A DNA stretch of 64,000 nucleotides from an uncultured Pirellulaceae bacterium (GCA_964625155.1 CAZVBC010000001.1:1559-65558), one strand, 5' to 3'. Positions 1 to 64,000 are shown, counted from the stretch's first letter. Notes: a model not told the origin generated them from the letters alone. Made by a program: numbers and translations.

Positions 1-103
1 GGTTGCTGCGAAACGAAGGGCTGTTGTTAACAAAGTTCTGGCAAAGTTGCGTCGCAGTTAAGGCGGATAGCAGGAAAGGATTTTTCAACGCAACTCAGGG
101 CTG

Positions 104-540
104 GTGCAATTTGGCTTTAAAGTGGAAACCGACCGCCGCCATAATCGACGACCGCTATCTTCCGAGGAATTTCAATGGCGAATAACGGCTGCGGAAAACG
201 GAAAACCAGTGGAATTAATTGCAGGCGCTGACCGTGCGATGATGTACATTCTCTCGCCTTGGACAGGCTACCGCATTTCCGAGATCGGCAGTCTTACCTT
301 GGCGTCCTTTCATTTGGATAAAGATCCTCTCACAGTTGTCGTCAACGCGGTAAGTAGCAAGCGACGGCGGAAAGACGTACAAGCACTGCTTCCAGGAGTA
401 GTTACAAGGTTTCGACATTGGCTGTGAATTCGCGTTTCTAAGCATGACCAGTTTTAATTCCCGATAACTAAGGAAGCTTGCGGTTTCGAGCGCAAGACCT
501 CCAAGATGATGAAGAAGGATTTGGAGCAAGCCAGGTCAAC
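104..540 (+). pseudogene. Truncated and frameshifted tyrosine recombinase (phage-type integrase) remnant
   Basis: ORF 104..427 reads '...AGADRAMMYILSPWTGYRISEIGSLTLASF...VVVNAVSSKRRRKDVQALLPGVV'. This resembles the start of a tyrosine-recombinase catalytic domain, with the first catalytic Arg in 'GYRISE', but it stops at 427. A different frame near 470-540 reads '...TSKMMKKDLEQA', like the next conserved segment. The HxxR and catalytic-Tyr region is missing. Confidence 0.5.
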
Positions 541-682
541 CTAGCGACAGCTGACCATTGATTGACTTGCGCTGCTAGGCGAATGGGACTGGCGAGTTTT
601 AATTGGCTTATAAGAGTGGGAGGCTCGGAGAGATACTCCAAGCCTCCAGGTTTTGGTTGACCATCATTACTAAGTGCGAGCT

Positions 683-1471
683 TTACTTCGATACCAAATC
701 CGACGATGTTTCGCCGATCAACCTGTCGAACTCGGCGGCGGCATTGATGGTATTTACTTTGTCGGCAACGACCGCTTCTACGATGTCGATTTCGGTGCGA
801 GCCAATTCATTCTCGATCTTTAACGACCGCTCGAGCGTTTCAGCCAGCTTTTCGCCACGTGTTAACGTGTCGCTGCTAGGTAACGTACCGATACCGCCAG
901 TGGCCAACTCCAAGGCTGCTTTATCCGTGCGTATCACCGACAGTCGTGCGGCCAGGGTGTCGCGTTCTTGACGCCGCTTGTCAAACGTCTGGTTCAGCGC
1001 TCCAACGCTTGCCTCCATCCGCTTGACCGACTCTTCCAATCGAACGAGCGATTCTTGATCTTGGCGATAGCGCTCCATGCGCGATCGCAGTGCTGACTCC
1101 AGCGATGCGATGTCAGGCTTCGAGCAGTTCTCGGTTCCAGACGCACAACCGCCGGGCAGGCGATTGCGTATGGCTGTCATTTGAGCCAAATCGCGATCCA
1201 GCTTCGCCTTCAACTCGCATGCTTGCTCGCGTGCCTTGTCGAAGTTTAGGTTGGCCTCGACCTTGACGCGACGAGCTCCCGATAGCTCTTTGTCGACCTT
1301 CTCGACCAGCAATTCCAATCGCTCGATCTCAATCTGGGTGGGGATCTTTTCGACCAAGGCTTGACCGGCCTGGCGGAAACCAACCTGCAGATACTCCATT
1401 CCTGAATGAACCGCACCCATCCCTGCAACTGCGGCTACTGTTACGCCAGCGATGATTGTTCGCAGACTCAT
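683..1471 (-). CDS. Membrane-anchored coiled-coil protein of unknown function
   Basis: The ATG at 1471 is preceded by GGGAGG (minus strand 'gggaggtattcgtcATG'). The N-terminal hydrophobic segment is 'MSLRTIIAGVTVAAVAGMGAV'. The rest is charged and heptad-like (E/R/K/L-rich), typical of a long coiled coil. I recognise no catalytic motif. Confidence 0.6.
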   Translation of the reverse strand: MSLRTIIAGVTVAAVAGMGAVHSGMEYLQVGFRQAGQALVEKIPTQIEIERLELLVEKVDKELSGARRVKVEANLNFDKAREQACELKAKLDRDLAQMTAIRNRLPGGCASGTENCSKPDIASLESALRSRMERYRQDQESLVRLEESVKRMEASVGALNQTFDKRRQERDTLAARLSVIRTDKAALELATGGIGTLPSSDTLTRGEKLAETLERSLKIENELARTEIDIVEAVVADKVNTINAAAEFDRLIGETSSDLVSK

Positions 1472-2108
1472 GACGAATACCTCCCGTGGAACTGTGTCCA
1501 CATCTGTAGGAACTAGTAGCACCATCGATTGGGATATAGGTGAGAAGCGGACACAAACACTTAGCTTATGCCTGCGTTCAATCGCCGGGTGCTCGATGCA
1601 GCGATCGGCTCACTGCACTCAGAACGCGGGATGCGCAACGATTCTTCCAAGAAATCCGCGAAGATTTTATTAACTAGGATCAAAGGGGATATCCGAGATG
1701 ACTCTCAGCAGTTAACCACAGATTTCACCGTTAAGACGGACGAAAGCACCGCAGAACCAGTATCCTACCTATGCCCAGTTGCTTTTCGCGTCGCCACATC
1801 TTGGATTACCTCACTATATCAATTAACTGTGGTATCTGTGAAATCCGTGGTCGAGAATGTCTTCGCTGGTCATAGGGCAAGGAACGTAACGCTTGATTGA
1901 TGCATTCCGCTACCCGCACGTTCGGAAATCGTCGAAATGGAAGAAATCTCGCTGGAGCGCTGATCAAGTGGCCGCTTTGGCAGTTTGCTTGTAAGCTTCG
2001 AGGAGCCGCCAGCGAGTGCAATGGCAGTAGATTGAACTCACGAGGTCCGCCGCAATCTCAGTGCGATCCCCAAGACCAAGTCCGCAGCCCTACGACGAAT
2101 TGGCAACT

Positions 2109-3569
2109 CTAGTTGCCAACAAACTGGCTGAGAGTGGTGATGTTGTCGATAAACGTTTCGCTAGTAATGATGCGATTGACCTGATCCTTGCCCTTGTGGT
2201 ACCGCAGTTTACCTGATTCGACCCATGCGCCCCGCGCATCGAGTTGTGAAATTATCTGGCGCACCGAATCCTCACTCGGTTTGTCACTTGAGCCGGATTT
2301 CTTCGCTTCACGCCGCTTCTGCAATTCAGTTTCCGTTAGCTTGGCAAGCTTTTCAAAGTCGCGGCGCAGCTTGGCTACATTGCTGCTGGTAATAAAGCCA
2401 TAGTGCGTGGGCATATCGTCGGATGAGTAAGTCAATTTGTAGTCGCGAGTAAAATAGAGGGGACGATTGGTCTTCAATTCGTAGAATCTTGCCAGTCGAC
2501 CGTTGGGAAGTTGGCTCCTTTCTAGATAATCGAGCGCGCGAGGTATGGGTTCCAAATACTTACGGTTTCCTGATTGAACATAAATATCCATTAGTACACG
2601 GATAACCTGTTGCGATTCACCTCCAGAAACTGCTGGCGGTTCGAACTTGCGAGCCCACACAGGTTGCATGTCAAAGTTGTATTGTTGAGCCCATGCGGGT
2701 TGAGGTTCGGGCATTTGGGCGAGCAAAAAGAAGTCGGCCGCTTTGAGTGCAGAAGCCCGATAACGATCATCGCCATAAATGTCCGCAACTAGAAGCAAGG
2801 TATCAATATTGCGAGCGATGTTATTATCATTGATGGTGTAATAAAACCAATAATCTCCTCCTGGATATTCGCGTTGCCAACTTGCAGGATAGTTTGCCGA
2901 TTTTGTTGGATAGCGATCAACGTCCGTCAATTTGTCGTACACCTGGGCCCAACCGCCGTTGGGAAACTGATTACTGAGAATCGAATCGAGAGCGAACACT
3001 ACGGCCTCATGAATCTGCTGGTCTCGAAATCCAAGCTCTTTGTCCAAACTAGCAAGAAAGCGGACAGCCGACTGGGTCTTGTCGTCATCAAACGTGGACA
3101 AGTTTCGAGCCTTCTTGCCCGCTTTACCCTCCACACGATAAGCCAATTTGGACCGCAATTGAGTTCCAAAGTCGATATGCGCTTGCCAACCACCGCTGTG
3201 CAATTGGCCTCTTACCAAACACATTCCAGCGTCGTAAGCTGCGTCGAGGATCGGCTTGTGCCTAGTTCGTTGATAAGCTTGTAAAAGTGCCATGCCCACG
3301 GCAGGCGTTCCCGGCGGTTGAACCCAAACAGTACCAGGTTCAGCCACTCCCTCCCCTTCCCTGAATTGCAGATCATCGCTCACCAAATAAACATAGCCTC
3401 CTTCAACTGCAACTTGTTTGTGAAAGAAAGCAACGGCTTTTTGCAGTGCAGTATTAGCTTGATTCTCCAGAGGCTCGTCTGCAGTTATGACATTGCTTAA
3501 CATCCACGGAATTAACAACGCAGCGCTCGAAGTTAACAGCAAATTAGATCGCATTTCCAGGTTCTCCAT
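2109..3569 (-). CDS. Secreted alpha/alpha-toroid repeat protein, possibly a PelA/Pel-15E (PL10)-like pectate lyase
   Basis: A 486-aa ORF with a signal-like N-terminus ('MRSNLLLTSSAALLIPWMLSNVITA'). It has repeated 'xGGW' elements ('LHSGGWQAHIDFG', 'FPNGGWAQVYD') and a 'YYTINDNNIARNIDTLLLV' segment reminiscent of PL10 lyases. The start is ambiguous: 3569, or 3554 which has GGAG upstream. Confidence 0.45.
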   Translation of the reverse strand: MENLEMRSNLLLTSSAALLIPWMLSNVITADEPLENQANTALQKAVAFFHKQVAVEGGYVYLVSDDLQFREGEGVAEPGTVWVQPPGTPAVGMALLQAYQRTRHKPILDAAYDAGMCLVRGQLHSGGWQAHIDFGTQLRSKLAYRVEGKAGKKARNLSTFDDDKTQSAVRFLASLDKELGFRDQQIHEAVVFALDSILSNQFPNGGWAQVYDKLTDVDRYPTKSANYPASWQREYPGGDYWFYYTINDNNIARNIDTLLLVADIYGDDRYRASALKAADFFLLAQMPEPQPAWAQQYNFDMQPVWARKFEPPAVSGGESQQVIRVLMDIYVQSGNRKYLEPIPRALDYLERSQLPNGRLARFYELKTNRPLYFTRDYKLTYSSDDMPTHYGFITSSNVAKLRRDFEKLAKLTETELQKRREAKKSGSSDKPSEDSVRQIISQLDARGAWVESGKLRYHKGKDQVNRIITSETFIDNITTLSQFVGN

Positions 3570-3695
3570 GAAAAGCTGAGAATCAGGCTTTCCGAAAACT
3601 GTGCCGCCGATAATCTAGACGTGTAGAATAGCGTAGAATTAGCCAGTTGTCTTCCAATCATCGCAACCTTAAGTAATTTGAATGTGGCTATCAAT

Positions 3696-5030
3696 ATGAT
3701 CCGCCGCGACTGTCTGCGAAATATGCTTTTGCTAGGTGCCACAGCCGGTGCTGCTGGCACATGGGCCACGAAAGTGGCATCTGGAATTCGCTCGACAGGT
3801 TCGGGCAGGCATTTGATCGTTTTGTGGATGCCTGGTGGTCCTTCGCAACTGGATACATTTGATTTGAAACCCGGACACGCCAACGGCGGGCCGTTCAAGG
3901 AAATCGCGACCACCGTACCTGGTGTACGGATCAGTGAGCATCTACCAAATTTGGCGCAAGCGGCCGATCATCTTGCCATTGTGCGCAGTGTGCAAACTAA
4001 AGAAGGAGATCACAGTCGCGGAACTTTCTTGGTCCGCACGGGACAACGACCTGGTGCTCCGCTGCGATATCCAGCGTTTCCGGCTGCACTTGCGAAAGAG
4101 TTATCGCCAAACTCAGAGCGCCCTGATTACGTCAGTATTTTACCAAACTCGTTTGTCAATCCTGCCGCGTTTGGTGCGGGCTTCTTGGGTGCTGGACGCG
4201 AACCGCTGACGGTTGCCAGCGCAAGGCCAACTGCTGATAACGGAGTCCCCAACAATCCAGTCGCTCCGGCTGACGCGCCACTTGACCTGCGAGTCGACAA
4301 TTTGTTACCTGACGGTGCAACGCAAACCGATCGATTAACGCGACGCAAAGAGATTTGGGAGATGTTGCAATCCAGCTACGGCGCATCCTCACGTTCCGGA
4401 GCTCCCTCGACGCACGATACTGTTTTGCGACGAGCTATGCAGTTAGCCGAAAGCGACTTGGTTGACGCATTCGATCTGAAAAAGGAGAAAGATGCAGTTC
4501 GCCGAGCCTACGGAAACGGTGCGTTTGGACAAGGATGTTTATTAGCTCGTCGGTTGATTGAATATGGTGTACCTGTGGTCGAGATTGCGCTTAGCGACGG
4601 ACCTGGTGGCTTGGCGTGGGATACTCACATCGACAACTTTAACTCAGTGCGTCGACTCAGTCAGCAGCTAGATCAAGCATGGTCCCGGTTGATGGCAGAA
4701 TTAGCAGAACGCGGTTTGTTAGCATCGACTACGATTGTCTGGATGGGTGAGTTTGGTCGAACCCCTGTCATCAATCCACAAGGTGGTCGCGATCACTTTC
4801 CCGATGCATGGACATGTGTTTTGGCCGGCGCCGGGATTCATGGGGGCGCGGTCGTTGGCAAGACCAGCGACGATGGCAGGGAAGTTACCGACCGACCTGT
4901 CAACGTTCCTGATTTGCTGGCTACGATTTGTCAAGCTGCGGGGGTCGCGCCCGCGGTTGAGAACTTTTCAAATGACCGTCGACCAATCAAGTTGAGCGAG
5001 GGGCAACCGATCAGCGAGTTATGTACTTGA
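3696..5030 (+). CDS. DUF1501 domain protein (sulfatase-fold, Tat-exported)
   Basis: Twin-arginine N-terminus 'MIRRDCLRNMLLLGATAGAAG'. 'LIVLWMPGGPSQLDTFDLKP' and 'GEFGRTP...GGRDHFP' are characteristic DUF1501 blocks. The track start at 3678 is a TTG; the in-frame ATG at 3696 is more likely. Confidence 0.9.
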   Translation: MIRRDCLRNMLLLGATAGAAGTWATKVASGIRSTGSGRHLIVLWMPGGPSQLDTFDLKPGHANGGPFKEIATTVPGVRISEHLPNLAQAADHLAIVRSVQTKEGDHSRGTFLVRTGQRPGAPLRYPAFPAALAKELSPNSERPDYVSILPNSFVNPAAFGAGFLGAGREPLTVASARPTADNGVPNNPVAPADAPLDLRVDNLLPDGATQTDRLTRRKEIWEMLQSSYGASSRSGAPSTHDTVLRRAMQLAESDLVDAFDLKKEKDAVRRAYGNGAFGQGCLLARRLIEYGVPVVEIALSDGPGGLAWDTHIDNFNSVRRLSQQLDQAWSRLMAELAERGLLASTTIVWMGEFGRTPVINPQGGRDHFPDAWTCVLAGAGIHGGAVVGKTSDDGREVTDRPVNVPDLLATICQAAGVAPAVENFSNDRRPIKLSEGQPISELCT

Positions 5031-5068
5031 TGCTCTGATAATTGGTTGCTCTGATGCTTATTTGAAAC

Positions 5069-6592
5069 TCAGTTCGGTGAGTTTGCAGGGCGCTGAGCGG
5101 CAGCAGTTTTCTTTTTGTTCTTAGCTTTCTTCTTCTTTTTCGGCTTGGGAGCATCTTGTTCAGCCTTCTTGTCAGACTGGTTGGCCGTAGGCATCGGAGC
5201 TCCAATTTCCTTGCGCCAATTGAGCATCAATTTATGGAGCTTGTTAGCTTGCTCGGGCATCTCCCGCGCTAGATTTTTCGTCTCTCCAAGATCATCGTGC
5301 AGATTGTATAACTCAAGACGTTGATCTTCGAAGAACTCCATAAGCTTCCAATCGCCGGAGTGTACAATTCCAACCGGTGTGGTGCGCCAAGTATCTTTAC
5401 CTGCTCCCAAATAACCTGGAAAATGCTGAAAAATTGCCTCGCGCGGCAGCTTGGCTTGAGGATTGCGAAAGATCGGTACCAAACTGGTGCCATCCAGTGG
5501 CTGGTTATCCGGAAGTTTGGCTCCAGCCACTTCGACCAAAGTAGGCAAGATGTCGACATGTTGCGCCGGTTCGGTAGAAACACTTCCAGCCGTTATGATT
5601 TTTGGCCATCGCACGATAAATGGATCGCGAATGCCACCTTCATAAAGACTCCCTTTACCACTTCGCAGCGGTGCATTATCTGTCGTATCACCTGAATCCC
5701 GCAGCCCCTCACGGACGTAACCACCGACGCCACCATTGTCGCTCGAGAACACCACCAGCGTATTTTGTTCCAGGTTTAGTTCCTTTAGCAAGTCGAGTAT
5801 ACGTCCAACGCTCTCATCGACGCTGTAAATCATGGCTGCATACGTTGGATTGGAATGACCTCCGACACCGGGATTCTGCTTGAATTTCTCGATCAATTCT
5901 GGCTTAGCTTGGTAGGGTGAGTGAACTCCAAAATGAGGCAAGTAGAGGAAGAATGGCTGCGACCGATTTCGCCGAATAAAATCTGCGGCCCGATCGGTCA
6001 ACCAATCCGCAAGGTAGCTGCCTGCTGGGACATCGACTGGAGGCGATGTCTCGAAATCGAAATGGCGTCCGTTTGATACAATTGCTTCATCAAAACCACG
6101 GCGACGGGGATGGTAATCTTGTTGTTCTCCGAGATGCCATTTCCCAAACATCGCAGTTACATAGCCTGCCTGTTTAAGTTGCTGGGCCACGGTCCGTTTG
6201 CTCAATGGCAGTTGTGTTGCATTATCAACTGGTCGCAGCGGACGAGATTGCCATTCAAAACGATCGATGCTGCCCACCGTATACACTCCGGTTCGCGGGC
6301 CCAATTGCCCAGTCATCAGCGCGGCTCGCGTAGGTTGGCAGTTTTGGCAGTTATAGTACCGAGTCAGCCGCAGGCCTGCGGCGGATAATCGATCGATATT
6401 CGGCGTCAAATAGTATTTGCTGCCATATACACCGGTATCGGTCCAACCCAAATCGTCAGCCAATATGTAGACGATGTTCGGACGCTGTCCCAGTTCTTGC
6501 GCAATCACATATTGAATGGAAGACATTGCAGCAATTGTCGCCATGCAAAGCCACAACTGGGCCAAACCATGCTTCAAGATGAGCCTATTCAA
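5069..6592 (-). CDS. Arylsulfatase (formylglycine-dependent sulfatase family) with a polybasic C-terminal tail
   Basis: 'PNIVYILADDLGWTDTGVYGS' and the 'CQPTRAALMTGQ' (C-x-P-x-R) formylglycine motif. The N-terminus is signal-like if the TTG at 6592 is used; the alternative ATG is at 6544. The C-terminus is 'KPKKKKKAKNKKK'. Confidence 0.9.
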   Translation of the reverse strand: MNRLILKHGLAQLWLCMATIAAMSSIQYVIAQELGQRPNIVYILADDLGWTDTGVYGSKYYLTPNIDRLSAAGLRLTRYYNCQNCQPTRAALMTGQLGPRTGVYTVGSIDRFEWQSRPLRPVDNATQLPLSKRTVAQQLKQAGYVTAMFGKWHLGEQQDYHPRRRGFDEAIVSNGRHFDFETSPPVDVPAGSYLADWLTDRAADFIRRNRSQPFFLYLPHFGVHSPYQAKPELIEKFKQNPGVGGHSNPTYAAMIYSVDESVGRILDLLKELNLEQNTLVVFSSDNGGVGGYVREGLRDSGDTTDNAPLRSGKGSLYEGGIRDPFIVRWPKIITAGSVSTEPAQHVDILPTLVEVAGAKLPDNQPLDGTSLVPIFRNPQAKLPREAIFQHFPGYLGAGKDTWRTTPVGIVHSGDWKLMEFFEDQRLELYNLHDDLGETKNLAREMPEQANKLHKLMLNWRKEIGAPMPTANQSDKKAEQDAPKPKKKKKAKNKKKTAAAQRPANSPN

Positions 6593-6685
6593 GTTTGAAG
6601 TTCCTTTTGAGTTTCCGTCGATAACTGATGGAACCAGGAACGTCCCCGGTTCAGCTCGAATGCCAAGCGAACGATCCGAGCCAGC

Positions 6686-9600
6686 TTATCTTAATTCATG
6701 ACGATGATGTTCTTGGCCGTATGGGTCTAGATGCGCTAATACTAACTGAGCTTGTGAGTCGCGGTAACTCAATTCTATTTCTAAATACCCACCTGCCACC
6801 CGCAGATACTGATGCATGTCGGGGCGGAAGTCATCTTTCTTCCAGCCACTTGCGTGACGATTGCTGACTGGGCCCACCGAAAACTCATGAAGTTTGGTTT
6901 CTGGATCGACGCTGTGATATTGCCAATGTCTGTCACCACAAACGACCACAGTATTAGAAAAACTCGCGAGCAACTGGCGAATCTGGCGCCCTTCGTGAGT
7001 GAAATTGTCGTTCGAGAGATTGTCGTGTTTGTTTTCGCGATCTGGTCCAACGATTGGCGTTGGCGAAATAATTACTCGAAATTTCGCGGTTGATGTTCTA
7101 AGTGTTTGTTCCAACCATTTTTTTTGCTCGGCACCCAAGATCGTTTTGTCAGGTGTATCTTTTGCATTGTTGGGACTTCGGTGATCGCGTCCCTCAAGCA
7201 TCCAGATTTGCAGGTCTCTTCCGAGCTGAATCGTTCGGTAGGCTGGCGATGGCAGGGCGGTTTGTTGAACAAAAATTCGCTGACCATCTTCAAAGCGAAA
7301 ATCATCCGTCCACTGGAAATGCTGGCCAGGCCAACTGTCGTTCACGTACGTATCATGATCGTCTTTCAAAAAGTATGTTGGCACTTGCTTGTGGAAATTA
7401 ACTAGCGTCGGTAGCGAATAAGTACGTTGCCAGTGGTAGTTCGCCAGATCGATACTGCGTGCCAACGCGTCGTAATACACTACATCTCCTGCCAGGACGT
7501 AGGCATCGGTCTTGCGATCCAGCATGGTACGGTATACATCGAAACCGTGCGCACCATCTCGATCGTTGAATTCTTGACACGTACCCACAGCCAGACGAAA
7601 CGGCTTGGCTTGGTCTGCTTCCGGCAACGTCCTCAAGGAACCGGCCAGCGTTGTTGAAACCGACGTCGCTCCAGGTGCACGTGCTTCGACACGGATTTCA
7701 TACTGCGAATCTGCAACCAGCTCCTGCATTGGCAATAAACATGAAAAATCCGATTGATGATCGACTTTGGTCCAGGCAGAGTCCGTCCATGGAGCTTCTC
7801 CAGCTCGGCGAAATCGCAATCGCATTTCTGCGACAACACCTGGTACAGCAAACCTGAGACCATCAACTCCTGACTCAGGAAGCAGTGGTCCGGAGTTTTG
7901 TTTGGCATTCTTCTTGCCAGCCACTTTTCGAAACCGAACTTCCGGCAGATCGCCAAGATTTGGCAACGGCCAACGAGTCGCGCGAGCCCAAATCGTCGCC
8001 TGCTTCTGGCCAACTTCGACAATGCGAAATCCCATACTCTGCTGCGGCGCAATGGCTGTATCCACTAACAATGTAGGCATCGAGCGATCTGTAGAAGTGG
8101 ACTCCACGACGCGGAGTGTTCCTTTGGCAGCAGCCAGCAAACTACCATAGTCGCTAACTCTCATGATTCCAGGTAAAGCAGGTGCCAAGAGTGGATCGGT
8201 CGGATAGTTTGAAACGTGCAGCCTTGCCAGCTTAGGCAAATTTCGCGATGGTGAATTGGCTATTTCCAGGCCAGCAATAGTTGCCAGTGGTGACCAGCGG
8301 TCATGACCAACCATGTCCCAAGTCGATGCTCGATCTGATTGTTCGCTTAACGCAACGTACATCTTCAAGATATCTACCAGAGCTAGCCCTTCAACCGACT
8401 GCCCCAGCAAATAGAAGCGACGCATGATCTGTGTTTGACTGCGCACGGTGGGGCCCCATTGCGTCCAATCGTGACCACGTGGTAAGAGTACAAAATGCTT
8501 GGCTGCATTGGATTTTGCTAACCTGCGAGGCAAATCTCCAGTAGTAAGTTCGCGACCAATCGCTGCGGAATCCGTCAGGGTCGAAGTTGTGACCACACCC
8601 ACGTGAATCATGTTTTCAGTCCCTGAAACCGAAGCGGTAGATTCCAATTCCAGCCACCGAGATTTCCATGGATGGTCAGAATTTAGCTCGCGCAGTCGCC
8701 AACGCCAGGTTCCATGTTGTCCTTCAAGTACAGTTGTGTAGCCAACGGAGGGTTGGGCAAGTGCCTCGGCCAGAGGTACGGTGCGTGCAATCGCGGTGCG
8801 CCACTGGTCTTTCCACAACTGAGCAGCTTGCGAAACATCCGTTACCGGTGATGCTGCGCTAACAAACCAGTTAGAAGCGCTGGTCACTTTCTCGTCGAGC
8901 GGCGACTCTTTGTCAAAAACTGCGAGCCGTTCCATCGGGAACTCTTTTAGCGCCGCACGCTCGACTATCGGCTCAACGCCTGTCAAGTGCTTCAGTAACC
9001 AACGAAATGCACCGACTTGCAATTCTTGCGTATCTTTGTGTGGACCCGGTGTGATTAGGACACCATATTTATCGGAGGCTTTAAGTGCTTCATAGACACG
9101 GCGCACTTGCATGTGTGTACGCACCACACCCACCATCGGAAAGATTCCATCGGTGTCGGAGTTCGCAAGTAGTAATGCGCGGGGTGCGATCGTTGCAGCC
9201 AACTTTGGATAGTCCCAGCCGTGATAGTTGACGAAGTACATACAATCACAATGACCCTCCACACAACCATTCACGACGTGGTCTTCCAAGTCGGTAATGC
9301 CGGCAACTGGCACTGCCGCTTTGATGCGTTCATCCAAAGCAGCAGCGAACCAACTGTAAGCACCTCCTCCACTCCGTCCGGTAATTCCGATGCGGTTGGC
9401 ATCGACCTGCTTCAGCGATTGCAAATAATCGATTCCGCGAATTGCGTTCCAAGCTTCGACCCCTGCAGGTGTGTAGCCACGACTGATCCAGTCCCAGCGC
9501 CCCATCTTGTATGTTCCATGATGCTCGCCGTGGAATTCACCAAGCTGAATGGTGTCGATGATCAAGCATACCGTTTGATGGCGGGCAAACCACAATCCGT

Positions 9601-10078
9601 GATGTTGATAGGACGTCTTGTTGCCAAGCAAGCGCCCTTGATCAGTAATGTTGGCATGACCACATACGTACAATACCGCTGGCCAACCTCCTGCTGGGAC
9701 CTCGCCTTTGGGCAAGTACAAATTCGCGCCGACATACAACCCTGGACGCGATTGGTAATGTAGTCGCTGTATCGTCAATCCATCGTGCTCGAACGATTCT
9801 ACGATGGTAGCCTGCAAGTCTGTGCGCTCAGGTAACGGGGCCAACCCCAACATCTCCTTTAGTTCTGCGTGCCACTTTGCCCGAGTCGTCGGCCAGTTCT
9901 CGCTGGTCACGGCCTGAAGGTCTGCTGCGCTTCGCGCGGCTATCCTCGCGACTTCGTCGTGCAAATACTTTTTCCATCCAGGATCTTGAGCCAATGAACT
10001 CGTCCGAAATACCAACACCGTCGTAAATGCAAACACCGCTATCCGAAAAACAATGCTGATTCTATTTCGTTGGTTCAT
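6686..10078 (-). CDS. Secreted fusion protein: N-terminal alpha/beta-hydrolase (acetyl-xylan-esterase or dienelactone-hydrolase-like) plus C-terminal PhoD-like metallophosphatase
   Basis: A 1130-aa ORF with signal peptide 'ISIVFRIAVFAFTTVLVFRTSSLAQ'. The hydrolase nucleophile elbow is 'GITGRSGGG'. The C-terminal half carries PhoD-type blocks: 'VLAGDVVYYDA', 'LKDDHDTYVNDSW', 'ILGAEQKKWL', 'VVVCGDRHWQYH'. Confidence 0.75.
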   Translation of the reverse strand: MNQRNRISIVFRIAVFAFTTVLVFRTSSLAQDPGWKKYLHDEVARIAARSAADLQAVTSENWPTTRAKWHAELKEMLGLAPLPERTDLQATIVESFEHDGLTIQRLHYQSRPGLYVGANLYLPKGEVPAGGWPAVLYVCGHANITDQGRLLGNKTSYQHHGLWFARHQTVCLIIDTIQLGEFHGEHHGTYKMGRWDWISRGYTPAGVEAWNAIRGIDYLQSLKQVDANRIGITGRSGGGAYSWFAAALDERIKAAVPVAGITDLEDHVVNGCVEGHCDCMYFVNYHGWDYPKLAATIAPRALLLANSDTDGIFPMVGVVRTHMQVRRVYEALKASDKYGVLITPGPHKDTQELQVGAFRWLLKHLTGVEPIVERAALKEFPMERLAVFDKESPLDEKVTSASNWFVSAASPVTDVSQAAQLWKDQWRTAIARTVPLAEALAQPSVGYTTVLEGQHGTWRWRLRELNSDHPWKSRWLELESTASVSGTENMIHVGVVTTSTLTDSAAIGRELTTGDLPRRLAKSNAAKHFVLLPRGHDWTQWGPTVRSQTQIMRRFYLLGQSVEGLALVDILKMYVALSEQSDRASTWDMVGHDRWSPLATIAGLEIANSPSRNLPKLARLHVSNYPTDPLLAPALPGIMRVSDYGSLLAAAKGTLRVVESTSTDRSMPTLLVDTAIAPQQSMGFRIVEVGQKQATIWARATRWPLPNLGDLPEVRFRKVAGKKNAKQNSGPLLPESGVDGLRFAVPGVVAEMRLRFRRAGEAPWTDSAWTKVDHQSDFSCLLPMQELVADSQYEIRVEARAPGATSVSTTLAGSLRTLPEADQAKPFRLAVGTCQEFNDRDGAHGFDVYRTMLDRKTDAYVLAGDVVYYDALARSIDLANYHWQRTYSLPTLVNFHKQVPTYFLKDDHDTYVNDSWPGQHFQWTDDFRFEDGQRIFVQQTALPSPAYRTIQLGRDLQIWMLEGRDHRSPNNAKDTPDKTILGAEQKKWLEQTLRTSTAKFRVIISPTPIVGPDRENKHDNLSNDNFTHEGRQIRQLLASFSNTVVVCGDRHWQYHSVDPETKLHEFSVGPVSNRHASGWKKDDFRPDMHQYLRVAGGYLEIELSYRDSQAQLVLAHLDPYGQEHHRHELR

Positions 10079-10368
10079 GTGTAAACTCCCGACAAATCGT
10101 AACCGATTACAGCTTGACGCTACTTAATGCAGATTCTTGACGCAGTCATTATTGCATCCAGCGAACTTAATGGTGCCGTATTGTACTCCATCAGCTCGTT
10201 TTTTTTCACTCCCGAGTAGCAATGCCTTGTGCTGCGTCCAGACTAAATAAGCATTCAATGTTTGCCGCGACGATGGAATCCTTGCCATCGCATTCCTCAT
10301 TACGCGCCCAATCACTCGTCACGTAATACACGATACTACCATGCGACTTGAAAGAACTTTCGACACAA

Positions 10369-11124
10369 TCAATCGTCGTGAAGTTCACCAACGAGATGCT
10401 GCAACATACGTGCGGGGCTATCAAGAAATGATCTTGTGATGCGATAGTGTTCAGTATCCTCGTACGCGATCGGCATGATGCCTTTGTCGCTGAATGAGTA
10501 TATCTTGGCATGTGGGTAACTCATGATGATCGGTGAGTGTGTGGCGATCACCAACTGTGAATCCTGTTGCACGAGGCTATGCAGCAGCACGAGGAATTCC
10601 AGTTGACGTTGGGGTGAAAGCGCGGCTTCCGGTTCGTCAAGAAAATAGAGACCTTGCGAAAAGCGGCTCTCCACCAAGGCCATAAACGCTTCGCCGTGCG
10701 ATTGTTCGTGTAGCGACTTGGATCCATAGCTGGATTGCACACCAAGATTTTCGATCTCAGTTGCAACATTAAACAGACTTTCGGCCCGCATGAACCAAGC
10801 ATCTGGCACGAGAGCATGAAAGCGGCGTACGATCAGTGCCGCGTGCAATTGCGAATGACTTTCCCGAGTCGCAAACGTCATGTTACGACTGCCGCCTTCT
10901 GCGTTCAAACCATTCGCGATCGCGATGGCTTCAAGCATCGTCGACTTGCCGGACCCATTCTCTCCCACAAAAAACGTTACCTTGGGATGCAATTCGAGCT
11001 TCGAAAAATTCTGCAGCGACGGTAATTTAAACGCGTAGTGTTCTGGACCAAAGATTCGTGTTCGGTCCAGATAAACCAACTCGATAAAAGGCCCCGGAGT
11101 AACACCTTGTTTGAGTTTTCTCAT
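10369..11124 (-). CDS. Stand-alone ABC/SMC-like ATPase (COG3910-like AAA_21-type)
   Basis: Walker A 'GENGSGKST', signature-like 'QSHGEAF', Walker B 'LYFLDEPEAALSP', H-loop 'VIATHSP'. It is 251 aa with no transmembrane or substrate-binding partner adjacent. Confidence 0.8.
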   Translation of the reverse strand: MRKLKQGVTPGPFIELVYLDRTRIFGPEHYAFKLPSLQNFSKLELHPKVTFFVGENGSGKSTMLEAIAIANGLNAEGGSRNMTFATRESHSQLHAALIVRRFHALVPDAWFMRAESLFNVATEIENLGVQSSYGSKSLHEQSHGEAFMALVESRFSQGLYFLDEPEAALSPQRQLEFLVLLHSLVQQDSQLVIATHSPIIMSYPHAKIYSFSDKGIMPIAYEDTEHYRITRSFLDSPARMLQHLVGELHDD

Positions 11125-11236
11125 GCGTCAAAGGTCGTGTTAATGGCTGGTAAAAATCCGCTGGGTCTCGAGCCAGCGAAATCCGTGGCACAATGGTTTT
11201 GCAATAAAGCAACACTGCATCAGGAACCGTTGGTTG

Positions 11237-11932
11237 TTATCCAAGCATTGAGCTGCGAGTGAATTCCTCAATAGCCTTCCAAACTCGCGCGGGTTGCGTT
11301 TCGAGAATCATATGCGAGCCTTCGATTCGACAGATTTCCAAATCTGGGCGCAATTGTCGAATTGCATTCACGGAGTGCTCCTTTATTAGTTTATCTGCCG
11401 TGGGATGCAGGTAGAGTACGGGGCATGATAATTGCTTAAGTTCTTGTTGAACATCGATCCGCGTTGTTTCCCTTATTCGCCCAGCGAGAATCCGGGATTT
11501 TGCGCGCCGGATCACTGAACGCAATAATTGCACAGTTGCCGGATCAGCAGAGAAGCCAAGCAAATAGTACCGGGCAATAAACGAAGGGATCGGAAAGCGG
11601 AGCATTGTCGCGAGCGGTAAGTATCGAATCCATGCTCCAACCGGAGGTCGAGCAAATGTAGCGACCAGAATCAAACAACGAATTGAGTGATGATGCTCTG
11701 CGGCCAGTTTGATCGCCAAAGGTCCAGAGAACGACTCAGCGATCAGGATACATACACGCGACGCGTCGAATTGTTTCCCCAACTGGGAATATATCGTGGC
11801 ATAGTCCGCACCGTCTGGCGGCAAGTCGACCAATGTAACGTGATAAGATGGTGGTGCAGCGTCGCGGAACGACCTGAGCATCGATGTCGTTCCATCAAGT
11901 CCAGGAAGTACCCATGTCGGTATATCAAGCAT
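11237..11932 (-). CDS. Small alpha/beta-fold hydrolase
   Basis: 231 aa with nucleophile elbow 'IAESFSGPLA' and 'WVLPGLDGT' in the oxyanion region. A C-terminal 'EGSHMILETQP' is typical of the catalytic-His region of alpha/beta hydrolases. Confidence 0.7.
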   Translation of the reverse strand: MLDIPTWVLPGLDGTTSMLRSFRDAAPPSYHVTLVDLPPDGADYATIYSQLGKQFDASRVCILIAESFSGPLAIKLAAEHHHSIRCLILVATFARPPVGAWIRYLPLATMLRFPIPSFIARYYLLGFSADPATVQLLRSVIRRAKSRILAGRIRETTRIDVQQELKQLSCPVLYLHPTADKLIKEHSVNAIRQLRPDLEICRIEGSHMILETQPARVWKAIEEFTRSSMLG

Positions 11933-11973
11933 TCATTTCTATGTCCCGAATGAACCCATTGATGCGCAGATGT

Positions 11974-12837
11974 TCATACCATATCTGAATCGGCTGGCAC
12001 TTCAGCTTCGCGCAATTTGATGTGTACCTCGGTGCGATTCTTGTCGTTAACACGAGCGTATTTGAGGACATCCACCATATCCAAAACAAGCACTAACCCA
12101 AGTCCACCGACCTCTAGGTCGTCTGGATCATCGGTATAGTCCAGTTGTCGATTCCCTTCACGTGGATCAAAAGGCCTGCCATCATCTTCAATCAACAGAA
12201 CAATATGCTCGTCCACAATACTCAAACTGATGTCGATTAAATGTTCATCAAAGTCCATGTAGGCATAACGGATGACATTTACTACTAACTCTTCTAGCGC
12301 AAGATTGACGGTGTAACCTGAACGATACGGAGTCGAATGAGCTTCGAGGAACTCTGCCGCTTTGGCGTAAAGCCCCGGCAATTCGGAGGTATCATTCTTG
12401 ATCGATACTTTGATGCCAGCTACAGCTTGGCCCGTTCCCGTTGCAGTGGTTTCAATACTTGCTGTGGAACTACCGATACTGGGCGCAATGATGGCCGCAT
12501 CGATACCTAATAATTGCAGTGCCTCTTCCATGCCGGCTGCGATGGGCATGACTTTGTCCATCTTCGATGTGCGCAGCACAGATTCGACCATCTCCTGAGG
12601 TTTGACCAGGACCAGTTTGCAACCTGCCTTTTTCAGTATCTTGGTGTTGGCAAACAGAAAGCCAATCCCTAGCGACGACATAAACGTCACGCCGGACATA
12701 TCGACAACGGTCGGCAAACCTCGATCCGTAGCAACTTCAGAAAATCGCTGCTCAATTTCTTCGACACCTGTGGCATCTAACCGGCCAATCAGTGAGACAT
12801 GAGCGAATTCAGTACGATCAATAGCAATTAGTTCCAT
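11974..12837 (-). CDS. Single-chain partner-switching protein: STAS (anti-sigma antagonist) domain fused to an RsbW/SpoIIAB-like HATPase_c serine kinase
   Basis: The N-terminal half 'LIGRLDATGVEEIEQRF...VVDMSGVTFMSSLGIGFL...KLVLVKPQEMVESVL' matches a STAS fold, including a Ser at the usual phospho-site region. The C-terminal half has 'LALEELVVNVIRYAY', 'IEDDGRPFDP' and 'GGLGLVLV' (N, G1 and G2 boxes). The ATG at 12837 is preceded by GGGAGG; the track start at 12852 is a TTG. Confidence 0.75.
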   Translation of the reverse strand: MELIAIDRTEFAHVSLIGRLDATGVEEIEQRFSEVATDRGLPTVVDMSGVTFMSSLGIGFLFANTKILKKAGCKLVLVKPQEMVESVLRTSKMDKVMPIAAGMEEALQLLGIDAAIIAPSIGSSTASIETTATGTGQAVAGIKVSIKNDTSELPGLYAKAAEFLEAHSTPYRSGYTVNLALEELVVNVIRYAYMDFDEHLIDISLSIVDEHIVLLIEDDGRPFDPREGNRQLDYTDDPDDLEVGGLGLVLVLDMVDVLKYARVNDKNRTEVHIKLREAEVPADSDMV

Positions 12838-13086
12838 GGTTTGACCTCCCAAAAAATATGGCGCATTTTATAGCACAATCAAGCGTATTGCATCAGGCGC
12901 CATGCGAATCCTTAATACTTCCCTGTACTCGCATAGGTGTCGGTTCTTTGCAGGTTGCGACGGAACGAAATCTCTGGCAAGACGTCGAGTCAGCAGGTGA
13001 TTGTCCAGATAAAACACACGGTAGAATTCGCTGACCAATAAACCCTGCCGATAAAAGCGTATGATTCGCCCAACGCAGTGCAATGA

Positions 13087-14451
13087 TCAACGCAAAACCT
13101 TGGTCATAAAATCGATCGATTCTTTGAATTCGAAGTAATTCGTGTGATGAACTCGATGGTTCATGCCAAAATTCAATTGGTGCGACTTGGGAATCGGACC
13201 AGTTTGTTCCCCGAGGTCCAGCATTGATGATGTATCGACGACCATGTCATGTGGCCCTGGAAAGATCTTGTCGGCTGCCAGCGATTTAACACGAGTATTG
13301 ATTTCGGTGAAATATTTCCAAAACTCCCAGCCAACATCTTTGGGGCGGAAACTGCTTGTCACAAAGTAGTAATTCGATAGATGCGCCGGGCGATTGCGCA
13401 GTTCATTGAGTTCGTAATTGTTCTGTACTCGCGATTGCGCATCCAGGCCAGGAACTAGCGCGATGACTGCGTCCGCGACCGGCGTCTTGGACACGATCGA
13501 AGCGGTCGAGCAAACCAACGACATCAAGAACTGGGCAACTGACAAGTACGGGACAATCTTCGAAGCGACATCAAGTCCCTTGTCCACAACTTGTCCTATA
13601 TTCGTGAAATAGTCGATGGCTGCTCGCACGCGATCAGGTGCCGCTAAGCTAGTGCCCGACAAAGGCGCTCCGACAAAAATGACCTTGCCGCGCTGCTCAG
13701 GACGACGACAAGCCACTTCGTACCACCAGCGTGATACCAACCCACCACGACTGTGACAAACAATATCGATTTGTCCTGTATTCGGAAGGAGCGATTCTAG
13801 TTGCAAGGCATTGATGAGCGGACTTCGCGACAGCGTACCGTGGTTGAAGCACAAGATCGCATCGTACCTTTGGCTAGCCCAAGCGATAAAGGACTCGTTG
13901 GCACCTTGGACAACAGTGTTCAGCGACTTGACACAGTTTTGGCAGTTACTAAACGTGCCGTGGATTATCAATAGGACACGGCCCCAGTTTTTGCGCCCGC
14001 GATTTACTTCGACCAGTTGCCCTTGCGACAATTGCCAGAGACCTTGTTTGGGAGTCAGCCGTTCGTCAATCCAAGCAAGATAACGATATACATCGGAAAG
14101 CCCAACGGTATCGAACGTAAATTGCTCGACAATCATTTGGCTATCGATCGCCGGAGCGCGCCGCGCGGCTCGTTTCGATCCAAGGGACGCTGCGGCAACA
14201 GCGCTTCCTGGATGCCAGCGCAAGACACCCTTTGGATCCACGGCCAAGGTCATGATAGCCTCTCCCTCATCCGCTCTGGAAAGTCGTTTTTTTCGCAGGG
14301 CGGCAGTCGACATTCTTCTTTTTCCGGAAAACGTCTCACTGCTGACATCAGGGGCCACGCCAACCAACTCGCCTGAAGATCGCAATCGCTGACGAAGCTC
14401 CTCAAGTTGGCCAATCGAAAAGTGAGCTTGAGATATTGGGGACGCGGGCAT
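13087..14451 (-). CDS. Orphan serine alpha/beta-hydrolase (lipase/esterase-like) with an Arg/Lys-rich N-terminal extension
   Basis: 'VLLIIHGTFSN' (oxyanion-hole region), 'DIVCHSRGGLVSRWW' (Ser nucleophile elbow), 'VIFVGAPLSGT'. Late Asp and His candidates are 'HDMVVDTSS' and 'HRVHHTNYF'. There is no signal peptide. The ATG at 14451 shares one base with the upstream gene's TGA, and GGAGG lies 9 nt upstream. Confidence 0.55.
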   Translation of the reverse strand: MPASPISQAHFSIGQLEELRQRLRSSGELVGVAPDVSSETFSGKRRMSTAALRKKRLSRADEGEAIMTLAVDPKGVLRWHPGSAVAAASLGSKRAARRAPAIDSQMIVEQFTFDTVGLSDVYRYLAWIDERLTPKQGLWQLSQGQLVEVNRGRKNWGRVLLIIHGTFSNCQNCVKSLNTVVQGANESFIAWASQRYDAILCFNHGTLSRSPLINALQLESLLPNTGQIDIVCHSRGGLVSRWWYEVACRRPEQRGKVIFVGAPLSGTSLAAPDRVRAAIDYFTNIGQVVDKGLDVASKIVPYLSVAQFLMSLVCSTASIVSKTPVADAVIALVPGLDAQSRVQNNYELNELRNRPAHLSNYYFVTSSFRPKDVGWEFWKYFTEINTRVKSLAADKIFPGPHDMVVDTSSMLDLGEQTGPIPKSHQLNFGMNHRVHHTNYFEFKESIDFMTKVLR

Positions 14452-16688
14452 CAATTAACCTCCGGAAGGGGCAACACATTCTTTTGACGCGCTCGAACGA
14501 CGTCGATCATGCATGCAAACTCTCGCCGATCTACCAAGTTTTCACCGCCAGCATCAATGGCTTGCTCGAGTTTCTTTTCGCTGGTCAGCCATACCGATTC
14601 TAGTGGCACTAAGTATCCGTGGTGAATAGCGTCCAAGATGTGATCGTAGCCTAATTTGTTTAGCATCCATTGAAACTTTGCGTCCTGAGCATCCATGCGT
14701 CCGCGTTCGCTGAAGTCGGCAGCTCGGTCCAGTTTTTCGACTACAGCCTCTTCCCAACCGCCCCAGAATTTGCTCTGTGCCATTGGAGTTTGCCAATACC
14801 CTGGAAAAGCATGTCCATCTAGCAGAAAGATCACCGGATAAATGTCGATCTCTTCCAAACAAGCAGCTAAAAGGACTGTCAGATCGAGACAAGTTCCCGT
14901 ACGGCTTTCAAGTATTTCGCTAGGTGTCCGAATACGCTGTGAGCCAGTCGTGTATGTCGGCGGCGGATTGGTATACAGCAGTGCGCAATCGTATGCCAGT
15001 GCATCCCAGATCGCTTCAACTTGATGAGTAACCGCCACCCAACTTTCTTCCTTAACGTCGTCAACTTGTTGATAGCCATCAAACCCCGACGCATGATCAG
15101 ACGTCAGTCTCTTGAGCCACAATTTAGCTCGATCTTTGATTTTGCCGATCGCAGGATCGCGTGGTTGTACAAACGACGGCAACCAATGCCGTTCATCATC
15201 GGTGTCATTCCATTCATTAATCGGCAGTATTCGCAATACATAATTGTGGTCAAGGACCAGATTGCCTAGCCAATCAATTGAAATCTTCAGCGATGTATTT
15301 ACCGCTTCTTTGAATCGTCTTAATTGCGAGCTTATCAACGATAGTGGCAATTCAGTGCGCAAGTCGATGCCCGCTCCGCTCATCGAGAACCTCTTGGTTT
15401 GCTCAAGGCACTGGTCGCCCAAACTGAGCACCACTCGCACTTGTAAATTGTCCAGCCGCTTGCCGGTTCGATTATGAACGTAGAACTGTTTGAATAAACT
15501 CCGTCCATTGTGTAACAACGAGTAATTGATCTCGCTGCGAGGTTCGATTTTGATCACCAAGTGCTTTTCCCATTCGAATGCACCGTCCGTTACTGGACGA
15601 AAATACTCGAGCTTGCTTCCGGTCTTCAACTGCTCAGCTTCGGCGGTGATTCGCGTGCGAGTTGCAGACGCTCTTGGTAGCAACGAGTTAGCGTTCCAGT
15701 ACACGATGCCGGCGCCGGCCAGAGGCGTTCCACCGCGCATGATCGCCGACAGCGAATCCTGAAATGCTCGCGTTTCGTCATCGACCCATTTCGAGTAAAA
15801 CTCGGCAAAGAAAATCTCCGCTAACATGTCGTCGATGGTATCTTGAAAAGCCACTACCGACTGAGCACCACTGGCCAATATCAATGGCGCAATGCGCGGC
15901 GCGGAATGATATAGATTCAAGCCCACGAGACCGGGTCGAGCGTCTCCAATCGCTGTCGCCAACTCGGATGCAGACACCTGCAACTGTCGCGAATTGCGAT
16001 TCGACTTGAGGTACATGCCATCGTTAAAGCGACTGGTGTGCTCGCCAAGCAACTCGGCACCTTGGTGATTGTCCACGCCGGCAATATGAACGATCCAGGG
16101 TTTGACTCTGTGCAGCGTGGATTTAATGTCCTCAAGTGATGGATTTATTAGTTCGATCTTGCGGCCAGTCCATCGGCTCCCAGCGAGACTATGCGCAACT
16201 GACGTACGCTCGCGCGCAAATGAGTACGCTTCCCCCAGCTTACCCGGTGCTGATTCAATATAAGCGAGCGGTCGAGTCCAACCGGCAGTGGCGCCGGACG
16301 ACCGTGATTTTAATTTCAAGCGTCGCACTACAATCGGTGGCGGGGCATCTGGTGAACGTGAAAAGGCGCGGGTCAACACGAGCTCCCATGGCATAATTCG
16401 TGATTCCCAGTTTTCGGATTCCAATTTGTACGGAATCTCAACTTCGATCAATGATGCCGTCGTCAACGGACGTAGTTGTTCGTCATTAAAACCCAAGCGA
16501 CGAACTTCTTTTTGTAACAACTGACTCATCTTCGTCACATCAGCCATTGACCAATGACTGCGGTTACGAATGAGGTAAGACCAACGTATGGCAAACTCCT
16601 GGAGTACCGCTCCCTGCTTGATCTTCAGCTCAGCTCCGTTGTCCGATCGAATCGTCGCTCCGAGAGCTCCCCTTGCGAGCGTAGCCAT
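14451..16688 (-). CDS. Multidomain protein: CHAT-like domain lacking the catalytic Cys, plus a C-terminal transglutaminase-like cysteine-protease core
   Basis: 'PWIVHIAGVDNHQG' and 'LVGLNLYHSAPRIAPLILASGAQSVVAFQDTIDDMLAEIFFAEFYSKW' align by eye to the CHAT His block and Cys block, but with Tyr where the catalytic Cys sits. The C-terminus 'RTGTCLDLTVLLAACLEEIDIYPVIFLLDGHAFPGYW' is a transglutaminase-like Cys...His core. The likely start is the ATG at 16688, preceded by AGGAG; the track start at 16736 is less likely. There is no signal peptide. Confidence 0.6.
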   Translation of the reverse strand: MATLARGALGATIRSDNGAELKIKQGAVLQEFAIRWSYLIRNRSHWSMADVTKMSQLLQKEVRRLGFNDEQLRPLTTASLIEVEIPYKLESENWESRIMPWELVLTRAFSRSPDAPPPIVVRRLKLKSRSSGATAGWTRPLAYIESAPGKLGEAYSFARERTSVAHSLAGSRWTGRKIELINPSLEDIKSTLHRVKPWIVHIAGVDNHQGAELLGEHTSRFNDGMYLKSNRNSRQLQVSASELATAIGDARPGLVGLNLYHSAPRIAPLILASGAQSVVAFQDTIDDMLAEIFFAEFYSKWVDDETRAFQDSLSAIMRGGTPLAGAGIVYWNANSLLPRASATRTRITAEAEQLKTGSKLEYFRPVTDGAFEWEKHLVIKIEPRSEINYSLLHNGRSLFKQFYVHNRTGKRLDNLQVRVVLSLGDQCLEQTKRFSMSGAGIDLRTELPLSLISSQLRRFKEAVNTSLKISIDWLGNLVLDHNYVLRILPINEWNDTDDERHWLPSFVQPRDPAIGKIKDRAKLWLKRLTSDHASGFDGYQQVDDVKEESWVAVTHQVEAIWDALAYDCALLYTNPPPTYTTGSQRIRTPSEILESRTGTCLDLTVLLAACLEEIDIYPVIFLLDGHAFPGYWQTPMAQSKFWGGWEEAVVEKLDRAADFSERGRMDAQDAKFQWMLNKLGYDHILDAIHHGYLVPLESVWLTSEKKLEQAIDAGGENLVDRREFACMIDVVRARQKNVLPLPEVN

Positions 16689-17051
16689 GATTCTCCTCTC
16701 AGCACAGCTAAAATAATTGTGCTTGTTGTTTTGCAACGCCTAATTGGATAGCGCCACCACTATCGATTATTGCGGAAAGAGCCACGTTGTTGGGGCGAAA
16801 TCGTTTCACTGCGTGCCCATCAGCACATGTGGTTAAACGCGGCTGAATGACAACATTGCCCGGTAGCGCTATTCTGCCGCTCGCCTTACGAACCTATTTG
16901 GCGTGCAAAATAGCGCTTGGCAACTAAGCTTGGGGACTCGTTCTGCTTAGATTTAGTCAACCGGCTCAAACCACAGAACCACTAGAGATTGCCATTCGAG
17001 CGATCTTGCAGGGTCACATGAGCGCAATCAGTGTCGATTGGCAATTTTGTG

Positions 17052-17561
17052 CTAGACGAGATCTTGTTTGCGGCGCAATCGCGACGATTGGCGGGAACAG
17101 GCTTCGCAAACTCCCTGGATGATAAATCGGTGGCTGCGCACACGAAAGCGATGCTGTTTGGCGACATCGTCGCGCAATTGGATCAAGTTCTCGTTTTGAA
17201 ATTCAAGCAGGCTATGGCATTTCACACAGTACAAATGATCATGCTCGGGATAACCGTAATCATGCTCATACACGCTGCGACCATTCAATTCGAAACTGCG
17301 CAATAAACCCGCATCGACAAATTCTTTTAATGTGCGGTAGACAGTTGGACGGCTGACATAATTGTCATGGCCTTTGCGAGGCAACTGGTCGATCAATTGG
17401 TCTGCATCAAAATGTTCGTGGCGACTAAAGACTTGCTCGACCAGGAATCTTCGCTGTTCGGTAATGCGCAGCTTACGACTCTGCAAGTACTCCTCAAACC
17501 TTTGGATGGGAGACTGTGAGACCACCACAGCGTCAAGTTGAGAAGAGTTGTCGTCGGTCAC
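17052..17561 (-). CDS. fur: Fur-family transcriptional regulator
   Basis: 'RITEQRRFLVEQVF....HFDADQLIDQL', 'VSRPTVYRTLKEFVDAGLL', 'HDHLYCVKCHSLLEF' and a C-terminal 'CEAC' are classic Fur DNA-binding and metal-site motifs. The start is a GTG. Confidence 0.9.
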   Translation of the reverse strand: MTDDNSSQLDAVVVSQSPIQRFEEYLQSRKLRITEQRRFLVEQVFSRHEHFDADQLIDQLPRKGHDNYVSRPTVYRTLKEFVDAGLLRSFELNGRSVYEHDYGYPEHDHLYCVKCHSLLEFQNENLIQLRDDVAKQHRFRVRSHRFIIQGVCEACSRQSSRLRRKQDLV

Positions 17562-17984
17562 AACTGTACTTTTTGTCGATTCAGGATATCGATTTCGGCC
17601 AAATTATTAACATCGAGGGGCTGGATGCGTCACTCGCAACAATACAATCAGCCAGTCAAGCCACTTCGAGCGATTGATTGTATTCTGATGATCGCTTTTT
17701 GCCAAACAACAGTCCTGTAATTGCCCATCACAATAAGTTTTGGCCGCTTAATGCCCGGTCAAATAACAACCAAGATCGCGAATAGAGCTTGGTGGGCCTC
17801 GGCACAGGAACAAGGCCGGCGAGCGGAATTGGCAGGTACGAAAATATATCGCCAGTGCCTGAATATCGTTTCGCCAACGGATTCATTCAAACGCGACTCA
17901 ACTTTCCCACTCTGCCCTGCCGGTTCACATAACTAAATTAAGGGAATGGAACCGGAACACAGGGCTGGCAAAGCGGTCCGCGTA

Positions 17985-18278
17985 TTAGGCGAACGCATCC
18001 AATAACTTGTCAAGCGCTGCCGACATTTTTTCGGGGGATTCGTATTTTCCAGCGGCTATTGATTGGCGTATCGCATCGACTTTTTCCCAGCGCACACCTC
18101 CAAACTGAATGATTTCGGGAGCTGTTTCTCCCAACGCCTGCGCTTCGGCAGAAAGGTCTAGCTGGTCGGTGCTTTGGGTGCTGGTTGGACCAATTGAAGG
18201 TGCGGACTCCGGACGAACCCGTGGTGCAGCACCGACTGACTGGATCGATCCAAACTGTTGCAAACCGTTAATCTGCAT
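17985..18278 (-). CDS. flgM: Anti-sigma-28 factor FlgM
   Basis: 97 aa. The N-terminus looks disordered and Ser/Pro/Gln-rich. The C-terminal 'RWEKVDAIRQSIAAGKYESPEKMSAALDKLLDAF' matches the conserved FlgM sigma-28-binding helices. Confidence 0.75.
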   Translation of the reverse strand: MQINGLQQFGSIQSVGAAPRVRPESAPSIGPTSTQSTDQLDLSAEAQALGETAPEIIQFGGVRWEKVDAIRQSIAAGKYESPEKMSAALDKLLDAFA

Positions 18279-18784
18279 AGACTTACGTCTCCCCTGCGAT
18301 TCATCATTGCTTTGTTAGTGGACAGGCTTCGTTGGGCAAGTTGCACTTGCTGAGAAAGGCACATAGGCGTCGCATTCCTTGTCGGAAACAGGCGCTGTCC
18401 ATAACCGCTTGGGGTGACTTCGCGAACGCTAATTGCAGCGTAAGTGGATATCGTCGACCGCCCTAGTTGGCTGTGATTGCATCCTGCAAAATTCCGCAAA
18501 GTGGGACAATACCAGTGTTAACACGCTGGTTATTTCTAGTGTCTGTCCCAATGTTCCGAACGAAGACTCCTTTCGCTATAGACTCCTAATCGCCAAACTG
18601 TCACCATTCAATTCCTGCTTGTTCCTGCGGATTTATCGACGAGCCATGCAACATGCTTAACCATGTGTTTGTCGAAAAACCTCGGAGGCCGAGCTGAGTG
18701 GTGTTGGTCAGTATACACATTCCAGCCAGCTAAGACTATCCCAATGTTCTTTGCTAGCGACATTCGTTTTTTGCATTGCCTTCG

Positions 18785-19906
18785 ATGCGATTCTGCCTTG
18801 TAAGTACACAACCAGATTGGGGCGGCGGCGAAAAACTCCTATGGTCCTTGCGTGGATCGTTGGTAGCTGCCGGACACGAAGTGGCTTGGATAGTCCGTCG
18901 ACACAATCCACTTCACCTCGCAGTCGTCCAGTCTCCAGACCGCTTGCTGGCAAGCCCGACCAGCCGCGGAGCCCGGCCTAGCGATTGGTGGACTGCCTAT
19001 ATCGCTGTGCGGCAGTGGGCTCCCGACGTATTAGTGATGAACGATTCACACGCCATATCGCTCGGTGGCACGATCAGCTTGCTGGCAGGCCCTCAACGCC
19101 CCTTACGCATCGCTTTCAAGCATACGGTTTTTCCGCTGCGCAGCGGTTTACGCATTCGCTTTTTGTCGGACATGCTGGTCTGCGTTTCACGCGCTGTACA
19201 GCAAGTGGCGATTGCCGGCGGCGTCCCTCAGTCACAGACGGCTGTCGTCTACGGTGGCTGTGAACCACCACAGGTGGATTTACAAGCAAGAGCGTGGGCC
19301 AACCGCACTTTTGAAATCGCTCATGATGAGTTTCTCATCGTCAACGTCGGCAATCTTTTGCGCTGTAAAGGACACGCCGACTTGATTCAGGCTGTGAATT
19401 TGCTGCGAGAATCCGATTTCAAGCCCCGAGTTTTGATCGCGGGCGAAGGAGAGCAGCGTCAACATTTGGAGCACATGATCCGTGACATGGACTTGGAAAG
19501 CCAAATTCAGTTGCTGGGCTTTCGCGCCGACGCGGACCGCATCTTGGCTGCCAGTGACTTAGTGGTTCAACCGTCGCACGCCGAAGGCCTGTCGCTCGTC
19601 CTGATACAAGCCCAAATGCTTGGCAAGCCAATTGTTGCTACTGCTGTTGGTGGCGCATGCGAAGTGCTTGGCACCGATGACCGCTATGGCGACCTAGCTT
19701 GGATTGCAAAGCCCGAAGATCCGCTCAGCCTCGCAGGCCAAATCCGCTTGGCACGCGCCGACATGGGTTCCGACCAGAATTCGCCCGCCTGGCACCGCAT
19801 CGCCCTCGCACGCAATCGTGCACTCGAAAAATTCAGCATTGCCGAAAACGCCGCACAGTTTGTGCAAGTCGTAACTCAGTTGCTTACCCACCACGAACGG
19901 CGCTAA
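18785..19906 (+). CDS. Glycosyltransferase family 4 (GT-B fold)
   Basis: N-terminal 'MRFCLVSTQPDWGGGEK'. The C-terminal half has 'LIAGEGEQRQHLE', 'LLGFRADADRILAASDLVVQPSHAEGLSLVLIQAQMLGKPIVAT' (EX7E-type motif). The ATG at 18785 is preferred over the TTG at 18776. Confidence 0.85.
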   Translation: MRFCLVSTQPDWGGGEKLLWSLRGSLVAAGHEVAWIVRRHNPLHLAVVQSPDRLLASPTSRGARPSDWWTAYIAVRQWAPDVLVMNDSHAISLGGTISLLAGPQRPLRIAFKHTVFPLRSGLRIRFLSDMLVCVSRAVQQVAIAGGVPQSQTAVVYGGCEPPQVDLQARAWANRTFEIAHDEFLIVNVGNLLRCKGHADLIQAVNLLRESDFKPRVLIAGEGEQRQHLEHMIRDMDLESQIQLLGFRADADRILAASDLVVQPSHAEGLSLVLIQAQMLGKPIVATAVGGACEVLGTDDRYGDLAWIAKPEDPLSLAGQIRLARADMGSDQNSPAWHRIALARNRALEKFSIAENAAQFVQVVTQLLTHHERR

Positions 19907-20421
19907 CGCTGAATTGTTTCTGAAATCTATGGCTCTGAGATTCGCTTGCAGCGAGCTAGTAAGATTGCGAACTTACCGGGAGCTGATGGTAGTTCGACGA
20001 ACGCAGTCTCTGCGAACTTTAATGTCAAACTGGATGTTAATGATCTTGTTTCGATGATCGGTTTACCGAATTGGCAGATTAACTCCTTCGATGAGCTCGC
20101 GTCCCGTCATGGGAGGAAACGCATCGGACTCAGCCGTTTCTCAACCTTGAGCAGCCCAGCGCATGCCGTCCGGTGTTTGACTGGTATTCTTTGAAGAACC
20201 GGCCGGTTCGCATAGGCTCAACGACAAAGAATTGGCACCAAGAAAGTGTTATAAAACGCAAGCTAACCGGTATATTTTTTCCTGCCGGTCGCCTAAGCTG
20301 TAACACCACTTCAATTGATTTTTCCCTCCAAGATTAGACAAGACAAGCCTTCGACTCGGATTGCTCGCTGGGATTTCGACTGAATGCATAGTCACTTCAG
20401 TCGACTTAAGGAACACGTAAC

Positions 20422-22185
20422 ATGATGTTCGTAGATCATCCAACTCGCAATTTTTTTTTCACAGGCAAAGGAGGCGTTGGAAAGACCACTGTGGCGTGTG
20501 CGACCGCAGTGAGACTGGCTGAACTGGGCAAACAAGTATTAGTCGTTTCCACTGACCCAGCTTCTAACCTTGACGAAGTGTTGGGTGTCACTCTCGGGAA
20601 CTGCCCCACGGTGATCCTCGGAGTACCGAATTTATTTGCTATGAACCTCGATCCAACGCGGATTGCTGAAGAGTATCGCGAACGTATGGTGGGACCTTAC
20701 CGTGGCGTGTTACCTGACGAAGTATTGCGACAAATGGAGGAGCAATACTCTGGAGCCTGTACGGTGGAAATGGCGGTCTTCGGCGAATTCTCACGGCTGC
20801 TCAGTGATCGAACATCTACGGCTCAATTCGATCATATTTTATTCGACACGGCGCCCACCGGTCACACGTTGCGATTGCTTTCATTGGCGTCAGCATGGGA
20901 TGGTTTTATACAAGAGAATACGACAGGGACCAGTTGCCTGGGCCCGCTGACGAATGTGCGAACTCAACAGAAGAGTTTTCAGGAGTCGGTCACGATTCTC
21001 GGTGATCCCGCAAGAACCACTCTCGTAATAGTCACCCGCGCCGAGCCGATTGCACTGCGCGAAGCGGCCCGGACTTGTGGTGAACTGGCAGAACTAGGTG
21101 TGCAGAATCAACATCTTGTAATCAATGGTGTCCTCAGAGCGTTCAGTTCCGAAGATCCATTTGCCGTTGCAATTGGTCAACGCGAAGCTGCCTCAGTGGC
21201 GGCGATGCCGAATGTTCTCAAGTCCTTGCCGCACACTACTATTCCACTTTTTACTCATGGCATCTTGGGCATCGATTCGCTTCGACGGCTGGGGAGCGAA
21301 GAGTGCTCGTCAAGCGTTAACTCATGCTTGCAACATTCTGAGCAAATTTTACGACAGCCGTTGCTGCGAGAATTGATTGATGATCTCGTTGCGCCCGGTT
21401 GTGGTGTAATTCTCGCGATGGGTAAAGGAGGAGTGGGCAAGACAACGGTTGCGGCTGCGGTGGCGGTTGCCATAGCTCAGCGTGGATACGACGTCCATAT
21501 CTCGACGACAGATCCAGCCGCCCACGTCACTGCAACATTGAACAACGAAACGTTGCCGAATTTAACTGTCAGTCGTATTGACCCGAGCACTGAGGTCGCT
21601 AAATACTCAGCCGAAGTCTTACGTAAGATGGGTAATGGTCTCGACGCAAAAGGTCGAGCCTTATTGGAAGAGAATCTGCGATCCCCTTGTACGGAAGAGA
21701 TCGCTGTGTTCCGCGCGTTTGCGCAAGCCGTTTCAGCGGGTACAAGAGGATTTGTCGTGTTGGACACAGCTCCCACAGGTCATACAGTCTTGTTACTCGA
21801 TTCAGCATTGGCCTACCACCGCGAAGTAACACGGCAATCGGGAGAGATACCCGAAGCGATTGAGCAACTGCTTCCACGGCTGCGCGATCCGAGTTTCACA
21901 CGGGTTCTATTAGTAACTCTTCCGGCGGCAACACCCGTGCACGAAGCGGCCACTCTTCAAAGCGATCTACGGCGAGCGGAAATCGAACCGTTCGCCTGGG
22001 TAGTCAATCAAGTGTTGAGTGCTGTGCCGTTTACTGATCCACAGATGATCCAGCGTCAAACTGAAGAGCAGAAGTATTTGCGCGAAGTGCAGGATTTACA
22101 TGCCAACCGTCTGGCCTTCATCCCCTGGCAAGCCCAGCCACCAATCGGACTTGAAGGATTAATTCGGCTCGTCAACTCAACATGA
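20422..22185 (+). CDS. arsA: Arsenite/antimonite-stimulated ATPase ArsA (two-domain)
   Basis: Two P-loops 'GKGGVGKTT' and two 'DTAPTGHT' signal-transduction motifs. Cys residues sit in 'SGACTVEMAVF', 'GTSCLGPL' and 'SPCTEEIAVF', corresponding to the three metalloid-binding cysteines of plasmid R773 ArsA. Confidence 0.9.
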   Translation: MMFVDHPTRNFFFTGKGGVGKTTVACATAVRLAELGKQVLVVSTDPASNLDEVLGVTLGNCPTVILGVPNLFAMNLDPTRIAEEYRERMVGPYRGVLPDEVLRQMEEQYSGACTVEMAVFGEFSRLLSDRTSTAQFDHILFDTAPTGHTLRLLSLASAWDGFIQENTTGTSCLGPLTNVRTQQKSFQESVTILGDPARTTLVIVTRAEPIALREAARTCGELAELGVQNQHLVINGVLRAFSSEDPFAVAIGQREAASVAAMPNVLKSLPHTTIPLFTHGILGIDSLRRLGSEECSSSVNSCLQHSEQILRQPLLRELIDDLVAPGCGVILAMGKGGVGKTTVAAAVAVAIAQRGYDVHISTTDPAAHVTATLNNETLPNLTVSRIDPSTEVAKYSAEVLRKMGNGLDAKGRALLEENLRSPCTEEIAVFRAFAQAVSAGTRGFVVLDTAPTGHTVLLLDSALAYHREVTRQSGEIPEAIEQLLPRLRDPSFTRVLLVTLPAATPVHEAATLQSDLRRAEIEPFAWVVNQVLSAVPFTDPQMIQRQTEEQKYLREVQDLHANRLAFIPWQAQPPIGLEGLIRLVNST

Positions 22186-22215
22186 AATCAGTCACGAAAC
22201 CCAATTCGTCTAATT

Positions 22216-24177
22216 TTAGCGCTGAGAAGAAGTTGTGTCGTGCAAATAGGCTAGCAATTCAAAAATCTCGTCTTTGGTGAAATGGTCCATTAGTGCCGAA
22301 GGCATAAGAGATTTAGGGGATTTGAGCATCTCTTCGATCTCTTTGCGCGGGATCTTGGCCGGTGTCTTCTGTTCAGGGCTGTTCATTAACGAGACAAAAT
22401 TCGCATCTTCGGCGACGACCACACCCGAATAGACTTTTCCAGATTCGGTCAGCACCGAATGTACAGCGTATTTGGGTTCAATTCTATGCGATGGATCGAG
22501 TATTTCGCGAAGCACCGCAGCTTGGTCACCTTTCCATCGAGCGACAAGATCGGAGAGGTCAGGTCCTACTAATCCGCCCGCGCCACGGAATTTGTGACAT
22601 TGAGCACAAGTTGCTTCCTGAAAAATGCGAGCCCCAATCTTTGGATCGCGGCCACGCATTCCAATCGACAACTCGCTGAGTAGATCCTCAGTTTTCCAGT
22701 TCTTGACAAACGAACGATTGTTGCCGATCGGGTCTACCGGAGGCTGGCCCGTTTGTTGCCAAGTGTCCAAGTCCGCTACCACAACCATGACGCCATACAT
22801 GCGCATCCAGTGATTGGGGAAAGTGCATACAAACGGATACTCGTCAGGTGCCTGAGGCGCGTTAAACGTCATGCGTTCGGATTTCCCAGCCGAGATCATC
22901 GAGCTGGCAAACAGCACTTTGTCTGACTTGGGTACATACTGCTTGCCATCTGTTGCCTGGTCGGGTGCCATCATGGCGGCCTGTAAGGCTACTTCCTTCA
23001 GAAAGCCAGGCTGCGTGATAACCAAGTTGTGAGGCATCAGATCATTGTTCAGCAATAGTAACTGAACGGGACGTCCGGCTTCAACAGCGAAGAACTTGAT
23101 ATCGTAACGCATTTCGTCTTCAACCGTACGAATGCGAATCAATCGAACGGAGATCTCGCGCATGCGCTGACGATAGGCTTTGGCAATTTCGGCGGGTACA
23201 TTTGACAACAAGCTATCAAACAACTGAGATAGATCCACAAAGCGATCGCTAGTACGATCGGCGGCAGGTGTGGCTTCCGCGATTTCCAGCAACCTCAAGG
23301 CAAGAGGTTGGCAAGTGGCGGCGGGGCGGTCCGATGTTGGGATGCTCGCTAATGTGCGAACTGCAACGTCTGACAGTTCAGCTTGGCCAACCAATTCCGC
23401 CACGCGTCGAAACGTATCGGTAAGTTCAACCGTTAAGGAAGCGAGCGTTTCGACCGCAGTCTGCCGAAGTATGCTTGGAGACTTGTCGTCAAGCTCGGCA
23501 ATCACCCATTCACGCAATTTGTTGCGTTGCGAAGGGGCTTGTACCCAAGGAATGGCGGCGATGAAATCGACTTGACCTGAAACGTCCTTTGACGTCAATC
23601 GCTGTGCCAATTCGGCTTGGCCGGCCGAGATTAAAGCGGCCAACGCAACTCGACGCTGTACTCCGCTGGACGATTGAACCTTGTCGGTAAACAACTGCAA
23701 TTGCTGCTGCAAAGTTGCAGGTGCTTGAGCCAGCAACAGTTGTGAAAGTTCGCGAGCAATGCGTTGACTTTCATGATCGGTTTTCAGCAATGGTAAAACA
23801 CCGAGCAATTCAGCAGAGAATTGTGATTTGCGAATGGTTGCCAGTGCATCTGCCGCTTGTTGGCGTTCGCTGGAAGGCATACCTGGGCGAATAAGAATTT
23901 CGGTATGTACCGGAGCGTACTTGGCATCATCGGTCCCTCGATCAACCAACAACAATTGTGCGTTAGTCAATCGTTTTAGTTGGTACTCGACGATGCGTGG
24001 GCTCTTGTCGAGGAAAATTCGAGGTTTCGCGACTGTGTCTTTAGCGATTGTGCCTTCTGCATGAAGCTCAGCTTGTCCCTGACTGTGAACCGTCGACGCG
24101 TCAGATAAAACAACGGTCAAGCCACAGAGCGTGCTGGTAAGTGTACTTAGAAACGGTCTATACAGACGTATCATGCG
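22216..24177 (-). CDS. Secreted HEAT-repeat / cupredoxin (azurin-like) / PVC-type c-type heme-binding domain protein
   Basis: Signal peptide from the internal ATG at 24177 ('MIRLYRPFLSTLTSTLCGLTVVLS'). Type-1 copper ligand pattern 'MPHNLVI' ... 'CTFPNHWMRMYG'. Heme motif 'CAQCHKF' followed by 'GPDLSDL', as in the Pirellula/Verrucomicrobium heme-binding domain. Confidence 0.8.
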   Translation of the reverse strand, partial: RMIRLYRPFLSTLTSTLCGLTVVLSDASTVHSQGQAELHAEGTIAKDTVAKPRIFLDKSPRIVEYQLKRLTNAQLLLVDRGTDDAKYAPVHTEILIRPGMPSSERQQAADALATIRKSQFSAELLGVLPLLKTDHESQRIARELSQLLLAQAPATLQQQLQLFTDKVQSSSGVQRRVALAALISAGQAELAQRLTSKDVSGQVDFIAAIPWVQAPSQRNKLREWVIAELDDKSPSILRQTAVETLASLTVELTDTFRRVAELVGQAELSDVAVRTLASIPTSDRPAATCQPLALRLLEIAEATPAADRTSDRFVDLSQLFDSLLSNVPAEIAKAYRQRMREISVRLIRIRTVEDEMRYDIKFFAVEAGRPVQLLLLNNDLMPHNLVITQPGFLKEVALQAAMMAPDQATDGKQYVPKSDKVLFASSMISAGKSERMTFNAPQAPDEYPFVCTFPNHWMRMYGVMVVVADLDTWQQTGQPPVDPIGNNRSFVKNWKTEDLLSELSIGMRGRDPKIGARIFQEATCAQCHKFRGAGGLVGPDLSDLVARWKGDQAAVLREILDPSHRIEPKYAVHSVLTESGKVYSGVVVAEDANFVSLMNSPEQKTPAKIPRKEIEEMLKSPKSLMPSALMDHFTKDEIFELLAYLHDTTSSQR

Positions 24178-24199
24178 TTTGATTCCGCAGTGTTGTTCG

Positions 24200-26890
24200 C
24201 TACAGTCCCTTGGATTCCAATTGGCGCACAGTCTCGTCCAGAGCGTACTGGAGATTGTCATCCATTTCGTGATTTAGTACGTCGAGGACCGCCTCTTGAA
24301 CATCACTTGCAGGTAGAAAACTACAAGCCCGAACAGCTTCGAGACGCACTCTAGGATGGTCGTCATTGAGCCGTTCTTTGACGAGTTTTACGGTTTCCTT
24401 GATCTTATCTCGCCAAAAGCACAAAACGCGAGTGGCGGCCGCTCGTGCGCGAGGTTCAGCACACGCCAGCAATTCACGCAGCAGCGACTCATTAACAATG
24501 TTATGAGATTGATGAAGCCACAGCCCTTCCAATTTCAACTGGAAGAATAGTGGATCATTTTTGTCGAGCGACTTGAGCCACTTGTCGACCGCAGCGGTCA
24601 CCTCTTTTGAGTCGCGTTCCGCTAGTTCGCGCCGCACGCGATATCGAGTGCGGTCTTCTGGTTCTTTGAGCAACGTCAGCAATTGTTCGATGGGTTGGCC
24701 ACTTATCTTCGGCACATTCACTAGCGGTCGGTCTTTGTAGACCACACGCCAAATCCTTCCATGCGAATGATCGCGATTGGGTTCTCGCAAATTATGTTGC
24801 AAGTGTCCGATCAACGCATTATGCCAATCGACAATATACAAAGCACCATCAGGACCAAATTGCAGATCGACTGGGCGAAAGTTTCCATCCTCGCAGTAAA
24901 CTAGAGGTGTGATTTCTTTACCTTCGTAGCCAGAGGCTTTCTCCTGCATCGTGTGCTGTAACACGGATCGATCACCGATCACATTATTGATCAAAAAATT
25001 CCCTTGTGCTTCAGGTGGGAAATGCCTCGAGGCGACAATTTCACCTCCCGATGATGGACGCGTCCGCTTTTCGATGAATTGCGGAGGTTGACGCATCAGT
25101 TTTGAACCAGGGTAATCAAGTCCACGTTCCATCGCCCCGCCCGGATGTTTCGCTGGAAAATCAATGCGACCCGAAATAGGTGCGGCCCAGTAGTTGTAGC
25201 CCGGTGAGGCATCGCAGATAAAGTTCTGCCCCCATTTGTCGAATACGTGACCCCAAGGGTTTGCAAAAGCAAGAGACACATGCACTTCGAAATGTTCCGT
25301 GCGCGGATCGTATCTCCACACTCCCGCTTCAGACAAACGCACAAGTCCATACGGACTTTCTATTTGAGACTGTTTGAAGGTCCCCTCCTGAAAATAGAGC
25401 GCACCGTCTGGCCCCCATTCGAAAGCGGCAAGCCCATGATGCGAATCTGCTGTGTCAAATCCAAATAGTTTACGAATTCGCAGATCTGCCTTGTCGTCAC
25501 CATCGGTATCTTGCAGGAATAACAAGTCGGGCTGTTCAGCCACAAAGGCTCCTCCATGCCCTAGCTCAAAACCAGTGGGTTGGTGTAAGCCGTCGGCAAA
25601 CACTTTACATAAATCCGCGCGACCATCGCCATTGTTATCTTCGAGTATTAGGATCTTGTCGTCTAACTTAGTTTTGGGTTTCCATTGTGGGTAACTGGGC
25701 ATCGTGGAAACCCACATTCTGCCGCGATTATCGAAGTTGAGTGCTACTGGCTTGGCAAGTTCTGGGAACATCTCTTCTGAAGCCACCAGTTGGATTTCGT
25801 AGCCCGGCGCCATCTTGAATAGTTTTTGCTGCTCAGCAGCCGCGAGGTACTTCAGTGAGCCAAGCTTGCCAGCTTTGGCCTGGGCATCTTCGGGACCACC
25901 GACGTTGGTCTTAGGTTCGATAAACGGCAGTGTATTGCTATCGTCGATAGTCTCGGGAACACTTTCCCCTCGAGCCAAGCTCCAAATGCGGCGATCGCGA
26001 TTAACACACATCTGGTCGAGCACTTCGCGTTCGCGTTCCATCACCTCACGATTTCGATATGTTCCATCCGTGCCTGCCTCACCCCGTTTACCATAGATTG
26101 AATACCCATTCACCGCGCGATAGCGATGCCACCAATGAAAATTTTTCCCATTCACCTCGGCAAGCAACTTCGGATCAATACTCTCATCGCTACTGGCTGC
26201 TCCAAATAGCTCTTTATTGAATAATGAAACCAGTCGCCGATAACCAAGATCATTCAGGTGACAACCGTTCAGAGTCAATCGTCGGTCTGTGTTGTCGAAC
26301 AATACCTTGGTTGGCTGAAACAAATTGACAAAACCCACTTTGGTCGATTTGGCAACTTCAGCCATCGCATTGGCATAAATCAAGAGCCTGGAATTGTGCT
26401 CTTCACCGTTAGGTAAGTTGGTATCGCCAGTGTTTTCAAATGCGATCGGTGATACCAAAACAATTCGAGGTGCACCTTGCCCACTGTAGTCTTGTTTCTG
26501 AGTATGTGCGATCATTTGGGTCACGGATGACTTGAATTCTTCGAGTCCTGCTGGTCCGTGAAAGGACTCGTTGAAGCCAAAGAAGTAAATTACCACTGTC
26601 GCTTTAGAGTGTCTCAAATGTACGTCTGGCTCTCCAAAATTCATCGAACGCATGCGCATTTGAGGTTCGTCGCCAGGAAAACAAAGATTACGGACCGTCA
26701 AGTCCAGTTCTGGGAAGCGTTGGTAGAGTGATGCTTCCCAATAATTGTGATGCTGCAATCGCTCGCCGAAGGCATTCCCCACTAAGCAAATGGAGTCCCC
26801 TTTGCGAAGTTCTAATTCCGCTGCTCCGCTGACATGAGAAAAGCAAAAAAGGACCAATAACAATACTGCCAGTCGTATGCGCTGCGACAT
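24200..26890 (-). CDS. Secreted SGNH/GDSL hydrolase plus PVC-type membrane-bound-dehydrogenase beta-propeller domain plus HEAT repeats
   Basis: Signal peptide 'MSQRIRLAVLLLVLFCFSHVSGA'. SGNH block I is 'GDSICLVGN', with 'NGCHLNDLGY' as block V. 'FDNRGRMWVSTMPSYPQW...EDNNGDGRADL...DTDGDDKADL' is typical of the Planctomycete/Verrucomicrobia dehydrogenase domain. C-terminal HEAT repeat 'DDHPRVRLEAVRA'. Confidence 0.75.
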   Translation of the reverse strand: MSQRIRLAVLLLVLFCFSHVSGAAELELRKGDSICLVGNAFGERLQHHNYWEASLYQRFPELDLTVRNLCFPGDEPQMRMRSMNFGEPDVHLRHSKATVVIYFFGFNESFHGPAGLEEFKSSVTQMIAHTQKQDYSGQGAPRIVLVSPIAFENTGDTNLPNGEEHNSRLLIYANAMAEVAKSTKVGFVNLFQPTKVLFDNTDRRLTLNGCHLNDLGYRRLVSLFNKELFGAASSDESIDPKLLAEVNGKNFHWWHRYRAVNGYSIYGKRGEAGTDGTYRNREVMEREREVLDQMCVNRDRRIWSLARGESVPETIDDSNTLPFIEPKTNVGGPEDAQAKAGKLGSLKYLAAAEQQKLFKMAPGYEIQLVASEEMFPELAKPVALNFDNRGRMWVSTMPSYPQWKPKTKLDDKILILEDNNGDGRADLCKVFADGLHQPTGFELGHGGAFVAEQPDLLFLQDTDGDDKADLRIRKLFGFDTADSHHGLAAFEWGPDGALYFQEGTFKQSQIESPYGLVRLSEAGVWRYDPRTEHFEVHVSLAFANPWGHVFDKWGQNFICDASPGYNYWAAPISGRIDFPAKHPGGAMERGLDYPGSKLMRQPPQFIEKRTRPSSGGEIVASRHFPPEAQGNFLINNVIGDRSVLQHTMQEKASGYEGKEITPLVYCEDGNFRPVDLQFGPDGALYIVDWHNALIGHLQHNLREPNRDHSHGRIWRVVYKDRPLVNVPKISGQPIEQLLTLLKEPEDRTRYRVRRELAERDSKEVTAAVDKWLKSLDKNDPLFFQLKLEGLWLHQSHNIVNESLLRELLACAEPRARAAATRVLCFWRDKIKETVKLVKERLNDDHPRVRLEAVRACSFLPASDVQEAVLDVLNHEMDDNLQYALDETVRQLESKGL

Positions 26891-27346
26891 TCGAAATTCT
26901 CCGCTCGGTATAAACTCTCTGGATCTTGGCTGATTATTCTAATTCCTTATTTGATGAAAATCCCCACTGACCTTAAATGCTGACAAAGTTCTCCAGTATT
27001 TCAGGGATAATCATGATGCTTCATCTGGGGCGTCGGCTCCGGGCGCGACGAACCACCAAGCATCAAAAACACTTGAGGGCGTGCATTGCAGTCCGAGCAA
27101 TTATTTGCAAAGTGGAGACAAATCTCCAATAAGTGACTCTAACGCTTGGAGCGTTTATATGAGGAATACTTGCACTCCCTATCTGCCATTCAATTTCTCC
27201 GCACTTGCCCTTGACTATTATTGTTCGGTATAAAATAGTGTTTGATAGCCACGCCTACGTGGCGCTCGAAGCGATCAACATCGAGCGCATGTCGATTGTT
27301 TCCACGACGATGGTGATTGAACACTTTCCATGAAAGGTCTCGATAA

Positions 27347-27679
27347 ATGTCGATTTTGCTAACTGAAAACGCAGCTAACCAAGTGCGCAAATTCCGTGAA
27401 GAAAACCAAGTTGGGAACGAAACGTTTCTACGTATTGGAGTCGCTGGAGGCGGGTGCAGCGGATTTAACTACACGTTGGCGTTTGATGATTCGTTTGACG
27501 AAGCGAAAGACAGCCGATACGAGCAGCATGGAGTCATGGTGGTGGTTGATAAGAAGAGCGCATTGTACTTGGACGGTACTACCGTTGATTGGTATCATAG
27601 TTTGGAGAAACAAGGATTTACATTCGAGAACCCTAACGCCGTCAAAACCTGTGGCTGTGGCAGTTCTTTCTCCGCTTAG
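27347..27679 (+). CDS. erpA: Iron-sulfur cluster insertion protein (A-type carrier, ErpA/IscA family)
   Basis: 110 aa with '[15 protein letters not shown]' and a C-terminal '[11 protein letters not shown]', the three conserved Cys of HesB/IscA-type carriers. Confidence 0.88.
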
Positions 27680-27902
27680 TGATTTGCCCCCAGCTTATTC
27701 TAGAGATCCGAAGGGCACAGCTCTTGCTGAGTCAAATGCGTGAAGGCTCGGTAGGAACCTAGTTTTCCCGTTTCCGCGAACCCTAATTTTTAGCTGCGTA
27801 GAACGCTAGTCTTACGTCAGTGATAATAGATTTTTCATGCTGATTCAGTCGATCGGCAGGTTGCGAACGCCACTAAGTCGAACATAAAATCGGCAACTCT
27901 AC

Positions 27903-27928
27903 GGCTGGCCTAACACGCCAGCCTTTTT
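27903..27928 (+). terminator. Rho-independent terminator-like hairpin
   Basis: 'ggctggc-ctaacac-gccagcc' (7-bp GC-rich stem) followed by 'ttttt'. It lies 224 nt downstream of the erpA stop with no convincing ORF in between. Confidence 0.5.
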
Positions 27929-28267
27929 CGTTTTATTGCTTGCGTTACGGATTTAAAGCGGCGAGCTGGGGTTACACTGTCAACGCGGATTTGGGAAACT
28001 GCAGTTATTCGCAACACGACCAGAGAACCGCTGGAAGCGACCAGCTAGCGCTTGAAGGCAATTGCTTTGTGTTGTTTTTTTGTAGCGGAGTCGGCGTGAG
28101 CCGCCCGGTTCATCAACAATTTCCGGCCAAACACCGGACGGCTTGCACCGGTTCCGCAACAAAGTAAATGCGGTTTTAGCCAGCGCTAATGGGTCTTGGA
28201 ACGAAGAGAGTTCAGCAAAGCAATTCTATACTGCTTCGAAACACGTAAGGGGTGAGGAGAACCTTCC

Positions 28268-29518
28268 TTGGTAGGCAAGATCACGATTATTGGTATAGGC
28301 GATGACGGCTTGGAAGGTCTGACGCGTCAGGCCAAGGAGACAATCAAGTCGGCAGGAACCCTCATGGGGTCGGCTGGTTTACTAAAAAAGATCTTGGAAA
28401 CGGAGAACCAGCGCAGATTAACTTTGTCGGCTGACTTACAGCAAGTTGCCGCAATGGTGGAACAGGACAACCCGGAACCAGTCGTGTTGCTAACCAGTGG
28501 CGATCCGTTATTTTACGGTACTGCTAGGTATTTGTGTGAACGCTTTGGCAAGGACCGCTTCGACGTATTGCCGCATGTCAGTAGCATGCAACTAGCGTTT
28601 GCGCGGGTCAAAGAAAGCTGGGATGAGGCTTATCTTACCAACTTGGCATCACAAAACATCGAACGTGTCGTGGAGCGGATACGCAGTGCAGAAAAAGTAG
28701 GTGTGTTCACCACCGACGCCATCACTCCTGCTGTTTTGGCAACTGCACTGGTGGCGAAGGGTATCGATTACTTCACTGTCTACGTTTGCGAAAACCTGGG
28801 TTCACGCGACGAACGAGTAACTCGTGGAAAACTTAATGAGATCGTTGGTCAGTCGTTTTCCCCATTAAACGTAATGGTGCTGGTGCGCCAACCCAACGTT
28901 CCGGATCGCCCAGCGGCAATGCAAGGCAAGCGGCTCTTTGGGAATCCTGACGAATTGTTTCTACAAAGTAAACCTAAACGTGGTTTATTGACACCGTCAG
29001 AGGTGCGTTCGATTGCTCTAGCAGAGATGGATTTGGGGCCGACAAGCATTGTCTGGGACGTGGGTGCCGGTAGCGGTTCGGTTGCCATCGAGTCCGCGCA
29101 ATTGGCATCTGGTGGACAAGTTTACGCAATTGAAATGGATGCTGAAGACTACAATCTGTTGATTGAGAATTCGTCGAGATTTGGTACTCGCAATTTGGTC
29201 CCCGTTCTTGGAGAAGCTCCGGATGCTTGGGCTGACTTACCAAACCCAGACGCGATTTTTGTGGGAGGAACCAGTCGTACAGTTTCGCACCTTATTCAGT
29301 CGGCTTGGTCGCGTCTGCGTCCCAATGGTCGTTTGGTGATCAATGTTGCCAATCTTGAGAAACTGGTTGCGGTTCAGCGAACGCTGGAAGAGGTTGCAGC
29401 AGACTTTAGCGTCACAATGATCAATTTGGCTCGCAGTCAGAAACAGTTAGATGATCTACGACTGGAGGCGGCGAATCCATCCTTCTTGATCGTCGCCAAC
29501 CGCCGCGACAACGGATGA
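28268..29518 (+). CDS. cobL: Precorrin-6Y C5,15-methyltransferase (decarboxylating), CbiE/CbiT fusion
   Basis: N-terminal tetrapyrrole methylase 'ITIIGIGDDG...LTSGDPLFYG'. The C-terminal SAM-MTase is 'VWDVGAGSGSVAIE'. TTG start with GAGGAG upstream. Confidence 0.88.
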   Translation: MVGKITIIGIGDDGLEGLTRQAKETIKSAGTLMGSAGLLKKILETENQRRLTLSADLQQVAAMVEQDNPEPVVLLTSGDPLFYGTARYLCERFGKDRFDVLPHVSSMQLAFARVKESWDEAYLTNLASQNIERVVERIRSAEKVGVFTTDAITPAVLATALVAKGIDYFTVYVCENLGSRDERVTRGKLNEIVGQSFSPLNVMVLVRQPNVPDRPAAMQGKRLFGNPDELFLQSKPKRGLLTPSEVRSIALAEMDLGPTSIVWDVGAGSGSVAIESAQLASGGQVYAIEMDAEDYNLLIENSSRFGTRNLVPVLGEAPDAWADLPNPDAIFVGGTSRTVSHLIQSAWSRLRPNGRLVINVANLEKLVAVQRTLEEVAADFSVTMINLARSQKQLDDLRLEAANPSFLIVANRRDNG

Positions 29519-29531
29519 AGGCAATCCAAAA

Positions 29532-30275
29532 GTGAATACAAACATCGAAGACTTTCCCAAACTGGACGTAGTTGTCGTCGGGGCTCACCCCGATGATGTC
29601 GAAATAGCTTGTGGTGGTACGCTCGCAAAACTGACTGAGCAGGGCTACAAAGTTGGCATCATTGATTTGACCAACGGCGAGCCAACTCCTCGTTGTCCCA
29701 ATCCCGAGGTGCGCGAGGCCGAAGCAATGGAGGCGGCCAAAGTTCTGGGAGTTGCGGTGCGTCGCATTTTGGATCTTCCTAATAGACGATTGTTCGACAC
29801 GTTTGAGGGACGATGCTTGTTGGCCAAAGAGTTTCGAAAGTATCGACCTCGAATCGTAATTGGCTTTGGCAACAAAACGCCGATGGCTTCACCGGATCAT
29901 TATCAGGCCATGTTGCTCACCGATGCAGCGGTATTTTATTCGCGTTTAACCAAATGGGACGAGCATTTCGACGGCCTGCCCGTGCATACGATTTCGGCAC
30001 AATTATATTTTCAATTGGCCTTCGAACCGACAGCGATTGCGGGCATTGACGCTTGCGTTACCGTCGACATTTCCGATTACCTAGAGCGTAAACTCGCATC
30101 GATTGCTTGTTACCGGACACAGTTTCCTCCTGAGAAGCAAAGAGTGTTTGAACGAGTTCGGTCGACGGCTATATCCCACGGAACTGCTGCGGGATTCTCA
30201 GCCGGAGAGGTGTTTGCGTTGACGCGACCACTAGGTTGCCATGATTTGGTTAAAACGGTAATCCCTCAGCTCTGA
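29532..30275 (+). CDS. PIG-L/LmbE-family deacetylase (BshB1-like)
   Basis: 'VVVVGAHPDDVEIACGGTLAK' (AHPDD zinc-binding motif) and 'DLTNGE'. GTG start. Confidence 0.85.
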   Translation: MNTNIEDFPKLDVVVVGAHPDDVEIACGGTLAKLTEQGYKVGIIDLTNGEPTPRCPNPEVREAEAMEAAKVLGVAVRRILDLPNRRLFDTFEGRCLLAKEFRKYRPRIVIGFGNKTPMASPDHYQAMLLTDAAVFYSRLTKWDEHFDGLPVHTISAQLYFQLAFEPTAIAGIDACVTVDISDYLERKLASIACYRTQFPPEKQRVFERVRSTAISHGTAAGFSAGEVFALTRPLGCHDLVKTVIPQL

Positions 30276-30290
30276 TGTGGAACCGCGAAT

Positions 30291-31619
30291 ATGCAGCTCC
30301 CACCGCTGATTCGTCCTCAAGTTCATTCGCACCCAACGATTGATACAGCCATTTGGTTGCTACACCTTCGCTGGGTCGCAGTTGCCGGTCAACTGCTCAC
30401 TATCGCGGTAGTTTATTGGGTTTTACGAGTCCAACTGCCGTGGCTGGGGTTGCTGTCGTTGATCGGAATCACAGTAGTATCAAATCTTGCGTACTCACTG
30501 TGGCTCGCCTATTTGCGCCGCGAAGGGTTACAGCAATCAGATCGACTGCCGACTCATCAAGTCGTGGCGGGATTGATGTTGCTGGACATGTTAGTCTTAA
30601 CAGGCATGTTGCTGATCTCCAGTGGAGCTTCCAATCCGTTTGCCTTGTTTTATTTCGTGAACATTGCCGTATCTGGTGTGATTTTGACGCCGGCTTGGGC
30701 AGTGGGATTGTGGGCGATTACAGTCGGAGGCATAGCCATGTTGCTGACTTATAGTTGGCCGCTATTCTACTTCGATGGGACGTTGGCACTCGGAGAAGTT
30801 GAAGCTTGGTCGATTCGCAAGGCCGGTTACATGGTCTCGTTCACAACTTGCGGTGGCGTTATCACGTACTTTATCACCGTGCTGACAGGTGAATTAAAAC
30901 AACGTGAAATGGAGTTGCAAGCCGCCGAGGATGATCGAATTCGCAGTCGCCAGTTGGAGGCCCTAGGGACTCTAGCAGCAGGTGCAGGCCACGAATTGGC
31001 AACTCCACTTTCCACCATCGCCGTTGTAGCAAAGGAGCTGGGACGCAATCTCGAAAAGTATGATGTGCCATCCTCGATAAAGCACGATGTAGGTCTAATT
31101 CGTTCTGAGTTGGAAAACTGTCGCCGCATTCTCGAAGGCATGCGTAGCGCGGCTGGCGAAGCGGCCGGTGAACGATTTGATGCGATCGACATTCAGGCAT
31201 TTATCGATGAGATCTTGGTCGGAATTCGGCAAGCAGAACGAATTAAAATCTCTGTTTCAGACAAAGCCAAGGCGATCAAAAACCTGTTACCCATCCAAGC
31301 AACGGCACAAGCGATAAGAAATCTAATTCAAAACGCTCTCGATGCTAGCCAACCGGGTGCCGACGTGCGGTTAAACGCAGATGCAGTTGGCAATTCTTGG
31401 TACATTACCATCAACGATCATGGTGATGGCATGACTCCCGAAGTCCTCAAGAGAATTGGCGAGCCGTTTTTTACAACCAAAGAGCCAGGGCGTGGGATGG
31501 GGTTGGGGTTATACTTGACGCACAATGTTCTGCGGCGGCTGAACGGAACGCTCAACTTCAATAGTCGTGCTGGTCACGGCACAACGGCGGAAGTGGTCTT
31601 GCCTATCAAGAGTGCATGA
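30291..31619 (+). CDS. Membrane sensor histidine kinase with no adjacent response regulator
   Basis: About 5-6 N-terminal transmembrane segments. H-box 'GAGHELATPLSTI', N-box 'IRNLIQNALDAS', G1 'NDHGDGM', G2 'GMGLGLY'. Confidence 0.9.
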   Translation: MQLPPLIRPQVHSHPTIDTAIWLLHLRWVAVAGQLLTIAVVYWVLRVQLPWLGLLSLIGITVVSNLAYSLWLAYLRREGLQQSDRLPTHQVVAGLMLLDMLVLTGMLLISSGASNPFALFYFVNIAVSGVILTPAWAVGLWAITVGGIAMLLTYSWPLFYFDGTLALGEVEAWSIRKAGYMVSFTTCGGVITYFITVLTGELKQREMELQAAEDDRIRSRQLEALGTLAAGAGHELATPLSTIAVVAKELGRNLEKYDVPSSIKHDVGLIRSELENCRRILEGMRSAAGEAAGERFDAIDIQAFIDEILVGIRQAERIKISVSDKAKAIKNLLPIQATAQAIRNLIQNALDASQPGADVRLNADAVGNSWYITINDHGDGMTPEVLKRIGEPFFTTKEPGRGMGLGLYLTHNVLRRLNGTLNFNSRAGHGTTAEVVLPIKSA

Positions 31620-31620
31620 A

Positions 31621-33024
31621 ATGTGGTGCTTGGCAAAACTGATTGTTTTCGTGATTGTTCTGGTAACCTTCACTGCCAATTTACGAGCTGATGCGCGTCC
31701 TAACATCTTGCTGATCGTCAGCGACGACCAGGGTTGGCCCGATCTGGGGTGCATGGGAGTTAAGCCCATTGAAACACCCACGCTGGATCAACTCGCAGCT
31801 CAAGGAGTCCGAGCGACCAGTTTTTACGTGACATGGCCTGCGTGCACACCTTCGCGCGGTAGTATTCTCACCGGCCGCTATCCGCAACGGAATGGTCTTT
31901 ACGACATGGTCCGTAACGACATGGTGGATTACGGTCATCGCTACACCAGTGAGGAGTATGCTGTTTCGCCAGAAATGACATTAGGGCTGGACGTACGCGA
32001 GAAAACGATCGGCAATGTTCTCCAGGCTTCAGGCTACCGCACGGCGGTCGTGGGTAAATGGGATATGGGGCAAGCCAAGCGGTTCTTGCCATTGCAGCGA
32101 GGATTTGATTTTTTCTATGGACACGGCAACAACGGCATCGACTACTTCACCCACGAACGTTATGGCGTACATTCCATTTTTCGAGGCAACCAGCGGTCAA
32201 CCGAAGATCGTGGACAGTACATTACCGACGTGTTTGAACGCGAGGCATTGTCATTCTTAAAGGACACCGACGAACGTCCTTGGTTTTTGTACTTGTGTTT
32301 CAATGCGCCACACGGCGCTTCGTCCTTTGGTACAGACGTACCGGGCGAGAAAAAGAAAGTTGGGGTGCAAGCGCCACCACAGGTTGTCCAACGTCAACTC
32401 GATCGTGGTGTCCCGAAGAATCTGGCACAATATTATGCTGCTGTTAGCCACATGGATCAGTCGATCGGACGGTTGGTCAAATACATCGAATCCACGGGAC
32501 AATCGGACAATACGTTGATTATGTTTATGTCCGACAATGGTGGTTCAGGCAACGGTGGGAATTCGCCATTGCGAGGCCAAAAATCAACGATGTGGGAAGG
32601 TGGCCTGCGAGTCCCATTCATTGCACGCTGGCCCAGTAAGCTTCCGGCAGGGAAAGTTACCGAAGAATTTCTCACGTCGCTGGAATTGTTCCCAACTATC
32701 GCTAGCGCTGCGCAGGCACGCCCAACAAGCGACCTAAAACTGGATGGTTATGATATGATCCATACATTAGCGGGCGAGAAATCGTCGCCACGCGAACAAA
32801 TGTTCTGGAAACGACAAGGAGACAAGGCCGCTCGCTTCGGCAAATGGAAATGGTTGCAATCAGCGAAAGGGAATGGCTTGTACGACCTTTTATCTGACCT
32901 AGGTGAGTCCCATGATCTGTCAAGCACTCACCCTGAAATCTTGAACCAAGTTCAGGCTGCCTTCCAAGCCTGGGAAATGGAGATGAATTCTTCGGAGCCA
33001 CGCGGCCCATTTCGAGACTATTAA
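31621..33024 (+). CDS. Sulfatase (formylglycine-dependent)
   Basis: The ATG at 31621 lies 1 nt after the kinase stop codon. Signal peptide 'MWCLAKLIVFVIVLVTFTANLRA'. 'PNILLIVSDDQGWPDLG' and 'CTPSRGSILTGRYP'. Confidence 0.9.
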   Translation: MWCLAKLIVFVIVLVTFTANLRADARPNILLIVSDDQGWPDLGCMGVKPIETPTLDQLAAQGVRATSFYVTWPACTPSRGSILTGRYPQRNGLYDMVRNDMVDYGHRYTSEEYAVSPEMTLGLDVREKTIGNVLQASGYRTAVVGKWDMGQAKRFLPLQRGFDFFYGHGNNGIDYFTHERYGVHSIFRGNQRSTEDRGQYITDVFEREALSFLKDTDERPWFLYLCFNAPHGASSFGTDVPGEKKKVGVQAPPQVVQRQLDRGVPKNLAQYYAAVSHMDQSIGRLVKYIESTGQSDNTLIMFMSDNGGSGNGGNSPLRGQKSTMWEGGLRVPFIARWPSKLPAGKVTEEFLTSLELFPTIASAAQARPTSDLKLDGYDMIHTLAGEKSSPREQMFWKRQGDKAARFGKWKWLQSAKGNGLYDLLSDLGESHDLSSTHPEILNQVQAAFQAWEMEMNSSEPRGPFRDY

Positions 33025-33027
33025 AGC

Positions 33028-34332
33028 TTACTGTTGTGAGTCGTCAACGGTCTTGGGCTTTGTTTGCCCTTCAGACTGTAACGCAATTTTGGGATCGAAC
33101 GGTTTTTTTTGTTCGTACAAAGACATGACCTTTTTGGCGAATGGCTTCTGAACTTCGTTGGATAGTTCAATCACTTTTTCTTGCCAGCCGATCGCTTTCT
33201 CGAACTGGCCGTCAGCCGCGAGAGCCGCAGCGAGGGCAGTCAGGTCATTGATATCTTTGAATTCGCTCAGTTCACACGCAACTGAAGCCGCCTCGATTCC
33301 TTGTTTTGCATCGCGCAGTTTGCTGTCATCGGCAAGCGAATGCAACCAGGCTTTATTTTGATAAGCCAGTCCATACTTGGGTGCTAACTTGATGGCCTCA
33401 TCATAATCGGCCAGTGCCTCTGGATACTTGCCAAGCTGTTGGAAGTTATACCCTCGGTTATTGTAGGCCACGGCCGTTTCCGGTGACAGTTCAATTACTT
33501 TGGTAAAATCCTTCACGGCTGTGGCGTGATCACCTTGCTGGAAACGTACAAAACCTCGTCCCATCCAGGCCATGATGTCCGTGGGGGCCAATTCGATAGC
33601 CTTATCGTAATCGCGGATTGCTTCGTCCAGCTTGCCTGCGATCTTGTGAGCAACAGCTCGCTGTTGGTAGAGTACCGCATTGAGCGGCTTTAATTCTACC
33701 GCGCGAGTGTAGTCTTGAATGGCTTCATCTACTTTACCGCTGGTCATATAGACGCTGGCGCGATTCAAATAGGTCGCATCGTCTTTGGGATCTTTCTCGA
33801 TCGCGAGCGAGTAATCGGCAATCGCCTTTTCGAAGTTACGCAGTGATGCGTGAAACATGCCGCGACTAGCAAACGCGTTGGGGGACTGGTAACCCAATTC
33901 AATCGCCTTGTCGTAGTCAGCCAGAGCCTTTTCGATTTCGCTCAACGCCCACCAAGCACCAGCCCGCAATGTGTACAGCCGCCCCTCACTTTTGTTCGCT
34001 TCAATCAATTCGTTGTAGATATCGATTGATTCAGCTAGTTTTACCGCGTTGTTCTTGGCTACAGCCCCTTTGTGACCATTAAAGGTCTGTATCACATACG
34101 AATCCGTTCGCTCAGCTAAGACAGTCAGCAAATCCCCTTTCTCGATCACATCGATCACTTTCTCACCTAAGGTGAGCTTCATTTCCAAGCGAGCAACCAG
34201 AGGTTCACGACTCGACGGCTTCGCTGATTGCGCAGATTGATTGGCTTGCTGAGCAAAGGCGCAATTGCCTAGCACGAAGCTCAGACAAAAAAGCCAAGTA
34301 CCCGTCGCTAGTAACACGGTGGGTAAGTACAT
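33028..34332 (-). CDS. Secreted tetratricopeptide-repeat (TPR) protein
   Basis: Signal-like start 'MYLPTVLLATGTWLFCLSFVLGNCAFA' at the internal ATG 34332. At least 8 tandem TPR units ('AIADYSLAIEKDPKD', 'AIQDYTRAVELKPLN', 'AIRDYDKAIELAPTD', ...). Confidence 0.85.
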   Translation of the reverse strand: MYLPTVLLATGTWLFCLSFVLGNCAFAQQANQSAQSAKPSSREPLVARLEMKLTLGEKVIDVIEKGDLLTVLAERTDSYVIQTFNGHKGAVAKNNAVKLAESIDIYNELIEANKSEGRLYTLRAGAWWALSEIEKALADYDKAIELGYQSPNAFASRGMFHASLRNFEKAIADYSLAIEKDPKDDATYLNRASVYMTSGKVDEAIQDYTRAVELKPLNAVLYQQRAVAHKIAGKLDEAIRDYDKAIELAPTDIMAWMGRGFVRFQQGDHATAVKDFTKVIELSPETAVAYNNRGYNFQQLGKYPEALADYDEAIKLAPKYGLAYQNKAWLHSLADDSKLRDAKQGIEAASVACELSEFKDINDLTALAAALAADGQFEKAIGWQEKVIELSNEVQKPFAKKVMSLYEQKKPFDPKIALQSEGQTKPKTVDDSQQ

Positions 34333-34414
34333 GAGCTGACTAACGAATTTAGAATTGGGAGCCGGACAGTCCGCGTTGGGGCAACGTAGCAGCTCGCTTA
34401 GGTCCACAAATCTT

Positions 34415-35737
34415 CTAGCGTCCATTCTTAGCAACTTTCAACATGTAATTGACAAATTGTTGGTCCATCTTTTCGATATCTTCACCAAAATGCTTTTTAA
34501 ACAGCTCCAGTCGCTCACGTGGTAGACACTCGCCAAGTGGTTTAAGCTGGGACAGTTCCTTCATGTATGTAACAAAACTATCTCGTTTCGTCTTCAGTAG
34601 GTAATAAGTCAAAGCCCAACTCTCGGCGTAAGCAGATTGTGCGGTCTGGGCGTTTCGTACTCGGTCATCCTGTGTGATGAGTGTAACGAGCGAATCGCTG
34701 GGACGTTGAGGGAGGAATCTGCGGAAATTCTGGTAATTGTGCAAGTTGACTTTACCGATAGTTCCCCAGCCCTTGGGATTGGACAAATCTGGCGACTCAA
34801 AGAACATGGCTAAACCTTCGCTAACCCAAAGAGGATTGTCCGCCAGCCGCACTTGAAGCCCAGAATTGTAGGCGAGTTGGTGTACAGCTTCATGCACAAT
34901 GGTCGCCACAGTGCGCTCAGCCTGGGGCTGCGCAAGTACCTGGTTAATTAACTGTTGAGTGCGTGGCCGACTCCCGGTCTGATTCAATCCATCAGCCCCG
35001 GTTAAATCGAAAGTTACCACGCGATTAGTTTGCACATGATAGTATCCGATCATCGATTCCGCTGAGTCCCCCAACTCCCGTTTGGCAAACATGATGTACG
35101 CTGGCCTTGTATCAAATACGTAGGCCACCAATGGAAATCGCGGTTCCTGCAATCGTATTCCCAAATTCTTCCAATAGTTGTTAAACCCGCGGTAGAGCCG
35201 CTCGAACAACTCACCGACCCATCGCGCGTAGGTCTCGCTGGTGTTGTAGACAATCACATAATGAGCGGTCTTGTGGTGCAAGAAACCAGCCGGCAATTCA
35301 TGCTGCGCTCGCTCTAGAATCTCCTCACTCGACACCGGCTTAAACGGCTCGGACGAATCCGCAGACGCGAGAATATCCGCAGGCTGTACCATCCATAATC
35401 GACCGTCAGGTGTCAGAAACAACATGCCACCATCGGCAGCTTGAACAACTACTTCGCCTACGGATCGAGTGGTCCCACCCTCGTGTTTGAACTCGACAAC
35501 CTTGGTCTTGGCATCAATAGACGCGGTACCCAAGCTCTTCCCCTGCGCCAATCCTGTGCCAGAAATGAACATCGACAATACCCATGCCAACCCAATGCGA
35601 CTAACTCGCCCACTTCGCCGTGCAGGTGTGTCGAACGCGCACTCCATTGCTTTTATCTTGAACATTGGACGCTCACGTAGAAGACCATTAGGATGACTGA
35701 ACAATCGCCCTGTTCTCCAAGAATGAAAACACTTCAT
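34415..35737 (-). CDS. DUF1570-like protein with an HExxH metallopeptidase motif
   Basis: 'VATIVHEAVHQLAYNSG' (HExxH) and 'WVSEGLAMFFE'. The N-terminal signal is 'RIGLAWVLSMFISGTGLAQG'. Architecture and size are typical of Planctomycete DUF1570. The start is uncertain, with three in-frame Met codons. Confidence 0.7.
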   Translation of the reverse strand: MKCFHSWRTGRLFSHPNGLLRERPMFKIKAMECAFDTPARRSGRVSRIGLAWVLSMFISGTGLAQGKSLGTASIDAKTKVVEFKHEGGTTRSVGEVVVQAADGGMLFLTPDGRLWMVQPADILASADSSEPFKPVSSEEILERAQHELPAGFLHHKTAHYVIVYNTSETYARWVGELFERLYRGFNNYWKNLGIRLQEPRFPLVAYVFDTRPAYIMFAKRELGDSAESMIGYYHVQTNRVVTFDLTGADGLNQTGSRPRTQQLINQVLAQPQAERTVATIVHEAVHQLAYNSGLQVRLADNPLWVSEGLAMFFESPDLSNPKGWGTIGKVNLHNYQNFRRFLPQRPSDSLVTLITQDDRVRNAQTAQSAYAESWALTYYLLKTKRDSFVTYMKELSQLKPLGECLPRERLELFKKHFGEDIEKMDQQFVNYMLKVAKNGR

Positions 35738-35945
35738 AGTATGAAGCGACTGTTTGAGACTGAGTTTATTAGTTTATCGAATTTCTGGCCGAGTGGGAAA
35801 GTGGGCGTGAGCTGAACAAGCGGAACCGGGATTCGGCAATTTCTTATTTGATTGGCGCGAAATTTGGAGTGTTGGCGATCTCAACGTAAAACTACGAAAT
35901 GATCGGAGTATTCTCGCAAAGTCTAACAACAATCCTGGAAATGCG

Positions 35946-37547
35946 ATGGCAAGTCACAACATTCTGGTTCCATTCGATTTTAGTGAATTTAGCGTACGCG
36001 CCCTAAGTGTAGCTTGCGATTTAGCAAAGTCATTGAATTCCGAAGTGTACTTGGTACACGTCCGCGAAGGTCAACAGGACCCGGATACTCATCGCAGCAC
36101 GCTGGAACAGTTGCTGGCAGTCGTATTGCCCACTCAAGAACTGCAAAATGTCGTACATCGAGAAGTCATTTACGGAGTTACTCATGAAGAATTGCTAAAG
36201 TACGCGCAAAAGATCCATGCAAATATGATTGTAATGGGCACGCGAGGGCGATCTGGCATCGTGCAATTGGCCATGGGAAGTGTCGTCCAGCGAATGCTGC
36301 GAACTGCCCACTGTCCAGTCGTGGTAGTGAACTCTGAGAACGCTGCCGAAATTGTATTTGACGAAGCTGACGAGAAATATGAATCCATAAAGTCGAACGA
36401 GACACCTGCGGTAGATTTGATAGCACGTGCACTGAGCCTCCGGGCAACGGACATCCATGTTGATCCAAGCGACGATCGGCAGTATTCGGTCCGTTTGCGC
36501 ATTGATGGCAAAATAACTCCCTATTGCATGTTAGATGATGGGGTGGCCAGTCACCTTATCAACCAGTACCTGACTATGGCTCGGATCGATATGGCGGATC
36601 CTTTTCGAGCTCGTGAGGGAAGGTTGCAACTTCCGGCACACATGCAACACATCGAAGTACGTGTTACAACTTCGCCGGTGGCTGGGGGTGATGCTTTAGC
36701 CTTGAGGCTGTTTGCTAAAGACAACGTGTTCTTATCTCTCGACAAGCTTGGTTTTAGCGGCCAGAGCCTAGTATCAGTGCAGCGCATGCTGCATGGTAAC
36801 GAAGGTCTGGTGTTAATCACTGGGCCGACGGGCTCAGGCAAGACAACCACTGTGTATTCAATGCTCGAGTCTTTCGGAGGGCAGCATCACAATATCGTCT
36901 CTATCGAGGATCCGGTTGAATTCTCCGTGGGATTTGTGCGTCAGTTATCCGTCGACGAACGCCATGGTGTCACGATGTCCAGTGGCTTGCGGACTTTGTT
37001 ACGCATGGATCCGGATATTATCTTCATTGGTGAAATCCGCGATCCCGAAGCTGCTGGCATCGCATTGCGTGCCGCCAATTCTGGCAGATTTGTATTCAGT
37101 TCATTACACACACGCGATGTCGCGGCGACCATTACAGCGCTGCGCGATCTGGAAGTCACGGATCATTCACTGGCAGGCAACTTGGTTGGAATCGTTAATC
37201 AACGTCTTGTGCGTCGCTTGTGCTCGAACTGCAAGAAGACACGCCCAATCGACGCCCACTGTCGAGAGACATTTGCCGCTGAAGGCATCGAGCCTCCTAC
37301 TGACGTTTCCGATGCTGTAGGATGCCCAAAGTGTCGAGAATCTGGCTATTACGGTCGATGCGGGGTCTTCGAAACCATCGTTTCTTCGAACGAACTTGCC
37401 CAAGCAATCGCCGCCGGTGCCCCAGAGGCCGAACTGCGTCGCATCATCCGAGCTCTCGGAAATGCAAGTCTTACCGCAGATGCACTGTGCAAAGTTCGAG
37501 ACCATATTACGAGCTTCGAGGAAGCCATGTCCGCCCGTTGGCTGTAA
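35946..37547 (+). CDS. Universal stress protein (Usp) domain fused to a GspE/PilB-family secretion ATPase
   Basis: The N-terminal ~135 aa has 'ILVPFDFSEFSVRAL...MIVMGTRGRSG...GSVVQRMLRTAHCPVVVV' (UspA fold). This is followed by 'ATDIHVDP...RLRIDG', Walker A 'GPTGSGKTTT', 'DPDIIFIGEIRD' and a tetra-Cys 'CSNCKK...CPKCRESGYYGR'. Confidence 0.85.
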   Translation: MASHNILVPFDFSEFSVRALSVACDLAKSLNSEVYLVHVREGQQDPDTHRSTLEQLLAVVLPTQELQNVVHREVIYGVTHEELLKYAQKIHANMIVMGTRGRSGIVQLAMGSVVQRMLRTAHCPVVVVNSENAAEIVFDEADEKYESIKSNETPAVDLIARALSLRATDIHVDPSDDRQYSVRLRIDGKITPYCMLDDGVASHLINQYLTMARIDMADPFRAREGRLQLPAHMQHIEVRVTTSPVAGGDALALRLFAKDNVFLSLDKLGFSGQSLVSVQRMLHGNEGLVLITGPTGSGKTTTVYSMLESFGGQHHNIVSIEDPVEFSVGFVRQLSVDERHGVTMSSGLRTLLRMDPDIIFIGEIRDPEAAGIALRAANSGRFVFSSLHTRDVAATITALRDLEVTDHSLAGNLVGIVNQRLVRRLCSNCKKTRPIDAHCRETFAAEGIEPPTDVSDAVGCPKCRESGYYGRCGVFETIVSSNELAQAIAAGAPEAELRRIIRALGNASLTADALCKVRDHITSFEEAMSARWL

Positions 37548-37739
37548 TCGCGTTGAGCTCTATGCGGATATGCGGCTATCAATTTTAAGAAAATTTGAAC
37601 TGAGTTGCATTTGCTCAACAGATTGGATAAATTACCTCCACTAACCAGACATGGCTGTCCTGTTAGCCTGTGGAGTTTAGGTTTGGCGCAAAGAATGCTG
37701 CCACATCGACCAATTGTTTTCAAAAACGGGGAAGTAAGT

Positions 37740-38156
37740 ATGAGCAGATCGCTGAGCGTCACTTTAGTTCTGGGGGCTCTGATAACTCTTTCGGTCGCCG
37801 CATCGGCGCAAGTCAAGAAAGGCAAAACTCGCCCGCTGACCACCAAACAATTGATGGGTGCCCTGGTCAAGCCGCATTGTGCTGATCTCGGCACAGCTTT
37901 GAAAAATGCTCCAACAGACGACAAGGGTTGGGCTGAATTGGCTACCAAAGCCGCCCTATTAAATGAATCCAGTTACATTCTGATGGCCGATGGTCGATGC
38001 CCAGATGGAGTATGGAAGGATGCTGCCAAGGCGCTGGAAGATGGTTCGTTGGCCGTATTGGCAAAAATCGAAGCCAAAGACGCCCCTGGCGCTTTAGAAG
38101 CGATGAAGGGCGTTACCGGTTCTTGCGGAGCTTGCCACAAAGCTCACAAGAAATAA
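37740..38156 (+). CDS. Cytochrome c' (class II cytochrome c)-like periplasmic protein
   Basis: Signal peptide 'MSRSLSVTLVLGALITLSVAASAQ'. It is about 138 aa and helical, with a heme motif 'CGACH' five residues from the C-terminus, as in class II cytochromes. Confidence 0.72.
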   Translation: MSRSLSVTLVLGALITLSVAASAQVKKGKTRPLTTKQLMGALVKPHCADLGTALKNAPTDDKGWAELATKAALLNESSYILMADGRCPDGVWKDAAKALEDGSLAVLAKIEAKDAPGALEAMKGVTGSCGACHKAHKK

Positions 38157-38191
38157 CGCACTCCTAATTGCCTATCTAAATTAAACTACCA

Positions 38192-38241
38192 GCCGCCAAC
38201 GTGTTCGTATTAATGGACAACACGTTGGCGGCTATTTTTTT
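38192..38241 (+). terminator. Rho-independent terminator
   Basis: A perfect 14-bp stem, 'gccgccaacgtgtt' / 'aacacgttggcggc', with a 13-nt loop, followed by 'tattttttt'. It lies 36 nt after the cytochrome c' stop. Confidence 0.85.
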
Positions 38242-38277
38242 CCTGAGCAGCGTACTGGCTTGGTAAGAACGTGCTGG

Positions 38278-38302
38278 AATAACCAGGTGCACGAGCCAAG
38301 TT
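38278..38302 (+). repeat. Dispersed 25-nt exact repeat, copy 1
   Basis: 'aataaccaggtgcacgagccaagtt' is identical to 61949..61973 on the same strand. Both copies are intergenic and lie just 3' of a minus-strand gene. Confidence 0.9.
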
Positions 38303-38313
38303 TATCGAATTTC

Positions 38314-38474
38314 AGAAACCGGAGGCTAACGCCGGCTAATGCCTTCCGGTTGATGCTGTATGCCTCGCAATGAATAGTGTCCTATTCCCCATTTCCTTCA
38401 ACCACACTTTCCACGGATGACTGTTTTGAATGATTGGATGCTGGCCTAATCAGCCGCATTAGCCTCCGGTTTCT
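38314..38474. repeat. MITE-like element bounded by terminal inverted repeats
   Basis: The 16-nt perfect inverted arms are 'agaaaccggaggctaa' (38314..38329) and 'ttagcctccggtttct' (38459..38474). The pairing extends imperfectly inward ('gccggctaat' vs 'attagcc..gcggctg'). The element is about 160 bp, non-coding, and sits in a convergent intergenic region. Confidence 0.5.
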
Positions 38475-38485
38475 ATTTGATGCGT

Positions 38486-39898
38486 TTATCTCAGCCGTCC
38501 CTCGATCCAAGCGGACGGGATTCCATCATTCCATTTTTCGCGGCAGTCCAGAGAAACTGGCAAGTTGTCACCAAGCACCCAAAATCTATTTTCGCCGATT
38601 GGTCGTTCACAGCTCCACATCAATTCTCGATGCTGGCGCGGACCTAGCCAGAGATCGCGAGAGACCTCCAAATGCTCGATCAAAAGATCTCCGGTTAGCG
38701 GATAAATTTCAATTGGCTCGCACGGCGACAATGGCTTTGATTCTGTCAACGCATTCGCATCTGACCGTGAGGCGCCGGGAACTCGGTCAAGCTCCCATAC
38801 ATACTCGCTCTTGTCTCCAAGCTGTTCGATGGAGATCATGATCCTCGAATCGCAGACTGCGGCCATGACGTTGGTCGCTACAGGTAGGTGTGAAATCGCT
38901 TCAATGGCCTTCGTCTCGAAGTCAGAGCGATTATCCAAAGTCGGAGTTCTTCCACTGAACTGAAAAGAGAAATCTTGCTTGCGATAATGCAATGTTAACC
39001 TCCAATTCAGATCGGGAGCAATGTCGCGCAGTTTCAATGACACAAGGAGATCGTCCACAGGATGCAGTTGTGTAGAGATACCTTGATTGATTTCATAGTC
39101 ATTGAGAATTGGGCTGGGGCGTTGATACTCATTGCTACCTATTGGCGCAGGCGTGTGATAGGCAAATCGCATAACGCTGCCTGCCCGAACATGCAATGTA
39201 TCGTTCAACACCGGTGAATGATCACCGTCGCCCCAAGTCCAGTACAGAAGGTCGTCCTCTGGAAATCGAGAGAGTGGAATACCAACCATTGCAAATTGAG
39301 AAATCGTTTTCTGAAACAAATGTCCATCGATCCACAGTTCACCATTTTTCAATTCAACTTGCTCATGTGGCATTCCCCAAATACGCTTGACAATTGGACC
39401 GGCACCTGGCTCGCGGAATACGATTACGTCCAACCGCTGAACTCCCATTGAATCGCGCACTGGCTCGGAGTCAACCAACTGTCCCATCGTTACCTTGTTC
39501 GACACACTACACGTCGCTCCACAACGATGACAACGTGTCGGAAAGTTCGGATTGTAGGATTCAGCATCGACACCAAACTCCCGCTTGCAGGCGTCACAAT
39601 GTGCTCGCAGTGTTGGTCCCAACCAGCGTGGGGCCATCGAGTTGGAGCCCACGCGAAAGCGTTTCAATTCGAAACTGTCGCTGTCACAGCCAACGTGGCT
39701 CGTTAGACATACCCAAACAATACACAGCATTCGCCTAGTTGTAACCGGCGAACGAACAAGTCTCATAAGGTGAGCGGCAGCTAAAAGCATACCGCAAGGC
39801 TTGAACCGTTTTGCTAAATTAAATAGAGCAAGGACATGAGCGCTACGGTGCGCTGAAAAGTCCCTTTCTGACGCTCGCCATAAGTTCAGCAACACCAT
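38486..39898 (-). CDS. S26-family signal peptidase I-like protein with a zinc-ribbon insert and a long C-terminal extension
   Basis: Box B 'VGSNSMAPRW' (Ser), box D 'IVKRIWGMPHEQVELKNGELWIDG' (Lys), box E 'FWVLGDNLPVSLDCR'. 'CDACK...CHRCG' is inserted after box B. The start codon is uncertain, with several in-frame Met codons. Confidence 0.6.
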   Translation of the reverse strand: MVLLNLWRASERDFSAHRSAHVLALFNLAKRFKPCGMLLAAAHLMRLVRSPVTTRRMLCIVWVCLTSHVGCDSDSFELKRFRVGSNSMAPRWLGPTLRAHCDACKREFGVDAESYNPNFPTRCHRCGATCSVSNKVTMGQLVDSEPVRDSMGVQRLDVIVFREPGAGPIVKRIWGMPHEQVELKNGELWIDGHLFQKTISQFAMVGIPLSRFPEDDLLYWTWGDGDHSPVLNDTLHVRAGSVMRFAYHTPAPIGSNEYQRPSPILNDYEINQGISTQLHPVDDLLVSLKLRDIAPDLNWRLTLHYRKQDFSFQFSGRTPTLDNRSDFETKAIEAISHLPVATNVMAAVCDSRIMISIEQLGDKSEYVWELDRVPGASRSDANALTESKPLSPCEPIEIYPLTGDLLIEHLEVSRDLWLGPRQHRELMWSCERPIGENRFWVLGDNLPVSLDCREKWNDGIPSAWIEGRLR

Positions 39899-39928
39899 TG
39901 CACGGTACTTGCAAAATTGTTTTTGGAG

Positions 39929-40777
39929 TTAGCGTATGCCAGGCTGTCTGCGAATCCAATCTTCGAGTAAGTCAAAAACTTCTAGGCGTCCGACATCTCG
40001 ATGGATATCATGCAGAAAGCCATCAAAAATGCGCAATTGACAAAGCGCATTACTTCGACCCGCAAATTCTCGGCTGGCGTCAGGACAAGTCAATTCGTCG
40101 GCTGACCCATGCAAGACCAAAGACGGCACCGCCAATTCCTGAGCGTGTTCGATAGCCCAATTGCCAGCGTCAATTATTGCAACCCCCAAACGCAATGAAA
40201 TTCTCCGGTGCACTAGTTCGTCTCGCCGGTATGCATCTTGTTGCGAACGATCTCGAGAAAGTCCTTCGGCGCGCACCGGAGCTCGCAAGCAATAATGCGG
40301 CAGGACTTTAGCTAGTATCCGTGCATATAGCATAAACGGCTGACTCAACGGATGCTTAGGACGCAAAAAGGAACCTGAGGCAATGACAGCCAATGGCTGC
40401 GGTTGATAATGACGTAAAGCATAGTTCAGTACGAGGTTGCCACCCATACTGTGTCCGTACAGTATGATGGGTTTTTCAGGAAAGAGACTTCCTAAGCGCC
40501 CTAATGCCGAAACGATATCGCGCATCAATCCGTCGAACGAATTGATACACCCTCGCCAACCGGGACTGTGACCGTGCCCTTGTAAATCAAATGCCAAAGC
40601 TCCAAACCCGCGCTGGCACATGGTGTCTGCAAAGTCAGCATAACGCCCGCCATGTTCCCCCAGTCCATGCACAATACAGATCAGTGCAATCGGATCTTGG
40701 TCGAGCGGCAACCATGTCTGTCCAAAACGCTTTGCACCAGCCGACTCGAACCAAATAGTGGATTGGGACACTCTCAA
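39929..40777 (-). CDS. Alpha/beta hydrolase (lysophospholipase/monoglyceride-lipase-like)
   Basis: 'LICIVHGLGEHGGRY', nucleophile elbow 'LYGHSMGGNL', and a C-terminal 'FLHDIHRD'. TTG or GTG start. Confidence 0.8.
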   Translation of the reverse strand: MRVSQSTIWFESAGAKRFGQTWLPLDQDPIALICIVHGLGEHGGRYADFADTMCQRGFGALAFDLQGHGHSPGWRGCINSFDGLMRDIVSALGRLGSLFPEKPIILYGHSMGGNLVLNYALRHYQPQPLAVIASGSFLRPKHPLSQPFMLYARILAKVLPHYCLRAPVRAEGLSRDRSQQDAYRRDELVHRRISLRLGVAIIDAGNWAIEHAQELAVPSLVLHGSADELTCPDASREFAGRSNALCQLRIFDGFLHDIHRDVGRLEVFDLLEDWIRRQPGIR

Positions 40778-40877
40778 CGGTCGCTCACTTTCCGGTTGAT
40801 TGTGTGATCATGTAACTGAACATTTCTACAACAGTGCAAGGTGATGTCAGCCACGAAACTCGATTGTTTTGATTGCT

Positions 40878-42164
40878 TTATCCACTTGGGTGTACTGTCT
40901 TGTACAAATCCAATTCCGGCCTACCGGCGATCAACGAAAAAACATACCGAATTTGTTCGTGCCCGTGATGAATTAAAAACCGATCGTCTACCCCAAAGCT
41001 CTGTCGACCGAGAACATAGTAATGGGGTTCGCTGGTTACCGATCTTATGCCCTCGCGCGGGGAAAGTTGGTAATCCCAATTTAGTTCTTGAGGATTGTGA
41101 TCGTTGCCAATCGACGCAGTAATTGGTTGGACATTCAAGTCTTCGCAAAAATCTCCAGCCCCCGTCCCTTGTACAGCCACAACCACTTCATCGCAGCGCA
41201 GATCGAGCGTATCCTCTTCAGCGACCAGGAGACGAATTTGCCATTGACCTTGTTCCTCTCGAGATAGCCGCTCAATGCCCCAGGCTCCCAGTACGGACAT
41301 ACCCGCCGGCGGGCTATTCAACAGTTGCATTGCCGAGCGTATCGTGCGCCCACGGGCCGAATATCGGTCTTCGAAGGACATTGTATGGTCCAAATTGACT
41401 TCGGACTGTGTGCCGCCAAGCTGATGGTTGGTGACCCAAGTAACTTGTGTACCCGAATGCTCGTGCATCAATTCGGATAACATATTGGCGACTAATGCAG
41501 CGCGATAACTGCCACCCAGCAAGAGCGTGTGTTTACCTGCAAATCTTGCTCGATCATTGCCCAGCACGTCAGGCAACCGGCGGCAGATATGTTCAGCAAA
41601 TTCTATTTCACCCAGAGCTAAACCACCTCCAGGGCCAAGGCCGGCTCGCTCGTAATGTGCACCTGAACAATCCAAAACGATATCCGCTCGTTCAGCATAC
41701 CAACCTCGATTTTTGGATTGAACTACAAGCCGAAACTCTTGGTCAGCTCGATCTTGAATGGAAAGATTGTTCCACTTGCGTGACATTGTACGGCTGATGG
41801 AAACAACTTTTGAAAAGACATTAACAGAATCGTACACCAAATCTGTTCGCGCCAGCGGTACCAAATAAAGCTCAGCAAATTCTCTGCCAGTTATCGAGGC
41901 GTCCGGTGCGGGCAACTGGGTCAATTGGTCGTGCGACTCGAGCGCCGCTAAGCCGAGCGGTGAACAATTGAGCTCGAAGGGGGTGAACATGCGTGCATGA
42001 CCCCAGCCCAGCACATTGGCAGCGACTTTTCCCTCGTCAAACAAGAGAACATAGTATCCCAAAAACCTTGCATAAAGTGCGGCTTCGATGCCCAGTGGCC
42101 CAGTCCCGATAATGGCTATTGTCGCAGGTGTGTCGATCTCAGGGTCCCAGGGCAGTTGGCTCAT
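40878..42164 (-). CDS. FAD/NAD(P)-binding oxidoreductase
   Basis: Rossmann dinucleotide motif 'IAIIGTGPLGIEAALYARFLGYYVLLFDEG' and a second nucleotide-binding-like segment 'HTLLLGGSYRAALVA'. The internal ATG at 42164 avoids the 77-nt overlap with the upstream gene that the track start at 42284 implies. Confidence 0.6.
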   Translation of the reverse strand: MSQLPWDPEIDTPATIAIIGTGPLGIEAALYARFLGYYVLLFDEGKVAANVLGWGHARMFTPFELNCSPLGLAALESHDQLTQLPAPDASITGREFAELYLVPLARTDLVYDSVNVFSKVVSISRTMSRKWNNLSIQDRADQEFRLVVQSKNRGWYAERADIVLDCSGAHYERAGLGPGGGLALGEIEFAEHICRRLPDVLGNDRARFAGKHTLLLGGSYRAALVANMLSELMHEHSGTQVTWVTNHQLGGTQSEVNLDHTMSFEDRYSARGRTIRSAMQLLNSPPAGMSVLGAWGIERLSREEQGQWQIRLLVAEEDTLDLRCDEVVVAVQGTGAGDFCEDLNVQPITASIGNDHNPQELNWDYQLSPREGIRSVTSEPHYYVLGRQSFGVDDRFLIHHGHEQIRYVFSLIAGRPELDLYKTVHPSG

Positions 42165-42207
42165 GAAGTGCGCACTATCGGAGTAATTGATATGACCAAA
42201 ACGGTTG

Positions 42208-43827
42208 TTAGGGATTGGGAGTCTTTCGAATCGCGAGCTGCGCATCCCCGGCGGCCCATCCCTTGGCTCCCTCAAGAAATGCACGAACTAGGTAGCGCCC
42301 ACCAGGTAACTCAGCAGGTGTGTCAAGTGGCAATTTGAATGGACCCTCAGGCACGATATGTTGCGCCGATGTAATGACGCGCGAGTTCGCTTGAATGTAA
42401 CAGCGTTGCATCTGTTGGCGAGCATTTTCGTCTGTCGAAAAATGCTTGATGGGGTTCAGTCCCTGCGGCAAGGCGTCACGTCGCAGGACAAGCTCTAATC
42501 GCAATCGACCTTGGATAGGGGCAATTCCTTGGATATCGATGGTCGCTCCCGGTTGAAGACGCTCTGGTATATTGATTGCGAGAGATTCTGGATGAGACAG
42601 GCGTAAAGTAGGATCACCAAGTAGATTCATTTCCCAAACGTGCTCAAGTCTTTCCTGTTCTAGGTCGTGACCTGCCGGGCTGAGTGCCTTGGCGAGCGAA
42701 TCGATTAGTTCCATTTGAGCTCGATTACGCTCGGGTGTTTGTTTTTGTTCGCCGCGATTTTCCATCAGCATCTCACGTTTGGCATGCAGCACAATTTTTC
42801 CCAGGCGAGGGTTTTGGTCGTCGTAGCACGCTGCCAACATTCCTGAGCTCAGTAGTGCCATCCCATATGGGCCAGTCATGCGCGACGCAGCCAAGGTTGC
42901 CACTGGCCCCGAATTGCTTTTGAGAATCTGCTCGGCCAAACAATCACGCGAAGCATCAAAGGCACCGGTGTAACACGCCAGGAAGACTGCCACCGGTGGA
43001 AACTGCGAACAATTGATTTGCTGTACATTCTCCTTAGTCATGATGTCCAGCAATTGGTCGTTTACTTGTACTTTATCCAGCGTTTCGACGTGACCATGCC
43101 CGACGTATACCCAGAAAGCGCCACCTTGATTCAATCGATCAATGGCACATTGCCCAAAGCGAAACGGATCGGGACAATACGGGCTGCCAGGACTGGCATG
43201 TGTCATTGTCAGCTCAGCCCAGCTTGGGATACGGTCCGTCAGAAAGCGACGGGTGGTCATTTCAATCATTGAGTCGACAATCGCGCCAAAACCGCCGACG
43301 CCGGCCACGACATGCACGTTGCGCCGCCACGCTGAAAAATCCATATTGTTCTCGAAGGCAATAGTTCGATCGAGAATCAGCGCCAGTTGATTGGCATTGT
43401 CGGCGGGGATGCGACCAATGGAAATATCGGGAATATGATCGCCGTCAAGATCCGCAAAAGGATTGTCGCTCGCAATATGCGGCTCACTTCCAAATCGCAC
43501 CATCGCGGAGGAGGGCAAATAACATGTGGGCACAAGGCTGTTGGCGGTCTGCGAACGCGGATCGACGTCGTCAGCTACGTCACCTGCCAATAAAACGTAA
43601 CCTAAGCGGACGTTTGGCTGTTGTCCAAGCTCCTTAATCGAGCGGACTATATTCTCCGTTCCTACTTCCGCGTCAATCTCGTGGACGCGCATCGACTGCC
43701 CAAGCCGATACCGTTTCCAAGTTTCAATTGCAGCACTCCAGCCTGCAGGTCGGACTACCGCCACGTCTTCCCACTGCGCCGGCTCGGCTGCTAGTGCCAA
43801 AACAAGAATCAATGCATACTCGCCCAT
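42208..43827 (-). CDS. Peptidase family C25 (gingipain-like cysteine protease) domain protein
   Basis: 'YVLLAGDV', 'FADLDGDHIPDISIGRIPA', a His block 'FWVYVGHGHVETL' and a Cys block 'VAVFLACYTGAFD', in the order expected for C25 (clan CD). Confidence 0.7.
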   Translation of the reverse strand: MGEYALILVLALAAEPAQWEDVAVVRPAGWSAAIETWKRYRLGQSMRVHEIDAEVGTENIVRSIKELGQQPNVRLGYVLLAGDVADDVDPRSQTANSLVPTCYLPSSAMVRFGSEPHIASDNPFADLDGDHIPDISIGRIPADNANQLALILDRTIAFENNMDFSAWRRNVHVVAGVGGFGAIVDSMIEMTTRRFLTDRIPSWAELTMTHASPGSPYCPDPFRFGQCAIDRLNQGGAFWVYVGHGHVETLDKVQVNDQLLDIMTKENVQQINCSQFPPVAVFLACYTGAFDASRDCLAEQILKSNSGPVATLAASRMTGPYGMALLSSGMLAACYDDQNPRLGKIVLHAKREMLMENRGEQKQTPERNRAQMELIDSLAKALSPAGHDLEQERLEHVWEMNLLGDPTLRLSHPESLAINIPERLQPGATIDIQGIAPIQGRLRLELVLRRDALPQGLNPIKHFSTDENARQQMQRCYIQANSRVITSAQHIVPEGPFKLPLDTPAELPGGRYLVRAFLEGAKGWAAGDAQLAIRKTPNP

Positions 43828-43994
43828 CCTGGTCGACCTTCTAACAGACCTCGAAGCCTCAATTGCTAGCAGTGCCCAGATGGCAAATAGTGCTGAGAAT
43901 TAACAGAGGCTCCAAGATAACAGATATTCTATCCGGTCAAGTGCGGCAATAGAAATGCGCAACCTTGAGACACGCCCAGTTATATGTATGTTCT

Positions 43995-44795
43995 TTATGG
44001 AGCCTTTGGCGCAGGTCGATCAGCACAAGGTGGCTCAAACGGGAGGCGAGCCCCGCGCCACTCCCCTTTGGCTGCGTGTTGGATTTCAGCATACTTTTTG
44101 GCCAGCTCAACGACGGCGTCATCGCTTTTGTCGACGTACAATTCAAACCAATAACCTGGTTCCCCTTCTTTGGCAACTCGAATGCCAGCCGCCAATCGGC
44201 CACGGTGGTCGCCACCGGCGCAATCGCCTGCGATTAGGGAAGCCATAAGCCGATCTGCCAAGCTTCCTCGTGTTTCCTCGTAAGCCTCCGCCATGTTGGT
44301 AATTACTGCACGACCATTTAATGTATTGCCCTGACAACAATAAAAGCGGCCAGTCATCGCAGACCAATACTGGCTTTGCGGCGGTGCTTGTGTAGGATTG
44401 TGAACAGCAGCTCGCCCCGACATATCGATCACAGCAAGTTGCCTTAGTTCGCGGTTAGGGTCACTGCGAAGCAGATCCGCAATTACTTGTTCCGGAGCTG
44501 TCCCGGCTGCTAACATATCGAGGGCTGGTTCGCCCCATTTAGGCACATGATGATGCTGAGTGCAGATGCCTCCTACACCGGCTCGCACATATCCTACAAC
44601 GCGTCCAACGGCAGGATACTTGCTGGCAACTGCCACGCCGACCGTTCCGGCCTCAGGTTCTACTGCAACAATCGAAAACGTAGCAGTTATTCCAGTGTGA
44701 TATTCGTCCGCACCTAAAACAGGTGCCCGGATGACCATCGTCATTAGCATCGCGCACGGCGCACACAATAATCGATGAAGATCATTTCCAAGCAT
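43995..44795 (-). CDS. DUF1028 family (Ntn-hydrolase fold) protein
   Basis: Signal-like N-terminus followed by 'TFSIVAVEPEAGTVGVAVASKYPAVG', the characteristic DUF1028 N-terminal nucleophile region. Confidence 0.8.
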   Translation of the reverse strand: MLGNDLHRLLCAPCAMLMTMVIRAPVLGADEYHTGITATFSIVAVEPEAGTVGVAVASKYPAVGRVVGYVRAGVGGICTQHHHVPKWGEPALDMLAAGTAPEQVIADLLRSDPNRELRQLAVIDMSGRAAVHNPTQAPPQSQYWSAMTGRFYCCQGNTLNGRAVITNMAEAYEETRGSLADRLMASLIAGDCAGGDHRGRLAAGIRVAKEGEPGYWFELYVDKSDDAVVELAKKYAEIQHAAKGEWRGARLPFEPPCADRPAPKAP

Positions 44796-44881
44796 ATTCT
44801 TATCCAGTTCAAGGCATTCGATTTTACGTATTGGTTAGTTCCGCGCGCTTGGCGATGGAAATCCATTTTGCAAAAAAGTAC

Positions 44882-46189
44882 TTAGCTCTTTAGCCATCGA
44901 TCAAACCATGCGAAAGCTTCCCGCTGCATGGGTAAGTCGAATTTGTGTGGGCCGGGATAGAACGAGCACTGATAGTTATTCACCGCATCGCCCTTGCGAT
45001 AGACTTCAGCCATGATTTGGTCGGCTCGCTGCATTTCAGGCATGGTAAACAAAGAATCCTGTTCGTTATTCAAAACCAGGGTCGGTAGCGGGACACGCAG
45101 GCCAAGAATCTCTGGGTAATCCAGGTCCAATGGAATTCCTGGAATGTAAATCATCCATGTGTGTGTGTGGCATTTGTGTAGCAAGTAATCTCGCCACGTC
45201 GTCATCATCCCCACACAGCATGCACAACGGATGCGATGATCTAAACCTCCCAAGTACGTTGTACGCAGTCCTCCGCCCGACAATCCTGCACATCCGACTC
45301 GTTCCGCGTCCACGTCAGGGCGTTGGCAAAGGTAGTCCAAAGCACGCTGATCTTCGGCGGTAAAGACACCAGGCCAGGTCGTACCAGCGCAAAATAAACT
45401 CTTGGCTGTAAGGTGTTCGTGTTCTCCTGCCCACTTGTTGTAAGCAACGATGGATTGTTCAGAATCGTCATCGACAGGTTCGACGCCACGCCGAGCGGCA
45501 GGAGCGACGTCGGCCATGCGCACACGCCGACTAGCAAACGTGTACGTGTCATGCACCATCACCACGTATCCCCGTTTTGCTATCTCGTTTGCCCACGGCA
45601 CACCACCGTAATAATGATCCTGATGTTTAGTCATCAGCGGGTGCTGAGATGGCGATGCCCGAGTTATTTTTTCGTGTCCAAAGTACTTATTGCCACCATG
45701 GTCATGTAATCCCAATATCGCGGGCAACCGGCCCACTGAACCGCGAGGTTTGAGCAGCACCGCTTTGGTTCGTGGACCATATGGTAATTGCCAACTAATG
45801 TGTTCCACGTGCAATCCATCGATTTCCAATTGGCTATCCACCCGATAGTCCGTCACGGGCTTAGTTTGAGGTTGCAGCAATGTCTCCCCTAAACGCTTCA
45901 GAGCGGATTGTCGCCAAGCTTCGAGATCGCGAAAGGCCGCATTGCGAAATGATAAACGAGCAGGCTCTTCACCAACGATTTGCGCAGCCCATGGCCCGTA
46001 TGCTCCAATCATATTGGGCACCAATAAATCGTCTTTTCGTTGTGCAGCTTGAGCATTGCCGGTTGTGTGAGCGGAATTTCCATCGAGTACATGATTCATT
46101 ATCAAACCGGCTCCTACAACAGCTCCAGCACCAACGGCAGATCGTTCAATGAAGTCCCGACGATTTAGATCTTGGTTATCATCAGACAT
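44882..46189 (-). CDS. Tat-exported alpha/beta hydrolase (dienelactone-hydrolase or acetyl-xylan-esterase-like)
   Basis: Twin-arginine signal 'NRRDFIERSAVGAGAVVGAG', 'AILGLHDHGG', and nucleophile elbow 'GCAGLSGGG'. Confidence 0.7.
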   Translation of the reverse strand: MSDDNQDLNRRDFIERSAVGAGAVVGAGLIMNHVLDGNSAHTTGNAQAAQRKDDLLVPNMIGAYGPWAAQIVGEEPARLSFRNAAFRDLEAWRQSALKRLGETLLQPQTKPVTDYRVDSQLEIDGLHVEHISWQLPYGPRTKAVLLKPRGSVGRLPAILGLHDHGGNKYFGHEKITRASPSQHPLMTKHQDHYYGGVPWANEIAKRGYVVMVHDTYTFASRRVRMADVAPAARRGVEPVDDDSEQSIVAYNKWAGEHEHLTAKSLFCAGTTWPGVFTAEDQRALDYLCQRPDVDAERVGCAGLSGGGLRTTYLGGLDHRIRCACCVGMMTTWRDYLLHKCHTHTWMIYIPGIPLDLDYPEILGLRVPLPTLVLNNEQDSLFTMPEMQRADQIMAEVYRKGDAVNNYQCSFYPGPHKFDLPMQREAFAWFDRWLKS

Positions 46190-46745
46190 CGACGATTATT
46201 CTCCTCGCGCGACACTTGATATTTTTGAACAGCTTCGAAGCTCAATTGCTCGATCTATTTTTATACTCATCGTAGAAGCAGAACGCTATCAAAACTACGC
46301 CCCCAGTTTACGCGGCGAATAGTGCAGAGAACTATTTGCGAGTTGCGACGAAGATGACGTCTGCCGAAGCCGTGAGACTCATTGCGGTTTTTTCTCTCCG
46401 ATGCTTCACGAACAGAAACTGGAAAAGACCCGCAAAAACGCACTACACCTACTTGGACCAGAACTCTACCAGCACGTCTGTACTTCTTGTAATCAACATT
46501 TCTATTTCTTTATCAAGCCATTTAGATATGTTAATTTTAAGAGCGATTTCTCAAATGTCTCGCTTACGTGAGAAGCTATACGATCGCTGAGAAACCTGAG
46601 CCGGAGCTAGGGGGGGTTATTTCACGTACTTTTGTATTGCTTGAATCAATCGTAGGGAATCTGTCAAGTTTGCGGGATAGGTAGACGATTCTATATTCCG
46701 AGTGGTCTAGGAATTCATCGTTTAGCTCGAGAGTTCTCTACGGTC

Positions 46746-46774
46746 TTGACGAGACTTGCTGGCACCACTAGACT
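46746..46774 (+). promoter_or_regulatory. Candidate sigma-70-like promoter for the HU gene
   Basis: 'TTGACG' (46746..46751), a 17-nt spacer, then 'TAGACT' (46769..46774). This lies about 70 nt upstream of the HU GTG start. Motif match only. Confidence 0.3.
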
Positions 46775-46843
46775 TCGCTTGGTATAAACTCTGGCTAACA
46801 AATGACTTAGGGCATTTGTGGCTGAACGAAGGAGCTAGGCGAA

Positions 46844-47242
46844 GTGACCAAAAAAGAGATCGTCAAAGCGATTTCCGATACGACCGGGCTGACACAACTT
46901 CAAATCAAGGAAATTGTGCAGCGCACGTTCGACGGTATTATCGAGACGTTGATGGAAGAAGGACGCGTGGAATTGCGGAATTTCGGCGTCTTCCAGATCA
47001 AAACCCGCAAAGCACGTAAGGCCAGAAACCCCAGAACAGGGCATCAGGTCGAAGTGCCAGAGAAGTTCGTAGTGACTTTTAAGCCGGGCAAAGAAATGGA
47101 AGCGCGTGCGAAATTACTTGAAAATACCGTTGCGGGCGATCTGCTTCGCCAAAAAATCGGATATTTGAAAGATGACGGCGAGACCGAGGAAGGCGACACC
47201 AGAACTCAATCGCCTGAGGCTAACGACGGAAACGAAGATTAA
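46844..47242 (+). CDS. HU/IHF-family nucleoid protein with an acidic C-terminal extension
   Basis: '[12 protein letters not shown]...[46 protein letters not shown]' is canonical HU/IHF. An extra ~40 aa is Asp/Glu-rich ('DDGETEEGD...NDGNED'). GTG start with GGAG upstream. Confidence 0.9.
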
Positions 47243-47264
47243 CTGATTTCAAGGTCCCCACAGG

Positions 47265-47284
47265 GCGAAACGCTGGCGTTTCGC
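47265..47284 (+). other. Stem-loop between the HU and lipoprotein genes
   Basis: 'gcgaaacg-ctgg-cgtttcgc' forms an 8-bp stem with a tetraloop and no T-tract. It may act as an attenuator or an RNA-processing/stability element. Confidence 0.3.
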
Positions 47285-47308
47285 AGTCAAGTTCACGGAG
47301 GAAGAATA

Positions 47309-47524
47309 ATGCGACGCTGGTTGTGTGCTGCTTTGCTGCTGGGATGTTTATCGGCGACCGGCTGCGCCCTCCCAATTTATTCAGCAATCCCAGAAAAACG
47401 GGCGGAACAATTAATTTACACTTCTGAGAATTTGCGGTTGCTGATTCAGGAGTGGGAACGATTTTGGTTCCTCGACCAACCCGATCACATGACTCCCTAC
47501 CGGGTTCACGGCGGTGTCATCTAA
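47309..47524 (+). CDS. Small putative lipoprotein
   Basis: Strong RBS 'ggaggaagaataATG'. 'MRRWLCAALLLGCLSATGCALP' contains lipobox-like 'LLGC' and 'ATGC'. 71 aa. Confidence 0.5.
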   Translation: MRRWLCAALLLGCLSATGCALPIYSAIPEKRAEQLIYTSENLRLLIQEWERFWFLDQPDHMTPYRVHGGVI

Positions 47525-47841
47525 GTCAACTCGCATTCCACATCGATGCTTTGCAGAATAGCTACCAATTTGCATGAATTTGCGTTGGTGGCTATCGCGA
47601 TCCTCGAAGGAAAAATATCTGCCAGGCAAAAAGCATTGAGGTTCGTTTGAACGGGTGATTCTCGTCAACCAACTAGCCTAGACATTCACCGCAGAACCCA
47701 TTAGATTCACAATCCCGTTGCTGGCATTCGTTGTAGTGCTAGAATCCGGCAGTCTGTGGCGACGCAATCAACGTTTGCCATCATGTTGCATGTGGACAGG
47801 TTGATGAATTAATTGGGTGAGGCACAAGCTTCCTCAGACCT

Positions 47842-47914
47842 GGGGCGGTAGCTCAGTTGGGAGAGCGCAGCGTTCGCAATGCTGAGGTCGGGGGTTCGAC
47901 TCCCCTCCGCTCCA
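47842..47914 (+). tRNA. tRNA-Ala (anticodon CGC)
   Basis: A 73-nt cloverleaf folded by hand. The acceptor stem is GGGGCGG/CCGCTCC with the G3:U70 alanine identity pair. D-arm GCTC-AGTTGGGA-GAGC, anticodon stem-loop CAGCG-TTCGCAA-TGCTG, T-arm GGGGG-TTCGACT-CCCCT. CCA is not encoded. Confidence 0.95.
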
Positions 47915-48206
47915 CTGTTGATCTTGCAAAAAAATGATCTTGCAAGAATGCTCCCATATTTGGGGCAAAAATCGGTTTTAAGCTAAATCAATTTGGACAT
48001 CTAAGGGCGTCCAGGTTGGTTCTTCCTAATTGAATGCCACCCGCTCGAATCGAAAATAAAGATCGTTTTCGCGGCGGTGATCTTGGTGATTCTCTCGCAA
48101 TTCTGCAGGGATTTTTTACGGCGGATCACCATCGATCGATTGTTCAGACATACCCCGCATACAATGATTTGCGAATTGATGCTCGACACTCAGCGCAGGC
48201 AAAACA

Positions 48207-49946
48207 ATGGATAACAACGAAATCGCGGATGCGTTTGACGAAATGGCAGAACTGCTGGAATTGAGTGGCGAGAATATGTTTCGCATTCGCGCTTATCGTA
48301 CTGGCGCCAAAGCAATTCGCGAGCTTCCGGAACAGGTTGCCGACGTTTTAGCTGATCCCGCGAGAGATTTGAAGGATATACCTGGAATTGGCCAGACCCT
48401 GGCAGACAAGAGTAAGGTCTTGGTAACATCTGGCAGCTTGCCGCAACTGGAGGAACTGCGCAAGCAAATCCCGTCTGGTTTGTTGCGCATCATGCACATT
48501 CCGGGATTGGGGGCTAAGAAGGCAATCGCTTTGCATCGCGAATTGGGAATTGAAAACCTAGATCAACTGCGCTCGGCGTGCGAGCAACATCGGGTACGTG
48601 AAATCAAAGGATTTGGCGAAAAGACGGAAAAGTCAATTCTTGAAGGTCTTGCAATTGCCGAGTCAGCGGCACAGCGTCTACGCATCGATCAAGCTATGGC
48701 TCTGGCCTCACGAGTAAGAATGCATATGTCAAGCTGCGTATCAATCAAGCGGTTAGAGTTTGCAGGGAGTTTGCGGCGAGGAAAAGAAACTGTCGGCGAC
48801 TTGGATATGCTGGTGATTAGTGACCAGCCCAGTGAAGTGATGGACCATTTTGGTCAAATGCGTGGCATCGCCAAGATTATCGGGCGTGGCGAAACCAAGA
48901 TGTCGGTGCGCGTAGATGATCATTTTCAGGTCGATCTTCGCGTCGTGCCCGCAGCGAGTTTTGGTGCAGCACTCCAATACTTTACCGGCTCCAAGGAACA
49001 TAACGTCGCTATTCGACATCGCGCGAAGAAGATGGGGCTGACCATCAACGAATACGGAGTCGCCAAACTCGAGTCTCCTGACAAACTATTTGCAGGGTCA
49101 TCCGAAGACGAACTCTATTCCAGTTTGGGCTTGAAGTGGATTCCGCCCGAGTTGCGCGAAGGTCGACACGAAATCGAATGGGCTGCCTCGCCACAAGGCT
49201 TTCCGGATCTCGTTGAGTTACAGGATTTGCGTGGCGATCTGCATATGCACTCAACTGCCTCAGACGGGACAGAATCCATTACATCAATGGCTGCCGCCGC
49301 TCAGCAGCGTGGTCTCCACTACGTGGCTATCACTGACCATTCCAAGCGAGTCAGCATGGCCAGAGGGCTGGACGCACAACGATTGTTAGCTCAATGGTCG
49401 ACCATCGACGAACTAAATCGAGACGCAATGGGCTCAACGCAAATTCGTATTCTCAAGGGAATAGAGTGTGATATTTTGGAAGCCGGGCCGCTCGATCTTC
49501 ATGACGAAGTCCTGGCTCAAGCCGATTGGGTTGTGGCCAGTATTCATTACGGTCAAAAACAATCTCGACAGGAGATCACCGATCGCATCATTGGGGCGCT
49601 GAGAAATCCTCATGTCGATTGCATTGCTCATCCAACTGGCCGCTTGATTGGTCGGCGTCCAGCGTATGAGTTAGACATTACAGCAGTCATACAGGCGGCT
49701 GCTGAGTTCAAAAAATGCTTAGAACTCAATGCGCATCCAACTCGATTGGATCTTTCCGAGCTCCATCTCATGAACACAATCGCGGCTGGAGTCCCGATCG
49801 CTATTAATACCGATGCACATTCGATAGAGGGGCTGGATGTGATGTCCTTTGGAGTTACGCAAGCTCGGCGAGCGGGTGTGATTGCGTCGCAAGTCATCAA
49901 TACTTGGCCACTCGATGAGCTTCTCGAATGGCTGCAACGCTCATAA
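48207..49946 (+). CDS. polX: DNA polymerase X family protein with a C-terminal PHP phosphoesterase domain
   Basis: HhH motifs ('[11 protein letters not shown]', '[12 protein letters not shown]', '[12 protein letters not shown]'), Pol-beta nucleotidyltransferase '[18 protein letters not shown]', and PHP '[12 protein letters not shown]...ITDHS'. Confidence 0.92.
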
Positions 49947-50146
49947 ACACTGCTGAAGATTCATAAGGTAACTGTTGTACCGATTATGCCAGTTGATCGA
50001 CTCACGAGTCTAGTCGATTTGCAGCCTATTTGATTGCTTTGGTCAAGTACATAACCTAATTTTCGGTACGCGCCAGATTACCAGCATGACGACGTAAAGA
50101 GTGCTGGCAACGCATCGTAATCTGCTACAGTAGTAATGTATTGATC

Positions 50147-51694
50147 ATGCCGAATTCTGTACCAACTCATTTGTCAGGCTTGTCCAGCGCCATTGCTGGT
50201 GGCAATTCGGCCGGGGATAGTGCCAAGCTGGACGAATTGTTGCAACGCATCAATCAGCTTGCCGGTAATGCAACTACCAGCGCCCCTGCCGCCGATTCGT
50301 CCAGTCGGGCAGCAGCAGCAGATCCCACACCGCCGCAAATCCCCAAGCCCCTCGGTGAACCGGCAGTGTCCGCGCCCGTACCTCCCAGTGCCCCAGCTCA
50401 AAACTTTGCAAAAATCACAGGGAACTCCGAAGAACCATTTGTACCAAACGTCCCTGGTTCACTTCGCGAAGCTGGCGTCGGTGAAGGATTGGTCGAAGAA
50501 TTAATCATGCGGTTTCTATTGACCAAGGGAGAGGCTCCAGGTCGCATGATCGCGGATCAAATCAAATTGCCATTTCGATTGATCGAGCCGATTCTCAATC
50601 GACTGAAATACGAGCAAATGACCGCCTATCGCGGAGCCAATACGTTACACGACTACACACACGTTTTGACGGACCAGGGAATGGACCGTGCCCGGCGGTA
50701 CAACCTGCGTACGACTTATTTCGGTGCTGCACCTGTTCCGCTCGACCAATACTGCCAAGCTGTCAAGCTCCAGTCTGTAGAAGGCCAGAACCCTGGCCCT
50801 CAAGATCTTGCACGAGCCTTTAAGGACTTGTTGATCGATCGAAAGATGTTTGGACGCTTGGGCCCGGCGATCAACAGTGGTAAAGGGATGTTCCTTTTTG
50901 GTTATCCAGGTAACGGGAAAACCAGTATTGCGGAACGAGTTACCCAAGCGTTTGGGAAGTTTATCTGGATTCCGCGCAGCATCATTATCGAAGGAGAGAT
51001 CATGCGTTTGTATGATCCCCTGATGCACCAGGAAGAGGAACTGGCCACGGGAAGCGGCACGAATTTCGAGGAAAGCAAGTTTGACCGACGCTGGGTTCGC
51101 GTTCGGCGTCCAACGATCGTGGCCGGTGGTGAACTGACCATGGATATGCTGGAAGTTCGCAAAGACCACGTTACCAATATCAGTGAAGCTCCGCTGCAGT
51201 TGAAGAGTAACTGTGGAGTGCTGCTGATCGACGATTTTGGCCGCCAAAAAATGCGAGTTGACGAACTGTTGAATCGCTGGATCGTACCACTTGAAAAACG
51301 CTACGACTATTTAAACCTTTGCAGCGGCAAGAAGACGCAAGTTCCTTTTGACCAATTGGTTATTTTCTCAACCAACTTGCAACCTAAAGACTTGGTCGAC
51401 GATGCGTTCTTGCGTCGTATTCCCTACAAGATCGAAGTGCCTAATCCCAGTGAAGAAGCATTCCGAAAGCTGTTCGAGATCATGTGTCCAAAAATTGGAA
51501 TTCCGTACCAGCCAGAATCGATCAATTACTTAGTTGAAAAGCATTATAAGGTGAACGGACGCCCGTTCCGCAACTGTCACCCACGAGACTTGTTACTGCA
51601 AGTTCGCAATTATTGCCTGTACCACAAATATCCACTTGAGTTGCGTGTTGAGTATCTCGATTTTGCTTGCGAAAACTACTTTTCAATCATGTAG
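50147..51694 (+). CDS. AAA+ ATPase with a Pro/Ala-rich N-terminal region
   Basis: Walker A 'GYPGNGKTS', Walker B 'VLLIDDFGRQ', sensor-1 'VIFSTNL', and 'DAFLRRIPYKIEV' (Arg-finger region). The first ~100 aa are low-complexity ('AAADPTPPQIPKPLGEPAVSAPVPPSAPA'). The ATG at 50147 is preferred over the TTG at 50141. Confidence 0.75.
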   Translation: MPNSVPTHLSGLSSAIAGGNSAGDSAKLDELLQRINQLAGNATTSAPAADSSSRAAAADPTPPQIPKPLGEPAVSAPVPPSAPAQNFAKITGNSEEPFVPNVPGSLREAGVGEGLVEELIMRFLLTKGEAPGRMIADQIKLPFRLIEPILNRLKYEQMTAYRGANTLHDYTHVLTDQGMDRARRYNLRTTYFGAAPVPLDQYCQAVKLQSVEGQNPGPQDLARAFKDLLIDRKMFGRLGPAINSGKGMFLFGYPGNGKTSIAERVTQAFGKFIWIPRSIIIEGEIMRLYDPLMHQEEELATGSGTNFEESKFDRRWVRVRRPTIVAGGELTMDMLEVRKDHVTNISEAPLQLKSNCGVLLIDDFGRQKMRVDELLNRWIVPLEKRYDYLNLCSGKKTQVPFDQLVIFSTNLQPKDLVDDAFLRRIPYKIEVPNPSEEAFRKLFEIMCPKIGIPYQPESINYLVEKHYKVNGRPFRNCHPRDLLLQVRNYCLYHKYPLELRVEYLDFACENYFSIM

Positions 51695-51829
51695 TTGATC
51701 GGCTAGGAAGTTGGTCGGCAACGCAGTCACACAGCGTTTGAATAAATACGGTAACCCGTGTACCATCCTCTAAATCATATCGCGGGTGCATCCTGGTGTG
51801 GCTAGCGCATGCAACTCGAACTGAATAGT

Positions 51830-52831
51830 TCAGCTCCCAGTATGCAGCTCGACGATATCGCCATCCAGTGGTTCATAATCCGGTTTGACCATGGTTCCAT
51901 CATGTACGGCTTTACCCCAGATTTTTGCCCCGCGCAAATTACTGGCCATGTCGCGATGCACGTTTTCGGCCACTTCAACTAATGTCTGACCTCGTCGAAT
52001 TGTAAATGGCTTGGTCATATCCGCCTCTTTGTGCTTGGGGTGTTTTGTGTATACCCGCACGATTCCCAGAGACTCAAACACCCATTTGCGTAATTCGTCT
52101 AAACCAAGTTGTTCTGTAGCGCTGACCTGCAGGCGTTCAAACGGTAATTGAACAAATTCATCTAGCAATTGAATACGTTCACTCGCGCCTGGATCGTCGC
52201 ATTTATTCAGCAGCAGTAACGTGCGCGTCATACTCACACCGATATCTTGCTCATCCAGTCCAGTCGTTGTGCCCAAACGTGTCTTCCCGTCAGAAAAACG
52301 TGCCAACACAGCTTGAGTGTCCTCAATCAGCGTATCGCTGGCCACATCGACGACCAACAAGACGGCATCAGCACCACGTACCAAACCGATGAGACTGGGG
52401 TCGAGATAATCCGCAGTGACTGGCGGCAGGTCGATCAATTGAAATGGACAGTCTTCAAAGTTCATCATCCCAGGTTGTGGAGCTTGTGTCGTAAACGGAT
52501 AAGGTGCAATTTCCGGTTGGGCTCGCGTCAGCGCAGCAAGCAATTGGCTTTTCCCGACGTTGGGAGCACCAATCAATACGATGCGCCCCGCTCCCTGTCT
52601 AGGTATTTTGGCGGCCGATTTCGGTGCACTAGGTTGTGAAGACTGTTTTTGTATGTCCGTTTTGAGTTTAGCAATTTTGCTTTTTAGATCAGCCTGCAGA
52701 TGATCCGTCCCTTTATGCTTCGGAATCTCCCGCAGCATGATCTGTAGGCAATCCAATTCCTCTTGAGCCGATTGGGCCTGTCGATACGCGGCCTCGGCCT
52801 TCAGGTACTGCTGTGTTAGATTGGCTGGCAT
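51830..52831 (-). CDS. DRG/Rbg-like OBG-family GTPase with a C-terminal TGS domain
   Basis: The N-terminal helical segment 'KHKGTDHLQADLKSKIAKLKTDI' resembles that of DRG proteins. G1 'GAPNVGKS', G4 'LLLNKCD', and C-terminal TGS-like 'GTMVKPDYEPLDGDIVELH'. The G3 region reads 'IDLPPV' instead of DxPG. Confidence 0.75.
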   Translation of the reverse strand: MPANLTQQYLKAEAAYRQAQSAQEELDCLQIMLREIPKHKGTDHLQADLKSKIAKLKTDIQKQSSQPSAPKSAAKIPRQGAGRIVLIGAPNVGKSQLLAALTRAQPEIAPYPFTTQAPQPGMMNFEDCPFQLIDLPPVTADYLDPSLIGLVRGADAVLLVVDVASDTLIEDTQAVLARFSDGKTRLGTTTGLDEQDIGVSMTRTLLLLNKCDDPGASERIQLLDEFVQLPFERLQVSATEQLGLDELRKWVFESLGIVRVYTKHPKHKEADMTKPFTIRRGQTLVEVAENVHRDMASNLRGAKIWGKAVHDGTMVKPDYEPLDGDIVELHTGS

Positions 52832-52835
52832 TTCC

Positions 52836-53930
52836 CTAGCTCTCCTCAGTGAATCGCCATTGCGCTCCGCTGGACGGTCCCGTCACGATAATTTCCCAAC
52901 GCGGATTTGACACTTGATCCGCGATCCTGTTTGCATGCTCGTCGGCAATTACAGCCTCTTCCGCAAATCCAAATACGGTTGGTCCCCAACTGGATTGCCC
53001 TACCCCTCGCAACCCAACCTGCTGGGCCAATTCAACTGCCTGCTGAATGGCTGGCCCACGAAACAATCCACCTTGGACACCGCGAAACAATTCACCAGCC
53101 AATTGCGTGTATTGTTCCAAGGCTTCGACGAAGCCAGCAAAATTTCGGGCTCGAGTATTTTCAAGACATTGCTGTGCGAGCTGCCACATCGGTTGACAGG
53201 TATCACTTGCGTGTGAAGACGCAGTTTGAATTAGCTGGAATTCGCGCTGACCACTAATTCGTTCACCATCCTCGGGAATGATCAGCACCACTCGCCAATT
53301 GCTTGGCCAGGACACATGTTCGGTAAATATCGAGCCAGGTAGACGGCTCGCCACCTCTGCTGCCCAAGAGCCTCGCTGCACAGTCGCACTTGTTGGAGAA
53401 TGACCATGGTCGAGAATCAAACCACCATATAAGAAACCGTGGAGTCCAATCGCCGAACGCTTGCCACGCCCGGACCAGCGTGCCAAATGTTCCAGATGAT
53501 CCGACTCGGGGTGCGCCAGTCCCTGCACGATCTCTTTCCATGGCATAGCACATTGAGGATGCGAAGCCACTTGATGTTCTAACAGCCAAGTACCCGCCGA
53601 CACGGCGCAAGCTAGCTGGGTGCCAAACCCCAATCCACTGTGAAATCTAGAAGGCGTCACTAGACTGACGGGCAACGATTCAGCATGCTGACGAGATTCG
53701 TTTTCCATAGTGACTCGTTGCAGCACACTGGCAATGCGTTCCGCAGCCTCGCGGTCACTAGAAATTGGCCAGCTTCCTCGACCCCATCGCACGATAAACG
53801 ACGGTTGTTGGACCATCAAGCCTAAACCGCCAAAACGATGAGGCTGACCTTCGGCCAATTCCATTAGCCCAAAGTGTAATCGACTTCCAGCTCGAACCTC
53901 CAGCAATGAATCGACTCCACTATGAAACAA
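52836..53930 (-). CDS. mptG: Beta-ribofuranosylaminobenzene 5'-phosphate (RFAP) synthase, GHMP-kinase superfamily (methanopterin biosynthesis)
   Basis: N-terminal 'AGSRLHFGLMEL....RFGGLGLMVQQP' matches the hallmark RFAP-synthase start. 'SGLGFGTQLA' is a GHMP motif-II-like loop, and 'VGQSSWGPTVFG' a motif-III-like loop. TTG start, uncertain. Confidence 0.72.
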   Translation of the reverse strand: MFHSGVDSLLEVRAGSRLHFGLMELAEGQPHRFGGLGLMVQQPSFIVRWGRGSWPISSDREAAERIASVLQRVTMENESRQHAESLPVSLVTPSRFHSGLGFGTQLACAVSAGTWLLEHQVASHPQCAMPWKEIVQGLAHPESDHLEHLARWSGRGKRSAIGLHGFLYGGLILDHGHSPTSATVQRGSWAAEVASRLPGSIFTEHVSWPSNWRVVLIIPEDGERISGQREFQLIQTASSHASDTCQPMWQLAQQCLENTRARNFAGFVEALEQYTQLAGELFRGVQGGLFRGPAIQQAVELAQQVGLRGVGQSSWGPTVFGFAEEAVIADEHANRIADQVSNPRWEIIVTGPSSGAQWRFTEES

Positions 53931-54189
53931 TTACGATGTAACGGCCGGCGAAAAGCGAGATGGTTGCACAGCGGCCAGTAAGAAATAGTCCCAAAACATC
54001 TTCTCTGTATCGATCGTAGCGGAATCTTTCAAGGATTTCGAGGATCTTCGAAGCAATCGAAATGCTTGACGCATTTCGCGACCACACTCGCCGACTCCAA
54101 ATCGGGAACTTATTTCGCGACTATTCCTAACCTGCATTTTACGTTAAAGCGGCTGACCTATTCCAGTCCAGGTCGCCGCAACATCCCAA

Positions 54190-54798
54190 TTACGCAGGTG
54201 ATATTGACTCCTGAAGATACCGTTGAATCAACTCCCATGCCAATCGTTCTCGCTCTCCACCAGTTTTATCGATCATGGGCTGCCACCGCGCCAAATCTTC
54301 GAGTACTTGCTCGCGTCCGATCAAATGCATGCGAGTAGCCAAAATAGCCCCTTCGAGCACCGCGTGTTTAGCCCGATTCCAACCCCAGAATGGCCTCAGT
54401 GCTCCTTGGTGCGTAACTTGCGCAAACGCTTGGCTACGAATCTCCGTGACATCCCACGCATGCACTTCCAAACGGTACCAATGGCAAGCTTGTCGAATGA
54501 TCCAGCCACCATGTTCGATGCGTTCGAATTCCAATTCGACGGGATATCCAAGAGCGGCTTGCACAACAGGCACGACGTCGTCCACAACATGAAAGATTCC
54601 ACTCGCTGTTTCTCGCAACAGCCGGAAGGTCGTGGACGATTGGAAAGGCCGCAGAATCCACGTGGTCAAATCTTCATTAACAACCGGCCCCATCGGAGCC
54701 ACGTGAACCTGCCCGTCGCCAGCTTGAGTCGTAAGTAGGCCTTCAATAATCACGATCAATAACTGCGGCTGTAATCGGGAAGTACAACTGGCACACAA
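54190..54798 (-). CDS. DUF447-like (FMN-binding split-barrel) protein
   Basis: 'IIEGLLTTQAGDGQVHVAPMGPVVNEDLTTWILRPFQSSTTFRLL' resembles the DUF447 N-terminal core seen in archaeal and methylotroph H4MPT gene clusters. The ATG at 54798 would overlap the pabA 3' end by 43 nt, so the true start is uncertain. Confidence 0.55.
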   Translation of the reverse strand: MCASCTSRLQPQLLIVIIEGLLTTQAGDGQVHVAPMGPVVNEDLTTWILRPFQSSTTFRLLRETASGIFHVVDDVVPVVQAALGYPVELEFERIEHGGWIIRQACHWYRLEVHAWDVTEIRSQAFAQVTHQGALRPFWGWNRAKHAVLEGAILATRMHLIGREQVLEDLARWQPMIDKTGGERERLAWELIQRYLQESISPA

Positions 54799-55478
54799 TC
54801 GATTTCTTCAGCCAATGACTTGCCGGCACATTCGCTGGATGCACTTTGACCAGGAAGCGTACAGCCTTGGGACAGATCCGATTGTGGCATCTCAACAGAT
54901 GACTGTGGGTGACCAGCGATGGTCAAGAAATTCATGATCATTCGATATCCACCTTCAGTCAGAATAGATTCCGGGTGAAACTGTACACCTACGGTCTTAA
55001 ATTGAACATGCGACACAGCCATGATTACACCAGAGGTAGTGGTGGCAGTCACTTCGAGCACCTTGGGAATCGAGGCTGGTTCGGCCACCAGTGAATGATA
55101 GCGCGCAGCCCAAAACGGATTTGGTAAACCGTCAAAAATCCCTCGGCCAATATGCTCGATCGGATACGCTCTTCCATGTACCGGATGGGGTGCGCGTACA
55201 ATTTTAGCCCCAAACGCTTGGCAAATCACTTGGTGCCCCAAACAGACGCCGAGCATCGGTATTCGCTCGGCAAACCTCTCGACTAAGCGCAAGCAACAGC
55301 CTGCTTGAGACGGTCCTTGTGGACCTGGGGAAAGCACAATGGCAGCGTATTTACCATCTTCAATAGCTTTAATGTCGACCGCATCGTTGCGCTGTACTAC
55401 GACCTCTTGCCCCAATCGTTGAAGATATCGCCGCAAGTTGTAAACAAAACTGTCATAGTTATCGACCAGTAGAATCAC
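54756..55478 (-). CDS. pabA: Aminodeoxychorismate/anthranilate synthase component II (class-I glutamine amidotransferase)
   Basis: 'ILLVDNYDSFVYNL', catalytic 'LGVCLGHQ', and 'GVQFHPESI'. The GTG start overlaps the pabB TGA ('GTGA'). A C-terminal tail of about 45 aa is not typical of the family. Confidence 0.88.
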   Translation of the reverse strand: MILLVDNYDSFVYNLRRYLQRLGQEVVVQRNDAVDIKAIEDGKYAAIVLSPGPQGPSQAGCCLRLVERFAERIPMLGVCLGHQVICQAFGAKIVRAPHPVHGRAYPIEHIGRGIFDGLPNPFWAARYHSLVAEPASIPKVLEVTATTTSGVIMAVSHVQFKTVGVQFHPESILTEGGYRMIMNFLTIAGHPQSSVEMPQSDLSQGCTLPGQSASSECAGKSLAEEIDCVPVVLPDYSRSY

Positions 55479-57076
55479 GAAGAACTCCTCTGGACCGAGT
55501 CGATCGCGCGCAGTACGCCCTCAGCTTTATGCCAGGTTTCTTGCTCCTCAAGAATTGGGTCGCTATCAGCGACGATGCCACCTCCGACATGCACCTGCCA
55601 CCAACCATCACACGCGGTTACCGTGCGAATGAGGATGTTCAAATCCATGTCACCTGCGCAGCTTAAGTAGCCGAGCGAACCGCAGTAAGGTCCACGGGTT
55701 GTAGGCTCAAGTTCCGCAATTATCTCCATAGCACGCACTTTCGGAGCACCTGTGATCGAACCACCCGGAAATGTCGCGCGTAGTACTTCACTAGCTCGAG
55801 TTTCCGGAAGCAATGTGCCTTGCACCGCACTCACCAAATGCCAAACGTATCGATACGCCTCCAACTGGCACAGTTGTGTTACCTGAACACTATCTGGGTG
55901 TGCCACTCGCGACAAATCGTTACGTAACAAGTCCACAATCATCACGTTTTCGCTGCGATCTTTCGGACTGACTCGCAACAATTCGCTGATTCCGTGATCG
56001 GCCATCGGGTCGCTCATACGCGGTCGAGTCCCTTTAATGGGCCGAGTTTCGACAATGCCGTCATGCACCTGCAGAAATCTCTCGGGAGAACTACTGATAA
56101 CTTGCACACGTCCAAGATCGGCATAGCCCGCAAAAGGAGCTGGATTTTGTCTGCGCAGGTGAACGTATAAATCTGCAGAATTGGATGTCATTGGGTGCAA
56201 TAATCGCTGAGCCAAATTCACTTGGAAAATGTCCCCCGCATGGACGTATTGTACTCCCCGCGCAACAGCCTCACGAAATCCGGCTGAGGAAAAGTCGCTG
56301 GTCCAAGATGGTGACCAACGAGTTGGGAATTGGCGCGCCAGTGATTTTGGAGGAACGCGCCAAGTATATCCAGCATTGGGAACAGACTTGATCTGGCTTG
56401 GATCATCCGCTTCTAGAAGTGCGAGGAATTGCAAAATTCGTTGGTAAGCTCGTCGTTCACGCTTCTTGGGCGTTCGCTCGGGCCATCCCTGCGAGACCAG
56501 CCACCCTTGGCCAGTCTTATGGTCCCACGCAAGCACAACATCATACATCCCCAACTGTACCAAGGGGTGGCTAAATTCGTTGTGGCGAGGGGCAGGGATC
56601 GTTTCAAAACACCTCCCAAGCTCGTACGCAAACCATCCCATCCAACCACCTTGAAACGGCGGCAAATGAGGATCTTTGGGTTGATAATACTTAGCCAGCA
56701 TATGATCGACAGTAGCCAACGACTGTGGCTGAACTTGATCGACTCGTAGCATCATGAATGGGTCTGCGGACAAATAACTATATCGCCCCAACCGCTCCAA
56801 TGTCATGCTGCTGTCCAGCCACACACAGCCACGCATGCGACTGAGACGCTCGAAGCAGTATTCTGGAGTCCATTCTTCCGGCAGCCCACGTACTAGCGGC
56901 CCGAACTGTGCAGAATCAATCTGCCGTTCTGTTACTGGCACAACGCACTGCGGGCTCGCCCCAGTCGATGAAGTTTGATTCGCTGTAGACGCCACGCGTG
57001 CTCGATGCAGCCCTAACAAACTATCTCCCACTGATTCTGTATTTGTCGAGTCTGATTCAACCACATTGTGCGACAT
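55475..57076 (-). CDS. pabB: Aminodeoxychorismate synthase component I
   Basis: Chorismate-binding C-terminal blocks 'SSSPERFL', 'RPIKGTRPR', 'ENVMIVDLLRNDL', 'TFPGGSITGAPKVRAMEII' and 'RGPYCGSLGY'. 'PIKGT', with Lys where anthranilate synthases have Ala, favours PabB over TrpE. The ATG at 57076 is preferred over the TTG at 57115. Confidence 0.82.
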   Translation of the reverse strand: MSHNVVESDSTNTESVGDSLLGLHRARVASTANQTSSTGASPQCVVPVTERQIDSAQFGPLVRGLPEEWTPEYCFERLSRMRGCVWLDSSMTLERLGRYSYLSADPFMMLRVDQVQPQSLATVDHMLAKYYQPKDPHLPPFQGGWMGWFAYELGRCFETIPAPRHNEFSHPLVQLGMYDVVLAWDHKTGQGWLVSQGWPERTPKKRERRAYQRILQFLALLEADDPSQIKSVPNAGYTWRVPPKSLARQFPTRWSPSWTSDFSSAGFREAVARGVQYVHAGDIFQVNLAQRLLHPMTSNSADLYVHLRRQNPAPFAGYADLGRVQVISSSPERFLQVHDGIVETRPIKGTRPRMSDPMADHGISELLRVSPKDRSENVMIVDLLRNDLSRVAHPDSVQVTQLCQLEAYRYVWHLVSAVQGTLLPETRASEVLRATFPGGSITGAPKVRAMEIIAELEPTTRGPYCGSLGYLSCAGDMDLNILIRTVTACDGWWQVHVGGGIVADSDPILEEQETWHKAEGVLRAIDSVQRSSS

Positions 57077-57659
57077 GAGATACTTGTAAGCAATCGTACG
57101 ATATCGAGTCACCAAACTACCGGGGATGTCCGAACCGAGTCGACACCGACCGATGTTACTATGTTAGATTCCGCAAGCACAAGAGGGGAGGGGGGGCATG
57201 CAAACCCTTCCTCACCTGCCATCTCCCAATTTGAGTTTGGCTCACCATAAAACAAGGCATGCAGCAAAAGATGTGTCACCACTTTGAACTAATCGGCGCG
57301 CACTAACAAGCGTCCAGCGTAGGCCGCAGTTGCTATCAATAGGGAGCTTCCGCTTGATAACAAGCAAAAGCGACGTGACCGAGATCTAAACGGACGCGGA
57401 TAGTCACGAGAAGCCTTAAAAAGCGGTTTGTACCTTTACTTACTCGCCAAACGTGCGATAAACAATCAAATCTAAGAAGGAAACTCTCGTTAGCTCGATA
57501 ACGAGTTCTGGCTGAGAAAAATTGGCGCTATCGAATAGCCTTGGGAATTTTTGCACCCAGGCATAGTTTTTTTCTTCCAAGAAAGCGACTCTGGTTTCAC
57601 TTCCGACCTCGGTGGTGGAGCGAACTGGTGATCCTATTTAACTGAAACGGAAATTGTAC

Positions 57660-58778
57660 ATGTCGAAGACGATTAATCGGCCACATACCAAAACAGCTCC
57701 TATCAGGAGATCGATTGTGGTCCTGTTGCTGGCTGTCGCTGCCATGTTCTTTGCGAGACAAGTTCAAGTGGTGGCAAGCGAGCCATTTAGTGTGCAGCAA
57801 GGACAGCAAATGATCGCACAAGGAAATTACCAACAAGCGATTCGCGTTTTTAGTCGCTTGATCAATGACAATCCAACTGACGTGGAAGGTTACCGAGGTC
57901 GTATCGAGGCGGAGTTGTTGTTAGGACGATACTCCGATGCGCTGCGCGACTATGCTCTGATCACTGCGTTTGTACTGCCCGTCAATTCAGATGCGACAGC
58001 AGACATTATCGACGGCTATGCGTTTAGGTTGGCTGAGAATCCTCGCGACATTCCCGCTCTGACCGGAGCCAGTTTCGCTCGCTGGGTCGGATTCGAATAC
58101 AACAAGGCGATCCAGTTGCTTAATCGGCTGCTCGAGATTCGCAAAAACGATCGATATGGACTTTTATTTCGAGGTTCCAGTCGCATGCTGCTAGGTGCTA
58201 ACGTAAATCGAGGTGTGGAGGATCTTGAGTCCGCACTCACACTCGACCCCAATAACTCCCACGTTCGATTTATTGTGGCTGATGCTTACACCTACGGTGT
58301 GCCTGATCCACAACGGGCATTAGCGGAAGCGATGTCCGCGATCGCACTCGGGTTGAATACACCACGCATTCAAGCAATTCTAGCTGCTGCTTATTTTTCT
58401 CTGGGAGACGAGACTCAGTCGGCTATTCACATTCAGCTTCACATCGAAATGGTGACCGACGAACTAGTAACGACCGCACCGCTGATGGATAACAGTTCGA
58501 TCGCGCTCGACTTGGTTCCTGGTCGGACGTTTGAATTGCCGGTCACGGTGAATGCTGGTGAGACATTGTCGATCATAACCTCCAGCCCCAGTCGCGAGAT
58601 ATACGACTCGATACTCGTGTTGCTTGATCCTGACGGTAATCCAGTGCTGGGAAGCGACGACTTCAATAGTTTCTTCGCCGGCTTTGAGTGGACGGTGGCC
58701 GCAGGTGGAACTTATTACCTACAGGTCACTTCGTTCGAAGGCATCAACACTGGTGAACTAATGGTCGAGCGAAATTGA
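57660..58778 (+). CDS. Secreted TPR-repeat protein with a C-terminal pre-peptidase (PPC)-like beta domain
   Basis: Signal/anchor 'IRRSIVVLLLAVAAMFFARQV'. TPR-like repeats ('AIRVFSRLINDNPTDVEGY...'). The C-terminal 'LDPDGNPVLGSDD...GGTYYLQVTSF' pattern is typical of PPC/collagenase-type beta-sandwich domains. Confidence 0.55.
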   Translation: MSKTINRPHTKTAPIRRSIVVLLLAVAAMFFARQVQVVASEPFSVQQGQQMIAQGNYQQAIRVFSRLINDNPTDVEGYRGRIEAELLLGRYSDALRDYALITAFVLPVNSDATADIIDGYAFRLAENPRDIPALTGASFARWVGFEYNKAIQLLNRLLEIRKNDRYGLLFRGSSRMLLGANVNRGVEDLESALTLDPNNSHVRFIVADAYTYGVPDPQRALAEAMSAIALGLNTPRIQAILAAAYFSLGDETQSAIHIQLHIEMVTDELVTTAPLMDNSSIALDLVPGRTFELPVTVNAGETLSIITSSPSREIYDSILVLLDPDGNPVLGSDDFNSFFAGFEWTVAAGGTYYLQVTSFEGINTGELMVERN

Positions 58779-58984
58779 ATTGGAACGTCAGTGAATTGAT
58801 CGTCTCTCGAATCCACCGCTTCGGCGCAGAGAAACTTTCATACGCGAAGTAAACGGAGGCTTATAGTCTGGGCTGTTAACAATGCGGCATGTTGCAAAGT
58901 TTGCGACTTGCGCAAGTTTTATTTCTCCGCGCGCAACCATACTTGCGCAAACACATTCCCCTGCAAATTGCAGTCGTTTAACCA

Positions 58985-59977
58985 TTAGCCGCGCAGGTGC
59001 GATTGTGCCAATCGAAATCCACAGTGCCGCAGCCACCCTACTCCGGCCAGTACCGCAAACGAGAACAACGAGCCCGCTACTACACCGCCGAATATGGAGC
59101 TGAGCAGAATGCTGCTCAGCCTACTGGTTCCGAATTCACGCATCAAAGGTAGAAAAATCATCGTAGCCATTAACTGCGAGCAAATAGCTATCAGCAAGAT
59201 GCTTCGTGGTACCCGCCTTGGCAGTCGGTTTCCAAGGACTATTTGAATCCAATCGTAGATTAACCAGCCGAGGAAAAGCCCTATTACGCCGAAAAACTCT
59301 GGCGTAAATCCGCCTGTCCAATAGCCATAATCTTTCTCCGCGAAAGCCGGGTCTTTCAGGTTGCGGCTCGCCGTCAACGCTAGAGCCACAATGCAAGTGA
59401 GCTCCATCAAAGCAACGATGGTGAACTTTGGCGCAGCATGCATCGAATCACTGGCCAAATAGTATCGCTGACCGCCAATCATTTGTGTGACAATGCCCAT
59501 GAATACCACTCCGCTGATGACAGGCACAGCGTACAACGCAGCGAAGTAGTAATACGCGTAAGACTGCAAAATGAACATCGGCCAATCGTCTGCTCTTGAA
59601 TGCAAAGCTACCGCGAGCACAGCCCCGGGCAGGAACATAATCACTAACAGTGCCAGTACCAGTACGATTCTGAAAGTCAATCGTATTGGCAGGAGAATCG
59701 GCAACGTAACAACCAGGCTCAACAATGCATTTGCCGGCGAGAGCAGGATCAGCCGCAGCGCGTATGCAATAAACGGGCTAAATGTTGGTCGGATTTGGAT
59801 CAGCAATTCAAATGCCGGTATTGTCACAGTCCAAATCACCATGGTCGCCAGTACCAGGCCGCCAATCCCCAGCAGCAACCGTCGGGATCGTGCGTTTTCA
59901 GATTCATAACAGGACGGATCGAGATCATTCACAACCCCATCTTGACCACACACAAGCCAACTCCTTCCTGCCAGCAA
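58985..59977 (-). CDS. Polytopic membrane protein of unknown function
   Basis: About 8 predicted hydrophobic helices across 330 aa, with no recognisable motif. The TTG start is uncertain. Confidence 0.45.
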   Translation of the reverse strand: MLAGRSWLVCGQDGVVNDLDPSCYESENARSRRLLLGIGGLVLATMVIWTVTIPAFELLIQIRPTFSPFIAYALRLILLSPANALLSLVVTLPILLPIRLTFRIVLVLALLVIMFLPGAVLAVALHSRADDWPMFILQSYAYYYFAALYAVPVISGVVFMGIVTQMIGGQRYYLASDSMHAAPKFTIVALMELTCIVALALTASRNLKDPAFAEKDYGYWTGGFTPEFFGVIGLFLGWLIYDWIQIVLGNRLPRRVPRSILLIAICSQLMATMIFLPLMREFGTSRLSSILLSSIFGGVVAGSLFSFAVLAGVGWLRHCGFRLAQSHLRG

Positions 59978-60121
59978 TCACAGTTCACTCTCCCAGCAAC
60001 CTATCAACGCAGAATCCAACGCCTGGACGTTAATTTCATTCAATGACATCGAAGTGTGGAGTTCCCTCTGAACATCAGACAGTGACTGACGACATGTCAG
60101 AATATTGACAGAGCGCAATAC

Positions 60122-60508
60122 TCACAGATCCACTCCACAAACTATTGTGATCACGATGACAAACGCAGCAGCAAGTACTCCCCACAACATGATTCGAGAC
60201 CGAGGAATGTCGGAGAAATCGTTGACTGCTGTCAGGGCGAAGGCGATACCCCAGGAACATAAACTGAAAGGTACCATGACTGCGAATAAAACATTCATTT
60301 TTCGAAAGCCGTCAGCGATACTACCATGGTTCTGATCTGGAATCAGGTCTGAGACCACAAAAAAAATTGGCAAAAAGAATAAAAACGGAGAGAACCAAAG
60401 GATTCTCGACACTCGTCGCAGTACCGTTCTCGAAAAATGACTCTGCTTCTTGGAACCGCCATCTATCCCGGTTGAGTGCACGTTTACTCTCATTCGTTTG
60501 AGCGGCAT
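60122..60508 (-). CDS. Small membrane protein of unknown function
   Basis: 128 aa with 3 hydrophobic segments ('ILWFSPFLFFLPIFFVV', 'VLFAVMVPFSLCSWGIAFAL', 'WGVLAAAFVIVITIV'). Coding status is not independently supported. Confidence 0.4.
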   Translation of the reverse strand: MPLKRMRVNVHSTGIDGGSKKQSHFSRTVLRRVSRILWFSPFLFFLPIFFVVSDLIPDQNHGSIADGFRKMNVLFAVMVPFSLCSWGIAFALTAVNDFSDIPRSRIMLWGVLAAAFVIVITIVCGVDL

Positions 60509-60746
60509 AATTTTGGAGAATTATGTATTGCAAGCTAGACTGTCGTACTCAACTGATCAGTTTGTGTGTTGAGCTGAATCGCGGAAACGCAGATTGAATG
60601 GGACGAAGTTGCCGCTGCGGTTTGGTAGGAACCTCGATCTCCCGTCCGCGAATCTCATTTCTTAACTGTGGCTGAGCACTGGTCAGGCTCAGAGGCATCT
60701 AGTGCGCGAGGTATCTTCAGCCTTGTAACTAACCGAGGGCTGGATG

Positions 60747-61811
60747 CTATCCCAAGATCTTGGCTTGACGTAGAAACTCTGCCAGAGTTTCCATCTGCTT
60801 GTCCGTGAGGCTGTGATACGGAGACCGGCGCCAACGCTGCGTCAAACCAAATAATTCGTAAATCCCGTGCATGGCTGCGTCGAAGCCACCTTCACTCTTA
60901 CGCACAAAATCGAACAATGGCATGTCATAATCGCGAATGACATTCACAGCAGTCGTCGTGTCGCCGGATGTAATCGCATGGAAATAGCGCCATGCAATTT
61001 CTGGCTTGAAATTGATAAAGGTTGACAAGTAACCGTCGGCTCCGAAGGGAACCATATTCAAATGATTCTGCTTTGCTCCACCAGCCGAAAGGGCCCAGCG
61101 ATCATGAGTGAGCAAACAAGTCTTGCGAATGAACTCACCGAGAAAATCGTCTTTGAGCGCCATAACTCGCGGCACTTCATCGCGCAAGCGGCGCATCAAC
61201 TCAACCCCAAAGTCAATTCCGCGAGCAATTAAGAAATTTGTGACAACCATTACGGGTATATGTTCACCAACTGCACGATAATGATCCACCAGGGACTGAT
61301 GGGTCGTACTTGCAGCCCAATCCGGCGGCAAAGTCATTAACATATCCGCGCCGATTCCAGCAGCATACTTCGCAAAATTAACCGACTTGCCGGTCCACCA
61401 TTGCCCAGTGGCGGCTACCACAAACACACGATGATTGACGTGTCGTACGACCGCTTTGGTCAACTCGGCTATTTCTTCATCCGTTAGAACTGAAAACAGA
61501 CTATCGCCCCAGGTCAATACCACGGCGCGGACTTTTGCCTGCTCAATCAGAAAGTCTAACAACTTATAAAGAGCTGAATAATCGATTTCGCCATCGCGTT
61601 TGAAGGGAGTACGAATCGAAGGCCACGGGCCGCTGAGCGCTGCACGAATCTCCGGTGGGCAGCCTTGCGACGCCGCGCGGCTGGCGCGAGTTTCCTGAGC
61701 TGATATTCGATTGACATTGAACGCCAAAGTGCTCGCAATCGCAGCCGACGAAGTCAAAAAACGTCTTCTTTGAACGCTGATCTCATTCGATCGACGATTT
61801 TCAATGTGCAT
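60747..61811 (-). CDS. Dihydrodipicolinate synthase/N-acetylneuraminate lyase-family (class I aldolase) protein with a Tat-type signal
   Basis: 'QRRRFLTSSAAIASTLAF' is a twin-arginine leader. The body has a DapA-family layout ('AVVLTWGDSLFSVLTDEE', 'VFVVAATG', 'GADMLMTLPP'). Family assignment comes from overall pattern only. Confidence 0.7.
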   Translation of the reverse strand: MHIENRRSNEISVQRRRFLTSSAAIASTLAFNVNRISAQETRASRAASQGCPPEIRAALSGPWPSIRTPFKRDGEIDYSALYKLLDFLIEQAKVRAVVLTWGDSLFSVLTDEEIAELTKAVVRHVNHRVFVVAATGQWWTGKSVNFAKYAAGIGADMLMTLPPDWAASTTHQSLVDHYRAVGEHIPVMVVTNFLIARGIDFGVELMRRLRDEVPRVMALKDDFLGEFIRKTCLLTHDRWALSAGGAKQNHLNMVPFGADGYLSTFINFKPEIAWRYFHAITSGDTTTAVNVIRDYDMPLFDFVRKSEGGFDAAMHGIYELFGLTQRWRRSPYHSLTDKQMETLAEFLRQAKILG

Positions 61812-61948
61812 TGATTTGTTTTCCTAAGAGTAAGCGCTAGCTACTGAGAAATCTCTCCAAGGCACTAACGACATTGGCAGATATCGCCAACAGTAATTGT
61901 GTCTGCTTAGTGTCTCACTGCCGAGGCAACTTATTTCGTAATCTACTC

Positions 61949-61973
61949 AATAACCAGGTGCACGAGCCAAGTT
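61949..61973 (+). repeat. Dispersed 25-nt exact repeat, copy 2
   Basis: 'aataaccaggtgcacgagccaagtt' is identical to 38278..38302. It is located 31 nt 3' of the CBM9-like gene stop. Confidence 0.9.
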
Positions 61974-62003
61974 CATTCTATGATCTTGCAAGACAAATGA
62001 CCC

Positions 62004-62921
62004 TTATTTCGTAGATTTGGTTGATGAACCCTGCCCCCGAAAAGTGACGTAAGGAAACACTTCGGGAATATGCGAATCCCAAACTCCATGTGGACTGAGC
62101 GCCCAGCCGCCAGAGTCTTTGGCAGGTAGAGCTTCTCGATACTGATTGAAGCGCGAAAAATCCATACGCCAAATATCTCCCGGTTTTGGCGGCAATGATC
62201 GAGGGTCTCCGAGCATCAACGATTTCATTCCCTTCCACGGAAATGCCAATTCAACTGTCCAACCGCGGTCTCGATCCTGAGAGTCATTTAACGTTCCGTC
62301 GATGTATACTGCCGATTTAGCATCCGGAAAATCCCATTTCAGATAAGCCCAGCGTTTTCCACGTGGATGGTCCTTCAGGCCCACACCATTAAAGGGCTGG
62401 TACTTGACGATTGGGTCCGCTTGATTGAATTCTGGCCGAGCGGCAAAACCGCTGGACGAAAAATGATCTTGCCAAATAAACATCCCTTCGTAAATCGTCC
62501 CATGAGCGTTGATTTCAAACTCATAGTAAGCATCTGTCCCAGCAACAAAGAGCTCGACATCATTGTCATAGTAGATCGGTGAATCGCGTTCCACATACTT
62601 GGCTTGAACGAAGGGTTCCTCAATCCAGTAGCCGACGTACAAATTTTGCTCATCCCATACTACTGACACACGGGTTTCGTGGATGGCCCGTTTGCCAGTG
62701 ATGAGATCCACGAACCTAGGCGAACGCTGCGCATTCTGCCAACTGGCTTCATCTAATTTTCCGTCAATGACAATTGTGCCAGCAACTCGTGCCGCATCGA
62801 TACGCGTGATGTGTTCATCGGCCATCGGTGGAAAGACTTTGGTCTCTACCTCTTGTCCGTAAGCACATGCTCCAAGTGACGTCCCAACGAACAAACACAG
62901 GGTCCGAAGGACTCGATCCAT
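62004..62921 (-). CDS. Secreted carbohydrate-binding family 9 (CBM9/DOMON-like) protein
   Basis: Signal 'MDRVLRTLCLFVGTSLGACAYGQ' from the internal ATG at 62921. 'IDGKLDEASWQNAQRSPRFVDL', 'VWDEQNLYVGYW', 'DNDVELFV' and 'YYEFEINAHGT' are typical CBM9 blocks. Confidence 0.7.
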   Translation of the reverse strand: MDRVLRTLCLFVGTSLGACAYGQEVETKVFPPMADEHITRIDAARVAGTIVIDGKLDEASWQNAQRSPRFVDLITGKRAIHETRVSVVWDEQNLYVGYWIEEPFVQAKYVERDSPIYYDNDVELFVAGTDAYYEFEINAHGTIYEGMFIWQDHFSSSGFAARPEFNQADPIVKYQPFNGVGLKDHPRGKRWAYLKWDFPDAKSAVYIDGTLNDSQDRDRGWTVELAFPWKGMKSLMLGDPRSLPPKPGDIWRMDFSRFNQYREALPAKDSGGWALSPHGVWDSHIPEVFPYVTFRGQGSSTKSTK

Positions 62922-63039
62922 CTGGACAGCCAAAACAATTGACACTGGCCAAGTAAGTTGGTGATACATAATTGTATTGGCCCCTTCGGTTAACTCGTCA
63001 TCAGGCCAGGATGGTCGCCACATACCGGATTCGTAACGC

Positions 63040-63067
63040 GGCGCCGGAGTTATTGTACTCCGGCGCC
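63040..63067. other. GC-rich stem-loop between the ThuA-like and CBM9-like genes
   Basis: 'ggcgccggagt-tattgt-actccggcgcc' forms a perfect 11-bp stem with no T-tract on either strand. Confidence 0.4.
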
Positions 63068-63111
63068 GAGAATTCCCGAGACATCAGAATCTTGCGCGTT
63101 CGCCGGTTTAG

Positions 63112-64000
63112 TTAATTGGCGAAACTGGCTGGTGTCAGATTTTGGCCGGACCAAAAATTAGGTTCGCGTTTAAAGCCGAACATGGAGGGCTTGAATTCAC
63201 CGACGATTGAAGCCTCCGATCTCTCTGGAATTTGACTCTCCAGCCCCGTTGCCCAATAGGCTGCATTGACAATCAAGCGGCGTAAATCTTCAGATTGGAG
63301 GTCCGTTGATGCGCCCATCGTAGTGCAAAAAACTTTACAGACTTTCCCTTCGGCGGTCTTGTGTTCTCGCACCCATGCCAATGGCATTTGAGGATTATTG
63401 ACTGGCCCATCGACCGCTTTGTCACTGGGGTCCATGCCAGCGAGCACTTGCCCCCACAACAACACGGTTGCATCCTTGGGCAGATTCTTGATGCCGTAAA
63501 CATCGGTCGGGCCCCATACATCTTTGACACCTTTCAGCACCGCATGGCTCTTGTTCGCTTCATTGATAACACCACGCGTACTTTGTGAGCCGTGTCGACC
63601 ATGATGGCTGATCCAGGTGTCGCCGAGCACTTGTTGACCGAAACCACCTTGCCATTTGTTACTGTTAAAGCTCCAGCTCGCAAATGGGCTATCTTTACTG
63701 CGCGAATAATTAAACGCATGAGTGGCCGTGCGCAAACCGATGACCGGCTTACCCGAGTTGATATAGTCGACAAAATACTGCATTTGCCAGTCGGGCAGCT
63801 CGCGGAAACGGAGCGACAAAATAACTAAATCGGCGTCTTTCAAATGATGCATGCCCGGAATATTGGTCTGCATATTTGGGTCGATCAGGCCAGAATCAGG
63901 GTCAGTCGAAAAAAGTACTGTTGTATCAAATCCGTGATGTTTTGAAAGAATTTTGGCAAGCTGAGGCAGCGCTTCTTCGGACCGATACTCTTCGTCACCA
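63112..64000 (-). CDS. ThuA-like (trehalose-utilisation, class-I amidotransferase-like) domain protein, 5'-truncated by the window edge
   Basis: The reading frame stays open upstream of the track Met at 63873 to the window end ('...GDEEYRSEEALPQLAKILSKHHGFDTTVLFSTDPDSGLIDPNMQTNIPGMHH...'). 'DLVILSLRFRELPDWQM', 'GKPVIGLRTATHAF' and 'ISHHGRHG' match ThuA-type proteins. Confidence 0.8.
   Translation of the reverse strand, partial: GDEEYRSEEALPQLAKILSKHHGFDTTVLFSTDPDSGLIDPNMQTNIPGMHHLKDADLVILSLRFRELPDWQMQYFVDYINSGKPVIGLRTATHAFNYSRSKDSPFASWSFNSNKWQGGFGQQVLGDTWISHHGRHGSQSTRGVINEANKSHAVLKGVKDVWGPTDVYGIKNLPKDATVLLWGQVLAGMDPSDKAVDGPVNNPQMPLAWVREHKTAEGKVCKVFCTTMGASTDLQSEDLRRLIVNAAYWATGLESQIPERSEASIVGEFKPSMFGFKREPNFWSGQNLTPASFAN

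Follow-up and report, generated by a model that had tools for sequence, protein, structure and literature searches.

Two genes on the minus strand of a 64,000-nucleotide stretch of DNA (the window) from an uncultured Pirellulaceae bacterium form a translationally coupled pair that may constitute a self-contained conflict module, most likely of the abortive-infection or regulated cell-death type, a reading to which we assign a probability of roughly 45 per cent. The first gene encodes a caspase-like domain that has lost its catalytic dyad together with a second, predicted live cysteine-enzyme fold, and the second encodes a lipase-like serine hydrolase (Table 1).

Table 1. Features of the gene pair, in window coordinates.
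Feature	Coordinates	Strand	Description or basis
Gene 1 coding sequence	14451..16688	-	745 aa; pseudo-CHAT, beta-sandwich and transglutaminase-fold Cys-His domains (predicted)
Gene 1 N-terminal extension and caspase/CHAT-fold domain lacking the catalytic dyad, residues 1-340	15669..16688	-	hhalign, Foldseek, homologue alignment
Gene 1 beta-sandwich domain, first part of the portable cassette, residues 377-495	15204..15560	-	AlphaFold2 strands 377-487; homology
Gene 1 helical linker and transglutaminase-fold core, residues 496-745	14454..15203	-	Pfam DUF553, Foldseek, ProA profile, alignment
GGAGG (14463..14459), 7-nt spacer and TGATG stop/start overlap (14453..14449)	14449..14463	-	Read from sequence
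Gene 2 coding sequence	13087..14451	-	454 aa; DUF7379 lipase-like alpha/beta hydrolase (predicted)
Gene 2 N-terminal domain with basic motifs (RRxR ... DGVLRW ... LD..LTP..GL), residues 1-155	13987..14451	-	Conservation and AlphaFold2
Gene 2 catalytic domain, residues 156-454	13090..13986	-	Invariant columns; secondary structure

The open reading frames extend over 14451..16736 (gene 1) and 13087..14454 (gene 2); the start of gene 1 was placed at the ATG at 16688, where the N-termini of its homologues align, and that of gene 2 at the ATG at 14451, since an identical 454-aa protein is present in public collections. The minus-strand sequence across the junction (CCGGAGGTTAATTGATGCCC) agrees with the original prediction of coupling through a stop and a start codon that share a single base: the gene 1 TGA (14453..14451) and the gene 2 ATG (14451..14449) have in common the A of TGATG. 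The GGAGG upstream of gene 2 had been placed 9 nt from the start codon and in fact lies 7 nt from it. All of the peptide motifs that had been cited were found in the two translations, and 81 of 128 non-redundant related loci likewise offer an overlapping start for gene 2.

Relatives of gene 2 occur in at least 559 species genomes, a patchy distribution that amounts to ∼0.3 per cent of species representatives and takes in Planctomycetota, Acidobacteriota, Gemmatimonadota, Verrucomicrobiota, and the Alpha-, Beta- and Gammaproteobacteria. Both halves of gene 1 lie directly upstream and on the same strand in 66 of the 73 informative gene 2 loci (fused in 54, present as two genes in 10 and cut by a contig end in 2), and a DUF7379 gene is the next one downstream in 67 of 74 informative gene 1 loci. 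Adjacency in ∼90 per cent of informative related loci means that the pairing is more than chance, and the homologues thus behave as a conserved, syntenic two-gene unit across at least five phyla. The genes that flank this unit differ in every locus compared, and there is therefore no conserved third gene.

The AlphaFold2 model of gene 1 is confident (pLDDT 89.2, pTM 0.85), and together with Foldseek it bears out both the caspase/CHAT and the transglutaminase folds that had been proposed by eye. For the former, the closest structural match is SAVED-CHAT (8tl0, E 4e-8), with MALT1, gingipain, Csx29, separase and caspases also recovered, all pointing to a caspase-hemoglobinase fold. Alignment to canonical CHAT domains with hhalign gives a probability of 98.3 per cent (E 2.6e-14); the Pfam CHAT profile (PF12770) matches residues 179-307 at E 4e-5 and 23.6 bits, just below its gathering threshold of 24, and a precomputed match to the same profile is present in several gene 1 homologues. 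In the hhalign alignment the canonical catalytic histidine falls on V205 (codon 16074..16076) and the canonical cysteine on Y260 (15909..15911), so that both residues of the dyad are lost. Among 139 non-identical homologues, position 205 is V, F or I and position 260 is Y67/W32/F15/H6/C6/Q6. The domain is thus, judged from these alignments, a pseudo-enzyme whose dyad is absent family-wide. The proposal of a pseudo-CHAT domain therefore stands with regard to the fold and to tyrosine in place of cysteine, but the histidine of 'IVHIAGVD' that had been taken for the catalytic one (H201) is the conserved non-catalytic histidine of the CHAT block, and the catalytic histidine has been lost as well.

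The C-terminal part of gene 1 retains what appears to be a working centre. Pfam DUF553 (PF04473, of the Transglut_core clan) matches residues 563-622 at E 2e-5 and 24.2 bits, above its cut-off of 20.5, and Foldseek recovers transglutaminase 3 (E 9e-4) and PNGase (E 5e-3). Cys600 (14889..14891) and His626 (14811..14813) are invariant in 106 aligned sequences, as expected of the intact transglutaminase-like core that had been foreseen, and in the model the cysteine sits at a helix N-terminus with the histidine on the next strand. Asp602 and Glu697 (14598..14600) are kept in at least 90 per cent of the same sequences, and from this conservation Glu697 could be a third catalytic residue. Cys-His enzymes of the transglutaminase fold also include transamidases, deamidases and acyltransferases, so the label 'protease' is not established for gene 1.

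The region between these two domains had been described as uncharacterized; it consists of a beta-sandwich and a helical linker that move together with the transglutaminase core as a single cassette. The beta-sandwich aligns with the first residues of ProA and with stand-alone proteins of ∼370 aa, and gene 1 residues 388-635 and beyond, through the linker and the transglutaminase fold, are homologous to the ProA N-terminus (NCBIfam NF058533, profile positions 1-239 of 1903, E 1e-54). A ProA protein from a Raoultella plasmid, which scores 2222 bits against this profile, is 29 per cent identical to gene 1 over the cassette and keeps both the cysteine and the histidine. Membership of gene 1 in ProA itself was rejected, given a score of 185 bits, where the cut-off is 1500, and the absence of helicase and nuclease domains, such that only the cassette is held in common. 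Unlike the gene pair, ProA is a single protein of ∼1,900 aa, the remainder of which is made up of DUF4011, an SF1 helicase, an MTES nuclease and DUF3320, and it has neither a CHAT-like domain nor a DUF7379 partner. ProA overlaps the PADLOC candidate PDC-S37 and is a relative of Hhe (Gao et al. 2020).

Coupling and near-obligatory adjacency would also fit a 1:1 complex of the kind formed by a non-proteolytic toxin/inhibitor pair, in which gene 1, as an inhibitor in stoichiometric amounts, a chaperone or a scaffold, would sequester the hydrolase, much as in type II or type VII toxin-antitoxin systems, and release it when itself titrated or degraded, with the Cys-His centre modifying a target or serving some other role. 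The dead CHAT domain does resemble a binding scaffold, and the deamidases and transamidases of the transglutaminase fold would suit such a role. We nevertheless regard this account as unlikely: a three-domain protein of 745 aa with an invariant Cys-His pair far exceeds what an antitoxin needs, ProA carries the cassette without any hydrolase, and some gene 1 homologues precede another enzyme (in locus L130, an M36-like peptidase) or none.

Gene 2 is a predicted serine alpha/beta hydrolase, as originally proposed. Pfam DUF7379 (PF24096) matches residues 160-338 at E 1e-31 and 110.7 bits, well above the cut-off of 33; the AlphaFold2 model is confident (pLDDT 87.4, pTM 0.89); and Ser234 of C-H-S-R-G-G (13750..13752), Asp402 (13246..13248) and His436 (13144..13146) are invariant in 103 sequences, as is the H-S-R-G-G motif. 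The invariance of this triad and of Cys600/His626 in gene 1 indicates that both catalytic centres are under selection. An HG oxyanion motif is formed by H164-G165 and a helical cap by residues 272-352. The N-terminal ∼150 residues had been thought to be a disordered basic tail; they are instead conserved family-wide and predicted to fold into a helix and beta-sheet domain, with pLDDT mostly 80-95. Variant DUF7379 hydrolases carry other N-terminal regions in this position (DUF7362 in locus L124).

Among solved structures, the closest to gene 2 are the family I lipases of bacteria (E 2e-8 to 1e-6), including those of Geobacillus (L1/T1), Pseudomonas and Burkholderia, with which gene 2 has in common the alpha/beta-hydrolase fold, the canonical Ser-Asp-His order and the helical cap, at an identity of only 13-16 per cent. 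These lipases are secreted, and the GxSxG lipases that serve as Tle effectors of type VI secretion suggest a further alternative, in which gene 2 would be an exported antibacterial toxin and gene 1 its adaptor or activator. This is very improbable. Unlike the family I lipases, gene 2 has no obvious signal peptide and carries the additional conserved N-terminal domain; no N-terminal hydrophobic stretch was seen by eye in the translation of either gene; VgrG, PAAR, Hcp, Rhs and immunity-like genes are absent from the inspected loci; and no conserved immunity gene follows downstream.

A caspase/CHAT fold beside a putative effector recalls the SAVED-CHAT proteins of CBASS and type III CRISPR systems, the TPR-CHAT protein Csx29 of Craspase and the caspase-like proteases that activate gasdermins of bacteria, and by analogy the gene pair may follow a similar logic, in which a protease domain is joined to a cell-damaging protein. 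It differs from these modules in that the CHAT dyad is lost, the predicted live centre resides in a transglutaminase-type fold, and SAVED and TPR sensors are missing, as are CRISPR and cyclase genes. A further parallel is provided by DUF7379-CHAT fusions (DUF7379 E 7.5e-42), in which a CHAT domain is physically linked to the same hydrolase family. Canonical active CHAT proteases are fused to DUF7379 or found beside it in Ruegeria pomeroyi and in loci L025 and L089; in R. pomeroyi DSS-3 the fusion is encoded on the megaplasmid (WP_051420469) and is followed by a 986-aa AAA ATPase. Unlike in gene 1, the CHAT domain of these fusions is of the canonical type, retains the HG and NAC/SAC motifs and is joined directly to a hydrolase with a different N-terminal region and no transglutaminase cassette.

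Alpha/beta hydrolases have also been described as predicted membrane-lipid-targeting effectors beside caspase and transglutaminase-like peptidases in NLR/STAND and Death-like-domain conflict systems (Kaur et al. 2021, PMC8195603), and fungal SesB-like lipase NLRs carry alpha/beta-hydrolase/lipase effector domains (PMC12881547). One DUF7379 gene similarly follows an NB-ARC/NACHT-TPR STAND protein (L084), and another (L171) lies beside an E1-E2 protein with restriction-modification genes around it. In these two descriptions the domains are fused to adaptor or NTPase modules, unlike in the gene pair, and a pseudo-CHAT/transglutaminase/DUF7379 operon was not found in either.

Modularity of this kind, with both DUF7379 and the cassette swapping partners, is typical of conflict systems, and the gene pair resembles a cell-killing or defence module that is probably under protease control. 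In such a module gene 1 would act as sensor and regulator, with the dead CHAT domain serving as a scaffold or binding surface and the beta-sandwich/transglutaminase-fold cassette keeping an active Cys-His centre. Gene 2 would supply the effector activity, as a lipase-like serine hydrolase of the cytoplasm that is kept inactive through its N-terminal domain, through a complex with gene 1, or through both. Upon a trigger, the Cys-His domain of gene 1 would process or release the hydrolase, which once freed may attack membrane lipids or another ester substrate. In this account, complex formation, proteolytic activation, the lipid substrate and an anti-phage role are inferences. A bolder version, which we hold only tentatively and consider rather doubtful, is that the pair represents a widespread undescribed immune or cell-suicide system: a ProA-type cassette would sense the trigger and be catalytically live, the caspase-like domain would have been retired to a scaffold as one protease fold functionally replaced another within the DUF7379-CHAT lineage, and the output would be a cytoplasmic lipase that destroys the membrane.

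The genomic surroundings temper the conflict-system reading. It is consistent with the sharing of the ProA cassette and with partner swapping, but location in defence islands is not demonstrated. Among the 127 ORFs that lie nearest to the pair in 32 diverse loci, taken two to a side, most encode housekeeping functions such as aminoacyl-tRNA synthetases, DAHP synthase and LysR regulators, with few PADLOC matches in a sample that has no background control, and integrases and transposases are not among the commonest flank families. Individual loci do adjoin HepT/MNT, PemK, MazE-PIN, HipA, RADAR-like or Septu genes, with toxin-antitoxin pairs among them. With neighbours mostly housekeeping, a defence role is plausible rather than established. 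Regulation by Fur and a partner switch had also been suggested, but Fur is adjacent in only one close relative (L011), and none of 170 related loci has a match to the window's STAS-kinase gene, second hydrolase or AAA ATPase. The window shows no GC anomaly and thus no evident sign of mobility. Viral contigs yielded no gene 2-type hydrolase, and a search of 72,556 plasmids returned only four matches, all to variant DUF7379 proteins.

These surroundings would also suit a physiological enzyme pair of large-genome environmental bacteria, in which a transglutaminase-fold acyltransferase or peptidase and an esterase carry out, for example, the regulated remodelling of lipids in the membrane, of lipoproteins or of storage esters; the housekeeping flanks, the even base composition and the near absence of relatives from plasmids and phages all agree with it, and lipid acyltransferases do occur among papain-like Cys-His folds. 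We think this improbable in view of the patchy occurrence in distant phyla without consistently linked metabolic genes, the cassette held in common with the anti-phage helicase-nuclease ProA, the CHAT, STAND and E1-E2 partners of DUF7379, and the retention of a domain after loss of its dyad, which is typical of regulatory scaffolds.

The expectation that the two-gene module is unnamed fits the databases. PADLOC-DB v2.0.0 returned zero families at E ≤ 1 for either protein, NCBIfam returned nothing for gene 2 and only the partial, sub-threshold ProA match for gene 1, and a description of the module was not found in the literature that could be searched.

If the genes were instead a physiological lipid-remodelling pair, they would be of modest interest. 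Cys600, His626, Ser234 and the dead CHAT dyad are directly testable by mutation. Should the pair prove to act in defence or regulated death, a family that current detection tools miss would be added in hundreds of soil and aquatic species among the Planctomycetota, Acidobacteriota, Gemmatimonadota, Bradyrhizobium and Burkholderiales; Pfam DUF7379 would gain a function and the N-terminal cassette of ProA a role, and the pair would clearly exemplify how a pseudo-caspase scaffold can be joined to a second cysteine-enzyme fold that is live.

The gene 1–gene 2 pair is read here, at a probability of roughly 0.45, as a two-gene conflict module in which a cytoplasmic lipase effector would be gated by a protease or at least by a Cys-His enzyme. 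Both genes occupy long minus-strand open reading frames that meet at the junction CCGGAGGTTAATTGATGCCC, where the gene 1 stop and the gene 2 start have one base in common, a short distance after GGAGG (table). The gene 1 start is most plausibly the ATG at 16688, with GAGAGGAG just before it, since the N-termini of homologues line up there; for gene 2, a protein identical to the translation from 14451 is present in public collections. Of 128 non-redundant loci, 81 have a start codon that overlaps the stop of gene 1 (by 4 nt in 77, by 1 nt in 4). A promoter and terminator scan of 12700..17200 gave nothing above shuffles.

Pfam, an AlphaFold2 model and Foldseek matches together uphold the CHAT and transglutaminase-like folds originally proposed for gene 1, and the peptide motifs quoted at that time were all found in the translations. 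The Pfam CHAT match is borderline (residues 179-307, E 4e-5, scoring 23.6 bits where the cut-off is 24), and the transglutaminase-like family DUF553 is matched at residues 563-622 (24.2 bits, cut-off 20.5). The model (106 sequences, pLDDT 89.2, pTM 0.85) is of low confidence at residues 648-669 only, and its PDB matches include SAVED-CHAT (E 4e-8), MALT1, gingipain, Csx29 TPR-CHAT, DdvA anti-sigma CHAT, separase and caspases, with weaker matches to transglutaminase 3 (E 9e-4) and PNGase (E 5e-3); the gene 1 profile, searched against PDB sequences, returned nothing meaningful. A profile of 139 non-identical gene 1 N-terminal halves matches four canonical CHAT domains with a probability of 98.3% (E 2.6e-14). 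The canonical catalytic His-Gly aligns to V205-D206 and the catalytic Cys to Y260, and H201 corresponds to the conserved non-catalytic His of the 'vvHf..HG' block. Of the 139 homologues, 114 have Tyr, Trp or Phe at position 260 and only 6 have Cys there, and Val, Phe or Ile occupies position 205; both dyad residues are therefore gone family-wide, and the CHAT-like domain is best read, from these residues, as a putative pseudo-enzyme scaffold. In the transglutaminase core, all 106 sequences have Cys600 and His626, and at least 90 per cent conserve Asp602 and Glu697. A non-proteolytic inhibitor/toxin pair, for which the dead CHAT domain as a possible binding scaffold speaks and against which the invariant Cys-His pair speaks, is an unlikely description of the module.

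The hydrolase assignment of gene 2 is likewise sustained, by a Pfam DUF7379 match (E 1e-31), by a model (pLDDT 87.4, pTM 0.89) with an alpha/beta-hydrolase core and a helical cap at residues 272-352, and by lipase-fold matches. The HG oxyanion motif (H164-G165), H233-S234-R-G-G, D402 and H436 are invariant in 103 homologues, so that the Ser-Asp-His triad (S234, D402, H436) is intact and in canonical order. Its closest matches in the PDB are family I lipases of bacteria (Geobacillus L1/T1, E 2e-8); identity to those of Geobacillus, Pseudomonas and Burkholderia is just 13-16 per cent. An exported antibacterial lipase is very improbable. The N-terminal 150 residues, which the original prediction took to be basic and probably disordered, are conserved (RRxR, DGVLRW and LD..LTP..GL motifs) and confidently modelled as a helix plus beta-sheet domain, which rules disorder out.

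When 185,579 species, each represented by a single genome, were scanned with the gene 2 profile, relatives appeared in at least 559 species genomes, and the best 80 loci were used for a synteny count, 7 of them having too little upstream sequence (<2.3 kb). The gene 1 halves lie directly upstream as one fused open reading frame in 54 loci and as two in 10 (e.g. Bradyrhizobium), and both are upstream but broken at a contig end in 2, so that the pair is kept in 66 of the 73 informative loci; 1 further locus is convergent and 6 are without the gene 1 halves. Counted from gene 1 in a metagenome scan (80 loci returned, 74 informative), gene 2 lies directly downstream in 62, a DUF7379 hydrolase with another N-terminal region is next downstream in 5, and 7 are without a DUF7379 gene. 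Among 1.84 billion representatives, the gene 1 N-terminal half is found in 349 clusters (50% identity) at E <= 1e-30, and the fused or split architecture is shared by nearly all of them. Carriers include Planctomycetota, Acidobacteriota, Gemmatimonadota, Verrucomicrobiota and Alpha-, Beta- and Gammaproteobacteria.

Fur and partner-switch control, suggested earlier from the neighbouring genes, was not borne out: Fur and the glycosyltransferase reappear beside the module only in the closest relative (L011), and the STAS-kinase fusion, second hydrolase, AAA ATPase and PhoD fusion have no match in 170 related loci. Fur, the STAS-kinase, the second hydrolase and the ATPase were thus rejected as module members, none recurring beyond that relative. 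Among 127 flanking open reading frames (two per side, 32 diverse loci), 137 Pfam families were found, each confined to one or two loci. Many of these are housekeeping and only a few frames match PADLOC models (Septu PtuA/PtuB, DinG, mad2/3), a crude count without background control that does not establish enrichment for defence genes. A physiological pair remodelling lipid or protein, which might be expected to keep such housekeeping company, is improbable beside the varied partners described below. Conflict genes do lie beside individual loci: HepT/MNT in L001, PemK and MazE-PIN next to a gene 1 homologue in L007, RADAR-like RdrB with HipA in L172, and TCAD9 with BubE in L006. Relatives of gene 2 were absent from a viral contig scan, neither protein matched PHROGs, and plasmids are almost without relatives, carrying only CHAT-fused variants. 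The module is self-contained and patchily distributed, given no conserved third gene, few mobile-element relatives and no anomaly in the GC profile of the window. Faster evolution than the neighbours was also rejected: identity to the L011 counterpart is 74% for gene 2 and 90% for Fur but 73% for the glycosyltransferase next to them, so no clear difference in rate emerges. The 251-aa ATPase matches at its ends both ends of the much longer mad3, AriA, PtuA and GajA (PADLOC; E down to 2e-18) and is perhaps an OLD/ABC-type ATPase in minimal or truncated form. Sulfatase genes in the window, taken with the planctomycete-type genes at 22216..26890, indicate a Pirellulales-like host. BubE and TCAD9, encountered near one split module, belong to the Aravind-type ternary conflict systems as components.

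Coordinates of the module, its neighbours and features of compared loci
Sequence	Positions	Strand	Feature
Window	14451..16736	-	Long ORF (gene 1)
Window	14451..16688	-	Gene 1, predicted 745 aa
Window	13087..14454	-	Long ORF (gene 2)
Window	13087..14451	-	Gene 2, 454 aa
Window	14463..14459	-	GGAGG, 7 nt before gene 2 ATG
Window	14453..14451	-	Gene 1 TGA
Window	14451..14449	-	Gene 2 ATG
Window	11974..12852	-	292-aa fusion, STAS (anti-sigma antagonist type) and HATPase_c_2 anti-sigma kinase domain
Window	11237..11932		231-aa alpha/beta hydrolase, next after STAS-HATPase_c_2 gene
Window	10369..11124	-	251-aa AAA_15/AAA_21-type ATPase, 2 kb downstream of module
Window	6686..10078	-	1,130 aa; S9/esterase-like serine hydrolase region (~residues 208-270), C-terminal PhoD-like phosphatase
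Window	22216..26890	-	Planctomycete-type DUF7133-HEAT-GDSL lipase (896 aa) and cupredoxin/cytochrome c fusion (681 aa), genes overlapping ~60 nt
L015	6923..10458		Sole locus with hydrolase and gene 1 homologue convergent, not co-directional
L172	7566..16911		Module (812 aa + 466 aa), then directly two large RADAR-like genes (RdrB E 1e-35, RdrA weak), then HipA_2/DUF3037 pair
L006 (Bradyrhizobium genosp. P)	14999..15832		BubE and TCAD9 domain genes, 5 kb downstream of three-gene split module
L009 (Raoultella sp. DY2415 plasmid p1)	8968..14856		ProA example, WP_152309095
MT836269.1	10320..11270		Cassette match
L171	2663..11335		Gene 2-type hydrolase without gene 1
L130	8223..9740		Gene 1 homologue, then M36 (fungalysin)-like metallopeptidase instead of DUF7379
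L007	9215..11975		Gene 1 homologue, then three unknown proteins, first weakly caspase-like

The C-terminal cassette of gene 1 (beta-sandwich, helical linker and transglutaminase core, residues about 380-745) is portable: it is common as stand-alone proteins of ~365-385 aa (183 matches), is fused C-terminal to the pseudo-CHAT as in the window, and stands at the N-terminus of the anti-phage protein ProA. Gene 1 residues 388-635 match positions 1-239 of the 1903 in the NCBIfam ProA profile NF058533 (E 1e-54), but the score is far under the 1500-bit membership cut-off. A 1,963-aa Raoultella IncF plasmid protein scores 2222 bits and is therefore ProA. The remainder of that protein comprises DUF4011, an SF1 helicase, an MTES nuclease and DUF3320 and is related to Hhe; the Cys and His are retained in its cassette, which lies outside the match to the PADLOC candidate system PDC-S37, since that match begins only at residue 368. 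Many Klebsiella/Raoultella IncF plasmids label ProA merely 'DUF3320 domain-containing protein'. The phage database gave a single match, on an 11.4-kb 'Bacteriophage sp.' contig from a human faecal sample (MT836269.1), which covers only the cassette (23.7% identity, E 2e-17) close to the contig end. It could mark where a ProA-like gene begins, the contig being mis-binned or a prophage.

The module belongs neither to ProA nor to the active CHAT peptidases, nor does it fall within a PADLOC system. A PADLOC scan matched neither protein, a cluster look-up gave no protein names, and no description of a pseudo-CHAT/transglutaminase/DUF7379 module was found in the literature searched, the module being absent from Kaur et al. 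(2021, PMC8195603) and from the P. aeruginosa hotspot paper. With synteny kept as well, the original prediction of an undescribed module is supported. Literature searches likewise found no publication as the source of the ProA name, and nothing on DUF7379 or PDC-S37.

Partners are exchanged on both sides of the pair. Where it has no gene 1 partner, the DUF7379 hydrolase is fused to a canonical CHAT domain on a Ruegeria pomeroyi megaplasmid, with an AAA ATPase next, and in L025, with a TPR-CHAT protein next; elsewhere it is preceded by a CHAT protein (L089) or by an NB-ARC/NACHT-TPR STAND protein (L084). Unlike gene 1, the canonical CHAT domains of such loci retain the HG and NAC/SAC motifs. 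In L171 the hydrolase follows ThiF/E1-E2 (Cap2-like), a Csx27-like membrane protein and an AAA_15 ATPase, flanked by type I restriction-modification specificity and N6/N4 methyltransferase genes, and this may be a different system with the same effector. Conversely, the proteins downstream of gene 1 homologues in L130 and L007 may be alternative effectors. Combinatorial swapping of this kind is characteristic of prokaryotic conflict systems, which draw repeatedly on caspases, transglutaminase-like peptidases and alpha/beta hydrolases as effector domains (Kaur et al. 2021, PMC8195603). The module is rated as of the protease-associated effector kind. In the proposed mechanism the pseudo-CHAT would serve as scaffold, the beta-sandwich/transglutaminase cassette would be the sensing and activating part, and gene 2 would act as a cytoplasmic lipase effector under control of the gene 1 Cys-His enzyme. 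The comparison suggests that, in the gene 1 lineage, the transglutaminase-fold centre may have taken over the catalytic role from a dead CHAT.
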